Below the pieces are notes generated by a model. It had not been told where the DNA came from, did not search any database, and saw nothing but the letters and a program-made list of their open reading frames with translations. 64,000 nucleotides of DNA from an uncultured delta proteobacterium (GTDB lineage Bacteria; Myxococcota; Myxococcia; Myxococcales; Anaeromyxobacteraceae), in the NCBI GenBank assembly GCA_963766715.1, contig CAVYBH010000008.1:288001-352000 (forward strand). Direction: 5' to 3'. How positions within the stretch are numbered: position 1 is the stretch's first letter; every line of letters begins with the position of its first letter. Positions 1 through 64,000 of this stretch are shown piece after piece. Position numbers and translations under genes: made by a program.

Positions 1-403
1 TCTTCGAGGCGAGCACCAGGTCGGCGGGGACGACCTCGTCCTTCAGGATCTTCTGGTCGCCGTAGAGGTCGGCGAGGAACAGCTCGAGCGCCTTCACCCG
101 CTGGATCAGGCCGCGCTCGAGCTCGGCCCAGTCGGGCGCCGAGACCATCCGCGGCACCAGGCAGAACGGGAAGATCTTCTCGGTCCCGCGCTGGTCCGAG
201 TAGACCGAGAAGGTCACGCCCTGGTTGAGGAGCGCGCGCTCGGCGAGCCCCTGGCACAGGGCGAAGCCGGCCCGGGTGTGGGCGTCGAGCGCATCCATGG
301 CGCGGCGGAAGGCCGGACGCGGGGCGCCGCTCGGCGTGAAGAGCTCGTCCCAGGTGCCGGGGAGGCCTGGGTAGTCGGCGAGGAGCGAGTCGGCGGCGTC
401 CAT
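1..403 (-). CDS. Circularly permuted type 2 ATP-grasp protein, N-terminal part (runs off window start)
   Basis: Manual translation from ATG at 403: MDAADSLLADYPGLPGTWDELF...LLNQGVTFSVYSDQRGTEKIFPFCLVPRMVSAPDWAELERGLIQRVKALELFLADLYGDQKIL; GVTF...ERGLIQRV.AL..FL.D.Y is typical of this family; adjacent to transglutaminase genes. Confidence 0.85.
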   Translation of the reverse strand, partial: MDAADSLLADYPGLPGTWDELFTPSGAPRPAFRRAMDALDAHTRAGFALCQGLAERALLNQGVTFSVYSDQRGTEKIFPFCLVPRMVSAPDWAELERGLIQRVKALELFLADLYGDQKILKDEVVPADLVLASK

Positions 404-422
404 GGGGTGGCTCCGGCGTCGT

Positions 423-2108
423 TCAGGTGGGCAGCGCCGCCGGAAGGCGGCGGAGATCGAGGGTGAGGCGCGCCGACGGCGCGCGAAGCGGGTTGCGGAA
501 CCGGACCGGGCGGATCACCACCCGCTCGCGCCGCCGTCCTTCGGCCTCGGCCGGGTCGGCCGGGAGCGTCTCGTAGGCGCCTCCCCCCGGCTTCCAGCCG
601 TGCAGCTCGACACGGACCGCCTCCCCGCGCCGCTCCCACTCGACGACGAGCGGGTCGTGCGGGCCCAGCCCCGGATGCAGGCCCGGACTGGGCGCGAAGG
701 CGCGGTAGCGGACGGCGCCCACGTGGAGCGGCCCGCCGGCGGCCTCGAGCGTCAGCTCCACGCCCTGGGCGGCGACCCGCCCCGGGACGGTGCCGGGCGA
801 GTTCACGAGGACCTCGATCCGCTCCGAGCTCGAGTCGACGATCCGGGCGGTGGACTCCTCCTGGGAGGCCACGTCGCCGACGAGCGGCCAGAAGTCCACG
901 GCCCGGCGGAGCACGAGCGTCGCGCCGGCGAGCTCCACGCGGGCGATCTCCGGCGGCCCGGAGACGAGCGCGCCCTCCAGGTGGCGCCCCAGCCCGAGCC
1001 CGTGGCTCGCCAGGTCGTCGAGCACGCTCCTCAGATCCTGCCCGAGCCAGTGCGGCAGGGAGGCGCGATCGTGCAGCTCCGGGCCCCAGTCGAGGAGCGG
1101 CTCCTCGGTCGGGTCGCGCACGAGGCGGGCCGCGATGGCCCGGAAGAGCGCGCCCAGCGCCAGCAGCCGCTCCGGCGAGGCCGGCATGCCCAGCGACCGC
1201 AGCTCGACGACGCCCATCTTGCCCCGCCCCGGGATGTGGGGGTTCCAGAGCTTCTCGACGTTCACCTCGGCCCGGTGCGAGTTGCCCGAGGCGTCGACGA
1301 GGAGCGGCGCGAGCGAGGCCCAGAGCTCCTCCGCGCCCACCGAGCCGCGCTGCGCCAGCCGATCGAGCGCCACGCCCAGCTCGTCGAAGCGCTCGCGCAC
1401 CCCCTCGTCCGGCCGCGGCCCCTGGCCCGCGCTGCCCACGCACTCCGGGGCGAAGGCGTAGGAGAGCGACGGGTGGTGGTTCAGGTAGCGCACGAGCGAC
1501 GGGAGGAGGCGGGGGTGCAGGAAGAACGGGCTCTGCTCCGGCGTCGGTCCGCCCAGGGTGAGCTGGCCGCCGCCACCCGAGTCGCCGGCGTGGCCGTTCC
1601 AGCGGAAGCGCTCCGGCGAGAGGCCGGCCTCGGCCGCGGCGGCGTAGACGGCCTCGACGTGGGCGGCGAAGGTGGCGAGGTCCGGGGCCGGCGCCAGGTT
1701 CACCTCGACCACCGCCGGATCGGGGCACACCGTGAGCCAGCGCTCCTCGCCGGAGGCCTCGGGGCGCGGCCGGGGCGGTCCTTCCAGGCCCGATTCGTCG
1801 ACCTCGCCCGCCTTCCCGGCGTTCCCCGGGAGGTAGAGCGCGCCCAGGCAGAACCGGGCCTCCTCCTCTCCCGGGTAGCGGCGCCCCTCCGTCCGCAGCA
1901 GGCGCGCGCTCGCGCCCAGGCGGCGGGCCAGCGCCCGGAGCAGGGCCGTCGCCCGCTCCTCCTTGTCGCCTCCCTCCGCCTTCCACAGCCAGTGCGGGTC
2001 CTGCGAGGCGCGGTCGGTGAAGGTGGGCTCCGCCCCCAGCCAGATCCCGAGCCCCGCGGCGCGGAGCGCCTCGTCCTGGGCCCGGCATTCGGCGAGGAGC
2101 TCCTTCAC
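423..2108 (-). CDS. DUF2126-domain protein (putative amidoligase-like), lacking the N-terminal transglutaminase domain
   Basis: 561 aa ORF with GAEPTF, PDPAVVEVN, SGGGGQLTLGG, NHHPSLSYAF, GNSHRAEVNVEKLW and GVVELRS, each paralogous to the neighbouring large gene. Confidence 0.8.
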   Translation of the reverse strand: MKELLAECRAQDEALRAAGLGIWLGAEPTFTDRASQDPHWLWKAEGGDKEERATALLRALARRLGASARLLRTEGRRYPGEEEARFCLGALYLPGNAGKAGEVDESGLEGPPRPRPEASGEERWLTVCPDPAVVEVNLAPAPDLATFAAHVEAVYAAAAEAGLSPERFRWNGHAGDSGGGGQLTLGGPTPEQSPFFLHPRLLPSLVRYLNHHPSLSYAFAPECVGSAGQGPRPDEGVRERFDELGVALDRLAQRGSVGAEELWASLAPLLVDASGNSHRAEVNVEKLWNPHIPGRGKMGVVELRSLGMPASPERLLALGALFRAIAARLVRDPTEEPLLDWGPELHDRASLPHWLGQDLRSVLDDLASHGLGLGRHLEGALVSGPPEIARVELAGATLVLRRAVDFWPLVGDVASQEESTARIVDSSSERIEVLVNSPGTVPGRVAAQGVELTLEAAGGPLHVGAVRYRAFAPSPGLHPGLGPHDPLVVEWERRGEAVRVELHGWKPGGGAYETLPADPAEAEGRRRERVVIRPVRFRNPLRAPSARLTLDLRRLPAALPT

Positions 2109-2109
2109 G

Positions 2110-5100
2110 TCAGTCGTCCTCGTCCTCGTCGGGCTCCGGCATGGGGCGGTCGCCGGCGTACCGCCGGAGGTCGAGGGTGTGCGGGTACTCGGGGTGCGGC
2201 GTCGTGGCCCGGGGGCGCGTGGGCCAGGGAAGCGGTCCCTCGGCGGTGAAGCGGGCGGCCCGGCGCGCGGCCGCCTCGAAGCGGGTGAGCGGGGCGGCCT
2301 CGTAGCCGCGCCCCTCCGGGTGCCACACGTGGTAGGCGCAGGCGCCCACCGACCGGCCGGCCCAGCGGTCGTACAGGTCGAAGCGGAGCGGGTGGTGGAT
2401 GCCCAGGTGAGGCTGCAGGGAGGACGGCGGCGCCCAGGCCCGGAAGCGGACGCCGCCCACGTGCTCGCCGGCGGTGCCGGTCGAGCGGAGCGGCACGGAC
2501 AGCCCGTTCACGAGCACGTCCCAGCGCTCGGTCTCGAGCCCCTCGGCGCGGACCTCGACCCGCTCGAGCGAGCTGTCGACGAAGCGGGAGGTGCCCCCGG
2601 CGCCCGGCTCCTCGCCCAGCACCGGCCAGGGCTCGAGCGCGTTTCGCACCTCGACCGAGACCCCGCCGGACTGCAGCCGCCCCACCACCGGGCAGCGGAA
2701 CTCGACGAAGGGGCGGTAGGCCTCGCTCGGGAGCCCGACCCCGCGCGACTCGAGGAACGCGAGCACGTCCTCCATGTCCCGCCACAGCCAGAAGGGAAGG
2801 AGGAACCGGTCGTGCAGCTCGGTGCCCCAGCGCACCAGGCCGTGCAGGTACGGCTCCTTCGCGAAGGCGGCCACGAGCGCCCGGGCCAGGATGGCCTGGG
2901 CCGCCGCCATGCGCGGGTGCGGCGGCATCTCGAAGGCGCGCAGCTCGACCAGCCCCTGGCGCCCGTGCGGGCTCCGCCAGTCGAAGAGCTTGTCGATGGA
3001 GATCTCGGCGCGGTGGCCGTTGCCGGTCACGTCGACGAGCAGGTTCCGCAGCAGCCAGTCGCCCTGCCAGGGCGGCGCCGGCTCGGTGCGATCGGCGAGC
3101 CGCCCGAGCGCGATCTCCAGCTCGTAGAGGGCGTCGTGCCGGGCCTCGTCGACCCGGGGGGCCTGCGAGGTCGGGCCCACGAAGAGCCCGGTGAAGAGGT
3201 AGGAGAGCGACGGGTGGTGCTGGACGAAGGTGACCAGGCTCGCGAGCAGGTCCGGGCGGACGACGAAGGGGCTCTGGAGCGGCCTCGGTCCACCCAGGGT
3301 GATGTGGTTGCCGCCGCCCAATCCCTCCTGCCGCCCGTCGAGCATGTACTTCTCGGCGTGCAGGCCGACGTGGAGCGCGGCGTCGAAGACCTGCTCGATC
3401 TGCTCGGCGCAGGCCCGCCCGCCGCTGGTCGGCTGGACGTTCACCTCGAGGACGCCCGGGTCGGGCGTCACCGAGAAGCGGATCACCTCGGGGCTCCAGG
3501 GCGGGCGGGTAGCCCTCCAGCCGGACCTCGAGGCCGGTCTCCCGCGCGGCGGCGTCGACCGCGCGGACCAGCTCGACGAAGTCGGGCGCCGCCGGCAGCG
3601 GCGGCAGGAACACGAACAGGTCGCCCCCGCGGGGCTCCACGCAGAGCGCCGTGCGGACCGCCGGCAGGTCGACGGGCGCCTTGCGGACCTCGGCCGCGCG
3701 CTGGGCGCCGGCCGCGTCGCGCCGGGCCCGCTCCTCGCGGCGGTGGGCCTCGACGAGCTCCTCGGTCCGCGGATCGATGACGTACGGCGGCTCGCCCTGG
3801 GCGGGCGGGGGCAGCGGCCCGCCCAGCGACTTGAGCGGCAGCCGCAGGCCGGCGGGCGCGTCGCCCGGGATGAGGAAGAGGGCCTCCCGCCGGAACTTCC
3901 AGGGCGCGGTCCTCCAGGCGCCGTCGACCCGCGCCAGCGGGAGCGCGAAGGCCACCGGCGAGGCCAGCCCGCGGTCGAGGACCCGGGCCAGGCGGCGGCG
4001 CTCCTCGCCGTCGGCGAGGTTCGCCTCCAGCGGATTCACTCCCGGGGGAAGATCGGCCTCGTCCCGGACGAAGTGCCACGGGTCCTCGAGGGCCGGCATG
4101 GGCCCGGCCTCCGGGAGTCCCAGCCGCGCGGCGATGGCGCGGGCCAGCAGCTCGGCCGCGGCCAGGCTGGACTCGCGCCGCGGCCCCCCGCCCGACCAGA
4201 GACGCGTCCCGTCCCGGAGCCCGACCACGTCGAGCGCCCAGCGCGGCAGGCTCTCGCCGGGGTACCACTTCCCCTCGCGCCGGAGGATCGCCCCGCCCGG
4301 CGCCAGCCGGTCCCGCAGCTCGCCCGCCAGCGCGACGCCCTGCTCCCACTTGGTGGGGCCCACGGCCTCGGAGCGCCACTCGGGCGCCTCGGGGTAGAGG
4401 CGCGAGTTGAAGGTGGGCTCGCCGCCCACGGTGAGCTGCAGCCCCTCGCCGGAGAGGGCCTCGTCGGCCCGGTCGGAGCCCTCGAGCAGGGCCTGCCAGG
4501 TCTCCTCGGAGTACGGGGTGGTCGGGCGGGACTCGTGCCCCAGCCTCCCCACCCGCATGTCGAACCCGAACGACTCGGCGCCGACGTCGGAGGTGCCGGT
4601 GATGGGAGCGGCGAGCGCCGGGCGGGCCACGCAGGCCAGCGGGATGTGCCCCTCGCCGCAGAGCAGCCCGCTCGTCGCGTCGAGGCCGATCCAGCCGGCG
4701 CCGGGGAGGAAGACCTCGGCCCAGGCGTGGAGGTCGACCACGTCGCGCCCCACGCCGCGGGGCTCGTTCGGGATCATCCCCTCGTCGGTGAGCTGGATCA
4801 GGTAGCCGGAGACGAACCGCGCGGCGAGGCCGCGGGATCGGAGCGCGGCCACGAGCAGCATGGCCGAGTCGCGGCAGCTGCCTCGCCCGTTCTGGAGGGT
4901 CTCCTCCGGCGTCCAGATGCCCGCCTCCTCGCGGATGACGTAGCGGGTGCACGCGCTGACGAGCCGGTTCAGCTCCACGATCAGGTCGACGGTCTTCCCG
5001 GAGGCCGGGAGGGTCTCGAGGAACGCCTCGAGGAGCGGACCGCCGCCGAGCGACGGATCGCCGAGCTGGAGGTACGGCTCGAGCTCGGGGCGCAGCTCGT

Positions 5101-5419
5101 CCGGGTAGGCGAACGGCGTCTTCTGGCACCGGTCGTCGATGAAGAAGTCGAAGGGGTTCACCGGCCGGATGTCGATGGCCATCTCGACCCGCACGGCCAG
5201 CTCGGGCAGGAGCGAGCCCTTCGGGAAGGTGACGTGGGCGACGTGGTTGCCCGACGGGTCCTGCTGCCAGCGGAGCTGGGCCGGCTCGGAGACCCGGAGC
5301 GAGTAGGTCTCGATCCGGGCGCGGGCGTGGTTCGCCGGGCGCAGCCGGATCTGGTGCGGGCCCAGGGCGGCGAGCCGGGGGAATCGATAGACGGTGTCGT
5401 GCTGCAGGAGCAGGCGCAT
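2110..5419 (-). CDS. Transglutaminase family protein with DUF2126 domain (one frameshift near 3495)
   Basis: Starts MRLLLQHDTVYRF..LGPHQIRLRP; GSCRDSA and DLHAWAEVFLPGAGWIGLDATSG transglutaminase core; continues in ORF 2110..3486 (PDPGVLEVN, GNGHRAEISIDKL, GLVELRAFEMPPH). Confidence 0.9.
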
Positions 5420-5567
5420 GCGGGGAATGTACGGCCACTGCAAGACGCCTGCCTCCTTTGCGACGCCACATACCCAGATCGGCGCGAAGATCGCGCAACG
5501 CCTGCCGGGAGAGCGGGCAAACACCTGCCTGGATCCGAGGCAGTCGAGCCTCCGTCCGAGGCAGGCT

Positions 5568-6374
5568 TCAGGCGGCGGCGGGCGCGGCCCGGGGGACCCG
5601 GCGCGCCGCGGGGGCCCAGGCCTTCGGCTCGACCCGGTTCGTCGCCAGCCACCCCTCCCAGGCGATCTCGCCCGACGTGTGGGCGAACATGCGCGCCCGA
5701 CCGAGGAGCGTGGTGCTCCCCGCGTTCAGGATGCGCATTCCCGCTCCGTGCGGCAGGGCGACCTGGAACTCGGCGGGCACGTGCCGGTGGCCGTGGAGGA
5801 CGAGCCGGCAACGGCCGGCGATCCGGCCGAGCAGGTCCTGGCCCAGCGGGAGCTCGTCGGCGCACGGGAGCCCGATGAGCGTCGCCAGCTTCTCCGCCAG
5901 GTCCTCGACCGGGAGCGGCAGCACGTGGTGGTGGAGCATGACGAGCGGGATGGCGCCGGGCGGCGCGTCGTCGAGGGCCAGCTCGACGTCGGCCACGTCC
6001 TGCGGGGAGAGCTCGCCGTGGCCGTCGACGAGCGACCGGTTGTGCGGAGCGGTCGAGTCCACCCGCACGACGTGGAGCCCGGGAAGGGAATCCACCGCGA
6101 CGCGCCCGCCGCGCATGATCCCGCGAGCCGCGTCGTCGCCCATCCGATCGTGGTTTCCCGGGACGGCCAGCAGCCGCCCCTGCTCGAGGAGCGGCGCGAA
6201 GATCCGCTCGAAGCGTCGCAGCTCCGAGGCCTGGCCGCGGTGGGTGACGTCACCGGTGAGGAGGACGGCGTCCACCCGGGCCTCGACCAGCATGGCGACC
6301 AGCCGCCTGGCCGACGCGTCGACCGCGTCGTCGCTACCGATGTGGAGATCCGAGATGTGCACCAGGGTTCGCAT
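5568..6374 (-). CDS. Calcineurin-like metallophosphoesterase
   Basis: MRTLVHISDLHIG, TGDVTH, VPGNHD, MLHHH and LHGHRH motifs. Confidence 0.85.
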   Translation of the reverse strand: MRTLVHISDLHIGSDDAVDASARRLVAMLVEARVDAVLLTGDVTHRGQASELRRFERIFAPLLEQGRLLAVPGNHDRMGDDAARGIMRGGRVAVDSLPGLHVVRVDSTAPHNRSLVDGHGELSPQDVADVELALDDAPPGAIPLVMLHHHVLPLPVEDLAEKLATLIGLPCADELPLGQDLLGRIAGRCRLVLHGHRHVPAEFQVALPHGAGMRILNAGSTTLLGRARMFAHTSGEIAWEGWLATNRVEPKAWAPAARRVPRAAPAAA

Positions 6375-6702
6375 CCGGCGGCCACCTTTCGCCTTGGGTA
6401 GGCGAAATGTAGCGCGGGCGCGGTGGCGCCCCCGCGACGACCCCGCGACGAGTTCGGGGACCGATAGGCCGCGCCGGAGACGCCGGCGTCCGGACGCACC
6501 GGCACGGAAAGGTGCAGCAGCACGTGACCCGGATCGGTCCCGGACGCAGATCTCGCCCGGCCTGGAGCACGCCGACCCGGGCGAGCGCTTCCTCGAAGGT
6601 CTGGGCGGCCTCGACGGGAGTCCAGGCGCGGACGGCGCTCCGCGACGTACCTGCCTCGGTGCCGTACTCGACGTCGAAGATCCGTTCCCGCTTGCCGCGC
6701 AT
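6334..6702 (-). CDS. Small hypothetical protein; 3' end uncertain, possibly frameshifted
   Basis: GGAGG RBS before ATG at 6702; MRGKRERIFDVEYGTEAGTSRSAVRAWTPVEAAQTFEEALARVG reads as protein-like, while the later part does not. Confidence 0.35.
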   Translation of the reverse strand: MRGKRERIFDVEYGTEAGTSRSAVRAWTPVEAAQTFEEALARVGVLQAGRDLRPGPIRVTCCCTFPCRCVRTPASPARPIGPRTRRGVVAGAPPRPRYISPTQGERWPPDANPGAHLGSPHR

Positions 6703-6796
6703 GCTCGCCTCCAGGCTCCCTGGGGACGATCTACGGCGCCCGCGGGCCGTCCCGCGCGGCCCATTGGGGGTCCCCCACGCGGTCAGCGTTCTAGAA

Positions 6797-7952
6797 TCAG
6801 GGTGCCGTCCGACCGCAAGCCGGGGCAACCCGCTCCAGCCGGGATCCCGGCAGGACCTTGAGTCGATTCCCTCGCCATTCCACGGTGTTCTCGAAGAAGG
6901 CCCGCAGGAACGCCAGCGTGAACAGCGCGTCCTTCAGGGGGGACAAAAGCAGGACACGTACGCCAAACCCGGAACCGCGCAAGGCCTGCGCGGAGGCCCC
7001 ATCGAGACAAGCCTTCGTTCCGATCGCCAGGGCCGCCATCGCGAGCGTCGCCGGGCATGGATCGAGGGCGACGGCCGCCGCGGCGAACGGGAGCGGATAG
7101 AGGAGGATCTGGCCTGCGTAGATCGCGGACCCGGCGATCTTGCGCTGCATGACGCACCAGCGACCGTAGCGGGCCAGGAAGTCCCGGCCCGTCCGGCGCC
7201 GGTTCACGTTCAGGACCGGGATCGATCCGATGGCGACGCGCTTGCCGAGCTTGCGCGACACGTTCACTCCGAGGACGTAGTCCTCGGCCAGCACGTCCTT
7301 CACCGACTCGAAGCCGCCCAGCGCTCTCCAGATCCCGCCGCCGGAAGGCCATCGACTTGCCGACCACCACGTCCCGGCCGGAAAGGCGCTTCGCGGCGAT
7401 GGTGGCGGGCCCCACGCTGGCGGCCGACTGCAGGTTGTCGAGCGCGGCTCCGAGCGACGCCTCGCCGGTCCCCGCCACCGGGTGGGTCACGAGTCCCACG
7501 CCGGGATCGGCGAGATGGGTGGCCACGTCGCGGAGGTAGCCAGCCGGGGCGCGCACGTTCGAATCGCTCACCAGCAGGACGTCGTGGCGGGCCGCCGCGG
7601 CCAGACCGATGAGCTGGTTCACCTTGGGGTTCATGCCCGGCTCTCCGCGCTGCAGCACCGCGCGGAAGCGACCCGGCCAGCGAGCGGCGGCCGCCTCGGC
7701 GACGCGCCAGGCCGGGTCCTCGCGATCGCGCGCGCCCAGGACCACCTCGAACCGGGGGTAATCGAGCGCGGCGAAGGATTCGAGGTTGCCCCACAGGTCG
7801 TCGTCGATCCCGCAGAGCGGCTTCAGCACCGAGACGGGCGGCAGCACGTCCGGCGACGTCCTGGGTGCGGCCAGGTGGCGACGGAGGGCGACGTGCTGGA
7901 CCCACGCGAGCACCACGCCCAGCCAGGCCAGCGCCACGAGCATCCAGCTCAT
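6797..7952 (-). CDS. Ceramide glucosyltransferase / HpnI-like GT2 glycosyltransferase (frameshift near 7320)
   Basis: N-terminal TM segment, PPVSVLKPLCG, NPKVNQL, VSDSNV, VVGKSMAFRR, then LAEDYVLG and RYGRW in ORF 6797..7303. Confidence 0.85.
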
Positions 7953-7968
7953 CGGTGCGTCCTCCGTG

Positions 7969-8235
7969 TCATGCGGGTACCTCTCGCCCGGGGCCGATTC
8001 CCTGGAGCACCCGGGCTCCGTCGGCGAGCGCCCGCTCGAACGCGGTCCGCGAGCGGACGGGCGTCCCGTTCGTGGCGTCATGGCGCGCCAGCTCCTCGAT
8101 GGTGCGCTCCACCGACAGCATGCGGCGGAGCCTCGAGGCGAGCCCGGCAGGCGCCGCGGGCAGGCTGCCGCTCCGGAAGTGGGACGCCTCGCCGTAGGCC
8201 ACGAGGTAGATCGCGTACAGGTCGTGAGTCGTCAT
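7969..8235 (-). CDS. Small hypothetical protein (88 aa)
   Basis: GGAGG RBS upstream of ATG 8235 (MTTHDLYAIYLVAYGEASHF...); lies directly upstream of the glycosyltransferase. Confidence 0.55.
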   Translation of the reverse strand: MTTHDLYAIYLVAYGEASHFRSGSLPAAPAGLASRLRRMLSVERTIEELARHDATNGTPVRSRTAFERALADGARVLQGIGPGREVPA

Positions 8236-8398
8236 CGTTCGTGCCTCCATCCAGGAGGCTCCCTCCACCCGTTCCCATCCGTCGCCCGCGGAGCCGTCTA
8301 CGGAGGGAAGACTGCGCGCCCTTCTTGGAGTTCACGCGGTCCGTCAGGTGACGACTTCGGACCCCGGAGCGCCCCCGGCGGGGCGTCCCCCCCGGATC

Positions 8399-8414
8399 GT
8401 CACGATCCCGTCAC
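8399..8414 (+). promoter_or_regulatory. Pho-box-like direct repeat upstream of ppk1
   Basis: GTCAC at 8399 and 8410, 11 bp apart; same unit as upstream of pstS and phoB. Confidence 0.5.
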
Positions 8415-8437
8415 CCGGGGTGTGGTTCAGTGGCTTC

Positions 8438-10337
8438 GTGCGCATCAACCAGGAACTGTCGTGGCTGCACTTCAATCGCCGGGTGCTCGAGCAGACCCGG
8501 CGCGAGGACTTCCCCATCATGGAGCGGGTGCGGTTCCTCTCCATCTGGTCGTCCAACCTCGACGAGTTCTTCGCCGCCCGCATCTCCCGCCCCTTCCTCG
8601 AGCAGCGAGGCACGGCGGCCTACCTGGCGGCTGCTCCGGGAGGCCCGCAAGCAGGTCGAGGCCGCCGCCGAGACCTACCGCGGGCTGCTCGACTCGCTCG
8701 AGGAGCACGCCATCCGTGTGGTCCCGGTCTCCTCCCTGTCCCGCGAGGAGCTCGACTACTTCGGGGCCTTCCTGGCCGAGCAGGTGGCGCCGCGGACCGA
8801 CGTCCTCCGCGCCGACGCGGTCCGCGAGGTGCGCACCGAGGCGCTCTACTTCGCCACCGGCGTGGGCGTGCTCGAGCACCTGGTGCGGCTCCCGGCCAGC
8901 CTGCCCCGCCTCATCGAGATCCCGGGGCGCGAGGGCACCTTCGTCCGGCTGGGCGAGCTCCTGCGCGTCCGCAGCGACCTCTTCCTGGAGGGGCGCGATC
9001 TCGAGCTGCACGAGCTCCGGGTGATCCGGCTCGCCGCCATCGACCAGCTCGGGCTCGACTGGGAGGATCTCCCGGCGGCGCTCGAGACCCGGCTCGACGG
9101 GCGCCCCAGCCACCTCGAGGTGGAGAAGAACTTCCCTCCCCACTGGGCCGAGTCGATCCGCATCGCGCTGGGGCTGGAGGCGGAGGAGGTCTTCCGCGTC
9201 GACCCGCCCATCGACCTTCGGATGGTGGAGGCGCTCGTGGACCACGCCCCCGCCGCCCTCAAGTTCCAGCGGCTGCGGCCCTGGCTGGTGCCGGGCTTCG
9301 CCGCCGATCCCTTCGCGCGCGTCGCGCGGAAGGACGTGGTGCTCTACCACCCGTACCAGGGGTACGACGCGGTGGAGGATTTCGCCCGGGCGGCAGCCCG
9401 GGACCCCAAGGTCACGGCTCTCCGCGCCACGCTCTACCGGGTCGGCGACGACAACGTGCTCGCCGAGTCCCTCATCGAGGCCGCGCGCGCCGGGAAGGAC
9501 GTGGCGGTCCTGCTCGAGGCCCGGGCCCGCTTCGACGAGCTCCAGAACCTGGAATGGGGGCTGCGCTTCCAGAACTCGGGCGTGCGGGTGCTGCCGCTGC
9601 CCTCCCGCAAGGTGCACGCCAAGGCCATCTGGGTGAAGCGGGGCCCGCGCGAGTTCATCCACCTGGGCACCGGGAACTACAACACGCGCAACGCCCGGCT
9701 CTACACCGACTTCTCGCTCTTCACCGCCGACCGGACGCTGACACGGGACGTGAAGCGCTTCTTCGACGCGCTGGAGCGGGAGCAGATCCCGCGCATGACC
9801 GGCCTTCGCACCGGCGGTTCCATTCGCAAGCTGCTCGTCGAGCGCATCGACGCCGAGGCCCACGCCGGCGGGCACGTGATCCTCAAGTTCAACCACATCA
9901 CCGACGCGAAGGTGCTGGCCGCCCTCGCGGGCGCGGCCGCGGCGGGGGCTCGCGTGGACCTCATCGCCCGGACCACCCTCACCGAGGTGGCGCCCGGGGT
10001 CCACGCACGCAGCGTGGTGGGGCGCTTCCTCGAGCACGCCCGGGTGGCGGCGTTCCGCAACCGCGGCCGCTGGATCGTCCACGCCGGGAGCCTCGACGCC
10101 ATGCCGCGCAACTTCGACGGCCGCTACGAGCTCTTCTTCCCGGTCACCGACCCGGCCGCGCGCCGCATGGTGCTCTCCGAGCTCCGCAGCCAGCTCGCCG
10201 ACGACGTGAACGCCTTCGAGCTCCTCGAGGACGGGAACGAGGAGCCCCTGTGGGGAGGCAGCCACAGCTGCCAGGTCCCCGACGACCACCGGCGGCATCG
10301 CGCTGCGGGTCGTCATCCGCCCGCCGTCGAGAGCTGA
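8438..10337 (+). CDS. ppk1: Polyphosphate kinase 1 (frameshift near 8630)
   Basis: INQELSWLHFNRRVL, SSNLDEFF, YHPY, TLYR, ARFDELQN, KVHAK, HLGTGNYN, LYTD, SVVGRFLEHARV and RNFDGRYE motifs. Confidence 0.92.
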
Positions 10338-10346
10338 CGGGGGCTG

Positions 10347-10784
10347 CTACTTCGCGCCCGCCGCCTGGGCCGCCCGTCTTCCGGCTCGAAAGACCTGGAG
10401 GCCGGAGAGCGCGAAGGGCAGGAACGCGGCGAGGAGCGCCATGCGCCAGTACCTGGCGAGGGAGCCCGCTCCCTCGCCCACCATCGCCCCCACGAGGAGG
10501 AGCAACGGCACCTGCACCAGCGCGGCCAACGCGTCCACCACGAAGAACTCGCGCACCGTCATGCCCGACGCCCCGCACGCGAGGTAGACCGGACCGCGGA
10601 TGAGCGGGACGAAGCGGGTCACCGCCACCACCACGCGCCCTCGACGTCGGACCGACTCGCGCGCCCTCCGCACCCCGTCCGAATCGATGAGGCGGCGCGC
10701 CGGATGGGAGGCAGGAGTCTTCGTGACTTCGTGATGCTCCCCCGAGGGGGCTCCACGCCATGGGCTCCTCCCGAGTTCGCCCAT
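10347..10784 (-). pseudogene. DedA/VTT-family membrane protein, apparently N-terminally truncated
   Basis: VVVAVTRFVPLIRGPVYLACGASGMTVREFFVVDALAAL is the DedA C-terminal signature; no recognisable N-terminal half upstream. Confidence 0.6.
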
Positions 10785-11112
10785 TCGTCACGGAGTCACC
10801 CGCCACGCTGGCTTATCCCCTTGCCGGCGCTCGAGAACTCCCGGCGGGGAGGGGCGCGCCGCCCTCGCTTCGCCCTCCGGCGTCGCGGGGGCGACATTTT
10901 TTCCACCCAGGCGCTCCGGCGGCGGGGCGTCCGGCCCGCCCGGCCGCTCGTGCCCCGGTTGTTCGCCGAACAGTCACCGAACGAATCGCCGGGTGCATTA
11001 CATCTACCGGTGCGCGGCGGCCCCACCCCGGTGTCCGCCCGCGACCGGCCCCTGCTTCGTCTCTCCCTAGGAGCGAGGTGGGGGCCTTTCCGTACAGCCG
11101 GACGCGCCCTGC

Positions 11113-11589
11113 CTAGGCCGGCATGCCGCCGGTCCCCTCGGTGTCGCGGCGCGGCGGCTCGGGGCGCCGGACGAGCAGCACCGGACAGGGGGCCTCCCGG
11201 ACGACCGCCTCGGCGACGGATCCCAGGACGAGCCTGCGAAAGCCGGTCCTGCCGTGGGTCGACATCACGATGACGTCGGAGGCGTCGTCCCGGGCGAATC
11301 CGACGATGGCGGCGGCGGCGGGCGGCGAGAGCAGGACGGAGCTGATCGCGCTGCCCGCCAGACGCTCGGCCTCCGCGGTCCAGGCAGCGAGCTGGGCCGC
11401 GGCATCCTTCTCCGGCGCGAGGGGCGGCGGCGAGAAGGGACCCCCGGACCCTGGCCAGGCCGGCTCCGTCACGTGGAGCAGCGTCAGTCCGCCCCCTCCC
11501 TCCCGGACCAGCCGGGCGGCCAGCTCCAGCGCGACCCGCGACCCGTCGGAGAAATCGATCGGACAGCAGATGCGGCGGAATCCGGTCAT
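11113..11589 (-). CDS. Universal stress protein (UspA family)
   Basis: [11 protein letters not shown]...[37 protein letters not shown]. Confidence 0.92.
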
Positions 11590-11674
11590 GGCGCCCCCCG
11601 ATCACGTGTCGCGCCCCGTGATCGGCTCCATCCTACCGGGTCCCTGCCTCCCGGAGAACGCCCTTCCCGGACCG

Positions 11675-12172
11675 TCACTCCGAGGGAAGGTACCGCTCCC
11701 GGACCTCGAGGCCGCTCGCGAGATCCCGCCCGATCAGCTCCACCTGGGCGACCGGGGGAAGAGCCCGCCGGAGGCCTGGACGGCGACCAGGCGGAGCGTC
11801 GCTTCCCGTCCGGCGATGGTGGCCACGGCGAGCGGGCACCCGGCCTCGAGCGAGACCCGGATGGCCAGGTCGGGCTTGGCCCGGATGGCGATCAGGCGCT
11901 GGTCCGCCCTCGCCACCGAGGACCTCGACGCCGAAGGCCATGGCCGACTCGACGAGGTTGAGCTCCTCGCGTCGCCCGTCCTCCGCCAGCATGATCCACA
12001 TCGGGTGAACGGGGTCCCGGCCGTCGAGCACGCCGGGCGAGGCCAGCCTCGCCTCGTAGACCACGACGTTCGCGTTGGTGTTGCGGGTGACGCGGAAGAG
12101 TTCCAAAACGCAGGCCGGCGCCGGTTCGGCTCCCAGCCCCGCCATCATGAGCGCCGCCAGCCAGAGACCCAC
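11675..12172 (-). CDS. Exported DUF4833-like protein (two compensating frameshifts near 11915 and 11750)
   Basis: Signal-like N-terminus, then ELFRVTRNTNANVVVYEA...PMWIMLAEDGRREELN..E..MAFGV; ends VELIGRDLASGLEVRER. Confidence 0.6.
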   Translation of the reverse strand: MGLWLAALMMAGLGAEPAPACVLELFRVTRNTNANVVVYEARLASPGVLDGRDPVHPMWIMLAEDGRREELNLVESAMAFGVEVLGGEGGPAPDRHPGQARPGHPGLARGRVPARRGHHRRTGSDAPPGRRPGLRRALPPVAQVELIGRDLASGLEVRERYLPSE

Positions 12173-12260
12173 GCCAGGAAAGCTACGCCCCCGGGGTGAC
12201 GGCGAGGCGGCGCCGACGTGAATCGTCGGCACCGCCCCGTTCTCCCGGCCCCCGCCGTTT

Positions 12261-13458
12261 TCAGTGGATGGTGAAGCGGGCCAGCACCTTCGTCTGGCCC
12301 TGGTTCTCGTCGAATCCGTAGGTGGTCACGCGCGCCTTGCCGTTCGCGAGGACGTCGACCACCGCCCAGGCGTAGGTCCGGTCGAGGCCTGGCTTCGTGT
12401 CGGACTCGAAGGGCGACCCGCCCGACCCGACGATGACCTGCCACGCCTTGCCGCCCTTCGCGCGGGCGGGCTGCGACAGGTCGTAGATGTGCTCGTGGCC
12501 GCAGAAGTAGGTGGCCCCGAAGTCCTCGATGGTGTCCCAGAAGGCGTCGCGGCCGGACAGGTCCGCCACGGCGTCGAGACCGTTCGCGCCCACCGCCGCC
12601 CCCGACACCGTCGGGAAGGCGTAGGTGAAGGCCGGCTTGTGGCCGAAGACGAAGAACCTGCGGGCCCCCGCGGCCTTGGCCGCCTGGAAGTCGGCGCGGA
12701 GCCAGGCGGCGGGCGCGTGGGTGTCCCAGCCGAACGGGTCGGTGTTCACCACGGCGAAGTGGGTGGTCCCCACGTCGAAGGAGTAGGACAGCTGGCTCTG
12801 GTCGGTGGTGACGTGGTCGGCCGCCGCGGTCGCCGGGGCGGAGGGATTGTTGGCCACCGTGAAGTTGCCCGGGGGCACGCCCACGAGCGACGTGAAGCGC
12901 GGGGCGTCGATGACGAGGTCGCCCATGTTGTCGCGCCACAGGACCTCGTTCGCGACCTGGGTCACCTTCTGGGTCTTGCCCGCCGCGTCCTTGAACTTCC
13001 GCTGGACCTCGTGGTTGCCCGGCACCGGCACCACGTAGGTGCCGCACTCGAGGAGCTGGGTGACCATGCCTCGCCAGAAGGCGTACTGGCGGTTCATGGT
13101 CTCGTGGCTCTTCGCGATCGGCTCCGTCGGCGTACCCCATGATCATGTCGCCGTTGAAGAAGAGCAGCTGGGGCTCCTGGTCGCGGACCTCCCGCATGAT
13201 GCGGCTCCACACCTTCGTGTTCTGCAGCCAGATGGCGTCCTGCGGCGTGAGGTAGGCCGCGCCGGCCTCCTCGCGCGAGTCGCCCACGGTCGCGAAGGAG
13301 AGGACGACGTCGTCGCCGTGCGCGCCGGCCGGCGAGACGGGGTGGGGCCGGCACTCCTCGCCGGCGCGGCCCGCCGCGGGGAGGAGGGCTCCCGCGAGGA
13401 TCAGCGCGCCGAGGACCACCGCGGATCGAGACTTCCTGGATTCGCTCTTGGTGAACAT
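12261..13458 (-). CDS. Exported metallophosphoesterase (frameshift near 13115)
   Basis: Signal peptide; VGDSR, FNGDMI, VPGNHE, FGHKP and CGHEH motifs across ORFs 12145..13458 and 12261..13097. Confidence 0.85.
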
Positions 13459-13468
13459 TGGCGCCTTT

Positions 13469-15459
13469 CTAGCGGGCCAGCGCGGCGCGCATGAGCTTGA
13501 AGAAGACGTCGGTGTTGGTCTGGACGCCCACGAACTCCCGCCAGGCGTCGCTCCCGGAGCTGTAGGCGGAGATGGGGATGTCGGCGGCGGTGTGGACCGC
13601 CTGGCCGCCGGTCACGTTGCCGCGCAGGTAGAAGCCGTTCGCGTCGCTGACCCGCTGGATGGGCTCGCCGCCGTAGGTCTTCGCCTTCAGCTCGGCCTTG
13701 ATGGCGTCGGGCAGCAGGCTGTCGATCACCGGCAGGGGCTTCGAGAGCCAGGTCTCGTAGCGGTCGCCGCTCGCGCCGTAGCCCACGAGCACCTTGCCGT
13801 CCACGTCCATGGTGGCGGGGTAGCCGTCGGCGAGGAAGGTGTAGCGGGGGAAGCCCGCCGCGTCGTAGGTACCGGCGACCTTCTGCCTCGCCGGGACCGT
13901 GGCCGGGATCGAGCGCGCCGGCGTCGGAGGGCAGTGCGCGGGCCGCGGCCACCCCGCCGGTGAGCGCGCCGATGAGGCTGAAGCCGGAGCACTCGTGGTC
14001 GGCGAGCACCACGACCACGGTTCCTTCGTTCGACTCGGCGAAGCGCCGGGCCACCCCGACGGCGCGGTCGAACTCCAGGGTCTCGCCCACCGCCCGGTCG
14101 GCGTCCATGAGGTGCGACTGCTTGTCGATGTGGGCCCCCTCGATCAGGAGGACGAAGCCCTTGTGGTTCCTCGAGAGCACGCCCAGCGCCGCCTCGGCCA
14201 TCTCGTCGAGCATGGGCTGGTCGGGCGCGTGGTAGTGATCGACCACGTAGGTGCCGTCCGGGAGCGGCGTGCCCCGGCGCTTCGCCACCTTGTCGAGTGC
14301 CACGTTCATGTTGCCGTAGCCGAAGAGCCCGAGGAGGCGGCGGGGTGGGCTGCCGGCCACGTTCTTCAGCCCGGCGGCGTCCTCCACGTAGGTGAAGCCG
14401 GCGCCCTGGAACTCGGCGATCAGGTCGCGGCCGGGATCGGCGGAACCCGCGGCGGCGGCGGGGAGCTTCCAGCGGGCGACCACGTCGGCGGGCAGGCCGG
14501 CATAGTCGGTCGCGGCGCTTCGGGACGATCCGAACTGGGTCGAGGGGAGGAACCACCGGCGACCGCCGCCGAGGAGCACGGCGAGGCCGCTGCTGGCGCT
14601 CTCGTCGAGGTACTGATCGACGATCCCTGTGCCGGCGTTGCGATTGCCGGTGTGGACGGCGTTCGCCGCCGGGGTGGCGTCCTCGACGTCGGCGGTGGTC
14701 ACGATGCCGAGCGACGTTCCCTTCACCCGGTGCAGGTACTCGCCCATGTACTCGACGCGCGGCTGGAAGAAGGGGTTCGTGACGTGGGCCGGGTACACGC
14801 CCTCCTGGTTGTTGTTGGCGTGGTTGCCGGTCGAGTAGCAGGCCATTCCGGGAGCGGAGTCGGTGATGATGCTGTTCAGCGAGTGGGTCGAGACCAGCCC
14901 GAGCCCGGGGAGGGCGTCCATCTCCAGGCGCCCGTTCGGGTCGCCCCCGCTGACCCCGTACTTCACGATCCGCGCGGCAGTGCGGTGCGACGACGCCCAT
15001 GCCGTCGCCGAGCAGGAGGATGATGTTCCTCGCCTCGGCGGCCTTGTGGTCGCCGGTCAGCCCGATCACCTGGACGGTGGAGGCGACCGACACCGACCCG
15101 GTGGCGTCGGCGAAGGTGGCGGTGAGCTGGTGCAGGCCCGGCTTCTTGAAGGCGTGGGCCCGGACGTTGAATCCGCCCCACTGCGCCCCGGAGGCGTCCG
15201 CAGGACTGATTCCATCGGTCGTGCTGGTGTTCTGGACGCCGGAGGTGAAGGCCACGGGCACGCCATCCACGGACAGGGTGGCGGTGAAGGGACCTGCGCC
15301 CAGCCCCTCGACGCGGATGTCGAAGCGCTGCCCCTCCAGGAAGCGGGCGCCGCTGGGCGGCACCAGCGTCACCTTGGTGGGGGCGGCGAGCGCAGGAAGC
15401 GAGAGCAGCGCGACCAGCAGGCCGAGGACCGCGCGGGAGTTTCGGGAGTTCCAGCTCAT
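13469..15459 (-). CDS. phoA: Alkaline phosphatase (PhoA family) with N-terminal extension (frameshifts near 14990 and 13895)
   Basis: Signal peptide MSWNSRNSRAVLGLL; NIILLLGDGMG, ITDSAPG, DATPAA, IEGAHIDKQSH, ADHE and HTAADIP motifs. Confidence 0.85.
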
Positions 15460-15900
15460 GGGACCTTTCCTCCTTCCGACTTCTCTGTGGGTGAATCGAG
15501 GGCGATGCGGATGCGGGCGGGCGTCCCGTCGGCCCGGGTGGCGGGGCCCAGGTGCAGCACGCCCACCACCTCGCGCGGACCGGGCAGGAAGGGGATTCTC
15601 GGCGCCGGAGGCCCAGGGGACGAGCACCAGGACGGCGTCGGGAGGAAGGTCTCCCGTTCCCGCGCCTCCCTCGTCGCAATCCACCGGACGGGAGGCGAGG
15701 TAGAAGGCGCCGGCGGGACCTTCCTCCAGCCGCGCCATGTAGCCGGTGATGCGGACCCGCTTCCCGTCGAGCGCCAGCAGGCGGGCGGACGGCTGGAGCC
15801 CCCCGGCGCCGGGACGGAAGAATTCGGAGAAGGCGAGCGAAGCCGGCTCGACGGCCGACAGGAGCTCCGCCAGTGCCAGGACGACCGCGAATCCGCTCAT
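15456..15900 (-). CDS. Exported hypothetical protein, DUF3299-like (frameshift near 15598)
   Basis: LLALDGKRVRITGYM..FYL..C..G; corrected frame IPFLPGPREVVGVLHLG...GKVP* ends in an ATGA overlap with the phoA start. Confidence 0.55.
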
Positions 15901-16032
15901 GTGCCCCTCCCCGGGCCGCGGGTGCGGCCTTCGAGGAGGAACCTACGCGGGGCGTGCGGCGGTCACCGTTCCGAGCCGGCAACGAGTGCGTGGCGTCCGC
16001 CCGCGAGAGGCGCGGAGGCCTGGACCGCCCCT

Positions 16033-16740
16033 CTACGCGCTCTTGACCGGCGTGCCCTCGCCGCCCCGGCTGCCCGGGTGGCGGACGTCGGTGCCGCGGA
16101 CCATGTACACCACCATCTCGGCGACGTTGGTGGCGTGGTCGCCGAAGCGCTCCAGCTGCTTGGCGGCGAACATGATGCTGGTGGCCCGGCGGATCACCCG
16201 CGAGTCCTCCATCATGTAGGCGAGCAGGTCGTTGAAGAGCCGGTGGTAGATGGCGTCGAGGAGGTCGTCGCCCTCGATGACCTCCTCGGCCTTCTGCACG
16301 TTCTTCTCCACGAAGGCGTCGAGCGCCTTCTCGAGCTGCGAGCCGGACAGGTCGGCGAGCGCGGTGAGATCGTGGAAGGGGCGCGCCGGCGGGGACTGGG
16401 AGAGATCGGTGGCGCGCTCGGCGACGTTGACGGCCAGGTCGCCCATGCGCTCCAGGTCGGTGACGATCTTGAGCGCGGTGGTGATGAAGCGGAGGTCGCT
16501 CGCGGCGGGCTGGCGGAGCGCCAGCAGCCGCCTGCACATGTCGTCGATCTCCACCTCGGCGCGGTTCACGTCCCTGTCCTGGGCGATGACCTTCTCGGCG
16601 AGCGCGGCGTCGCGCTCGATGAGGGCGCGCACGCTCGCCGCGATGGCGGCCTCGACCTTGCCGCCCATGGCGAGCAGGCGATCGCGGAGCAGGGCCAGCT
16701 CGGCCTCGTAGACCTTGTCGGTGTGGGTCTCTGGGGCCAT
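16033..16740 (-). CDS. phoU: Phosphate signalling protein PhoU
   Basis: LALRQPAASDLR, DLERMGDLAVNVAE, LERFGDHATNVAE. Confidence 0.95.
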   Translation of the reverse strand: MAPETHTDKVYEAELALLRDRLLAMGGKVEAAIAASVRALIERDAALAEKVIAQDRDVNRAEVEIDDMCRRLLALRQPAASDLRFITTALKIVTDLERMGDLAVNVAERATDLSQSPPARPFHDLTALADLSGSQLEKALDAFVEKNVQKAEEVIEGDDLLDAIYHRLFNDLLAYMMEDSRVIRRATSIMFAAKQLERFGDHATNVAEMVVYMVRGTDVRHPGSRGGEGTPVKSA

Positions 16741-16743
16741 GGC

Positions 16744-17610
16744 CTACCCGAACTTCCCGGTGACGTAGTCCTCGGTGCGCTTCTCCGAGGGGTTGGTGAA
16801 GATCTTCTCGGTGGGGCCGACCTCGACGAGGTCGCCCATGTAGAAGAAGGCCGTCTGGTCGGAGACCCGTCCCGCCTGCTGCATGTTGTGGGTCACGATG
16901 ACGATGGTATAGCGCTCCTTCAGCTCGTGGATCAGGTCCTCGATCTTGGCCGTGGCGATCGGGTCGAGCGCGCTGGCCGGCTCGTCCATGAGCAGCACCT
17001 CCGGCTCCACGGCGAGCGCACGGGCGATGCAGAGCCGCTGCTGCTGGCCACCGGAGAGGGAGAGCGCGCTCGCGTCGAGCCGGTCCTTCACCTCGTCCCA
17101 GAGCGCCGACTGGCGCAGGGTGCGCTCCACGATCTCGGCGTGGTTCCCGGGGATGCCGTTCAGCTTCAGGCCCGCCGCCACGTTGTCCCGGATGGACATG
17201 GTGGGGAACGGGTTGGGGCGCTGGAACACCATGCCCACCCGGCGGCGCAGGCTCACCGGGTCGACGTCGCGCCCGAGGAGGTCCTTGCCGTCGATGAGGA
17301 GCGTCCCTTCCGCCCGCGCGCCGGGGATGAGCTCGTGCATGCGGTTCAGGCAGCGGAGGAAGGTCGACTTCCCGCACCCCGAGGGTCCGATGGCGGCCAT
17401 CACCGAGCGCGGCGCCACGCTCAGGCTCACGTCGTGCAGCGCATGGGTCTTGCCGTACCAGGCGTTCAGGCGCTCGACCTTGAGCTTGGGCAGGTCCGGT
17501 GCGGCGACCGGCGCGGCCTGTTGGGCCGGCGCCCAGGCCGGCACCTCGGCGGGTTCGATGGATCGACGGGGAGGCGGGTTCACCGAGGAGATCTCCTGGG
17601 TAGCGTTCAT
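16744..17610 (-). CDS. pstB: Phosphate ABC transporter ATPase
   Basis: [52 protein letters not shown]. Confidence 0.96.
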
Positions 17611-18456
17611 CGGGGGGCACCTTGCAGCCGGTTCCGGGAGAGGAAGCGCGCGAAGAGGTTCAGCGCGCCGACGAGGAGGAGGAGCACGAGGGCCGCGGTC
17701 CAGGCCTTCTGGTGCCAGTCGTCGTAGGGGCTGATGGCGTAGTTGTAGATCTGCACCGTCAGCGAGGCGGTGGGCTGGAGCGGGTTGGTGTTCCAGTACT
17801 GGTTGTTGAGGGCCGTGAAGAGCAGCGGGGCGGTCTCGCCGGCGGCGCGCGCCACGGCGAGCAGCACGGCGGTGACGATGCCGCCGAGCGCGGTGCGCAG
17901 CACCACCCGCAGGCTGGTCTTCCAGGACGGGACGCCCAGCGCGAGCGAGGCCTCCCGCAGCGCGGAGGGGACGAGCCGGATGAACTCCTCGGTCGAGCGG
18001 GCGAGCGAAGGCACCATGAGGAGCGCCAGCGCCACGCCGCCCGCCAGGGCGGAGAAGCGCTTCATGTGCGCGACCACGAGCCCGTAGGCCACGATGCCGA
18101 TGACGATCGACGGGACGCCCGAGAGCACCTCGGAGGTGAAGCGGACCCCGCTGCCCAGCTTCCCGTCCCCCTTCTCGGCCAGGAAGATCCCGGCGCCGAT
18201 GCCCACGGGGAGCGCGAAGAGGCTCGGCGATCCCGACCATGAAGAAGGTCCCCACGATGGCGTTCCCCACGCCCCCGCCGGGCTCGCCCACCGGGGTGGG
18301 GAGGCTCGTGAAGAAGCCCAGGGACAGGCCGCCGGCCCCGTGCGAGACGACGAGCCACAGGAGGGACGCGAGCGGGATCACCGCCGCCAGGACGGCAGCG
18401 CCGCTCGCCACGGTCCAGAAGAGATCGACGGACTTCCTCCAGCGCAGCCGGTTCAC
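17607..18456 (-). CDS. pstA: Phosphate ABC transporter permease PstA (frameshift near 18225)
   Basis: [41 protein letters not shown]. Confidence 0.92.
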
Positions 18457-19418
18457 GACCGCGCTCCCTTGGGGCCGCGCCCCACGGTCTCGACGAGCAG
18501 TCGCGCGATGGCGTTCAGGACGAGGGTGATGCCGAAGAGCACGAGCCCCAGCGCGGCCAGCGCGCCGACGTGGACGTCGCCGGTGGCCTCGGCGAACTCG
18601 TTGGCGATGACCGCCGGCAGGGAGTAGCCGGGGGCGAAGAGGGAGGCGTGGATCTCGGGCGAGTTGCCGATCACCATGGTCACCGCCATGGTCTCCCCGA
18701 GCGCGCGCCCCAGGCCGAGCAGCGAGGCGCCGATGATCCCCGGCCTTGCGTAGGGGAGCACCGCGAGCCGGATCGACTCCCAGCGGGTGGCGCCGAGCGC
18801 GAGCGCGCCCTCCTTCAGCGACGGCGGCACGGTCTTCAGGACCTCGATGGTCACCGACGCGATGGTGGGGAGGATCATGAGGGCCAGGATCACGCCCGCG
18901 GCCAGGTAGCCGAGCCCGATGGGCGGTCCCTGGAAGAAGGGCAGGAAGCCCAGCGTCTTCTGGAGGAAGGGCTCGACGCTGCTCCGCAGCCAGGGGACCA
19001 GGACGAAGAGCCCCCAGAGGCCGTAGACGACGCTGGGGATGGCGGCCAGCACCTCGATGGAGAAGGCGACCGGCAGCCGGAGCGCCCGCGGCCCCATCTC
19101 GGAGAGGAAGAGCCCGAGCCCCACCGAGACGGGAAGCGCGATGAGCAGCGCGACGCCGCTCGTCACCAGCGTGCCGTAGATGAACGGCAGCGCGCCGAAC
19201 TTCTCCTGGACGGGGTCCCAGTCGCTCGAGAGGAGGAACTTCGCGAGGCCGAGGTGTCCCCAGGCCGGTGCGGAGACCCGCCCCAGCTCGAACAGGACGA
19301 GCCCCGCCACCACGAGGAGGCTTCCCCCGAAGATGGTGATTCCCCACCCCCAGGCGCGGTCGCCGGTGATTGCCGGCCCGCGCCGGGGTGGAGAGCGCCG
19401 CGGAGGCGCCGATGTCAC
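18453..19418 (-). CDS. pstC: Phosphate ABC transporter permease PstC
   Basis: [42 protein letters not shown]. Confidence 0.95.
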
Positions 19419-20451
19419 TTCGCGCTGGCAACGGGGACCGGCTTGCCCTGGACCGTGAGCTCCGAGACGGTCTTCTCGAGCATCTTCACGACCGCGACGG
19501 GAAGAGGCGCGTACTCCAGGGGAGCGGCGGTCGCCTGGCCGTCGTGGATCGCCCACCAGAGGAACTTCACGACCTCGTCCCCCTTGGCCTTGTCCTTCGC
19601 GTCCCTGTGGACGAGCAGGTAGGTGAAGGAGGCGATGGGCCAGGCGTCCTTGCCGGACGCGTTGGTCACCGAGACCTTGTAGTCGGCGGGGATGGTGACG
19701 CCGGCGGCGGCGGCCGAGGTGGCGGCGATCGACGGGGCCACGAAGTTGCCGTCCTTGTTCTGGAGGAGCGCCGTGGGGAGCTTGTTCTGGTTCGCGTAGG
19801 CGAGCTCGACGTAGCCGATGGAGCCGGGGGTCTGCTTGACGAGGCCGGTCACGCCCTCGTTGCCCTTGCCGCCGAGGCCCACGGGCCAGGAGACGCTCTT
19901 GCCGGTGCCGGCCTTCTCCTTCCACTCGGGGGAGACCTTCGACAGGTAGTCGGTGAAGACGTAGGTCGTGCCCGATCCGTCGGAGCGGCGGACCACGGCG
20001 ATGGCCTGCGTCGGGGAGGCTCGTTCCAGGGTTCACGGCGGCGATCCTGGGGTCGTTCCACTTCGTGATCTTGCCGAGGAAGATGTCGGCGAGGACGGCC
20101 GGGCGTGAGGCGCAGGCCCTGGACCGGGGCGTTGTAGGTGACGACCACCGCGCCGAGGACCGTGGGGATGTGCACGGCGTCCGGGGCCTTGGCCTGCTCG
20201 TCCGCGCTCATCGGCGCGTCGGTGGCGCCGAAGTCCACGGTCCCGGCGGTGAACTGCTGGATCCCGCCGCCCGAGCCGATCGACTGGTAGTTGAAGCGGA
20301 TGTCGGGGTGGAGCTTGTTGTAGTCCGAGAACCACTTCGAGTAGAGCGGGTTGGGGAAGGTGGCGCCGGCGCCGGTGATGAGGATCGGGGCGGCGGAGGC
20401 GGTGGCGGCGAAGCCCAGCGTGAGCAGGGCGGCCAGGACGAGCTTCTTCAT
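19415..20451 (-). CDS. pstS: Phosphate-binding protein PstS (frameshifts near 20100 and 20020)
   Basis: Signal peptide, [42 protein letters not shown]. Confidence 0.93.
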
Positions 20452-20520
20452 CGGGAATCTCCAGGTGGCTTCGATCGATTGGGCCGTCGTTTCGTTCGCC
20501 GGGAGGTGTAACGGGCGCGC

Positions 20521-20547
20521 GTGACGGGACGGTGACGGCGCCGTGAA
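20521..20547 (-). promoter_or_regulatory. Pho box upstream of pstS
   Basis: Plus-strand GTGAC 20521, GTGAC 20532 and GTGAA 20543 (GTCAC/TTCAC on the coding strand), exact 11-bp period. Confidence 0.7.
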
Positions 20548-20596
20548 GACTCGACGGCGCCAATCGATCGCTTTTCCTGAGTTTGATGCTATACGG

Positions 20597-21752
20597 TTAA
20601 GCTTCGATGGGCGTCGTCGCCCGGGGCAGGCGCACGTGGAAGCGCGTCCCGCCCTCGCCGGTGTCGACGCCGATGTCGCCCGACTGCATCTGCACGAGGT
20701 GCTTCACGATGGCGAGCCCGAGCCCGGTGCCGCCCGAGTCGCGCGCCCTGCCCGGATCCACGCGGTAGAAGCGCTCGAAGAGCCTGGGCAGGTGGTGTCG
20801 CTCGATCCCGGGCCCGGTGTCGGCCACGTCGACCTCGACGCGGTCGTCGGCGAACCTCGCCGACACGGTGGCTCGGCCCCCGCTCGGGCGTGTACTTCAC
20901 CGCGTTGTCGAGCAGGTTCACGAGCACCTGCTCGAGCGCCCGGGCGTCGGCCATCACCGCCGCGCCCTCCGGGATCTCGACGCGGAGCTCGATGCGCTTG
21001 CGGCGGGCCGGCTCGGCGCAGACCTCCATCGCGCGCCGCGCCGTGGCCTCCACCGAGACCGGCTCGAGCTTCACCGGCCACTGCCGCGACTCGATGCGGG
21101 AGAGGTCGAGCAGGTCGTTCGTGAGGCGGGCCAGCCGCTCGGCGTTCCGGGCGATCATCTCCACGAACAGGCGCGCCTGGGCCGGGTCGTCCATCGCGCC
21201 GGAGAGCAGGGTCTCCGCCGCGCCCGCGATGGCGGAGACCGGCGTGCGCAGCTCGTGGCTCGCGTTGGAGACGAAGTCGCGCCGGGTGGACTCGGCGAGC
21301 CGCGCGTCGGTCACGTCGCGCAGCAGCAGCAGCACCTCGCCGCGGAGCAGCGGCATCAGGTGGCAGACCCAGGTCCGCGGGCCGAGCTGGATCTCGAGCC
21401 GCTTGGGCGAGCCCTCGAGCGCGCGCCGGGTGGCCTCGGCCAGCTCGGCGCTCCGGGTGATCTCGAGCACGGAGAGCCCGATGGCGCGCCCCCCGGGCGC
21501 CATCCCGTCGAGGACCACGTTCGAGGCCCGGACCTTGCCGTCCGTGGCGACCAGGCCGGCCGCGTCGGGCATGGCGGCGAGCAGCTCGCGCTCGGGCTGG
21601 GCGCGCTCCCGGGCCCGGAAGTGCTCCTCCCGCTGGGAGAGCAGCACGGCCAGCCAATCCACGGCAGGTGAAAGGTCGGCGCGGGCGCCGCCGGCGAGCT
21701 CCTTCTCGAGTGCCCGGATGGCCGCCTGGACCGGGTCGCCGAAGACGGACAC
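20597..21752 (-). CDS. phoR: Phosphate regulon sensor histidine kinase (frameshift near 20882)
   Basis: PAS-like region, RRDFVSNASHELRTP, NLLDNAVKYT, DTGPGI, FERFYRVD, GGTGLGLAIVKH; lies between pstS and phoB. Confidence 0.9.
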
Positions 21753-21755
21753 GGT

Positions 21756-22448
21756 TCAGGCCCCGTCGGCCGGGTCGAGCAGCCGGTAGCCCACGCCCCG
21801 CACGGTCTCGAGCAGGTCGCGGGCCGCGCCCAGCTTCTCGCGGAGCCGCTTCACGTGGGTGTCGACGGTTCGCGTCTCGAGCTCGCTCGACATCTCCCAC
21901 ACGTCGGAGAGGAGCCGCTCCCGCGACTGGACCCGGCCGGCCCGCGTGACCAGGGTCGTGAGCAGCTTGAACTCGAGGGGCGTGAGGTCGAGCAGCTCGC
22001 CCAGGACCCAGGCCCGGTGGGCGTCGATGTCGATGCGGATGCCGCCCACCTCGGTGACCGGCTTGTCGCTCCCCTGCTTGCCGGCGCGCCGCAGCACCGC
22101 CTTCACCCGGAGCAAGAGCTCACGGACGCTGAAGGGCTTCACCACGTAGTCGTCGGCGCCCAGCTCGAACCCCACCACGCGATCGAGCTCCTCGCCCTTG
22201 GCGGTGAGGACGATGACCGGCACCGCGCGGGTGCGGGGGTCGCTCTTCAGCTGGCGGCAGACCTCGGTCCCGCTCATGTCCGGGAGCATGAGGTCGAGGA
22301 GGACCAGGTCCGGCGGCCGGCGCCGGGCGGCGGTGAGCGCCTCCTCCCCGGCATAGGCGAGGGTGGTCTCGAAACCACCCTGGCGGAGGTTGAAGTCCAG
22401 CAGGCTGACGAGGTCTCGCTCGTCGTCCACCACGAGAACGTTGGGCAC
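21756..22448 (-). CDS. phoB: OmpR/PhoB-family response regulator
   Basis: Receiver domain (VVDDE, DLMLP, GADDYVVKPF) plus winged helix (RTVDTHVKRLREKL, ETVRGVGY); context next to pst. Confidence 0.9.
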   Translation of the reverse strand: MPNVLVVDDERDLVSLLDFNLRQGGFETTLAYAGEEALTAARRRPPDLVLLDLMLPDMSGTEVCRQLKSDPRTRAVPVIVLTAKGEELDRVVGFELGADDYVVKPFSVRELLLRVKAVLRRAGKQGSDKPVTEVGGIRIDIDAHRAWVLGELLDLTPLEFKLLTTLVTRAGRVQSRERLLSDVWEMSSELETRTVDTHVKRLREKLGAARDLLETVRGVGYRLLDPADGA

Positions 22449-22472
22449 GGCTTCCTCTTAACTCCTGCGCCT

Positions 22473-22510
22473 GTGACGGGCCCGTGACGCCTGGGGCAAC
22501 CTCGGGTGAC
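22473..22510 (-). promoter_or_regulatory. Pho-box array upstream of phoB (autoregulation)
   Basis: GTGAC at 22473, 22484 and 22506, plus degenerate GGCAAC at 22495: 11-bp phasing. Confidence 0.65.
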
Positions 22511-22587
22511 TTCCGTGTCGGGAAATGTAACCTCCCGGGGCGGCGCCGGGTCGACCTCTCCGGGGCGTTTGGCGCTAGCATGGGCGA

Positions 22588-23037
22588 ATGGCCGGCCTTC
22601 TCGCCCTTTCGCTCGCGAACCTGATCGCGCTGGCCGCGCCGGTCGCGCCGGCCACGCACCCCGCCTGGGGCGATCGGCTCCGTCCGGGTGCACGGTTCCC
22701 GATCGAGGGGATCGCCTTCGAGGGGCGAGGCGGCCCGCTCTCCCGGGGCGACGGCCTGTCCGACCTGGCCGCGGCGCTCCGCGAGGCGCCCTGGGTCCGC
22801 GTCCGGCTGGAGGGGTTCGTCGACGCCTCCGACGACGCCCCGGGCGACGAGCGGCTCGCGCGCGCCATGGCCCGCGAGGCGGCCGAGCGGCTCGTCTCGC
22901 TCGGCGTGAGGGCGGACCGGGTGGCCTGGACCGGGCGCGGCGGCGACGCCCCGCTCCTCCCGAATTTCACCGCGCGTGCGCGATCGGCGAATCGCCGCGT
23001 GGAGGTGGTGGTGACGAACCCGTCGCCGGGAACTTGA
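22588..23037 (+). CDS. OmpA C-terminal (peptidoglycan-binding) domain protein
   Basis: Signal-like N-terminus; VRLEGFVD...LVSLGV.ADRV..GRGG..P...N....R..NRRVEV. Confidence 0.8.
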   Translation: MAGLLALSLANLIALAAPVAPATHPAWGDRLRPGARFPIEGIAFEGRGGPLSRGDGLSDLAAALREAPWVRVRLEGFVDASDDAPGDERLARAMAREAAERLVSLGVRADRVAWTGRGGDAPLLPNFTARARSANRRVEVVVTNPSPGT

Positions 23038-23090
23038 CGCGGGCGGCGGCGAACGGTGTGCTGGCGGGCCTCGCGAGGCGAGGCAGGAGG

Positions 23091-24022
23091 ATGTCCACAC
23101 GGAACGGGAGCACCACGACGAGGTCCCCGGGGCGCAGCGCCCGGAGGGGGCGCGCGACCTCGGACGCGGGCTGAAGGACTGGTTCCACGGGTTCACGCCC
23201 GCGGGGGCCACGGCCATCGCCGTGACGCTGGTCCTCTCGGTCGCCGCGGCGGACCTCTACACCGGCCCGGGCGTCGACGTGACCCTCCTCTACCTGGGGC
23301 CCATCGGCTTCGGCACCTTCTTCGCCGGGCTGGGCGCGGGAGCGGGACTGGCGGTGCTCGCCGCGGCCTGCTCCGTGGAGACCTCCCGGCTCTCCGGCGA
23401 GGCCATCGCCCCGGCCGTGGTGGCCTGGAACGCCGCGCAGCAGCTCGGCGTCTTCCTGCTCCTCGCCGGCGTCCTCGACGCGTTCAAGAAGCGGCTGCTC
23501 CACGAGCAGCAGGCCGCGCGGACCGACTCGCTCACCGCGCTCGCCAACCGGCGCGCCTTCGTGGAGGCCGCCTGGGTCGAGCTGGAGCGGGCCCGGCGCC
23601 ACGGCCGGCCGCTCTCGCTCCTCTACATCGACTGCGACGACTTCAAGGCGGTCAACGACCGGCTCGGCCACGTGGGCGGCGACGCCGTGCTGGCCGCCGT
23701 GGGCGGGACGCTGCGCGAGGCGGTGCGCGGCCACGACACGGTCGCGCGCCTGGGCGGGGACGAGTTCGGGATCCTCCTCCCGGAGATCGACGGCCCCGGC
23801 GCCGTGGCGCTCGCCGAGCGGCTCCGCGACCAGCTGCGGGAGACCCTCTCCGGCCGCTGGGACCGGGTCACCTTCAGCATCGGCGTGGCCACCTTCGCCT
23901 CCCCGCCGGCCTCGGTGGACGAGATGATCCTCCGCGCCGACGAGCTCATGTACGAGGCCAAGCGGTCCGGCAAGGACGGCTGGCGCGCCGAGACCTGGGG
24001 CGCGACGGAGACCGCCGCTTGA
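23091..24022 (+). CDS. Membrane-bound GGDEF diguanylate cyclase (start uncertain; probable 5' frameshift)
   Basis: TM helices, then TDSLTALANRR, IDCDDFKAVNDRLGH and ARLGGDEF. Confidence 0.88.
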
Positions 24023-25147
24023 GGCTCGTCGCCACCTGCGCGAGCGGGACCGAGGGCGCGGTCCGCAAGGAGCTGGCCCGGCTGGGCATGCGCCACGCCA
24101 AGGGCGCGCGCGGGGCCGTGTCCTTCGAGGGGAGCATCGACGACGGGATGCGGGCCTGCCTCTGGTCGCGGACCGCCATGCGGATCCTGGCCCCGCTCGC
24201 CAGCTTCCCCGCCCCCGACGCGGCCGCCCTCTACGAGGGGGTCCGCACCGTCGACTGGTCGGAGTGGCTGACCGTGAAGACCACGCTCGCGGTGGACGCC
24301 ACCGGCACGGCGCCCGGGCTGCACCACGCGGGCTTCGTCGCGCTGAAGGTGAAGGACGGGGTGGTCGACGACCTGCGCGACCGGCTGGGCGGCCGGCCCG
24401 ACGTGGACACCCACGACCCCGACGTCCGCATCGTGGTCCACCTGTCCCGGGGACAGGCCGAGCTGTCGCTCGACCTCTCCGGCGCCCCCCTCTACCGGCG
24501 CGGCTACCGGACCTCGATCGAGGAGGCCCCGCTGAAGGAGACGCTGGCCGCCTCGATCCTGGCGCTCGGCGGCGTCGACCACGACCTCCCGTTCCTGGAT
24601 CCGCTCTGCGGCTCGGGGACCCTCGCCATCGAGCACGCCATGGCCGCCCGCCGGATCGCGCCCGGGCTCCGGCGCGCCTTCGGCTTCCAGCGCTGGCCGC
24701 GCTACCGGGGCGAGTGGCAGTCCGCCTGGGACCGGCTGAAGGAGGAGGCGCGCGCCGCGGCCCTTCCCGCGGCCCCGGCGCCCATCCGGGCGAGCGACAT
24801 CTCGAAGGACGCGCTCGAGGCCGCGAGGCGCAACGCGCGCGCCGCCGGCGTGGACGCGGACGTGGTGATCGAGCAGGTCGAGGCGCGAACCATCCAGCCC
24901 TTCGGCGAGCAGCGGCACGATCTGCACCAACCCGCCCTACGGGGAGCGGATCGGCGGCCAGCCGCTGCAGCTGGCCGGCTTCTACCGCGGGCTCGGCGAG
25001 GCGTTCCGCAGGTTCCACGGGTGGAGCGTGGTCGTGCTCTCCGGCAACCCGCTGCTCGAGCGGAACGTCGGGCTCCGGCCCGAATGGACCCACTCGCTCT
25101 GGAACGGCCCACTCGAGGTGAAGCTCCTGCGGTTCCTCGTCCCCTGA
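24019..25147 (+). CDS. THUMP-domain RNA methyltransferase, RlmL-like (frameshift near 24915)
   Basis: SLDLSGAPLYRRGYR, APLKETLAA, DPLCGSGT, then TNPPYGERI and LWNGPLEV after the shift. Confidence 0.88.
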
Positions 25148-25262
25148 GGGTCCCCGCCCCTCATCTTTCCCGGTCGCGACAGCGGACCCTCGATTAGGAT
25201 ATCCGGGCTTTTTGGCCCACCCGCACGGGTCGTCCCGGCGGGATCGAGAAAGAAGGAACCCC

Positions 25263-25886
25263 ATGAAGTCGATCCTCCGCGCCTGCGCGTCCACGGTCGC
25301 GCTCCTCGTCCTCTCCTCCTGCGCCACCACGAACCTGGTCCAGACCTGGCGCGACCCGAACTACCAGGCCACCCCGGTGAAGCGGATCTTCATCGTCGGG
25401 ATCATGCCCAACGACACCTACCGCGTGTCGTTCGAGAACGCGCTGGCCCAGTCGCTGCAGTCGAAGGGCTTCCAGGCCGCCACGGCGTCCAGCGTCTTCC
25501 CGCCCGGGCAGCTCGACAAGGAGAAGGTCCAGCAGTACGTGAGCAGCAACCAGGTCGACCTGGTGATCGTGCAGCGGCTCGCCAAGAAGACCACCGCCGA
25601 GTACGTGCCCCCCACCGTCTCCTACGTCCCGCCCGCGCCCTACTACGGCGGCTGGTACGGCGCCTACGGGTACGGCTACGGCGCGGTCTACTCCCCCGGC
25701 TACATCGACGAGCAGACCACCGTGATGGCCGAGACCAACGTCTACTCGACGAAGACCCAGCCCGAGCTGCTGGTCTGGAGCGGCAACTCCGACACCTTCA
25801 ACGTCCAGGACGCCCAGGGCGCGGCCTCGTCCCTCTCCGCCGCGCTGGTCGGGGACCTCATCAAGGCCGGGATCCTGGTCAAGTAG
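25263..25886 (+). CDS. Lipoprotein of unknown function (DUF4136-like)
   Basis: Lipobox LSS-C; Tyr/Gly-rich YYGGWYGAYGYGY segment; LLVWSG..T near the C-terminus. Confidence 0.75.
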   Translation: MKSILRACASTVALLVLSSCATTNLVQTWRDPNYQATPVKRIFIVGIMPNDTYRVSFENALAQSLQSKGFQAATASSVFPPGQLDKEKVQQYVSSNQVDLVIVQRLAKKTTAEYVPPTVSYVPPAPYYGGWYGAYGYGYGAVYSPGYIDEQTTVMAETNVYSTKTQPELLVWSGNSDTFNVQDAQGAASSLSAALVGDLIKAGILVK

Positions 25887-25888
25887 CG

Positions 25889-26659
25889 ATGCGCCCCACA
25901 TCCTGGGACGTGTCGCCGCGCTCGTGGCTGCGGCCACGGTGTCGCTCGCCTGGCCCATCGACACCTTTGGTTGAGGCGTCTCCGCGCCCGTGGGTCCCAC
26001 GGCAACGGCTCGCAGCCTCTGTGACGCGGACGACTCGGCCCCGGGGAGCCCGGCGGCCGAGCCCCGGCCGTGGCGTGTGGCGGCCGCCTACGGGTGGCTC
26101 TCGTCCTCGCTCCGCTTCGGGGACGTGACGGCCCCGTTCGATCAGCGGAGCGTGGCGGTCTCGGTCTCGCGGAGCCTGGGCCCGCAGTGGACGGTCTCGG
26201 CCGGCGCGGGCGCCGTCGTCTCGGGGAACATCGACGCCGGCGGCGTCTCCTACCGGATGGACCCGGGCTGGCTCGCCCGGCTCGGCGTCTCCTGGCTGCC
26301 GCTCGACGGGAGCGGCCCCTGGCCCTTCCTGGCGCTGTCGGGGAGCCTGGCAGCCTCGGGGGTGCAGACCACCGGCCCGGACGGCGTCCAGGCGCCGCTC
26401 ACCTCGCTCGACGCGGGGCTGTCGGTGAGCGCCGGCAAGTCGATCGCCGGCATCGTGGCGCCCTACGTCGGGGCCAAGGTCTTCGGCGGCCCGGTCTTCT
26501 GGCAGCTCGCCGGCGCCTCCACCACCGGCACCGACGTGAGCCACTGGCAGGTGGCCTTCGGCCTGGCCGCGAACCTGCCGTTCGGCATCGACCTGCTCGC
26601 GGAGTGGGCGCCCTTCGGCGCCCAGTCCGCGGTCGTGCAGGCCGGCTGGACCTTGCTAG
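25889..26659 (+). CDS. Predicted outer-membrane beta-barrel protein with in-frame UGA at 25972-25974 (candidate selenoprotein)
   Basis: Frame HILGRVAALVAAATVSLAWPIDTFG-[TGA]-GVSAPVGPTATARSLCDADD...; amphipathic strands follow. ATG 25889 joins this frame with one added C in the CCCC run, and removing one base near 26655 gives the barrel-type ending AGWTF*. Confidence 0.62.
25972..26019 (+). promoter_or_regulatory. Candidate bacterial SECIS element
   Basis: Upper stem CCGTGG/CCACGG (25988-26002) capping GGTC at UGA positions +22..+25; extra pairings CCG/CGG and GAGGC/GCCTC. Confidence 0.65.
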
Positions 26660-27963
26660 TTCGCCTTCAGCTTCTCCAGCCGCCCCTCGAGCCGCTTCAC
26701 GAGGCGCGGGTTCTGCTGCGCCGGCGGAAGCGTCGAGGCGAAGGCGATGGCGTCCCCGAGGGCCTTCCGGGCCCCGGCGACGTCGCCCTTCGCCTCGAGG
26801 ATGGTGGCCCGCTGGGCGAGGACGCGGACCTTGCGCGGCCCGTAGGCGAGCGGCAGGGCTCGCTCCGACGCGGCGAGCGCCTCGTCCGGCTTCTTCAGCT
26901 CGAGGTAGAGCAGCGCCAGCCGGTAGGGCGGGTTGTAGTCCTGCGGCGCGGCCTTCTCCGACGCGAGGAGGAGCGGGACCGCGCGCGCCGGGTCGTGGAG
27001 CTCGAGGGCGGCGCCCACGATCCAGGAGTCGAGCATGGTGCGGGCCTCGGGGGTCTTGCCGGCGTCGCGCTCGGCGACGAGGAAGCTCCACCACTCCTCG
27101 GCGCGGGCCTTCGCCCCCTTCTCGTCGCCGGCCTTGCGGCGGGCCGTGACGAGCTGCTCGTAGATGCCGGCCCGGTCGTCGGCCAGCACGCCCGGGAGCT
27201 TCACGGCCTCGGCCGCGAGCGGCTCGAGCCTCGCCGCGGCGCCCTTCGCCCAGGGCTCGTCCGAGTCGTTGGCGCAGGTGAGCCCCATCGCGACGACGTT
27301 CGCGAACGACTGGCCGCGGGCCATGCCGGGCGCCTCCGTGGCGGCCACCTCGGCGCAGCGCTCCGGACGCCCGGTGGTCTGCAGCCCGGACACGAGCGAC
27401 TCGAGCGTGCGGGCCCGGCGAGGCCAGCCCGGACCGCCCTTCGCGAGCGCCTTCTCCCAGAGCGCGACGGCCTCCGCCGTCCGCCCCGCGCCGCTCTCGC
27501 GGTCGGCCTGGGCCAGGAGCGCGTCGGGGCCTTCGCCCTCCCCGCCCTTCACGGCGCGCTCCCCGTCGGCAAGCAGCGTGGACAGGTCCGCGGCCGTGGC
27601 CGTGCCCAGCCACCGCAGCACCGGCTTCTCGGTGACGGGGTCGATGACGAGGAACGTCGGCCAGACCTCGATGGGGAACTTCTCGAGGAACCCGGCGTTG
27701 CCTTCCTTCTCGGTGTCGATCTCGAGCCAGACGAACCGCCCGGCCATCTTCACGAGCGCCGGGTCACGCAGGACCGTGGCGCGCATGAAGTTGCACGTCT
27801 TTCACCAGGGGGCCCAGGCGTCGACGAAGACCGGGACCTTCCGGGCCTTCGCCTCGGCGATGGCCCTCGGCCAGTCGTCGGAGATCCAGCCCGGGCCCTC
27901 GGCCGCGGCGAGCGCCGGGGCGAGGAGGAGGGCGGCTACGAGGAGGGAACGGGACGAGCGCAT
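26656..27963 (-). CDS. Exported thioredoxin-fold plus TPR protein with UxxC (selenocysteine at codon 54, TGA at 27802-27804)
   Basis: ATG 27963: MRSSRSLLVAALLLAPALAAAEGPGWISDDWPRAIAEAKARKVPVFVDAWAPW-[TGA]-KTCNFMR, continuing in frame into ORF 26656..27786 (cis-Pro loop WPTFLVID, TPR-like helices); 435 aa. Confidence 0.88.
27764..27804 (-). promoter_or_regulatory. Candidate SECIS hairpin downstream of the thioredoxin UGA
   Basis: mRNA UCAUGCG (+17..+23) pairs with UGCGUGA (+35..+41, two G-U pairs), enclosing CGCCACGGUCC. Confidence 0.45.
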
Positions 27964-28044
27964 GGGGCGGGAGTCTAGTCTCGCGCCGTCCCGGAGGCCA
28001 ACCGTCCGCGGGGGCTCGCGTCGGCCGGGACGGTGGGCCGGGGT

Positions 28045-29886
28045 TCACCGCCCGAGAACGCCCGCGGCGACGAGCAGCGCCACCAGGATCCCCATCAGGC
28101 TCTCGCCGGCGATGAAGCCGGATGCCACCGGGACCACGGTCTGGTCGGCGAGCGCCGGGCGGCGGCGCTGCAGCCAGGTGGCCACCGCCGAGCCGAGGAA
28201 CATGGCGATGGAGTTGTTGGCGGGGATGACCATGGCGATCCCCAGCCCGGATGGAGAGGGCACCCAGGGGCGCCAGCTCCGGGGCAGGAGCTTCTCGGCG
28301 AGCACGAGCAGCACGCCGAGCGCCGCGCCCACGGCGATGGCGACCCGGGCGGTCGGATGCAGCGAGCCGAAGCCGGAGACGAGGACCTTGGAGACGCCGG
28401 CCCAGACCTGCGACGCCGGAGCGGGGAAGGCCTGCGAGCCCAGCACCGAGGCGTCGGGGACGAGCAGCGCGAAGGCCGGGACGATGGTCGCCGCGCCGGC
28501 CACGACGCCGATGAGCTGGGCCGCCATCTGCTGCCGGGGGCTCGCGCCGAGAAGCCACCCGGTCTTGAAGACGGTGAGCAGGTCGGCCGAGTGGAGGCCG
28601 ACGCCGCCGGTGGCGTTCGCCCCCATGACGTTCGCCTCCATCCGGCCGGGCAGGAGCCCCCCGTAGACGAACTGGGTGAGCGGCCCGAGCGCCTTGGTGG
28701 GCGTGATGTCGGTCTCCCCCGTGACCCGCGCCGCGACCACCGCCATGACGAGCGCGAGCGGGAGGGTGAGCGCGCCCATCCACCACGGGATCCCGAAGAG
28801 GCGCGACATGAGCCAGACCACCACCGGCCCCACCGTGAGGACCCCCATGACGAACCAGGCCCCGGGGATCTCCACCGCGGCGATGGGATCGCCGCCCGTC
28901 CTCTCGCCGCGGCGGAAGAGCGCCGCGATCTCCCGGAAGGATCGGGCCACGCTCTCCCACTGGAACGCGAAGGAGAGGAGCCCGGACGAGACCAGCATCC
29001 CGGCTGCGCCCCAGAGCGACCAGCCCACGATGGCCCGATAGCTCGCCACCGCGACGATGCCCTCGCGGACCAGCCAGGGACCGATGAAGCCGTAGGTGAC
29101 CACCGCGCCCAGGAGCATGGAGGCCGTGGTGCGGATGCCCATGAGCGCACCGCCGCCGAGCATGAGCACGCTCGTCTCCAGCGAGAGCGTCCACCGGGCC
29201 GCCGGCAGCCCCGCGATCGTGAACGGCAGCCCGATGGCGTCGGGCAGGTTCCACGGCATCCATCGGGCCTTCACGTCCTTGAGGAGCGCCACCGCCACGC
29301 CGACGGCGCTCGCGCCGGCCAGCCAGCGGGCCTTGGTCACGCCCTCGCCACTGCGGGCGTGGAGGGCGCGGATGGTCTCGGCCGTGGCGGTCCCGGTGGG
29401 GAACGGCAGCGCCTCGACGTTCACCAGCTGGCGCTTCACCGGGATGGCGATGAAGACCCCGAGCGCGGCCACCGCGGCGAACCAGAGGAAGAGCCACGGC
29501 CCGGGCGGCGCGGCGCCGGTGAGCATCATCAGGGCGCCGAGCGCGGCCAGGTTTCCGCCCCCGGTCATGTACCCGGCGCCGGAGGCCACGGAGGCCATGG
29601 CGTTGTTCTCGAGATCCCCGAACTCGCGGCGGGAGAGCCCGAGGCCCCCCAGCAGCCGGAAGAGGGCCCAGGCCGCGATGCAGGCGGTCAGGGTGACGCC
29701 CAGGCTCCAGCCGGTCTTCAGCACCACGTAGAGGTTGGAGAGCGCCATGACGGCGCCGAGCAGCACGCCGACGCCGATGGCCCGGAAGGTGAGCTGGGGA
29801 ACGCCCGGACGGTAGACCTGGGTGAGCCAGGCCTGCTCCGGATCCTTCCTCTCCCGGGCGGGCTCTCCGCCACCGTCCCGCGCCAC
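28045..29886 (-). CDS. OPT-family oligopeptide transporter
   Basis: QLTFRAI, NLYVVLKTGW, LENN, LPFPTGTATAE, GETDITP, FKTGWLLGASPRQQ, SGFIAGES. Confidence 0.92.
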   Translation of the reverse strand: MARDGGGEPARERKDPEQAWLTQVYRPGVPQLTFRAIGVGVLLGAVMALSNLYVVLKTGWSLGVTLTACIAAWALFRLLGGLGLSRREFGDLENNAMASVASGAGYMTGGGNLAALGALMMLTGAAPPGPWLFLWFAAVAALGVFIAIPVKRQLVNVEALPFPTGTATAETIRALHARSGEGVTKARWLAGASAVGVAVALLKDVKARWMPWNLPDAIGLPFTIAGLPAARWTLSLETSVLMLGGGALMGIRTTASMLLGAVVTYGFIGPWLVREGIVAVASYRAIVGWSLWGAAGMLVSSGLLSFAFQWESVARSFREIAALFRRGERTGGDPIAAVEIPGAWFVMGVLTVGPVVVWLMSRLFGIPWWMGALTLPLALVMAVVAARVTGETDITPTKALGPLTQFVYGGLLPGRMEANVMGANATGGVGLHSADLLTVFKTGWLLGASPRQQMAAQLIGVVAGAATIVPAFALLVPDASVLGSQAFPAPASQVWAGVSKVLVSGFGSLHPTARVAIAVGAALGVLLVLAEKLLPRSWRPWVPSPSGLGIAMVIPANNSIAMFLGSAVATWLQRRRPALADQTVVPVASGFIAGESLMGILVALLVAAGVLGR

Positions 29887-29934
29887 TAGGGCTCCCGTCC
29901 CGCGGACGGATTCCGATCGAACCGCGTCGAACGA

Positions 29935-29980
29935 GGCACCCGGGACGCTCGCATGGTGCGCGAGTCTAGTCCCGGGTGCC
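29935..29980. repeat. Inverted repeat / hairpin between the DPTWP gene and the OPT gene
   Basis: GGCACCCGGGAC (29935-46) and GTCCCGGGTGCC (29969-80) form a perfect 12-bp stem with inner CTCGC/GCGAG. Confidence 0.5.
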
Positions 29981-30018
29981 CGGGGGAGCCACCTCGTGGC
30001 GAGGGGGTGAGTGCGCGG

Positions 30019-30412
30019 CTACTTCGAGGCGACGGTCGTCCTGGCCGGTGCGGCGCGGGGAGCCGGGGCGGGCGTCGCGGGCTGGGAAGCGGCCATGCCG
30101 GCGGCGGGGGCCCTCATCTGCGGCCAGGTGGGGTCGGAGTAGACGGAGCCGGCTCGCGACGTCGGAGGCGGCCACGCCGACGCCCGGAGACTGGTAGTTG
30201 GCCGCCAGCCAGGGCGCGACGCCGCCCGGGGAGGGACGCTTGCCGGTCTCCGCGGGGCCGTTCAGGCCGATGCCGGGCATGAGGTTGTCGAGGTTCGGCC
30301 AGGTCGGGTCGCTGCACACGGTGCAGTCCTTGGCCGGGTCGGCGGCCAGGGCAGGGGCGGAGAAGGCGGCGAGGACTGCGGCGAGGGCGATGCGGCGGTT
30401 CCAGTGGTTCAC
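30019..30412 (-). CDS. Small secreted protein with CxxC and two SDPTWP repeats (frameshift near 30150)
   Basis: AAAGGAG RBS; signal peptide ending ALA-A; DCTVCSDPTWP; corrected frame GSVYSDPTWPQMRAPAAG...TVASK*. Confidence 0.65.
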
Positions 30413-30430
30413 GGTGACTCCCTTTGGTTG

Positions 30431-30476
30431 AAGGTGACAGTGTCAACATAGAGATCGATGTGGACGGTGTCAACTT
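30431..30476. promoter_or_regulatory. Two tandem palindromic operators, probably bound by the adjacent TetR
   Basis: AAGGTGACAGTGTCAACAT and ATGTGGACGGTGTCAACTT (core TGACA-G-TGTCA) in an AT-richer divergent intergenic region. Confidence 0.7.
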
Positions 30477-30494
30477 CATTCTGCATGGGCTAGG

Positions 30495-31181
30495 ATGGCT
30501 CCCGTGAAATCCCCTTCGCGAACGGGCTCCCGGGCCTCCCGCCCGCCCCGGCGCGCGGTGGCCAAGCGGGAGGGGACCTTCCACCACGGCGACCTGGAAT
30601 GGGCGCTGCTCGAGGCCGCCAGCCAGCTCCTCGAGAAGGAGGGGCCGCTCGGCGTCGGGCTCCGCGCCGCGGCCCGGCTGGCCGGCGTCTCCCACAACGC
30701 GCCCTACCGCCACTTCCAGAACCGCGAGTCGATCCTGGCGGCGCTGGCGGCCCGCGGCCTCCGGGAGCTGGCGGAGCGGATGACCGCCGCCGCGAAGGGC
30801 GGACGCGACGCGCGCGAGGCCCTCACCGCCATCGCCGAGACCTACCTGAGCCTGGCCGCCGAGCGCCCTTCCCTGTTCCGGCTCATGTTCGGGCCGGAGG
30901 TGGCCGACAAGACCCGCCACCCCGAGGTCCGGGAGGCGGGGCTCGGCGCCTACCAGATCCTCATCGACACCATCGCCGAGGGGCAGCGCACCGGCGTGGT
31001 GCGGTCCGGCGACCCCGCCGAGATCGCGCTCGGGCACTGGGCCGCGGTCCACGGGGCGGCGTCCCTCCTGGTGGACGGCGTGCTGGCGGAGCGGGCGCGC
31101 GACCTGGGCGGGCCGTCGGGCCTGGCCCGCATGGTCGCCGAGCAGGTCCGGCTGGGCACCGAGCCGCGCCGCGGCGGGTGA
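30495..31181 (+). CDS. TetR/AcrR regulator with WHG-type C-terminal domain
   Basis: FHHGDL, LRAAARLAGVSHNAPYRHF, WAAVHG; the true start may be GTG 30504. Confidence 0.92.
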   Translation: MAPVKSPSRTGSRASRPPRRAVAKREGTFHHGDLEWALLEAASQLLEKEGPLGVGLRAAARLAGVSHNAPYRHFQNRESILAALAARGLRELAERMTAAAKGGRDAREALTAIAETYLSLAAERPSLFRLMFGPEVADKTRHPEVREAGLGAYQILIDTIAEGQRTGVVRSGDPAEIALGHWAAVHGAASLLVDGVLAERARDLGGPSGLARMVAEQVRLGTEPRRGG

Positions 31182-31313
31182 CGTCCCCTCCCTCCTCCGA
31201 GCGATTCCTGGACGCGCTGCGCAATGCGGCCGGCCAGCGCAGGCGTTAACGTCGCCTGGCCGCCCACCCGCCCGGGCGGCCAGCGACGAGAACCCAACGC
31301 AGTGGAGGTCGCC

Positions 31314-32505
31314 ATGGCGCTCCGGATCCTTTCCGCCGCACTGCTTTTCCTCTCCGTCACGGCCGGACCGGCCCATGCGGCGCCGGTGCCGGGCGTCACC
31401 GACACCGAGATCACGATCGGCATCACCGGACCGCTGTCCGGGCCGGCCGCGGCCTGGGGCACGATCGCGCTCGCCTCCGAGGCCTACGCGGCCCACGTGA
31501 ACCAGCAAGGGGGCGTGCACGGGCGAAAGCTGAAGATCGTCCTCAAGGACGACGGCTACAACCCCGGCCGCGCGGTGGCCAACTTCAACGAGATGAAGGA
31601 CTCGGTGTTCGCGGTGATCGGGACCGTGGGCACGGCCGTGCTGAACGCCAACAAGGACCTGGTGGCGGAGGCCGGTCTCCCGCTCGTCTACCCGCTCGGC
31701 AACGTCCAGGTCTTCGCCAAGCAGCCGAAGGAGAAGGTCCGCACGGTGTTCCAGGTCTACCCGGACTACGCCGACGAGGCGGAGTTCCTGGTCGGGCAGG
31801 CCGCCAAGCTGGAGAACGTGAAGAAGCTGGGCTTCTTCGGGCAGAACGACGACTACGGCAAGCAGGGCCTGGAAGGCGCGAAGCGCGGCCTGGCCAAGAA
31901 CCCGGGCGTCTCGATCGTGGGCGAGGTCTTCTACGAGGTCACCGATCGCGAGCTGGGGACGCAGGCGCTGAAGCTGAAGGACTCGGGCGCCGAGGCCGTG
32001 CTGCTCTACGCCACCCCCACCCACGCCGCCGGGATCGTGAAGGAGATGGCCAAGGTCGGCTACCGCCCGAAGATCTTCGCCTCCTTCACGCTCTACGACC
32101 GCGACACGATGTTCCGGCTGCTCGGCGACCTGTGGGAAGGGGCCTACTACGACTCGGCGCTCGCGCTCCGCGGCGAGCCGGCGGCCGACAGGATCATCGA
32201 CGTGGTCGTGAAGAACGACCCCAAGCTGAAGGGGCGCGAGGGCTTCTGCGTCCAGGGCGGCGCCGACATCCTCGTCCTCGTCGAGGGGCTGAAGCGCGCC
32301 GGCCGCGACCTCACCCGCGAGAAGTTCCTGGCCGCGATGGAGTCCATCAAGGACTACCAGGAGGAAGGGCTCGTGCCGGGGATCACCTTCGGCCCGGGGC
32401 GCCACCACGGCCTGAACGCCGTCCGGCTCATGCGCGCCGGGAAGGCCACCGATCGCCACGCCCAAGCAGATCACTCCCTGGCAGACCTTCGCCCCGCTCT
32501 TCTAG
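31314..32505 (+). CDS. Liv-type ABC transporter substrate-binding protein (frameshift near 32460)
   Basis: GGAGG RBS, signal peptide, PGVTDTEITIG, GGVHGRK, DDGYNP, QNDDYGK. Confidence 0.9.
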
Positions 32506-32515
32506 GGATCCGTCG

Positions 32516-33274
32516 GTGGGGGACCGGCTGCTCGAGGTTCGCGACCTCACGCTGAGGTTCGGAGGCATCACCGCCCTCGGCGGGGTCGACCTCTCGATCG
32601 AGGAGGGAGAGACGCTCGCGGTCATCGGGCCGAACGGCTCGGGGAAGACCTCGCTCTTCAACTGCGTCACCGGCCTCTATCGCCCCACCTCGGGCAGCAT
32701 CGCGTTCCAGGGGGAGAGCCTGCTCGGGCTCTCCCCCGACCGCGTCACCGCGCGCGGCGTGGCGCGCACCTTCCAGAACCTGCGGCTCTTCCTGCACATG
32801 ACGGTGCTCGACAACCTGATGCTGGGGCGCCACCTCCACTTCCGGAAGAACCTGGCCGCGGCGGCCCTGCGGCTGCGCGGCGAGGAGGTCCGCCACCGGG
32901 CCAAGGTGGAGGAGATCATCGAGTTCCTCGACCTGGAGGCCTGGCGCGACTCGCGGGTGGCCGGGTGCGCCTACGGCGTGCAGAAGCGGGTCGAGATCGG
33001 GCGCGCGCTCGCCACCGAGCCGCGGCTGCTGCTCCTCGACGAGCCGGTCTCCGGGCTCACCGCCGAGGAGAAGGAGGAGGTGGCCTACTGGATCCACGAG
33101 ATCCGGGGACGCTTCCACGTGACCGTGCTCCTCGTGGAGCACGACCTGCGCGTGGCCTCCCGCCTCTCCGGACGCATGGTGGTGCTCGACCGCGGGGTGA
33201 AGCTCACCGAGGGGACGCCGGAGGAGGTGCAGCGCCACCCCGGCGTGATCCGCGCCTACCTGGGGGACCAGTGA
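32516..33274 (+). CDS. ABC ATPase, LivG-like
   Basis: [35 protein letters not shown]. Confidence 0.92.
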
Positions 33275-34065
33275 GCGAGACCCCCGCGCCCCCGATCCTG
33301 GCCGTCTCGAGCATCGAGACGCTCTACCACGACCGGATCTACGCGCTCACCGGCGTCTCCCTCGAGCTGCGCGAGCGGGAGATCTTCGCGGTGCTGGGGC
33401 CGAACGGCGCCGGCAAGACCACGCTCCTCCGGACCATCGCCGGCCTCCTGCGCGACCAGCCCAAGAAGGGCACCATCCGGCTCGACGGCCGGCGCATCGA
33501 GCGCCACCAGCCGGAGGAGGTGGCCGACGCCGGGGTGGTCTTCGTCGCCGAGGACCGCGGCCTCTTCCGCGAGCTCACCGTGGCGGAGAACCTCGACCTC
33601 GGCATGTGGGGCAAGCCGCGCCGGCAGGCCCGCGAGGATCTGGAGACGGTTCACGCCCTCTTTCCCCGGCTGCGCGAGCGCCTCCAGCAGCAGGCCGACA
33701 CGCTCTCCGGCGGCGAGCAGCAGATGCTCGCCATCGGGCGCTCGCTCCTGCGCCGGCCCCGGCTGCTCCTCCTCGACGAGCCGTCGCTCGGCCTGACCCC
33801 GGAGATGTCCCGGATCGTCTTCGACGCGCTGGTGCAGATCAGCGAGGCCGGCACCACCATCCTCCTCGTGGAGCAGAACGCCCGGCTGGCGCTGCGCGTG
33901 GCCCACCGCGCCGCCATCCTCGAGACCGGGCGCATCGTCCTCACCGGGACGCCGCAGGAGCTCTCCGAGCACCCCGACGTCCGGGACGTGTACCTGGGCA
34001 TCGGCACCGGGGACGCCACCGAGGGCAAGAGCTTCCGGCTCTACCGGAAGAGGAGGCGCTGGTGA
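33271..34065 (+). CDS. ABC ATPase, LivF-like
   Basis: [36 protein letters not shown]; ends YRKRRRW. Confidence 0.92.
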
Positions 34066-35862
34066 CGGCCGTCCGAAGCCTGCCGGGCCTGCTCTACGAC
34101 CAGGCGAGCCGCCGCGCCGGCGACGTGGCCCTGCGCCACAAGGCGCTCGGGATCTGGCACCGGATCACCTGGGCCGACTACGCGGAGAACGTCCGGAAGG
34201 TGGCGGCGAGCCTCGTCGCCTTCGGCCTGCGCCACCAGGAGAACGTGGCGGTGCTGGGCGAGAATCGCCCGGAGTGGCTCTACACCTCGCTCGGCATCAT
34301 GGCCGCCGGGGGCGCCACCTGCGGCATCTACCCGACCTCGTCGCCCGAGCAGATCGTCTACCTCCTCGAGCACTCGGAGGCGCGGGTCATCTTCGTCGAG
34401 AACGAGGAGCAGCTCGAGAAGGTGCTGCCCATCCTCCCGCAGACGAAGGTCGAGCGGATGGTGGTCTGGGACGCGAAGGGGTTGTGGGGCTTCCGCGATC
34501 CGCGCGTGGTCTTCCACGAGGACTTCGAGAAGGAGGGGGACCTGCTCCGGGCCTCCGAGCCGGGGCGCCTCGACGCGGAGCTGGCCCGGGTGTCGCCCGG
34601 CGACACGGCGATGATCATCTACACCTCGGGAACCACCGGGAACCCCAAGGGCGCCATGCTCTCCCACGGGAGCGCGCTCTTCATGTCGGAGGCCCTCGTC
34701 CAGGCCTACGGCGCGCGGGACGACGACGACCTCATCAGCTACCTGCCGCTCGCCCACATCTACGAGAACCTGGGCTCGCTGCTCCTGCACCTGCGGGTCG
34801 GCTTCGTCGTGAACTTCGTGGAGAGCCTCGACACGCTCTTCCAGAACCTGCGCGAGGTCTCGCCCACCTACTTCGCCAGCGTGCCGCGCATCTGGGAGAA
34901 GCTCGCCTCCACCATCGAGCTGCGCATGGCCGACTCCACCTGGCTGAAGCGCGTGCTCTACGCGCAGGCGGTCCGGGTGGGGCGCCGGTTCGAGGAGGCG
35001 CGCGGCAAGGGCCCCGTGCCCGCCGGCGCTCCGCCTCGCCCGCTTCCTGACGTACTGGATGGTCTTCGAGCCGCTCAAGCGGCGCATCGGGTTCGACCGG
35101 GCCCGGCTGGCCTTCAGCGGCGCGGCCCCGGCCTCCCCCGAGCTCTTCGGCTACTTCCAGGCCATGGGGATCCCGCTCGTGGAGGGATACGGCATGACCG
35201 AGTCGACCGGGGTCATCGCCGTGAACCGCCCGGACCGACCGCTGGTGGGGACGGTGGGCGAGCCGCTGCCGGGCGTCGAGGTGGTGCTGGCCGAGGACGG
35301 CGAGATCCTCACGCGCGGCCCCCACGTCTTCAAGGGCTACTTCAAGGATCCCGAGCAGACCGCGAAGACCATCGACCCGGACGGCTGGCTCCACACCGGC
35401 GACGTGGGCAAGTGGGTGGACGGCCGGCTCCAGATCATCGACCGCAAGAAGGACCTCATCATCACCGCCGGCGGGAAGAACATCGCCCCGGCCTACCTCG
35501 AGAACAAGCTCAAGTTCAGCTCCTACATCCAGGACGCGGTGGTCATCGGCGACCGGCGCAAGTACGTGGTGGCGCTCATCCTCATCGACGAGGACAACGT
35601 CACCAAGTTCGCGCAGGACAACCGGCTCCCCTTCGCCACCTTCGCCGAGCTCACCCAGGCGGCCGAGATCCAGAAGCTCATCGCGCAGGAGGTGGACCAG
35701 GTGAACCGGACGCTCTCGCAGGTCGAGTCCATCAAGAAGTTCGCGCTCCTGCCGCGCCGCTTCTACGAGGAGGAAGGCGACGTCACGCCCACCAAGAAGG
35801 TGAAGCGGCGGAACCTGGAAGTGCGCTACGCCGAGCTCATCGAGTCGCTGTACCGGGGCTGA
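34062..35862 (+). CDS. Long-chain fatty acid-CoA ligase (frameshift near 35030)
   Basis: [60 protein letters not shown]. Confidence 0.92.
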
Positions 35863-35865
35863 CGC

Positions 35866-36846
35866 ATGGATCTGGTCGAGAACTACCGCGAGGAGCTCCG
35901 CTTCGCCCGCAAGCCGCTGGGGCGGGCCCTGCTCGTGCTGCTCCTCCTGGCGCTCGCGCTCCTGCCCTGGTGGGGACCGCGGGCCTGGCTCAGCCACGCC
36001 AGCAAGGTGTGGCTCCTCGCCGTGGGGGTCATCGGCCAGAACCTGCTCATGGGCTACGCCGGGCTCATCTCCTTCGGACAGGCGGGCTTCCTGGCCATCG
36101 GGGCGTACACGTTCGGTCACCTGCGCATGGCCGGCGTCCCCTTCTCGCTCTCGCTCGCCGCGGCGGGCGGCGCCGCCGGGCTGGTGGGCTGGCTGGTGGG
36201 CTTCCCCTCGCTCCGGCTCAAGGGGCCCTACCTGGCCATCGCCACCCTCGGCTTCGGCACGGCCGTCTACCAGATCTTCGCCAACGTGGAGTGGCTCTCC
36301 GGCGGCCGGACGGGCCTCCCCATCCCGCCGCTCCAGCCCCCCTTCGGCATGGTGCGGGACACCTGGCTCTACCTCGTCTACTTCGGGATCTTCCTCCTCT
36401 TCACCGGCACGGCCTACAACCTCATCTCGTCCTACGTGGGGCGCGCCTTCGTGGCCGTGCGCGACAGCGACATCGCCGCCGAGGCCATGGGCGTGAACCT
36501 GTCCCGCTACAAGCTGCTCGCCTTCGCCATCTCCTCCTTCTACACGGGGGTGAGCGGCGCGCTCATGGCGCAGTACCTGGGCCACCTCGAGCCGCAGGCC
36601 TTCAACATCTCGGAGTCGATGACCTTCTTCGTGGCGGTGATCGTGGGAGGGCTCGCCTCGATCGAGGGGTCGGTCTTCGGAGCCGCCTTCGTGGTGCTGG
36701 TGCCGGCCCTGCTCGGCTCCTTCCGCTGGGCGGTGCCGGTGCTCTTCGGGACGGCCATCCTCTCGGTCCTGATCTTCGAGCCGCTCGGGCTCGCCGGCAT
36801 GTGGCTGAAGACACGCCTCTACTTCCGCCTCTGGCCGTTCCGCTAG
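35866..36846 (+). CDS. ABC permease, LivM-like
   Basis: [35 protein letters not shown]. Confidence 0.92.
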
Positions 36847-36852
36847 GTGCAC

Positions 36853-37734
36853 ATGGCCCGATTCCTCCAGTACGCGCTGTCCGGCCTCTCGGCGGGGAGT
36901 CTCTACGCGCTGGTCGCGCTGGGGCTCGTGCTCATCTACCGGTCCACCCGGGTGCTCAACTTCGCCCACGCCGACATGGCCACGGTGGGGACCTTCATCG
37001 CCTTCTCGATGATCTCGAGCGGGATGCCCTTCTGGCTGGCGTTCGTGATGGCGCTGCTGGCGGGCGCCGTGGTGGCGGTGGTCTTCTACTTCGCCGCGCT
37101 CGTCCCGGCCCAGCGCAAGGGAGCGAACCACCTCGGGCAGGTGATCCTGACCATCGGGCTCGCGTTCATCCTGCAGGGCCTCACGCTCTACCAGTGGGGC
37201 GCCGAGCCCGAGCGGTTCCCCTTCCCGCTCTCCGACACCAAGGTCTGGCAGGTCGGGCCGGTCTTCGTCTCCGAGCTCGCGCTGGGGACGCTCGCCGCCG
37301 CCGCCGTGGCGAGCCTCCTGCTCTACCTCCTCATCCAGAAGACGCGGCTCGGGCTGGCCATGCGGGCCACGTCCGAGAACCTCCAGGCCGCGCAGACCCT
37401 CGGGATCCCGACCCGGGGCGTGCTGGCCCTCGCCTGGGGCGTGGCCGCGGCGCTCGCGGTGGTGGCCGGCGTGTTCCTCGCCCCCTCGTCCTTCCTCGAC
37501 CCGTTCTTCATGCTGGACGCCCTGTTCAAGGGGCTGGCGGCCGCGGTGCTGGGGGGCCTGAACAGCCTGCCCGGCGCCGTCCTGGGAGGGCTGCTCCTCG
37601 GGGTGGCGGAGAGCCTCGGCGGCGCCTACGTGTCGCTCGAGTTCAAGACCTCGCTCGCCTTCATCCTCATCGTGGCGGTGCTGCTCGTCCGGCCCGAGGG
37701 GCTCCTGGGCAAGGAGTTCCAGGAGCGGGTGTAG
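36853..37734 (+). CDS. ABC permease, LivH-like
   Basis: [38 protein letters not shown]. Confidence 0.92.
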
Positions 37735-37757
37735 GGGCCGAGGAACGGCCCGGACCC

Positions 37758-38525
37758 CTACGGCAGCGCGCCCGGCTTCTTCTTCTCGAAGAAGGCGCCC
37801 ATGGCCGCACGCGCCTCCGGCGACGAGAGCCGCTCCCCGAAGATGCGGATCTCCTCGTCCATCCGCTCCTCGAGGGCGCGGGCGTGGGGGCGCTTGAGCA
37901 GCTCCTTCGTGATCCGCACCGACTCGCGCGGGAGCGCCGCGACCGCCTTCGCCATCTCGCGGGCGTGGTCGAGCAGCCGTTCCTCGGGCACCACCTCGTT
38001 CACGAGCCCGGCCGCGCGGGCCGCCTCCGCGCCGAACGGGCGCCCGAGGAGCAGCATCTCGGAGGCGCGCTGGTGGCCGGCGAGCATGGGGAGGAGCAGG
38101 CTCGAGCCGCCCTCCGGCGCGAGCCCCAGCGGGACGAAGGGCATCTGGAAGCGGGCGTTCGGCGCGGCGTAGACGAGGTCGCAGTGGAGGAGCAGGGTCG
38201 TGCCGATCCCCACCGCCACGCCGCCCACCGCGGCCACGACGGGCTTCCTGGCGCCGCGGATGGCGGCCAGGAAGCGGGAGGCCGGCGCGCCCACGCCGGC
38301 CCCGTGGCTCACGTTCAGGAAGTCGGCGAGGTCGTTGCCGGCGGTGAAGCAGCCGGGCTGGCCGTGCACGAGGATCACGTGGACCTCGGGGTCGGCCTCG
38401 GCGCGGTCGAACGCGTCGGACATCGCCGTGTACATCTCCTGGGTCAGCGCGTTCTTCTTCTCCGGCCGGTGGATCTCGATGCTCGCGATCCGCCCGGCCG
38501 TGGCCGTCCGCACGTGCTCCGTCAT
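37758..38525 (-). CDS. Enoyl-CoA hydratase/isomerase
   Basis: [42 protein letters not shown]. Confidence 0.9.
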
Positions 38526-39727
38526 GGGGTTGCCTCCAGTACCATCGCCAGTCCCTGCCCGACGCCGATGCATAGGCTCACCACGGCGTGGCGGCCACCC
38601 CGGCGGCGCAGCTCCCGGGCGGCGGTCAGGGCGAGCCGCGCGCCGGACGCGCCCAGGGGATGGCCCAGCGCGATGGCGCCGCCGTTGGGGTTCACGCGCC
38701 CGTCGTCGAAGGGGACGCGCAGGAGCTTCAGGCAGGCGAGCGCCTGGCTGGCGAAGGCCTCGTTCAGCTCGATCACGTCCATCCGCGCGAGCGAGAGCCC
38801 GGCGCGGTCGAGCGCCTTGGGGATCGCGAAGACCGGGCCGAGCCCCATGAGGCGCGGCTCGACGCCGGCCGCGCCCGCCGACAGGATCCGCGCCAGCGGC
38901 CGGACCCCGGCCTTCTCGCCGGCGGCGCGCGAGCCCACCAGCAGGGCGGCGGCGCCGTCGTTCACGCCCGAGGCGTTGCCGGCGGTGACCACGCCACCGG
39001 GGAAGAGCGGCCGCAGCCGCGCCAGGGCCTCGAGCGTGGTGCCCGGCCGCGGGTGCTCGTCCTCCCGCACCACCGAGGGGCTTCCCTTCCCGGGGCCGGG
39101 GACCTCGACCGGCTGGATCTCGCCCGCGAGGAAGCCGTCCTGGCGGGCCCGCTCGGCCCGCTCCTGCGAGCGGAGCGCGAACCGGTCGGCCTCGTCGCGG
39201 GTGACGGCGTGCTCCCGGGCCACGTTGTCGCCGGTCTCGGGCATGGAGTCGGACCCGAACCGCTCCACCAGGCGCGGATTGGGGAACCGCGCGCCGATGG
39301 TGGTGTCGAAGGCGCGGATCTCCCGGGCGTACGGGGTCTCCGACTTGGCCACCGCGAAGGGGGCCCGGCTCATGCTCTCCACGCCTCCGGCCAGGTAGAG
39401 GTCGCCGTCCCCCACCGTCACCGCGCGGGCCGCGTCCACCACCGCCGCCAGGCCGCTGGCGCAGAGCCGGTTCACGGTCTGTGCGGGCGTGGTCACCGGG
39501 AAGCCGGCCAGCAGCGCGGCGTGCCGCGCCACGTTCCGGGAGTCCTCGCCGGCCTGGTTGGTGCATCCGACGTAGACGTCCTCGAGGTCCTCGGGCTTCC
39601 ACGGCGAGCGGGCCACGAGCGCGCGCATCACCCCGGCCAGGAGGTCGTCGGGGCGCACCGGCGCGAGCGCGCCGGCGTGGCGGCCGAAGGGCGTGCGCAG
39701 CCCGTCGTAGATCCAGGCGTCGAGCAT
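38522..39727 (-). CDS. 3-oxoadipyl-CoA thiolase-like (PcaF/PaaJ subfamily)
   Basis: [44 protein letters not shown]. Confidence 0.9.
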
Positions 39728-39749
39728 CGGGGAGCCCCGGCCCGGCGGG

Positions 39750-40928
<1,179 letters not shown>

Positions 40929-40942
40929 GGCGTTCTCCGGAG

Positions 40943-43030
40943 CTAGGTGAAGGACTTCCCCTCGGCGGCGAGCCGGGCGAGGAGCGCGGCCGGCTTCCAG
41001 AAGGCGCGGTCGGCGTGAGGGAGCGCGCCGAACCGGTCCATGGAGCGGACCACGTGGAAGAGGCCGGCCTCGTCGGCGTAGCGCATGGGGCCGCCGCGGA
41101 AGACCGGGAAGCCGTAGCCGGTGAGGTAGACCATGTCGATGTCGGAGGCGCGCAGCGCGATGCCCTCCTCGAGGATGCGCGCGCCCTCGTTCACGAGCGC
41201 GTAGACGCAGCGCTCGACGATCTCGTCGTTCGGGATCTTCCGCCGGGCGATCCCCATCTCCTTCGAGCCGGCCACGACGATCTCCTCCACCACCGGATCG
41301 GGGATGGGATCGCGCTTCCCGGCCTCGTACCGGTACCAGCCCGCGCCGGTCTTCTGCCCGAAGCGCCCCAGCTCGCAGACCTTGTCGGCGATGACCTGGC
41401 GCGGCTCGTCGGGGTGCTCGGCGTAGTGGCGCTTGCGGATGTACCAGCCGATGTCGTTGCCGGCCAGGTCGGAGACCCGGAACGGCCCCATCACGAAGCC
41501 CCACTTCTCGAGGGCCCGGTCCACCTGCTGCGGCAGCGCCCCCTCGGCGAGCAGGGACAGGCACTGGTTCAGGTAGCCGTGCAGCATCCGGTTCCCGATG
41601 AACCCGTCGCAGACGCCGGAGACCACGCCGGTCTTCTTGAGCTTCTTCGAGAGGGCCATCACCGTGGCCAGCACGTCCTTCGCGGTCTCGCGGCCGCGGA
41701 CGATCTCGAGCAGCTTCATGACGTTGGCGGGGCTGAAGAAGTGGGTCCCGACCACGTCCTGCGGGCGCCGCGTGAACGAGGCGATGCGGTCCACGTCGAG
41801 CGTGGAGGTGTTGGTGGCGAGGATGGCGCCCGGCTTCATCACCTCGTCGAGCCGGCGGAACACCTTCTCCTTCACCGCCATGTCCTCGAAGACCGCCTCG
41901 ACGACGATGTCGGCCTGCCCGAGCGCCGCGTAGTCGAGCGTGGGGCGGAGGAGCGCCATCCGCTCCTCGACCTGGGCCAGGGTCAGCTTCCCCTTCTTCG
42001 CCGAGCCCTCGTAGTTCTTGCGGATGACCGCGAGCCCCTTGTCGAGGGCCTCCTGCTTCACCTCCAGCACCATCACCGGGATGCCGGCGTTGGCGAAGTT
42101 CATGGCGATGCCCCCGCCCATGGTCCCGGCGCCGATCACCGCCGCCGATCGGATGGGGCGGGTGGGCGTGTCCTCCGGGACGTCGGGGATCTTGGAGGCG
42201 GCGCGCTCGGCGAAGAAGGCGTGGCGCAGCGCCCGCGACTCCGGCGTCTGGACCAGCGCCAGGAAGGCGTCGCGCTCCCAGGCCAGCCCCTCCTCGAAGG
42301 GCTTCGTGGCCGCGACCTCGATCGCGTCCACGCAGCGGGCCGGGGCCGGGTAGTCCTTGGCCACCGCCTTCACGGTGTTCCGCGCGAAGGCCACGAAGGC
42401 CGGCGCGCGCGGGTCGGTGAGCGGGAGGTTCCGGACGAGCGGCAGGGGGCGCACGTCGGCCACCTTCGTGGCGAAGGCCACCGCGCCCTCGAGCAGGTCG
42501 CCCTCGACGATGGCGTCGAAGAGGGCGGTCTTGCCGAGCTTCTCGGAGGGCACCGGCGCCCCGGAGACGATCATGTTGAGCGCCGCCTCGATGCCCACCA
42601 CGCGCGGGAGCCGCTGCGTCCCCCCGGCGCCCGGGAGCAGGCCGAGCTTCACCTCCGGCAGCGCGATCTGCGCGCCGGGCGCGGCCACCCGGTAGTGGCA
42701 CCCCAGCGAGAGCTCCAGCCCGCCTCCCATGCACACCGCGTGGATGGCGGCGACGACCGGCTTGGGGCACTGCTCCACGACCCGGATCAGGCTGTGGAGG
42801 TTGGGCTCGGCCAGCGCCTTCGGCGAGTTGAACTCCTTGATGTCGGCGCCCCCGGAGAAGGCCTTGCCGGCGCCCGCCAGGACGATGGCCTTCACGGCCG
42901 GATCGGCGACGGCCCGGTCGAGGCCCGCCACGATCCCGCTCCGCAGCTCGTGGCCGAGCCCGTTCACCGGGGGGTTGTCGAGGGTGATGACCGCCACCGC
43001 GCCGCGCGTCGTGTAATGGGCCTGGCTCAT
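40943..43030 (-). CDS. Bifunctional enoyl-CoA hydratase / 3-hydroxyacyl-CoA dehydrogenase (PimF-like)
   Basis: [45 protein letters not shown]. Confidence 0.93.
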
Positions 43031-44163
43031 TTGCTCTCCGTGATGAAGCGCTCCAGGTGGTACTCGGTGTCGCCCAGCGACAGCTCGATGGCGAGCAGCC
43101 GCTTGAAGCAGTGGCTCACCGCCAGCTCGTCGGTGACCCCCATGCCGCCGTGGAGCTGCACCGCCTGCTGCCCCACGAACCGGCAGGCCTGCCCCACCGT
43201 CACCTTGGCCGCCGACAGGGTGCGGCGCCGCTCCCGGACGTCCTCCGAGGCGGCGTACATCGAGGCCAGGTAGCTCATGGATCGGGCCTGCTCCACCTGC
43301 ATGAGCATGTCGGCCATGCGGTGCTGGAGCGCCTGGAACCGGGCGATGGGCTGGCCGAACTGCTTGCGGGTCCGCGTGTACTCGAGGGTGGCGTCGAGCG
43401 TGGCCTGCAGCACGCCCACCGCCTCGGCGCAGAGCGCGGCCACGCCCAGGTCCCAGGCCGCCGAGAGCGCGGGGAAGGCTCCGCCCTCCGGGCCCAGCAG
43501 CGCGTCCTCGGGGAGGGAGACCGCCGAGAGCACCACGTCGGCCCCCCGCTGCCCGTCGATGGTGGGGTACGGGACGAGCTTCACGCCGGGTGACGAGGGC
43601 GGGACGGCGAAGAGGGAGATCCCCGCCTCCTCGTCCTCCCGGCCGGAGGTGCGGGCGGTGACGAGCAGCAGGTCGGCGGCGGGCGCGTGCAGGACCACGG
43701 CCTTTCGTCCGTCGAGGACCCAGCCCGGGCCGGACCGGCGGGCGGCGGTGGCGACGCGGGAGAGGTCGTAGCGGGCGCCCTCCTCGCCGTGGGCGGGCAC
43801 GGCGATCCGCTCGCCGGCGGCCATGGCGGGGAGGAGGCCGGCCTGCTGCGCGGGAGAGCCCAGCGCGCGGACGAGGGCGGTGCCGAGGATGGCCGAGGAG
43901 AGGTACGGCTCGACGGAGAGGGCGCGCCCCAGCGCCGTGCAGGTGAGCAGGGTCTCGACGGCCGCCGGCGCCATGCCGCCGTGCGCCTCCGGGATTTGAA
44001 GTCCGAGCAGCCCCATCTCCCCGAGCTTCGCCCAGGTCTCGCGGCTCCAGCCCGCGTCCGACCGGAGGATCCGGCGCCGCGCCTCGAAGCCGTACTCCTG
44101 GGCCAGGAAGCGCTGGACCATCTCGCCCAGCGCGCGCTGCTCGTCGGTCAGGTTGAAGTGCAT
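43027..44163 (-). CDS. Acyl-CoA dehydrogenase, PimD-like small subunit
   Basis: [32 protein letters not shown]. Confidence 0.88.
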
Positions 44164-44172
44164 CGCGCGCCC

Positions 44173-45368
44173 CTAGAGCCCCAGGATCATCTGGGTGATG
44201 ATGTTCTTCTGGATCTCGTTCGAGCCGCCGTAGATCGAGGCCTTGCGCATGTTGCAGTAGGTGGCCGCGAGCGGCGCCGCGTAGTCCGGCCCGGCCCGCT
44301 CGCCCTGGAACCCGCCGGAGAGCGCCTCGATCCGGAAGGGCAGCGCGTAGGGGCCCACCGCCTGGACCATGAGCTCGGTGAGGGCCTGCTGGATCTCGGT
44401 GCCCTTGATCTTGAGGAGGGAGGCCTCCGGGCCCGGGGCGCGCTTCTCCGCCTCGGCGGAGAGGACCCGGAGGTTGGTGATCTCGAGCGCCATGAGGTCG
44501 ATCTCGACCTGGGCGAGGCGCGCGGCGAAGGCGGGGTCCTCGGCGAGGGGTCGCCCGTGCTTCCGCTCGGTCGCGGCGATCCGCTTCAGCCGCGCCAGCT
44601 CCCGCTTCGAGCCGCCGATGCCGGCGATGTTGGCGCGCTCGTGGCCGAGGAGGAACTTGGCGTAGGTCCAGCCCTTGTTCTCCTCGCCCACCAGGTTCTC
44701 GACCGGAACCTTCACGTCCTCGAACCAGACCTCGTTCACCTCGTGGCCGCCGTCGAGCATGACGATGGGGCGCACGGTCACGCCGGGCGTCCGCATGTCG
44801 ACGAGCAGGAAGGAGATGCCGGCCTGGGCCTTGGCGGCGCGGTCGGTGCGGACCAGGCAGAGATCCAGTCGGCGTGCTGGGCCAGCGTGATCCAGGTCTT
44901 CTGGCCGTTCACCACGTAGTGGTCGCCGTGGCGCTCGGCGCGGGTGCGCAGGGACGCGAGATCGGAGCCGCTCTCCGGCTCGGAGTACCCCTGGCACCAC
45001 CAGTCCTCGCCCGAGAGGATGCGGGGCAGGAACCGCCGGTGCTGGGCCGGGCTCCCGAAGCGCATGATCACCGGCCCGACCATCTTCAGGCCGAAGGGGA
45101 GCAGGCGCGGCGCGCCGGCGGCGGCGCACTCCTCCTCGAAGATGTACTGCCGGACGGGGTCCCAGCCGGTGCCCCCGAACTCGGCGGGCCAGTTCGGGCC
45201 GCCCCAGCCCTTCCGGTGCAGGGTGCGCTGCCACTCGACGGTGGCCTCCGGGGGGACGTGCAGCCCCTCGAGCACGAGGTGGCGCACCGGGGCGGGCAGG
45301 CTCGAGTCCAGGAAGGCGCGCACCTCCTCGCGGAAGCGCTGCTCCTCCGGGGTGAACGTGAGGTCCAT
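44173..45368 (-). CDS. Acyl-CoA dehydrogenase, PimC-like large subunit (frameshift near 44862)
   Basis: WCQGYSEPESGSDLASL, NGQKTW, GWTYAKFLLGHER, SIYGGSNEIQKNII. Confidence 0.88.
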
Positions 45369-45404
45369 GGGCCCTCCCCCGGTTCCTCGCGGCCCCGGTC
45401 GTCT

Positions 45405-45421
45405 GTTTCGCTCTGCGAAAC
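45405..45421. promoter_or_regulatory. Palindromic operator GTTTCG-N5-CGAAAC (copy 1)
   Basis: GTTTCGCTCTGCGAAAC in the divergent pimC/SDR intergenic region. Confidence 0.7.
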
Positions 45422-45525
45422 GCCCGTCCGACTTGCGGACTGAAGAACCACCCCGTAACACGCGCTTGTTGACGGTGGCAAGCCGGGGATGCCAGGATCC
45501 GGGCCCGCCCAGAGAGGATATCCCA

Positions 45526-46300
45526 ATGAGCCTGAGACGACTGCTCGACCTGTCCGGAAAGGTGGCGCTCGTCACCGGAGGCTCCCGCGGGCTCGGCCTG
45601 CAGATGGCGGAGGCGCTCGGCGAGATGGGCGCCCGGGTGGCCATCACCGCCCGCAAGGCGGCGGAGCTGGAGCAGGCGGCGAAGCACCTGGAGGCGCAGG
45701 GGGTGGAGGTCCTCCCGGTGCCGGTCGACCTCGGGCGCCGGGAGAACGTCGCGAAGACGCTCGAGCCCGTGCTGGAGCGCTTCGGCACCGTCGACATCCT
45801 GGTGAACAACGCCGGCACCACCTGGGGCGCCCCCGCCGAGGACTACCCGGCCGAGGCCTGGGACAAGGTGATGCGGCTCAACATCGACGCCATGTTCTTC
45901 CTCAGCCAGGCGGTGGCGCGGCAGTGCATGATCCCGCGCCGCTCCGGGAAGATCGTGAACGTGGCGTCCGTGGCCGGCCTGCTCGGGAACCCGCCCGGGA
46001 TGTCCACCATCGCCTACAACGCCAGCAAGGGCGCCGCGGTGAACCTGACCCGGGCGCTCGCGGTGGAGTGGGGCAAGTACGACATCAACGTGAACGCCAT
46101 CTGTCCGGGCTTCTTCCCGTCGAAGATGACCCACGGCATCCTCGACGCCATCGGCGAGATGGTGATCGCGAGCACGCCGCTCGGTCGCCTGGGCGGCGAG
46201 GAGGACCTGAAGGGCACGGTGGTCTTCCTGGCCTCGGACGCTTCCCGCCACCTCACCGGCCAGTGTCCTGGTCGTGGACGGCGGCGCCTCCCTCTGGTGA
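45526..46300 (+). CDS. SDR oxidoreductase (frameshift near 46263)
   Basis: TGGSRGLG, NNAG, YNASK, PLGRLG; corrected end VLVVDGGASLW*. Confidence 0.9.
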
Positions 46301-46304
46301 TCCC

Positions 46305-47522
46305 ATGGACTTCTCGGTCTCGGAACGGGTGCTCGGCTTCCAGGGGTTGGTCCGCGACTTCATGCGGAGGGAGGTCCTCCCCATCGAGCCGCTCTTCCGG
46401 CGGGCCGGCTTCGCCGCGGTGCTCCCCCAGCTCCGCGCCGCGCGGGAGAAGGCGAAGGAGACCGGCCTCTTCGCGGCCCACATGCCGCCCGGGTACGGGG
46501 GCGCGCACCTGAAGCTCACCGAGTTCGCCCACCTCTCGGAGGAGCTGGGCAAGAGCCCGCTCGGCCACTACTGCTTCAACGTCCAGGCCCCCGACATCGG
46601 GAACATGGAGCTCCTCCTCGAGCACGGCACCGAGGCGCAGAAGGAGCGCTGGCTCCGGCCGCTGGCCCGCGGCGAGATCCGCAGCTGCTTCAGCATGACC
46701 GAGCCCGAGTTCGCCGGCTCGAACCCGGTGTGGATGGGGACCACCGCGCTGAAGGAGGGCGGGGAGTACGTGCTGCGGGGGCACAAGTGGTTCGCCTCGT
46801 CGGCCGACGGCGCCGCCTTCGCCGTGTGCATGGCGGTGACCAGCCCGGACGCGAAGGATCCCTACCAGCGCGCCAGCATGATCATCGTCCCCACCGACAC
46901 GCCGGGCTTCGAGCTGGTCGGCAACATCTCCGTCATGGGCCACCGCGGCGCCGACTGGCAGAGCCACGGCGAGATCATGTACCACGGCGCCCGCGTGCCG
47001 CTCTCGAACCTGCTCGGCCCCGAGGGCGGCGGCTTCGTGCTCGCGCAGCACCGGCTCGGGCCGGGACGCATCCACCACTGCATGCGCTGGATCGGCATCT
47101 GCGAGCGGGCCTTCGACATCCTCTGCGAGCACGCCTCCACCCGGCAGCTCGCGCCCGGCGACCTGCTCGGCTCGCGCCAGATGGTGCAGCAGTGGATCGC
47201 CGAGAGCCGCGCCGAGATCGACGCGGCCCGGCTGCTCGTCCTGCACGCGGCCTGGAAGATCGAGCGCGAGGGCGCGCCGGCGGCCCGCCAGGAGATCTCG
47301 ATCATCAAGTTCACGGTGGCCCGCACGCTGCAGCGCGTGCTCGACCGCGCCATCCAGGCGCTGGGCGCGCTGGGGATGACCGACGACACGCCGCTCGCCT
47401 TCTGGTGGGCCCACGAGCGCGCCGGGCGCATCTACGACGGGGCCGACGAGGTCCACATCACGAGCGTGGCGAAGCGCATCCTCCACCGCTGGTCGAAGGG
47501 GCGGGGCGGAGGAGAGTCGTGA
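46305..47522 (+). CDS. Acyl-CoA dehydrogenase, ACAD10/11 (LvaC-like) clade
   Basis: APDIGNME, RSCFSMTEP, RLGPGRIHHCMR, RIYDGADEVH. Confidence 0.88.
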   Translation: MDFSVSERVLGFQGLVRDFMRREVLPIEPLFRRAGFAAVLPQLRAAREKAKETGLFAAHMPPGYGGAHLKLTEFAHLSEELGKSPLGHYCFNVQAPDIGNMELLLEHGTEAQKERWLRPLARGEIRSCFSMTEPEFAGSNPVWMGTTALKEGGEYVLRGHKWFASSADGAAFAVCMAVTSPDAKDPYQRASMIIVPTDTPGFELVGNISVMGHRGADWQSHGEIMYHGARVPLSNLLGPEGGGFVLAQHRLGPGRIHHCMRWIGICERAFDILCEHASTRQLAPGDLLGSRQMVQQWIAESRAEIDAARLLVLHAAWKIEREGAPAARQEISIIKFTVARTLQRVLDRAIQALGALGMTDDTPLAFWWAHERAGRIYDGADEVHITSVAKRILHRWSKGRGGGES

Positions 47523-48622
47523 CGGGGGCGCCGGGGGAGACCGGGCCCCGGCTCGACGAGGCGGACGAGGTCCGGGAGGAGGAGCGGTTCGACCCGGAGC
47601 GGATCCGCCCGTTCCTGGCGACGGCCTTCCCGGGGGTCGGCGGGCCCATCACCGCGCGCCAGTTCCGCAAGGGGCACTCGAACCTCACCTACCTGGTCCG
47701 GATCGGCGACCGGGAGGCGGTGCTGCGCCGGGCCCCGTTCGGCGCCAAGGTGAAGTCGGCGCACGACATGAACCGGGAGTGGAACCTGCTCACGGCGCTG
47801 CAGGGCGTGTACCCGCGCTCGCCGCGGCCGCTGGCCTTCTGCGACGACGAGTCGGTGCTGGGCGCGCGCTTCTACCTCATGGAGCGGGTGACCGGGGTGA
47901 TCCTGCGGGGGGACGGCTCCTCGTCGGGGCTCGCGCTGGGGCCGGAGACGATGCGCGCCACCTCCACGGCGCTCGTCGACAACCTGGTCGAGCTGCACGC
48001 CGTCGACCTCGAGAGGACGGGGCTCGTCCACATGGGCAAGCCGGCCGGGTACGTGGAGCGCCAGGTGAAGGGCTGGACCGAGCGCTACCTGGCCGCGAAG
48101 ACCGACGAGGTGCCGGAGATCGAGGCGGCGGCGGCCTGGGCGGCGCGGAACATGCCGGCCCCGGGCGGCGTATCGCTCGTCCACAATGACTACAAGTACG
48201 ACAACGTGGTGCTCGACCCGGCCGACCTCTCCCGCGTGGTGGCGGTGCTCGACTGGGAGATGGCCACCATCGGCGATCCCCTCATGGACCTGGGGACCGC
48301 GCTCGGCTACTGGACCGACCCGGGCGATCCCCCGATGCTCCGGGCCCAGGCCTTCGGCCCCACGCACCTCCCGGGCAGCCTCTCCCGGCAGGAGGTGGTG
48401 GCCCGCTACGCGGAGCGGTCCGGGCGCGCCGTGGACCACGTGCTCTTCCACTACGTCTTCGCGCTCTTCAAGCTGGCGGTGATCGTCCAGCAGATCTACC
48501 GGCGCTACGTGGACGGCCACACCCGCGACCCGCGCTTCGCCCCGCTCGGCCAGATGGTCCGGGTCCTCGGCACGCAGGCCTCCCGCGCCCTCGATCGGGG
48601 CCGCATCCACGATCTGGGCTAG
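47519..48622 (+). CDS. APH-family phosphotransferase (ACAD10/11 kinase / LvaA-like)
   Basis: GHSNLTY, VLRR, SAHDMNRE, FYLME, VHNDYKYDN, LDWEMATIGDPLMDLG. Confidence 0.88.
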   Translation: MTGAPGETGPRLDEADEVREEERFDPERIRPFLATAFPGVGGPITARQFRKGHSNLTYLVRIGDREAVLRRAPFGAKVKSAHDMNREWNLLTALQGVYPRSPRPLAFCDDESVLGARFYLMERVTGVILRGDGSSSGLALGPETMRATSTALVDNLVELHAVDLERTGLVHMGKPAGYVERQVKGWTERYLAAKTDEVPEIEAAAAWAARNMPAPGGVSLVHNDYKYDNVVLDPADLSRVVAVLDWEMATIGDPLMDLGTALGYWTDPGDPPMLRAQAFGPTHLPGSLSRQEVVARYAERSGRAVDHVLFHYVFALFKLAVIVQQIYRRYVDGHTRDPRFAPLGQMVRVLGTQASRALDRGRIHDLG

Positions 48623-48631
48623 GGGCGCGCC

Positions 48632-49354
48632 ATGCCCAAGCTCCACGTCCTCCTCAAGAAGGAGGAGCTCGACGGACAGCTCCTGGCCGGCAAGGTGGTG
48701 GTCGTCCTCGACGTCCTCTTCGCCACGACCAGCATCGCCGCCGCGCTGGCGCACGGCGCCACCGAGGTCATCCCGGCGGTCGACGGGGACGCCGCCCGGG
48801 CGGAGGCGGCCCGGAGAGTCCCCGGATCCTTCGTGCTGGCCGGCGAGCTCGGCGCCGAGACCTTGCCGGGCTTCGCCCACCCCACCCCGGTCTCGCTCCT
48901 CGGCGAGCCGCTCCCGGGGCGCGCGCTCATCTACTCGACGACCAACGGGACGGTGGCGGTGGACGCGGCGGCCGGGGCGCAGCGGGTCTACGCGGCGGCG
49001 CTGGTGAACGGGGCGGCGGTGGCCGAGCACCTGCGCCGGGAGGCCGAGGGGGAGACGGTGCTGCTCGTCTGCGCCGGCTCGGCCGACTCGGTGAACCTGG
49101 AGGACCTCTACGGCGCCGGCCACCTGGTCTCGCGCCTCGCCGGGGGTGGAACGGGCTGGGAGCTCTCCGACGCGGCGCTCGCCGCGCTCCTCCTCCACGA
49201 CGGCAACGACGCGCTCGCCTGCCTCTCCCGGAGCCGGGTCGGGCGCATGATGCTCGCGCGCGGCCTGGGGCACGAGGTGGAATGGGCGGCCCGCGAGGAC
49301 GTCCTCGACGTGGTGCCGGTGCTCCGTGGCGGGCGCCTCGTCGCTGCGAGATAG
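48632..49354 (+). CDS. 2-phosphosulfolactate phosphatase (ComB) family protein
   Basis: VVVLDVLFATTSI, LAGE, STTNGT, VCAG, LEDLYGAG. Confidence 0.85.
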   Translation: MPKLHVLLKKEELDGQLLAGKVVVVLDVLFATTSIAAALAHGATEVIPAVDGDAARAEAARRVPGSFVLAGELGAETLPGFAHPTPVSLLGEPLPGRALIYSTTNGTVAVDAAAGAQRVYAAALVNGAAVAEHLRREAEGETVLLVCAGSADSVNLEDLYGAGHLVSRLAGGGTGWELSDAALAALLLHDGNDALACLSRSRVGRMMLARGLGHEVEWAAREDVLDVVPVLRGGRLVAAR

Positions 49355-49423
49355 GACGCGGCCGCAGGGAACGGGCCGTGGAGCGGGCGGGATGTCGCCC
49401 CCCCCGAAGGAGGTGGGTCCTCT

Positions 49424-49445
49424 CCAGTTCAACCGGTTGAACTGG
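49424..49445. repeat. Perfect 22-bp palindrome between convergent genes (possible bidirectional terminator)
   Basis: CCAGTTCAACCGGTTGAACTGG equals its own reverse complement. Confidence 0.6.
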
Positions 49446-49449
49446 GCGG

Positions 49450-49839
49450 TCAGCGGCGCAGCTTGAACGTGCCGAGGGCCTTCGCCACCAGGTTGCCGGC
49501 GCCGTCGAGGATCTCGCCTTCCGCGAAGGCCAGCGACTTTCCTGCCCGCAGGCAGCGGGCCTCGCCGACGAGCGTCCCCTTCCCGGGCCCGATGAAGCTC
49601 ACCGTGAGGTCCACGGTGATGGCTCCGCGCGCGGCGCCGTCCTGGGTGATGGCCGCCACGGCCAGCGCCACGTCGGCCAGCGTCATCACCACGCCGCCGT
49701 GGGCGTCGTGGAAGCTGTTCATGAGCTCCGGGCGCAGCGCCATCTCCAGGCGGGCCAGGCCGGGCTCGTGTCGCACGATCTGGATGCCCAGGAACTCGGC
49801 GAAGGGCACCGGCCGGCCGATGAGCTCGGAGAGGGTCAC
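49450..49839 (-). CDS. PaaI-family thioesterase
   Basis: PFAEFLGI, NSFHDAHGGVVMTLADVA, TVDLTVSF. Confidence 0.9.
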   Translation of the reverse strand: MTLSELIGRPVPFAEFLGIQIVRHEPGLARLEMALRPELMNSFHDAHGGVVMTLADVALAVAAITQDGAARGAITVDLTVSFIGPGKGTLVGEARCLRAGKSLAFAEGEILDGAGNLVAKALGTFKLRR

Positions 49840-50819
49840 GGCGCCCCGGGGCGGACGACGAGCTTTCCGTGGACCCGGCGCTGCAGGAGGTCGTCGAGCG
49901 CCCGGGGGACGTCGGCGAGCGCGAGGCGGGCGGTCACCACCGGGGTGAGCCGGCCGTCCTGGATCCAGCCCCCGATGCGGGCCAGCTCGTCGGCGGCCCG
50001 GCGCGGCTCGCGGCGGCACCAGTCGCCCCAGTAGACCCCCAGGATGGACCGGGCGTTGAGCAGCGCCAGGTTGAGGGGAATCCGCGGGATCTCCCCGGAC
50101 GCGAAGCCAATCACGAGGAAGCGGCCGCCCCACCCGGTGGCGCGCAGGGCGGCCTCGGAGAGCGCGCCGCCGATGGGGTCGAAGACCACGTCCACGCCGC
50201 GCCCCCCGGTCAGCTCCTTCACCCGCTGTCGCAGGTCCTCGACCGAGTAGTCGATGGTGAGCTTCGCGCCCAGTCGCCGGCACGACTCGAGCCGCTCCGC
50301 CGAGGAGGCGGCTGCGATCACCCGCGCGCCCAGCAGCCGGGCGATCCCGACGGCGGCCGTCCCCACGCCGCCCGCCGCCCCGAGGACCAGCACCGTCTCC
50401 CCGGGCTGCACCTGGGCCCGGTCCTCCAGCGCGTGGAGCGTGGTCCCGTACGTCACGAGCGTGGCGGCGGCGAGATCGGCGGAGAGCGCGGCCGGCCGGT
50501 GGAGCAGCTGCCCGGCCGGCACCACGCAGCGCTCGGCGAAGGCGCCGGACGTCGTGGTGGCCATGACCGGATCGTCCGGGCGGAACCCGGTGACGCCCGC
50601 GCCGACGGCCTCGACGACGCCGGCCAGCTCCATCCCGGGGACGAAGGGCGGGGGCGGCCGCACCTGGTACTTCCCCTGGACGACCAGCGCGTCCGGGTAG
50701 TTCAGGCCGGCGGCCTCCACGCGGACGAGCACCTCGCCCTCGCCGGGCGCCGGCGCCGGGATCTCCTCGACCCGGAGGTCGGAGACCGGACCGAAGGCTG
50801 TGCAGACCAGGGCGCGCAT
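49836..50819 (-). CDS. NADPH:quinone oxidoreductase family (MDR)
   Basis: GLNYPD, PFVPGME, LGAAGGVG, GVDVVFDPIGG, IGFASG. Confidence 0.92.
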   Translation of the reverse strand: MRALVCTAFGPVSDLRVEEIPAPAPGEGEVLVRVEAAGLNYPDALVVQGKYQVRPPPPFVPGMELAGVVEAVGAGVTGFRPDDPVMATTTSGAFAERCVVPAGQLLHRPAALSADLAAATLVTYGTTLHALEDRAQVQPGETVLVLGAAGGVGTAAVGIARLLGARVIAAASSAERLESCRRLGAKLTIDYSVEDLRQRVKELTGGRGVDVVFDPIGGALSEAALRATGWGGRFLVIGFASGEIPRIPLNLALLNARSILGVYWGDWCRREPRRAADELARIGGWIQDGRLTPVVTARLALADVPRALDDLLQRRVHGKLVVRPGAP

Positions 50820-50825
50820 GGCTTT

Positions 50826-50844
50826 CGTTTCGCGGTACGAAACG
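50826..50844. promoter_or_regulatory. Palindromic operator CGTTTCG-N5-CGAAACG (copy 2), likely IclR site
   Basis: CGTTTCGCGGTACGAAACG between the qor-like gene and the divergent IclR gene. Confidence 0.72.
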
Positions 50845-50913
50845 GGATACCGCACCGTAACACGCGGCGGTCACGGGTCACAACGCGGCCGCCCGATCTG
50901 CTAGGCTCCCGCC

Positions 50914-51714
50914 GTGGCCCCGGAGAAGCGACGGCCCCCGGCCGACCGGAAGTTCGTGACCGCGCTCTCCCGCGGCCTGGAGGTCCTGCGCTGCTTCGGC
51001 CCCCGGGACCGCTGGCTGGCGAACCAGGAGATCGCCAGGCGCACCGGCCTCGCCAAGCCCACCGTCTCGCGGCTGGCCTACACGCTGACCCGCCTCGGCC
51101 ACCTGCGCTACTCCGACGCCCTGAACAAGTACGCGCTGGGCAACGCCGCCATCAGCCTGGGCTTCGCGGCGCTGGGGCAGATGGACGTGCGCCGGGCCGC
51201 GCGCCCGTTCATGCAGGAGCTGTCCGAGTACACCAAGGCGTCGGTTCACCTCGCGGTGAACGATCGGCTCTCCATGCAGGTGGTCGACACCTACTGGAAC
51301 AGCGCCTCCTTCGTGGTCGACATCGGCTCGCGGGTCCCGGCGGCCACCACGTCGCTCGGCCGCGCCTACGTGTCGGCCCTGCCGGCGCCCGAGCGCAAGC
51401 GGATGCTGGACGCGATCCGGCTGGCCCGCCCGGACGACTGGGCCGTGAACCGCAAGCGCCTCGAGCAGGCCGTCCGGGAGCACCAGCAGCACGGCTTCTG
51501 CCTCGGGCTGGGCGACTGGCGCCGCGAGATCAACGCGGTGGCGGCCCCGCTCGACCTGGGCAACGGCTCGGGCCCCATCGTCATCGGCTGCAGCGGCGCG
51601 GCCTTCCAGCTCGAGCCGGAGACGCTCCGGCGCGACGTCGGGCCCCGCCTGCTGGCGCTCCTCGGGAACGTCCGCGCGGCGCTGACCCGCGACCGCGAAG
51701 GAGAAGGCGGATGA
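50914..51714 (+). CDS. IclR-family transcriptional regulator
   Basis: FVTALSRGLEVLRCF, EIARRTGLAKPTVSRL, TSLGRAY. Confidence 0.93.
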   Translation: MAPEKRRPPADRKFVTALSRGLEVLRCFGPRDRWLANQEIARRTGLAKPTVSRLAYTLTRLGHLRYSDALNKYALGNAAISLGFAALGQMDVRRAARPFMQELSEYTKASVHLAVNDRLSMQVVDTYWNSASFVVDIGSRVPAATTSLGRAYVSALPAPERKRMLDAIRLARPDDWAVNRKRLEQAVREHQQHGFCLGLGDWRREINAVAAPLDLGNGSGPIVIGCSGAAFQLEPETLRRDVGPRLLALLGNVRAALTRDREGEGG

Positions 51715-52889
51715 ACGGCACGAGCGAGATGACCGACTTCCTGGGGCTGCGCGAGCTCCTCACCGACGAGGAGCGGATGGTGCAGTCGCAGGCGCGCCAG
51801 TTCGTGAACGCCCGGATCCTCCCCGTCATCGAGCGCCACGCGCAGGCGCAGACCTTCCCGGCCGAGCTCGTCCGCCCCATGGGCGAGCTCGGGTTCCTGG
51901 GCCCCACCCTCCCCGCCCGCTACGGCTGCGCCGGCCTGTCCAGCGCCGCGTACGGGCTCCTCATGTACGAGCTGGAGCGGGGCGACTCGGCGCTGCGGAG
52001 CTTCGCGTCCGTCCAGGGCTCGCTCGTCATGTACCCGATCCACGCGTACGGCTCGGAGGCCCAGAAGGACCACTGGCTGCCGCGGCTCGCCCGGGGCGAG
52101 GCCATCGGCTGCTTCGGCCTCACCGAGCCGGACTTCGGCTCGAACCCCGCCGGCATGCGCACCCGCGCGGTGAAGGAGGGCAGCCGCTGGCGCCTCCAGG
52201 GCTCGAAGATGTGGATCACGAACGGCTCCATCGCCGACGTGGCGGTGGTGTGGGCCCGCACCGACGACGGCATCCGCGGCTTCCTCGTGGAGAAGGGCAC
52301 GAAGGGATTCTCGGCCCCGGAGATGAAGGGGAAGTGGTCCCTGCGCGCGTCCGTCACCTCCGAGCTCGTGCTCGACGACGTGCTGGTGGACGAGGAGCGG
52401 AGCCTTCTCCCCGGGGTGAAGGGGCTGAAGGGGCCGCTCGGCTGCCTGAACCAGGCCCGCTTCGGCATCGCCTGGGGCGTGCTCGGCGCGGCGGAGGCCT
52501 GCTACCAGTGCGCCCTCGACCACGCGAAGAGCCGCACCCAGTTCGATCGCCCCATCGCGGGCTTCCAGCTCACGCAGGAGAAGCTGGCCTGGATGGTGAC
52601 CGAGCTCGCCAAGGGCCAGCTGCTCGCCCTCCACGTGGCCCGGCGCAAGGACCAGGGCACGGTGACGCCGGCCCAGATCTCCATGGCCAAGATGAACAAC
52701 GTCTCGGTGGCGCGGGAGATCTGCTCCCGGGCCCGGACCATCCTGGGCGCCAGCGGGATCCTCGGCGAGTACCCGATCATGCGCCACATGGCGAACCTCG
52801 AGTCGGTCTACACCTACGAGGGGACCCACGAGATGCACACCCTCGTGATCGGCGAGGCGGTCACCGGGATCCAGGCGTTCCGGGGCTGA
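51711..52889 (+). CDS. gcdH: Glutaryl-CoA dehydrogenase
   Basis: ELERGDS..RSFASVQGSL, GCFGLTEPDFGSNP, GPLGCLNQAR, SMAKMNN, HMANLESVYTYEGT. Confidence 0.85.
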   Translation: MNGTSEMTDFLGLRELLTDEERMVQSQARQFVNARILPVIERHAQAQTFPAELVRPMGELGFLGPTLPARYGCAGLSSAAYGLLMYELERGDSALRSFASVQGSLVMYPIHAYGSEAQKDHWLPRLARGEAIGCFGLTEPDFGSNPAGMRTRAVKEGSRWRLQGSKMWITNGSIADVAVVWARTDDGIRGFLVEKGTKGFSAPEMKGKWSLRASVTSELVLDDVLVDEERSLLPGVKGLKGPLGCLNQARFGIAWGVLGAAEACYQCALDHAKSRTQFDRPIAGFQLTQEKLAWMVTELAKGQLLALHVARRKDQGTVTPAQISMAKMNNVSVAREICSRARTILGASGILGEYPIMRHMANLESVYTYEGTHEMHTLVIGEAVTGIQAFRG

Positions 52890-52932
52890 CCCGGGCGCCG
52901 CCGCGCCACCCGCGGCGCGGCCGGCCGGCGCG

Positions 52933-53397
52933 CTACCGCCGCTTCTTCAGGGACAGTCCCATGCTGAAGCGGGCCACCGGCTCGTCCCCGTACCTGTCCG
53001 GGACCGTGGCCACCACGTCCACCGGCAGCGTGACCCGCTCGCCCGTGCGCTCGGTCTCGGCCATGGCCTCGGCGATGCGCCGCCCGTCGCGGGTTCGGAA
53101 GACGACGTCCCCGTCGGCCCGCTTGAGGAACTCCATCCGCGCGAACTTGAAGACCGGGACGACGGTGCGGTGGCGGGCGCGGATGAGCGAGAAGGCGTTC
53201 ATCCCGGAGGCCAGGTCGGCGCCGGCCGCCATCGCCCCCACGTACATCGAGCCCACGTGGTTCTTCGTGCGCCAGGAGAGCGGCAAGAGCACGGCCGCGC
53301 CCTCGTCGTCGAGCTCGACGACCCGCGGGCCCACGAAGAGGAGCAGCGGGATGCGCAGGCCGAGCAGGCGGACGGCGGCGGTTTCCTTGAGGAGCAT
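52933..53397 (-). CDS. DUF4442 / hotdog-fold thioesterase-like protein
   Basis: IPLLLFVGPRV, WRTKNHVGSMYVGA, FLKRADGDV. Confidence 0.75.
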   Translation of the reverse strand: MLLKETAAVRLLGLRIPLLLFVGPRVVELDDEGAAVLLPLSWRTKNHVGSMYVGAMAAGADLASGMNAFSLIRARHRTVVPVFKFARMEFLKRADGDVVFRTRDGRRIAEAMAETERTGERVTLPVDVVATVPDRYGDEPVARFSMGLSLKKRR

Positions 53398-53455
53398 GGC
53401 CGGGGAGACTAACCCGGACCGGGCGCGCGTCCGACCCCCCGGATAGATCGGGGGC

Positions 53456-57718
<4,263 letters not shown>

Positions 57719-57741
57719 CCCGCCCTCGCCGGGCTGGGGGG

Positions 57742-59143
57742 CTACCCGGACGCGAACTGGACGGGCCGGTAGCGCCGGGCCAGCAGGGCGAACCCCACCG
57801 CGCAGAAGAGCATGAGCGCGGCGAAGAAGAGGAAGTAGGCCGCGCCGTGGAACCGGTTCCACTGGCTCACCACGGCGGCCACGAGGTTCCCGATCGCCGA
57901 CGTGAGCAGCCAGAAGCTCATGATGGTGCTCTTCATGGTCTTCGGGGCCTGGGTGAAGGCGAACTCGAGCCCGGTCACCGAGATCATCACTTCACCCATG
58001 GTCAGGATCAGGATGGGCACGACCTGCCAGAAGACGTGCGGCCGGGCGCCGCCGTCGATGACCGCCTGGATGCCCGCCATGACGACGAAGGAGGACATGG
58101 CGAGGAACATCCCCAGGCTCATCTTGCCGAGGGCGGTCACCTTCACGCCCATGCGGACCAGCCCGGGATAGACCACGCCCTGGAACAGGGGCACGAGCAG
58201 GAGCACCAGGAAGGGGTTGACGGCGTTCAGCTGGGAGGCCTCGAGCCGGAAGCCGCCGAGCCGCATCCCCAGGAACTCCACGGCGCCCACGTCCAGGTTC
58301 ATCTGCTTGGCCTGGAGGATGAAGCTCGCTCCCTTCTGGTCGAAGAGCGCCCAGAAGCCGGCGACCATCACGAAGACGCCGGAGATGCGGACCACCGCGC
58401 GAGCCCCGTCCACCGCCTCGGCCGGGTGGACGGCGCGGGCGGCCTCGAGCCAGTCCGTGCCGGGAGGCGCGCTGCGCCCGGCGGGAGAGCGCGGTGGCCA
58501 CCACCTTCACGAAGGCGTGCGGGTTCGGGCCGGTGGGAGGGACGTGGACGTAGCGCTTGCGCCCGGCGACGAAGAAGACGAGCGCCAGCACCATGAGCAG
58601 GCCGGGCACGCCGAAGGCCACCGACGGGCCGTACTTCACGAGCAGGAAGGGGATGAGGAGCGAGGCGCTGGCGCTGCCCAGGTTCACCATCCAGTAGAAG
58701 AGGCCGTAGACCTTGGCGAGCAGCGACTTCTGGTCGGGGAGGAACTGGTCGCCCACGAAGGCCGAGACGCAGGGCTTGATGCCGCCCGCCCCGATGGCGA
58801 TGAGGGCGCAGCCGGCGAGGAGGCCGGTGCGGGTCTCCACCGCCGCCACCACCACGTGGCCGATCACGTAGCCGAACGAGAGGAAGAGGATGACGCGGTA
58901 GCGCCCCAGGAAACGGTCGGCGAGCCACCCGCCGACGAGCGGCATCAGGTAGTTCGCCATCACGAAGTAGTGGTAGCTGGCCTTGGCGTCCGCCTGGGAG
59001 ACCAGGAGGTACTGCACCATGTACACGACCAGGATGTTGCGCATCCCGTAGAAGGAGAACCTCTCGGCCCCCTCGCTGGCCATGATGTACGGGATCTGCG
59101 GAGGGAAGCGCTGGCGTGACGCGGTCCCCGCCGATGCGCTCAC
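57742..59143 (-). CDS. POT/PTR peptide MFS transporter (frameshift near 58470)
   Basis: EGAERFSFYGMR, GGIKPCVSAFVGDQF, FYWMVNLGS, GLEFAFTQAP. Confidence 0.9.
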
Positions 59144-60525
59144 GGAGCCCCCTCGGGCGCGGGCTCGGCGGTCGCCGCCGGCACGGTGGGCTGGTAGCGC
59201 CGGGCGACCCAGGAGAAGGCCATCGCGCCCAGCACCATGAGCACGGCGAAGAACCCGAAGTACCAGACGCCGTGGAAGCGGTTCAGCTTGGCCACGCCGG
59301 CGGTGAGCAGGCTGCCGGCGGCGATGGTGACGTACCACAGGCTCATGATCACGCTCTTCATCGAGGCGGGAGCCTGGGTGTAGGCGAACTCGAGCGCCGT
59401 CACCGAGACCAGCACCTCGCCGATGGAGAGGAAGAGGTAGGCCGGGACCTGCCAGGCCACGTGCGGGCGGAGCCCGGCGTCGAGCGCCAGCTGCACCCCC
59501 ATCACCCAGAGGAAGCTGAAGACGGTGACGAACATCCCCACCTGCATCTTGCGGAGCGCCCTCACCTTCTTCCCGCGCCGCTGGAGCAGGGGGTAGACCA
59601 CACCGGCGAAGACGGGAATGGTGGTGAGCACGAAGATGGCGTTCAGCGAGCCCATCTGCGAGGCCTTCACCGTGTACCCGAGGATGTCGCGGTTCATCCG
59701 CTCGGCCTGCAGCACCCACGACGACCCGTACTGGAAGAAGAGGGCCCAGAAGGCGGCGATGGGCGCGAAGACCCCCAGGATGCGGAAGACCGCCTTGGCC
59801 CCGTCGATCGCCTCGGCCGGGAACCGCTGCCGGGCCACGTCGAGCCAGTGCTCGCCGGGGCGGCCGGTCCCCAGGCGCTCGGCGGCGAACCGGACCACGC
59901 GGAAGAAGCCGTTCGGGTTGGGGCCGGTGGGGGGGACGTTCACGTAGAGCCGCCGGCCGCGCCAGAAGACGAGGAGCGCCAGCGCCATGAGCACGCCCGG
60001 CACCGAGAAGGCCACCCAGGGACCGAAGCGCGCCAGGAGCTCGGGGATGACGAGCATGGACGTGAAGGAGCCGAGGTTGATCATCCAGTAGTAGAGGTCG
60101 TAGACCTTCTCGAGCAGGTGCTGGCTCCTGGCGTCGAACTGGTCGCCCACGTACGCCGCCGCGGTGGGCTTGATGCCGCCCGCGCCGATGGCGATGAGCG
60201 CGAGCCCCACCACCAGCCCGGTCGGGCTGTCCCAGATGGCGATGGCGGCGTGCCCGAACACGTACCCGAGCGAGAGCCAGAGGATGACCCGGTAGCGGCC
60301 GAAGAACCGGTCGGCGAGCCAGGCGCCCACGAGCGGCGTCAGGTACACCGCGAAGACGAAGAGGTGGTAGTTGGCCTCGGCGTCGCTCTCCCGGACTCCG
60401 AGGAAGGTCACCATGTAGATGGTGAGGATGGAGGTCATCCCGTAGAACGAGAAGCGCTCGCACCCCTCGTTCCAGGCCAGGTACTTGATCTGCGAGGGGA
60501 AGCGGTCCTGTGGCTGGCGGCTCAT
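59140..60525 (-). CDS. POT/PTR peptide MFS transporter (tandem paralog)
   Basis: EGCERFSFYGM, GGIKPT, YYWMINLGS, LEFAYTQAP. Confidence 0.92.
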   Translation of the reverse strand: MSRQPQDRFPSQIKYLAWNEGCERFSFYGMTSILTIYMVTFLGVRESDAEANYHLFVFAVYLTPLVGAWLADRFFGRYRVILWLSLGYVFGHAAIAIWDSPTGLVVGLALIAIGAGGIKPTAAAYVGDQFDARSQHLLEKVYDLYYWMINLGSFTSMLVIPELLARFGPWVAFSVPGVLMALALLVFWRGRRLYVNVPPTGPNPNGFFRVVRFAAERLGTGRPGEHWLDVARQRFPAEAIDGAKAVFRILGVFAPIAAFWALFFQYGSSWVLQAERMNRDILGYTVKASQMGSLNAIFVLTTIPVFAGVVYPLLQRRGKKVRALRKMQVGMFVTVFSFLWVMGVQLALDAGLRPHVAWQVPAYLFLSIGEVLVSVTALEFAYTQAPASMKSVIMSLWYVTIAAGSLLTAGVAKLNRFHGVWYFGFFAVLMVLGAMAFSWVARRYQPTVPAATAEPAPEGAP

Positions 60526-60609
60526 GGAGGGGGTCAGTCTAGCCCGGATGCGGTTCGCCTCGCAGATTCGCGGGATGGCGCCGGACCTGGCGGTTATGGG
60601 GTGCCGCGC

Positions 60610-60934
60610 ATGCCGGTGCTTCGAATCTCGCCCGAGGAGGCGGTCCACCTCCTGGCGCACGACGACGTGGATCTGGTGGACGTCCGGGAACCGCACGAGT
60701 GGGCCGAGGGGCACATCCCGGGCGCCCGGCACCTGCCGCTCGGCCTCCTGCTCCGCGACCCGGAGCGCGGGCTGCGCAAGGGGCGGGAGCGCGCCATCTT
60801 CGTGTGCGCCCACGGGATCCGCAGCCTGACGGCGGCCGCTGCCGCGTCGCAGCGCGGCTGCGAGAAGGCCTTCAGCCTCGAGGGCGGCGTGGTCGGCCTG
60901 GGCCGACGCGGGGCTGCCCATCGAGGTGGGATAG
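60610..60934 (+). CDS. Rhodanese-like domain protein (frameshift near 60897)
   Basis: VDVREPHEWAEGHIPGARHLPL, VCAHGIRS, SLEGG..W..AGLP. Confidence 0.88.
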
Positions 60935-60946
60935 CTTCCCACCGCG

Positions 60947-61315
60947 TCACCCGCGGATCGCGCCCCAGGCCAGCGCCAGCCATCCGGCCAGGAACAGGAG
61001 GCCGCCGATGGGCGTGATCGCGCCGAGCCCCTTCACGCCGGTGAGCACGAGCGCGTAGAGGCTGCCGGAGAAGAGGACGGTCCCGGCGACGAAGAGCCAG
61101 CCGGCCCAGGTGATCGCCGCGCCCGGCCAGCGGCTGGCCGCCCAGGCCGCCGCGACGAGCGCGAGCGCGTGGTACATCTGGTAGCGCGCGCCGGTGTCGA
61201 AGACCGCGACCATCTCCGGCGTCACCCGCGCCTTCAGGCCGTGCGCGCCGAAGGCCCCCGTTCCCACCGCGATGCAGGCCGAGATCGCGCCCAGGGCGAA
61301 AAAGGTTCTTTCCAT
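60947..61315 (-). CDS. DUF423 membrane protein
   Basis: GAFGAHGL, YQMYHALAL, LFSGSLY, LGAITPIGG. Confidence 0.9.
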   Translation of the reverse strand: MERTFFALGAISACIAVGTGAFGAHGLKARVTPEMVAVFDTGARYQMYHALALVAAAWAASRWPGAAITWAGWLFVAGTVLFSGSLYALVLTGVKGLGAITPIGGLLFLAGWLALAWGAIRG

Positions 61316-61374
61316 GGTGGCGGAGCATACCCGCGCCGGCGGCGCGGCGCTCCCCGTTCGATTAGGCACGGGCC

Positions 61375-61711
61375 ATGGACCTCACCCGGAAGAAGTGCGT
61401 CCCCTGCGAGGGAGGAATCCCTCGCGTGGAGGGCGCGACCCTCGATGCGCTGCTCGCCTCGGTCTCGGGCTGGCACCTCGCCGACGACCGGATCCGCAAG
61501 CACTTCCGCTTCCCCGACTTCCGCGCCGCCATGGCCTTCGTCGACGCCATGGCCGACGTCGCCGAGGCGGAGGGGCACCACCCCGACTTCTGCGTCCACT
61601 ACTCCGCGGTGAACGTCGAGATCTGGACCCACGCCGCCGGGCGGGCTCACCGAGAACGACTTCATCCTGGCCGCCAAGATCGACCGGATTCCCGGGGCGC
61701 TGCCGGGCTGA
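61375..61711 (+). CDS. Pterin-4-alpha-carbinolamine dehydratase (frameshift near 61640)
   Basis: CVPCEGG, AEAEGHHPD, IWTH, GLTENDFILAAKID. Confidence 0.9.
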
Positions 61712-61764
61712 TCGGCCCCGGGGACCGATGCGACGGGGTCCTCCGCGGATTACATTCCCCTCCC

Positions 61765-62964
61765 GTGCCGCGCGCCCTCTCGTTCCTCCTCTTCTTCGCC
61801 GTCTTCGTCGCCCTGGTGGGCGGCATGCACTTCTACATCTGGACGCGGCTCGTCCGGGACACCGACCTCGGCGAGCCCTGGCGGCGCCTCTTCACGGTGG
61901 GCATCGTCGCCGCGGCGGTGGCGATCCCCGTCTCCTTCCTCGTCATGCGCGCCCGCGCGGGCGCGCTGGCCGACGGGTTCGTCTTCGCGGCCATGACGTG
62001 GATGGGCGTCGCCTTCCTCCTCCTGTCGTCGCTCGTGCGTCGTCGACCTGATGCGGCTCGCCGTGTCCGGCGCCGCATCGCTCGCCGACTGGTTCCGGCA
62101 CGCGCCCGAGGCGCCGGCCGATCCCGAGAGACGCCTGCTCGTGGCCCGGGCCGTGGCCGGCGGGGCCGTGCTCGCCGCCGGGGGCGCCACCGGGTTCGCG
62201 ATCCACACCGCGCTCGACGATCCGGAGATCCACGAGGTCCAGGTGAAGCTGGCGCGCCTGCCCCGCCAGCTCTCCGGCATCTCCATCGCCCAGATCTCCG
62301 ACCTGCACATCGGGAGCACCATCGGCGAGGCCGAGGTCCGGCGCGTGGTCGCGGCGACCAACGCCCTGCGCCCGGACGTCATCGCCCTCACCGGGGACTT
62401 CGTGGACGGCAGCGTCCGCACGCTGGAGCGGGCGGCGGCGCCGCTGGCCGCGCTCCAGGCCCGCTACGGCGTCTACTTCGTCACCGGCAACCACGAGTAC
62501 TACTCGGGCGCGGCGGCCTGGGTGGAGCACCTGCCGCAGGCTCGGCATCCGCGTCCTCCGCAACGAGCGGGTGGCGATCGGCGACCGCGGCGCGTCCATC
62601 GACCTGGCCGGGATCGACGACTGGCGCTCGGCGGGGATGGCCCCGGGTCACGGTCCCGACCTGGCGGCGGCGCTCTCCGGCCGCGACCCCGATCGCTCGC
62701 TCGTGCTGCTCGCCCACCAGCCCCGCGGCGTCGAGGAGGGGGCCCAGCGCCGGCGTGGAGCTCCAGCTCTCGGGCCACACCCACGGCGGCCAGATCTTCC
62801 CGTTCACGCTCGCCACCGCGCTCGTCTACCCCTACCTCCACGGCCTCTATCCGGTGCGGGAGGGAAACGGCTCGCAGATCTTCGTCTCGCGCGGCACCGG
62901 CTACTGGGGGCCGCCCATGCGGCTCGGCAGCCCGCCGGAGATCGCCCACGTCGTCCTGACCTGA
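61765..62964 (+). CDS. Membrane-anchored metallophosphoesterase, YkuE/YaeI-like (several frameshifts)
   Basis: N-terminal TMs; QISDLH, TGDFVD, TGNHEYY, LAHQP, LSGHTHGGQ, SRGTGYWGPPMRLG. Confidence 0.88.
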   Translation: MPRALSFLLFFAVFVALVGGMHFYIWTRLVRDTDLGEPWRRLFTVGIVAAAVAIPVSFLVMRARAGALADGFVFAAMTWMGVAFLLLSSLVRRRPDAARRVRRRIARRLVPARARGAGRSRETPARGPGRGRRGRARRRGRHRVRDPHRARRSGDPRGPGEAGAPAPPALRHLHRPDLRPAHREHHRRGRGPARGRGDQRPAPGRHRPHRGLRGRQRPHAGAGGGAAGRAPGPLRRLLRHRQPRVLLGRGGLGGAPAAGSASASSATSGWRSATAARPSTWPGSTTGARRGWPRVTVPTWRRRSPAATPIARSCCSPTSPAASRRGPSAGVELQLSGHTHGGQIFPFTLATALVYPYLHGLYPVREGNGSQIFVSRGTGYWGPPMRLGSPPEIAHVVLT

Positions 62965-62994
62965 TCGCCCCGGGCGATCGGCATCGGAGTCCCC

Positions 62995-63519
62995 ATGGCA
63001 GGTCCCCTGAACGTCGTCGGCCGCGCCCACCAGGCCGGCCCCTCGGCCCCCTTCACCTGGTTCGTCTACGGCTCGTCGCTCGACGGGGAGGCCTTCGCGG
63101 CCTGGGCCCGCGACCACGGCTACCGCGCGCCCGACTTCTCCGCGGGGCGCCCGGCCCGGCTGCGCGGCTGGCGGCTCGCCTTCGACGCCCCCAGCAAGAT
63201 GTGGGGAGGCCCGGTGGCCAGCCTCGTCGAGTCGGCCGGCGACGAGGTGGAGGGCATCGCGCTCCCCATGCCCGGCGACGCGCGCGGGCTCGTCGACCAC
63301 AAGGAGGGGGCGGTCTCCGGCCTGTACGAGCCCGTCCCGGTGACGCTCGAGACCCCCGCCGGCCCGGTGCAGGCCCTCGCCTACCGGGTCTCGCCGGCGC
63401 GCCGGCTGCCCACCGATGGTCCCCCGGCCCCGGCCTACCTCGACGTGCTCCTGCGGGGCGCGCGGGCCGTCGGGCTCTCCCCGGCCTGGATCGAGCGGCT
63501 CGAGTCCCTGCGGCGCTGA
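62995..63519 (+). CDS. Gamma-glutamylcyclotransferase family protein
   Basis: WFVYGSSL, GWRLAF, VEG, DHKEG...Y, YLDVLLRGA. Confidence 0.8.
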   Translation: MAGPLNVVGRAHQAGPSAPFTWFVYGSSLDGEAFAAWARDHGYRAPDFSAGRPARLRGWRLAFDAPSKMWGGPVASLVESAGDEVEGIALPMPGDARGLVDHKEGAVSGLYEPVPVTLETPAGPVQALAYRVSPARRLPTDGPPAPAYLDVLLRGARAVGLSPAWIERLESLRR

Positions 63520-63530
63520 GGCGGGCCGGC

Positions 63531-64000
63531 TCAGTCGACGAGCGCGGCCACGATCTCCGGAAGCCGCTCGGTCGCCGACCCGCGCGCGAAGTACCCGCGC
63601 GGGCTCCGCTCGGCCAGCTCGGAGAACGGGTTCTCCTCGGGGTTCACGTCGACGAGGGCCGCGCCCCCGGTGAAGCAGAGCTGCCCCACGCGCATGGGGA
63701 GGTTGGTGGCCCCGCTCGTGCCCACCACGATCAGGAGGTCGGCGTCCCGCGCGGCGCGGAGCGTGGAGTCGAAGCGGTAGTTCTCCTCGTCGTAGCACTC
63801 GTCGAACCAGAGGACGTGCGGGCGCAGCCAGCCCTTGCACCTCGGGCAGGTGAGCCGGGCCCGCTCCTCGGGGGAGAGCGGCGCCCGCGGATCGCGCACC
63901 ACCAGGTCGGGCAGCGGCAGCCGCCCCACCCCGCAGTCGTACGCACAGCGGACCCAGGCCGCGTCGCCGTGGATGCAGTAGGTCCGCTCCTCGGAGGCGC
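63531..64000 (-). CDS. Sir2/CobB-family NAD-dependent deacylase, C-terminal part (runs off window end)
   Basis: CIHGD, CPRC..LRPHVLWFDE, VVGTSG, DVNPE. Confidence 0.9.
   Translation of the reverse strand, partial: ASEERTYCIHGDAAWVRCAYDCGVGRLPLPDLVVRDPRAPLSPEERARLTCPRCKGWLRPHVLWFDECYDEENYRFDSTLRAARDADLLIVVGTSGATNLPMRVGQLCFTGGAALVDVNPEENPFSELAERSPRGYFARGSATERLPEIVAALVD

Follow-up and report, generated by a model that had tools for sequence, protein, structure and literature searches.

A stretch of 64,000 nucleotides from an uncultured member of the Anaeromyxobacteraceae (the whole stretch is referred to here as the window) raises the question of whether two neighboring genes, each interrupted by an in-frame TGA near its start, encode selenoproteins, and whether these form a cell-envelope module together with an adjacent lipoprotein, as an earlier note on this DNA had proposed. 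The three features were confirmed in the sequence as they were first described, and are laid out as follows:

25263..25886, + strand: lipoprotein gene, 207 aa
25889..26659, + strand: gene for a predicted selenoprotein of the outer membrane, with a signal peptide, Sec at the first mature position and a 10-strand beta-barrel
26656..27963, - strand: predicted exported thioredoxin (Thioredoxin_7) and TPR gene, 435 aa, with active site W-U-K-T-C

As noted earlier, the TAG of the lipoprotein gene and the ATG of the barrel gene at 25889 lie only 2 nt apart, and the stops of the convergent barrel and thioredoxin/TPR genes overlap on the CTAG at 26656-26659. The latter overlap is present in the window, but in most relatives the two genes end at separate stops, and the shared CTAG was rejected as a feature for want of conservation. 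As assembled, both ends of the barrel gene are out of frame. From its ATG to the TGA there are 83 nt; of the six relatives compared, five have 81 nt here and one (L053) has 78 nt. The reading frame of the barrel also continues beyond the TAG. Contigs of close strains have two bases fewer near 25909-25912 and one fewer at 26655, and a database protein that is 97% identical to the window barrel terminates in GWTF. Considering that selA of the same genome is also fragmented in the assembly, both indels in the barrel gene are probably assembly errors. An Rfam search of positions 24500-29000 gave no match, and no promoter or terminator consensus was found in 25000-28200. In RNA runs, only small pieces were present as contigs.

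We then asked whether the TGAs are recoded. For the barrel gene, the codon directly following the signal peptide was compared across 80 related loci that span several phyla: 67 have TGA, 12 have Cys and one has Gly. These loci are not independent of one another due to kinship, and the 12 Cys forms make up a single clade. Among the genomes with a near-full-length match, 14 of 15 retained the TGA; together with its retention in 67 of the 80 wider loci, this argues against a chance occurrence. The TGA of the thioredoxin/TPR gene, in turn, occupies the active-site position in all 29 Sec-type loci (L022-L050), which makes chance a poor explanation there too, and 13 more distant homologs carry TGC or TGT (CxxC) at this site. 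The genome itself contains all of the machinery that was sought, namely selA (in pieces), selB, selD and tRNA-Sec (selC), and its selD contains a TGA as well. A separate, odd tRNA call on C11 has no resemblance to tRNA-Sec. Across the family, selA or selB was present in all 37 tested genomes with a TGA-form barrel (selA in 35, selB in the remaining two), and selA in 2 of the 12 genomes with a Cys-form barrel. In one genome (L066) the sel genes are intact, yet Gly replaces Sec in the barrel. The competing reading, in which the TGAs are true stops, marks of pseudogenes or sequencing errors, could draw on the many indels of this assembly, including those in the barrel gene and in selA; it is contradicted, however, by the conservation of TGA across phyla, the existence of Cys counterparts, the synonymous covariation of the barrel hairpin (see below) and the co-occurrence of TGA forms with selA or selB, and we consider it scarcely credible. 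Both TGAs thus very probably encode selenocysteine, as was first suggested.

The elements surrounding the TGA of the barrel gene are the following:

25972..25974, + strand: UGA, very probably Sec, first residue after an A-x-A/G type signal-peptidase site (the signal peptide ends T-F-G)
25988..26002, + strand: SECIS hairpin with a 6-bp stem and a 3-nt loop (G-U-C), the loop starting 20 nt after the UGA (19 nt spacer)
26020..26022, + strand: second conserved Cys, at position 17 of the mature protein (range 11-17 within the family)

Bacterial SECIS elements have been modeled as a loop of 3-9 nt on a stem of 4-16 bp, with a G in the first two loop positions and 16-37 nt from the UGA (PMC13188914), and the hairpin claimed to lie immediately 3' of the barrel TGA satisfies this model in its stem, loop G and spacer. 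As a single sequence, this hairpin is no stabler than shuffled versions (z +0.5 to +0.6), so that its support derives from covariation: 97.1% of stem cells are paired, with 48 two-sided changes, a result matched by none of 500 shuffles, and a synonymous pair in the stem is Watson-Crick in 66/66 sequences. In addition, 64 of 66 barrels use GGT at codon +7, compared to 248 of 1802 other Gly codons in the same genes. A genome-wide scan for the SECIS pattern of the barrel type returned eight matches, among which only the window copy lies in a credible frame.

Of the TGA loci, 66/67 have A or G at position -1 of the cleavage site and 60/67 have A at -3. On comparative grounds, we are nearly certain that SelB would read the barrel UGA as Sec by means of its short SECIS, and that cleavage directly before this residue would leave a mature protein starting with Sec, with a free amino group. 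The proposed N-terminal Sec/Cys pair also held up, as the second Cys was found in all 79 TGA or Cys barrel loci; it is likely the selenenyl-sulfide partner of Sec1. Gene callers were expected to truncate such a gene, and indeed 72 of 76 database homologs lack the start consisting of signal peptide, Cys and Gly.

For the thioredoxin/TPR gene, two elements are relevant:

27748..27790, - strand: hairpin 3' of the UGA, candidate non-canonical SECIS (z -3.05)
27802..27804, - strand: UGA, very probably Sec, of the UxxC motif; the single in-frame TGA, reading W-U-K-T-C

Here too a hairpin was found immediately 3' of the TGA, as described before, but its apical loop has no conserved G, and it is therefore given as a candidate only. 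The 25 distinct Sec forms retain 13.9 of its 16 pairs and the 13 Cys forms retain 8.5, a comparison in which the window-derived structure favors the Sec forms. The protein scores 43.1 bits against PF13899 (Thioredoxin_7; cutoff 27), with TPR_12 also above its cutoff, and we regard it as a myxobacterial CxxC protein in an unremarkable UxxC version. UxxC thioredoxins and thiol:disulfide interchange selenoproteins of bacteria have been cataloged (Table 1 of PMC13188914), and two "thioredoxin" selenoproteins have been listed for Anaeromyxobacter dehalogenans (PMC1794560). The window protein shares with known UxxC selenoproteins the thioredoxin fold, an attacking residue that is Sec, and relatives with Cys at that place, and differs from them by its signal peptide and long TPR tail; no NCBIfam selenoprotein model reached its curated cutoff (among the named thioredoxin families, TsoB 33/805, Trx7/PDZ 12/300 and VPGUxxT 13/275 bits).

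The main new finding is the barrel, which belongs to an uncataloged family of small 10-strand outer-membrane proteins starting with Sec. The family comprises some 500 sequence clusters at 50% identity, with members in Myxococcota and, further afield, under record titles naming Krumholzibacteria, Neomarinimicrobiota and Lentisphaeria. No Pfam or NCBIfam profile reaches its cutoff on the barrel, the family is absent from a 2026 table that lists 119 families of selenoproteins, and its only matches in the ESM Atlas are clusters of hypothetical proteins, mostly from Myxococcota. No description was found in the full-text literature, in a comparison that covered the families of Haft and Tolstoy 2025 through the review table and NCBIfam; the BSepDB family table could bear on novelty. 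Two known selenoprotein families likewise place Sec in an exported beta-barrel, namely the GSU2204 family (MtrB/PioB barrel, NF041027) and the FCYXU type of TonB-dependent receptor (NF049945), but their models match none of the 33 or 55 barrel members tested, and the present barrel is distinguished by its length of about 228 aa, ten strands, lack of a heme motif, Sec as mature residue 1 and distant Cys. The COG4313/PF13557 channels resemble it as small outer-membrane barrels with an N-terminal segment following the signal peptide; these have twelve strands rather than ten, PF13557 matches none of 55 members at E up to 1, and the structure of Pput2725 (4rl8) ranks 27th (Z 8.8), behind 10-strand barrels.

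AlphaFold predicted a ten-strand barrel with a mean pLDDT of 90, while the N-terminal arm reached a pLDDT of about 50 in both models, the second, deeper one also failing to place it. The best structural matches were a designed 10-strand barrel (Z 17.1), followed by OmpT (Z 14.7-14.9) and OpcA (Z 14.4). OmpT (7xw0; Z 14.9, rmsd 3.7 over 195 residues) and OpcA (2vdf; Z 14.4, rmsd 3.6 over 184 residues) have the same 10-strand fold, but share 8-9% identity with the barrel and no sequence match, and their alignments leave the Sec/Cys arm uncovered. Five residues outside the search motif are conserved: D147 (54/55 barrels), R149 (46/55), D188 (55/55), H191 (53/55) and E211 (50/55), most of which would, judging from strand alternation, face the lumen near the outer mouth. 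The closest natural fold being that of OmpT, and D188 being invariant and H191 and D147 nearly so on the outer side, one could envisage an omptin-like outer-membrane enzyme, with Sec1 as an N-terminal nucleophile that acts with the conserved Asp/His on a surface lipid, peptide or peroxide. However, neither an omptin nor any other enzyme profile matches any of the 55 members, no solved structure in the PDB was matched by sequence, and the second Cys suggests that Sec1 enters a reversible Se-S bond instead of acting alone as a nucleophile, making this reading improbable.

Do the genes function as a module? The three-gene envelope module proposed earlier was not supported as a fixed system by comparison across genomes. 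Only two genera of a single family, the Anaeromyxobacteraceae, were seen to have the arrangement: it occurs in 13 of the 16 close-relative genomes that carry a barrel and at none of 66 distant barrel loci; neither the thioredoxin/TPR gene nor the lipoprotein gene was found within 5 kb of the latter. Conversely, of the 45 relatives carrying the thioredoxin/TPR gene, 30 yielded no barrel, and one whole barrel clade, with ten genomes, yielded no thioredoxin/TPR gene. In two genus-mates (G005 and G008) the barrel is lost and lipoprotein and thioredoxin abut, and in G006 the barrel carries an internal deletion. The lipoprotein (lipobox L-S-S-C20, read by eye; weak DUF4136/Sbal_3080-like resemblance, below cutoffs) is one of 2-6 matches per genome in the two genera, and is probably a bystander. 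The cluster around the window copy is, in other words, a local arrangement and not a fixed system. It is quite possible, although we lean slightly against it, that both selenoproteins are real but functionally unrelated, and that the barrel gene just happens, in one lineage, to lie between a lipoprotein with many paralogs and a thioredoxin/TPR with a housekeeping role, which would be compatible with either an enzyme or the metal-binding role discussed below. The two selenoprotein genes are convergent and would not be co-transcribed, an O-methyltransferase gene separates them in the second genus, the loss of the barrel in G005 and G008 is clean, and the distributions are very different. What speaks against an accident is that in four separate clades the barrel has an exported thioredoxin next to it or one gene away, above the expectation from a handful per genome. 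Besides the home clade, the nearest gene is an exported thioredoxin (TlpA-like, or a single-domain thioredoxin lipoprotein) at 10 of the 66 distant loci, in three separate clades, while 54 of the 66 have no thioredoxin within the examined flanks. A thioredoxin profile gave 12 matches in 555 kb of loci versus 9 in the 4.2-Mb genome of the window, an enrichment inflated by the seeding of the profile from these same barrel neighbors. Apart from thioredoxins, rough scripted gene calls revealed no conserved neighbor family at the distant loci. The idea that the thioredoxin acts on the barrel is not supported as a fixed partnership but gains support as a looser redox link between the barrel and exported thioredoxins, which is plausible. 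A complex prediction of barrel and thioredoxin/TPR, with the natural Cys pair of G062 as a stand-in, scored 0.00 against a mark of 0.32, a score that weighs neither for nor against their pairing.

As the best explanation for the whole, we tentatively favor a Sec-tipped barrel with a plug in its lumen that is redox-gated by an exported thioredoxin, with doubt and belief close to balance. A flexible arm of about 30 residues would carry Sec1 and, 10-16 residues further, the second Cys; it may enter the barrel lumen from the periplasmic side and plug it, and there Sec1 and Cys could form a reversible selenenyl-sulfide. By setting the state of this pair, the exported thioredoxin would let the periplasmic redox state open or prime the pore. 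The placement of the arm was suggested indirectly by both models, in which barrel residue 1 or so aligned onto the N-terminal part of four autotransporter chains, the part that forms the helix inside their pore. The partner would be the UxxC/TPR thioredoxin in the two Anaeromyxobacteraceae genera and a TlpA-like thioredoxin or single-domain thioredoxin lipoprotein elsewhere; the link would be loose, and the thioredoxin/TPR may well have other work. Alternatively, the free amine, Sec1 and second Cys, helped by Asp/His/Glu at the pore mouth, might bind a soft metal (Cu, Ni, Hg or Zn) for uptake or capture, with thioredoxins merely keeping the site reduced. N-terminal amine-plus-thiolate metal hooks exist, for example in nickel superoxide dismutase, and the conservation of D147, R149, D188, H191 and E211 would fit such a site. 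However, no heavy-metal transport or resistance family of Pfam was found at E 1e-5 among the 123 nearest neighbors of the 66 distant loci, which suggested no substrate either, and no such family was seen around the window copy. A metal hook is unlikely, and the thiophilic-metal or selenium handling put forward in the earlier note found no evidence in these neighborhoods.

If redox gating is generalized, the family may represent a widespread class of outer-membrane pores that exported thioredoxins open and close, and whose lumen plug exposes an N-terminal Sec once the signal peptide is removed; in this lineage, a selenium thioredoxin would act on a selenium pore. We consider this broader proposal rather doubtful, but if true, it would amount to a Sec-to-Sec relay at the outer membrane. 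The barrel family itself constitutes a selenoprotein family additional to the catalogs compared, and there is little precedent for Sec in this compartment and at this position, right at the start of a protein integral to the outer membrane. Among selenoprotein families, Cys is usually the majority state and Sec the exception; here, Sec is the majority state and Cys the exception. Considering that a cultured carrier with a complete genome is available in Minicystis rosea (L081), which has both a TGA-form barrel and selA, the role of selenium at the outer membrane is directly testable.

The three genes and two TGA codons of the cell-envelope selenoprotein module that the earlier note proposed were found in the window as it had placed them, around the gene for an outer-membrane barrel (25889-26659, +), with a gene for an exported thioredoxin/TPR protein (27963-26656, -) on its far side:

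25263-25886, + strand: lipoprotein gene, its last base 2 nt upstream of the barrel ATG
25972, + strand: barrel TGA, an in-frame UGA
27804-27802, - strand: thioredoxin/TPR TGA, in the motif W-U-K-T-C

As assembled, the barrel frame is broken near its start and at its end. The distance from ATG to TGA is 83 nt in the window; among six relatives it is 81 nt in five and 78 nt in one. In contigs of close strains, taken from two runs, two bases near 25909-25912 and a single base at 26655 are absent, and the C-terminus of a database protein with 97% identity is GWTF. We read these breaks as assembly errors; selA of the source genome is fragmented likewise. Upstream (19849-25147) lie pstS/pstC, a PhoR/PhoB-like pair, an OmpA-domain gene, a GGDEF gene and a THUMP methyltransferase (named by eye from translations), a block common to both home-clade genera in which several genes are frameshifted in the assembly. 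Downstream (28045-34065) are an OPT-type oligopeptide transporter, a TetR regulator and a branched-chain amino-acid ABC cluster (also named by eye), with no tie to the selenoprotein finding seen. Two genomes have identical or partial extra copies on further contigs (G013, C31 and C32; G012, C7), probably assembly duplicates of the locus.

Relatives of the barrel were collected by scanning one genome per species with a pattern of one barrel motif, the invariance of which is by construction, while the N-terminus lay outside the pattern. Among the best 80 of the 111 relatives, the codon after the signal peptide is TGA in 67, TGC or TGT in 12 and GGA in one (settled by hand for L059, L090, L119 and L130). 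Ahead of the Sec, 66 of the 67 TGA loci encode A or G at residue -1 and 60 encode A at residue -3; this fits cleavage by signal peptidase I, not a lipobox, and makes Sec mature residue 1. A second Cys follows at residue 11-17 in 79/79 TGA/Cys loci. L059 has an additional Cys two residues ahead of Sec, in the signal-peptide end (A-C-G-U, 4992-5000), akin to A-C-A-U in L072, L084 and L130.

The hairpin 3' of the barrel TGA fits the published bSECIS model in shape. Across 63 distinct rows, 97.1% of cells are paired, with 48 changed on both sides, a score approached by none of 500 shuffles and by no slid register; as a counterpoint, the window's own hairpin is not more stable than shuffles. All 66 sequences keep Watson-Crick pairing (CG 50, GC 13, TA 3) at the pair that joins two third codon positions, and 64 of 66 barrels use GGT as codon +7, compared with 248 of 1802 remaining Gly codons in the same genes. 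No Cys form has a stem of at least 5 bp at this place. The Sec machinery for which the earlier note had suggested searching is present in the source genome: tRNA-Sec, and selA, selB and a TGA-containing selD, each above the curated cut-off. Fifty of the 66 distant genomes were sampled: every Cys genome (12), the single Gly genome and, picked for spread, 37 of the 53 TGA genomes. Among these, selA was detected in 35/37 TGA versus 2/12 Cys genomes, and the two TGA genomes without a match both carry selB. The aligned TGA/Cys position, the covarying hairpin and the co-occurring sel genes together make the barrel UGA very probably a Sec codon. The source-genome selD (L003, C9) has a hairpin whose G-GUC-C loop is identical to that of the barrel SECIS, though it sits about 36 nt past the selD UGA.

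A midpoint-rooted tree built from 78 sequences, omitting L057 as a duplicate and L130 as frameshifted, places the 12 Cys forms in a single clade (support 0.93) among Sec forms; they are therefore not independent cases, and with no outgroup the direction of Sec/Cys change is tentative. The Gly form (L066/L018, genome G017) keeps the second Cys and a recognisable hairpin; its genome retains selA, selB and the Sec-thioredoxin, at the same contig place as in G073. Two database members have Ser as their first mature residue (P0185, P0165) and another has Cys within a Sec-type context (P0119), which suggests that further independent Sec losses may have occurred.

The thioredoxin/TPR protein, which combines a signal peptide, a Thioredoxin_7 domain and TPR repeats, is present at E <1e-40 in 45/61 relatives. 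Its active-site codon is TGA in 29/29 loci (L022-L050) and encodes Cys in 13 homologues further off, and its hairpin is stable (z -3.05) and better retained in Sec forms, without a conserved loop G. It is credibly an ordinary UxxC selenoprotein; two thioredoxin selenoproteins, not specified further, are given for A. dehalogenans in PMC1794560.

Single-sequence and profile searches agree in finding the barrel in 16 of 61 close genomes. The lipoprotein lies immediately upstream in 15 and the thioredoxin/TPR gene beside it in 13 (ten adjoining, three with an O-methyltransferase in between); of the other three loci, a contig end truncates one, and the remaining two have the genes apart. The intervening O-methyltransferase belongs to the second genus (L063:5660-6420, L064, L065), and Minicystis rosea likewise has a gene of that family downstream of its barrel (L081:5816-6454). 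Of the 45 thioredoxin/TPR genomes, 30 yielded no barrel, and for 14 of these the thioredoxin TGA was confirmed; G005 and G008 have lost the barrel, leaving lipoprotein and thioredoxin/TPR abutting, and in G006 just a remnant of it is left. Each genome of the two genera contains 2-6 matches to the lipoprotein, and none of 66 distant barrel loci has either partner in its flanks. The thioredoxin/TPR protein is encoded elsewhere in 27 of 50 distant barrel genomes (Cys in 9/9 fetched), and no match to it came up in the ten genomes of one barrel clade. The triplet is therefore lineage-specific: of the original reading, the two selenoproteins are supported and the fixed module is not. That this particular thioredoxin/TPR is unrelated to the barrel, whatever the barrel's mechanism, is a serious possibility, if not quite a probable one.

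A looser link between barrels and exported thioredoxins remains. Thioredoxin-fold genes occur at 12 of 66 distant barrel loci (555 kb), versus nine in the entire 4.2-Mb source genome, by a profile search seeded from these same neighbours, which biases the count; the same search found none at the other 54. Ten of the 12 are the gene nearest the barrel, with CxxC and lipoprotein-type signals by eye, and represent three separate barrel clades and two thioredoxin subtypes, which with the home clade makes four associations. All adjoin Sec forms, none the 12 Cys forms.

AlphaFold models of the barrel (mean pLDDT 90.9 with 33 sequences, 90.3 with 55) have ten strands by our count from secondary structure, and their top structural matches are all 10-stranded (a designed barrel, Z 17.1; OmpT, 14.9; OpcA, 14.4). 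Comparison gives a protein with Sec as mature residue 1, a partner Cys and a 10-strand outer-membrane fold. The N-terminal arm (about 30 residues, pLDDT about 50) aligns from residue 1-4 in both models with four autotransporters, on what we take to be their in-pore helix, a weak hint that it may lie in the lumen. Strand alternation suggests that most conserved polar residues face inside, near the outer mouth; beyond the search motif these are D147, R149, Y165, D188, H191 and E211. We tentatively propose, at somewhat below an even chance, that Sec and the partner Cys would form a selenenyl-sulfide on a periplasm-anchored arm plugging the lumen, which exported thioredoxins would reset. A metal hook, in line with the metal handling earlier suggested, is unlikely, with no metal-handling family among 123 nearest neighbours of the 66 distant barrel loci; a surface enzyme is more improbable still.

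A profile search returned 502 family clusters at 50% identity. The signal-Cys-Gly start is missing in 72 of 76 database matches, and Sec-form entries begin past the TGA, bearing out the expectation that gene callers truncate the barrel. No Pfam or NCBIfam family reaches its cut-off for the window barrel or matches more than 6 of 55 members, and PF13557 (COG4313-like channels) is unmatched by the family. Table 1 of PMC13188914 does not include it in any of its 119 rows, and it is unmentioned in the available portions of PMC12013277, PMC13326102, PMC13745706, PMC1794560, PMC1914089 and bioRxiv 2022.07.06.499078; in PMC5877670, ExtI is described as a porin next to ExtKL, a selenoprotein. What is valuable here is the family of barrel selenoproteins rather than the three-gene module.
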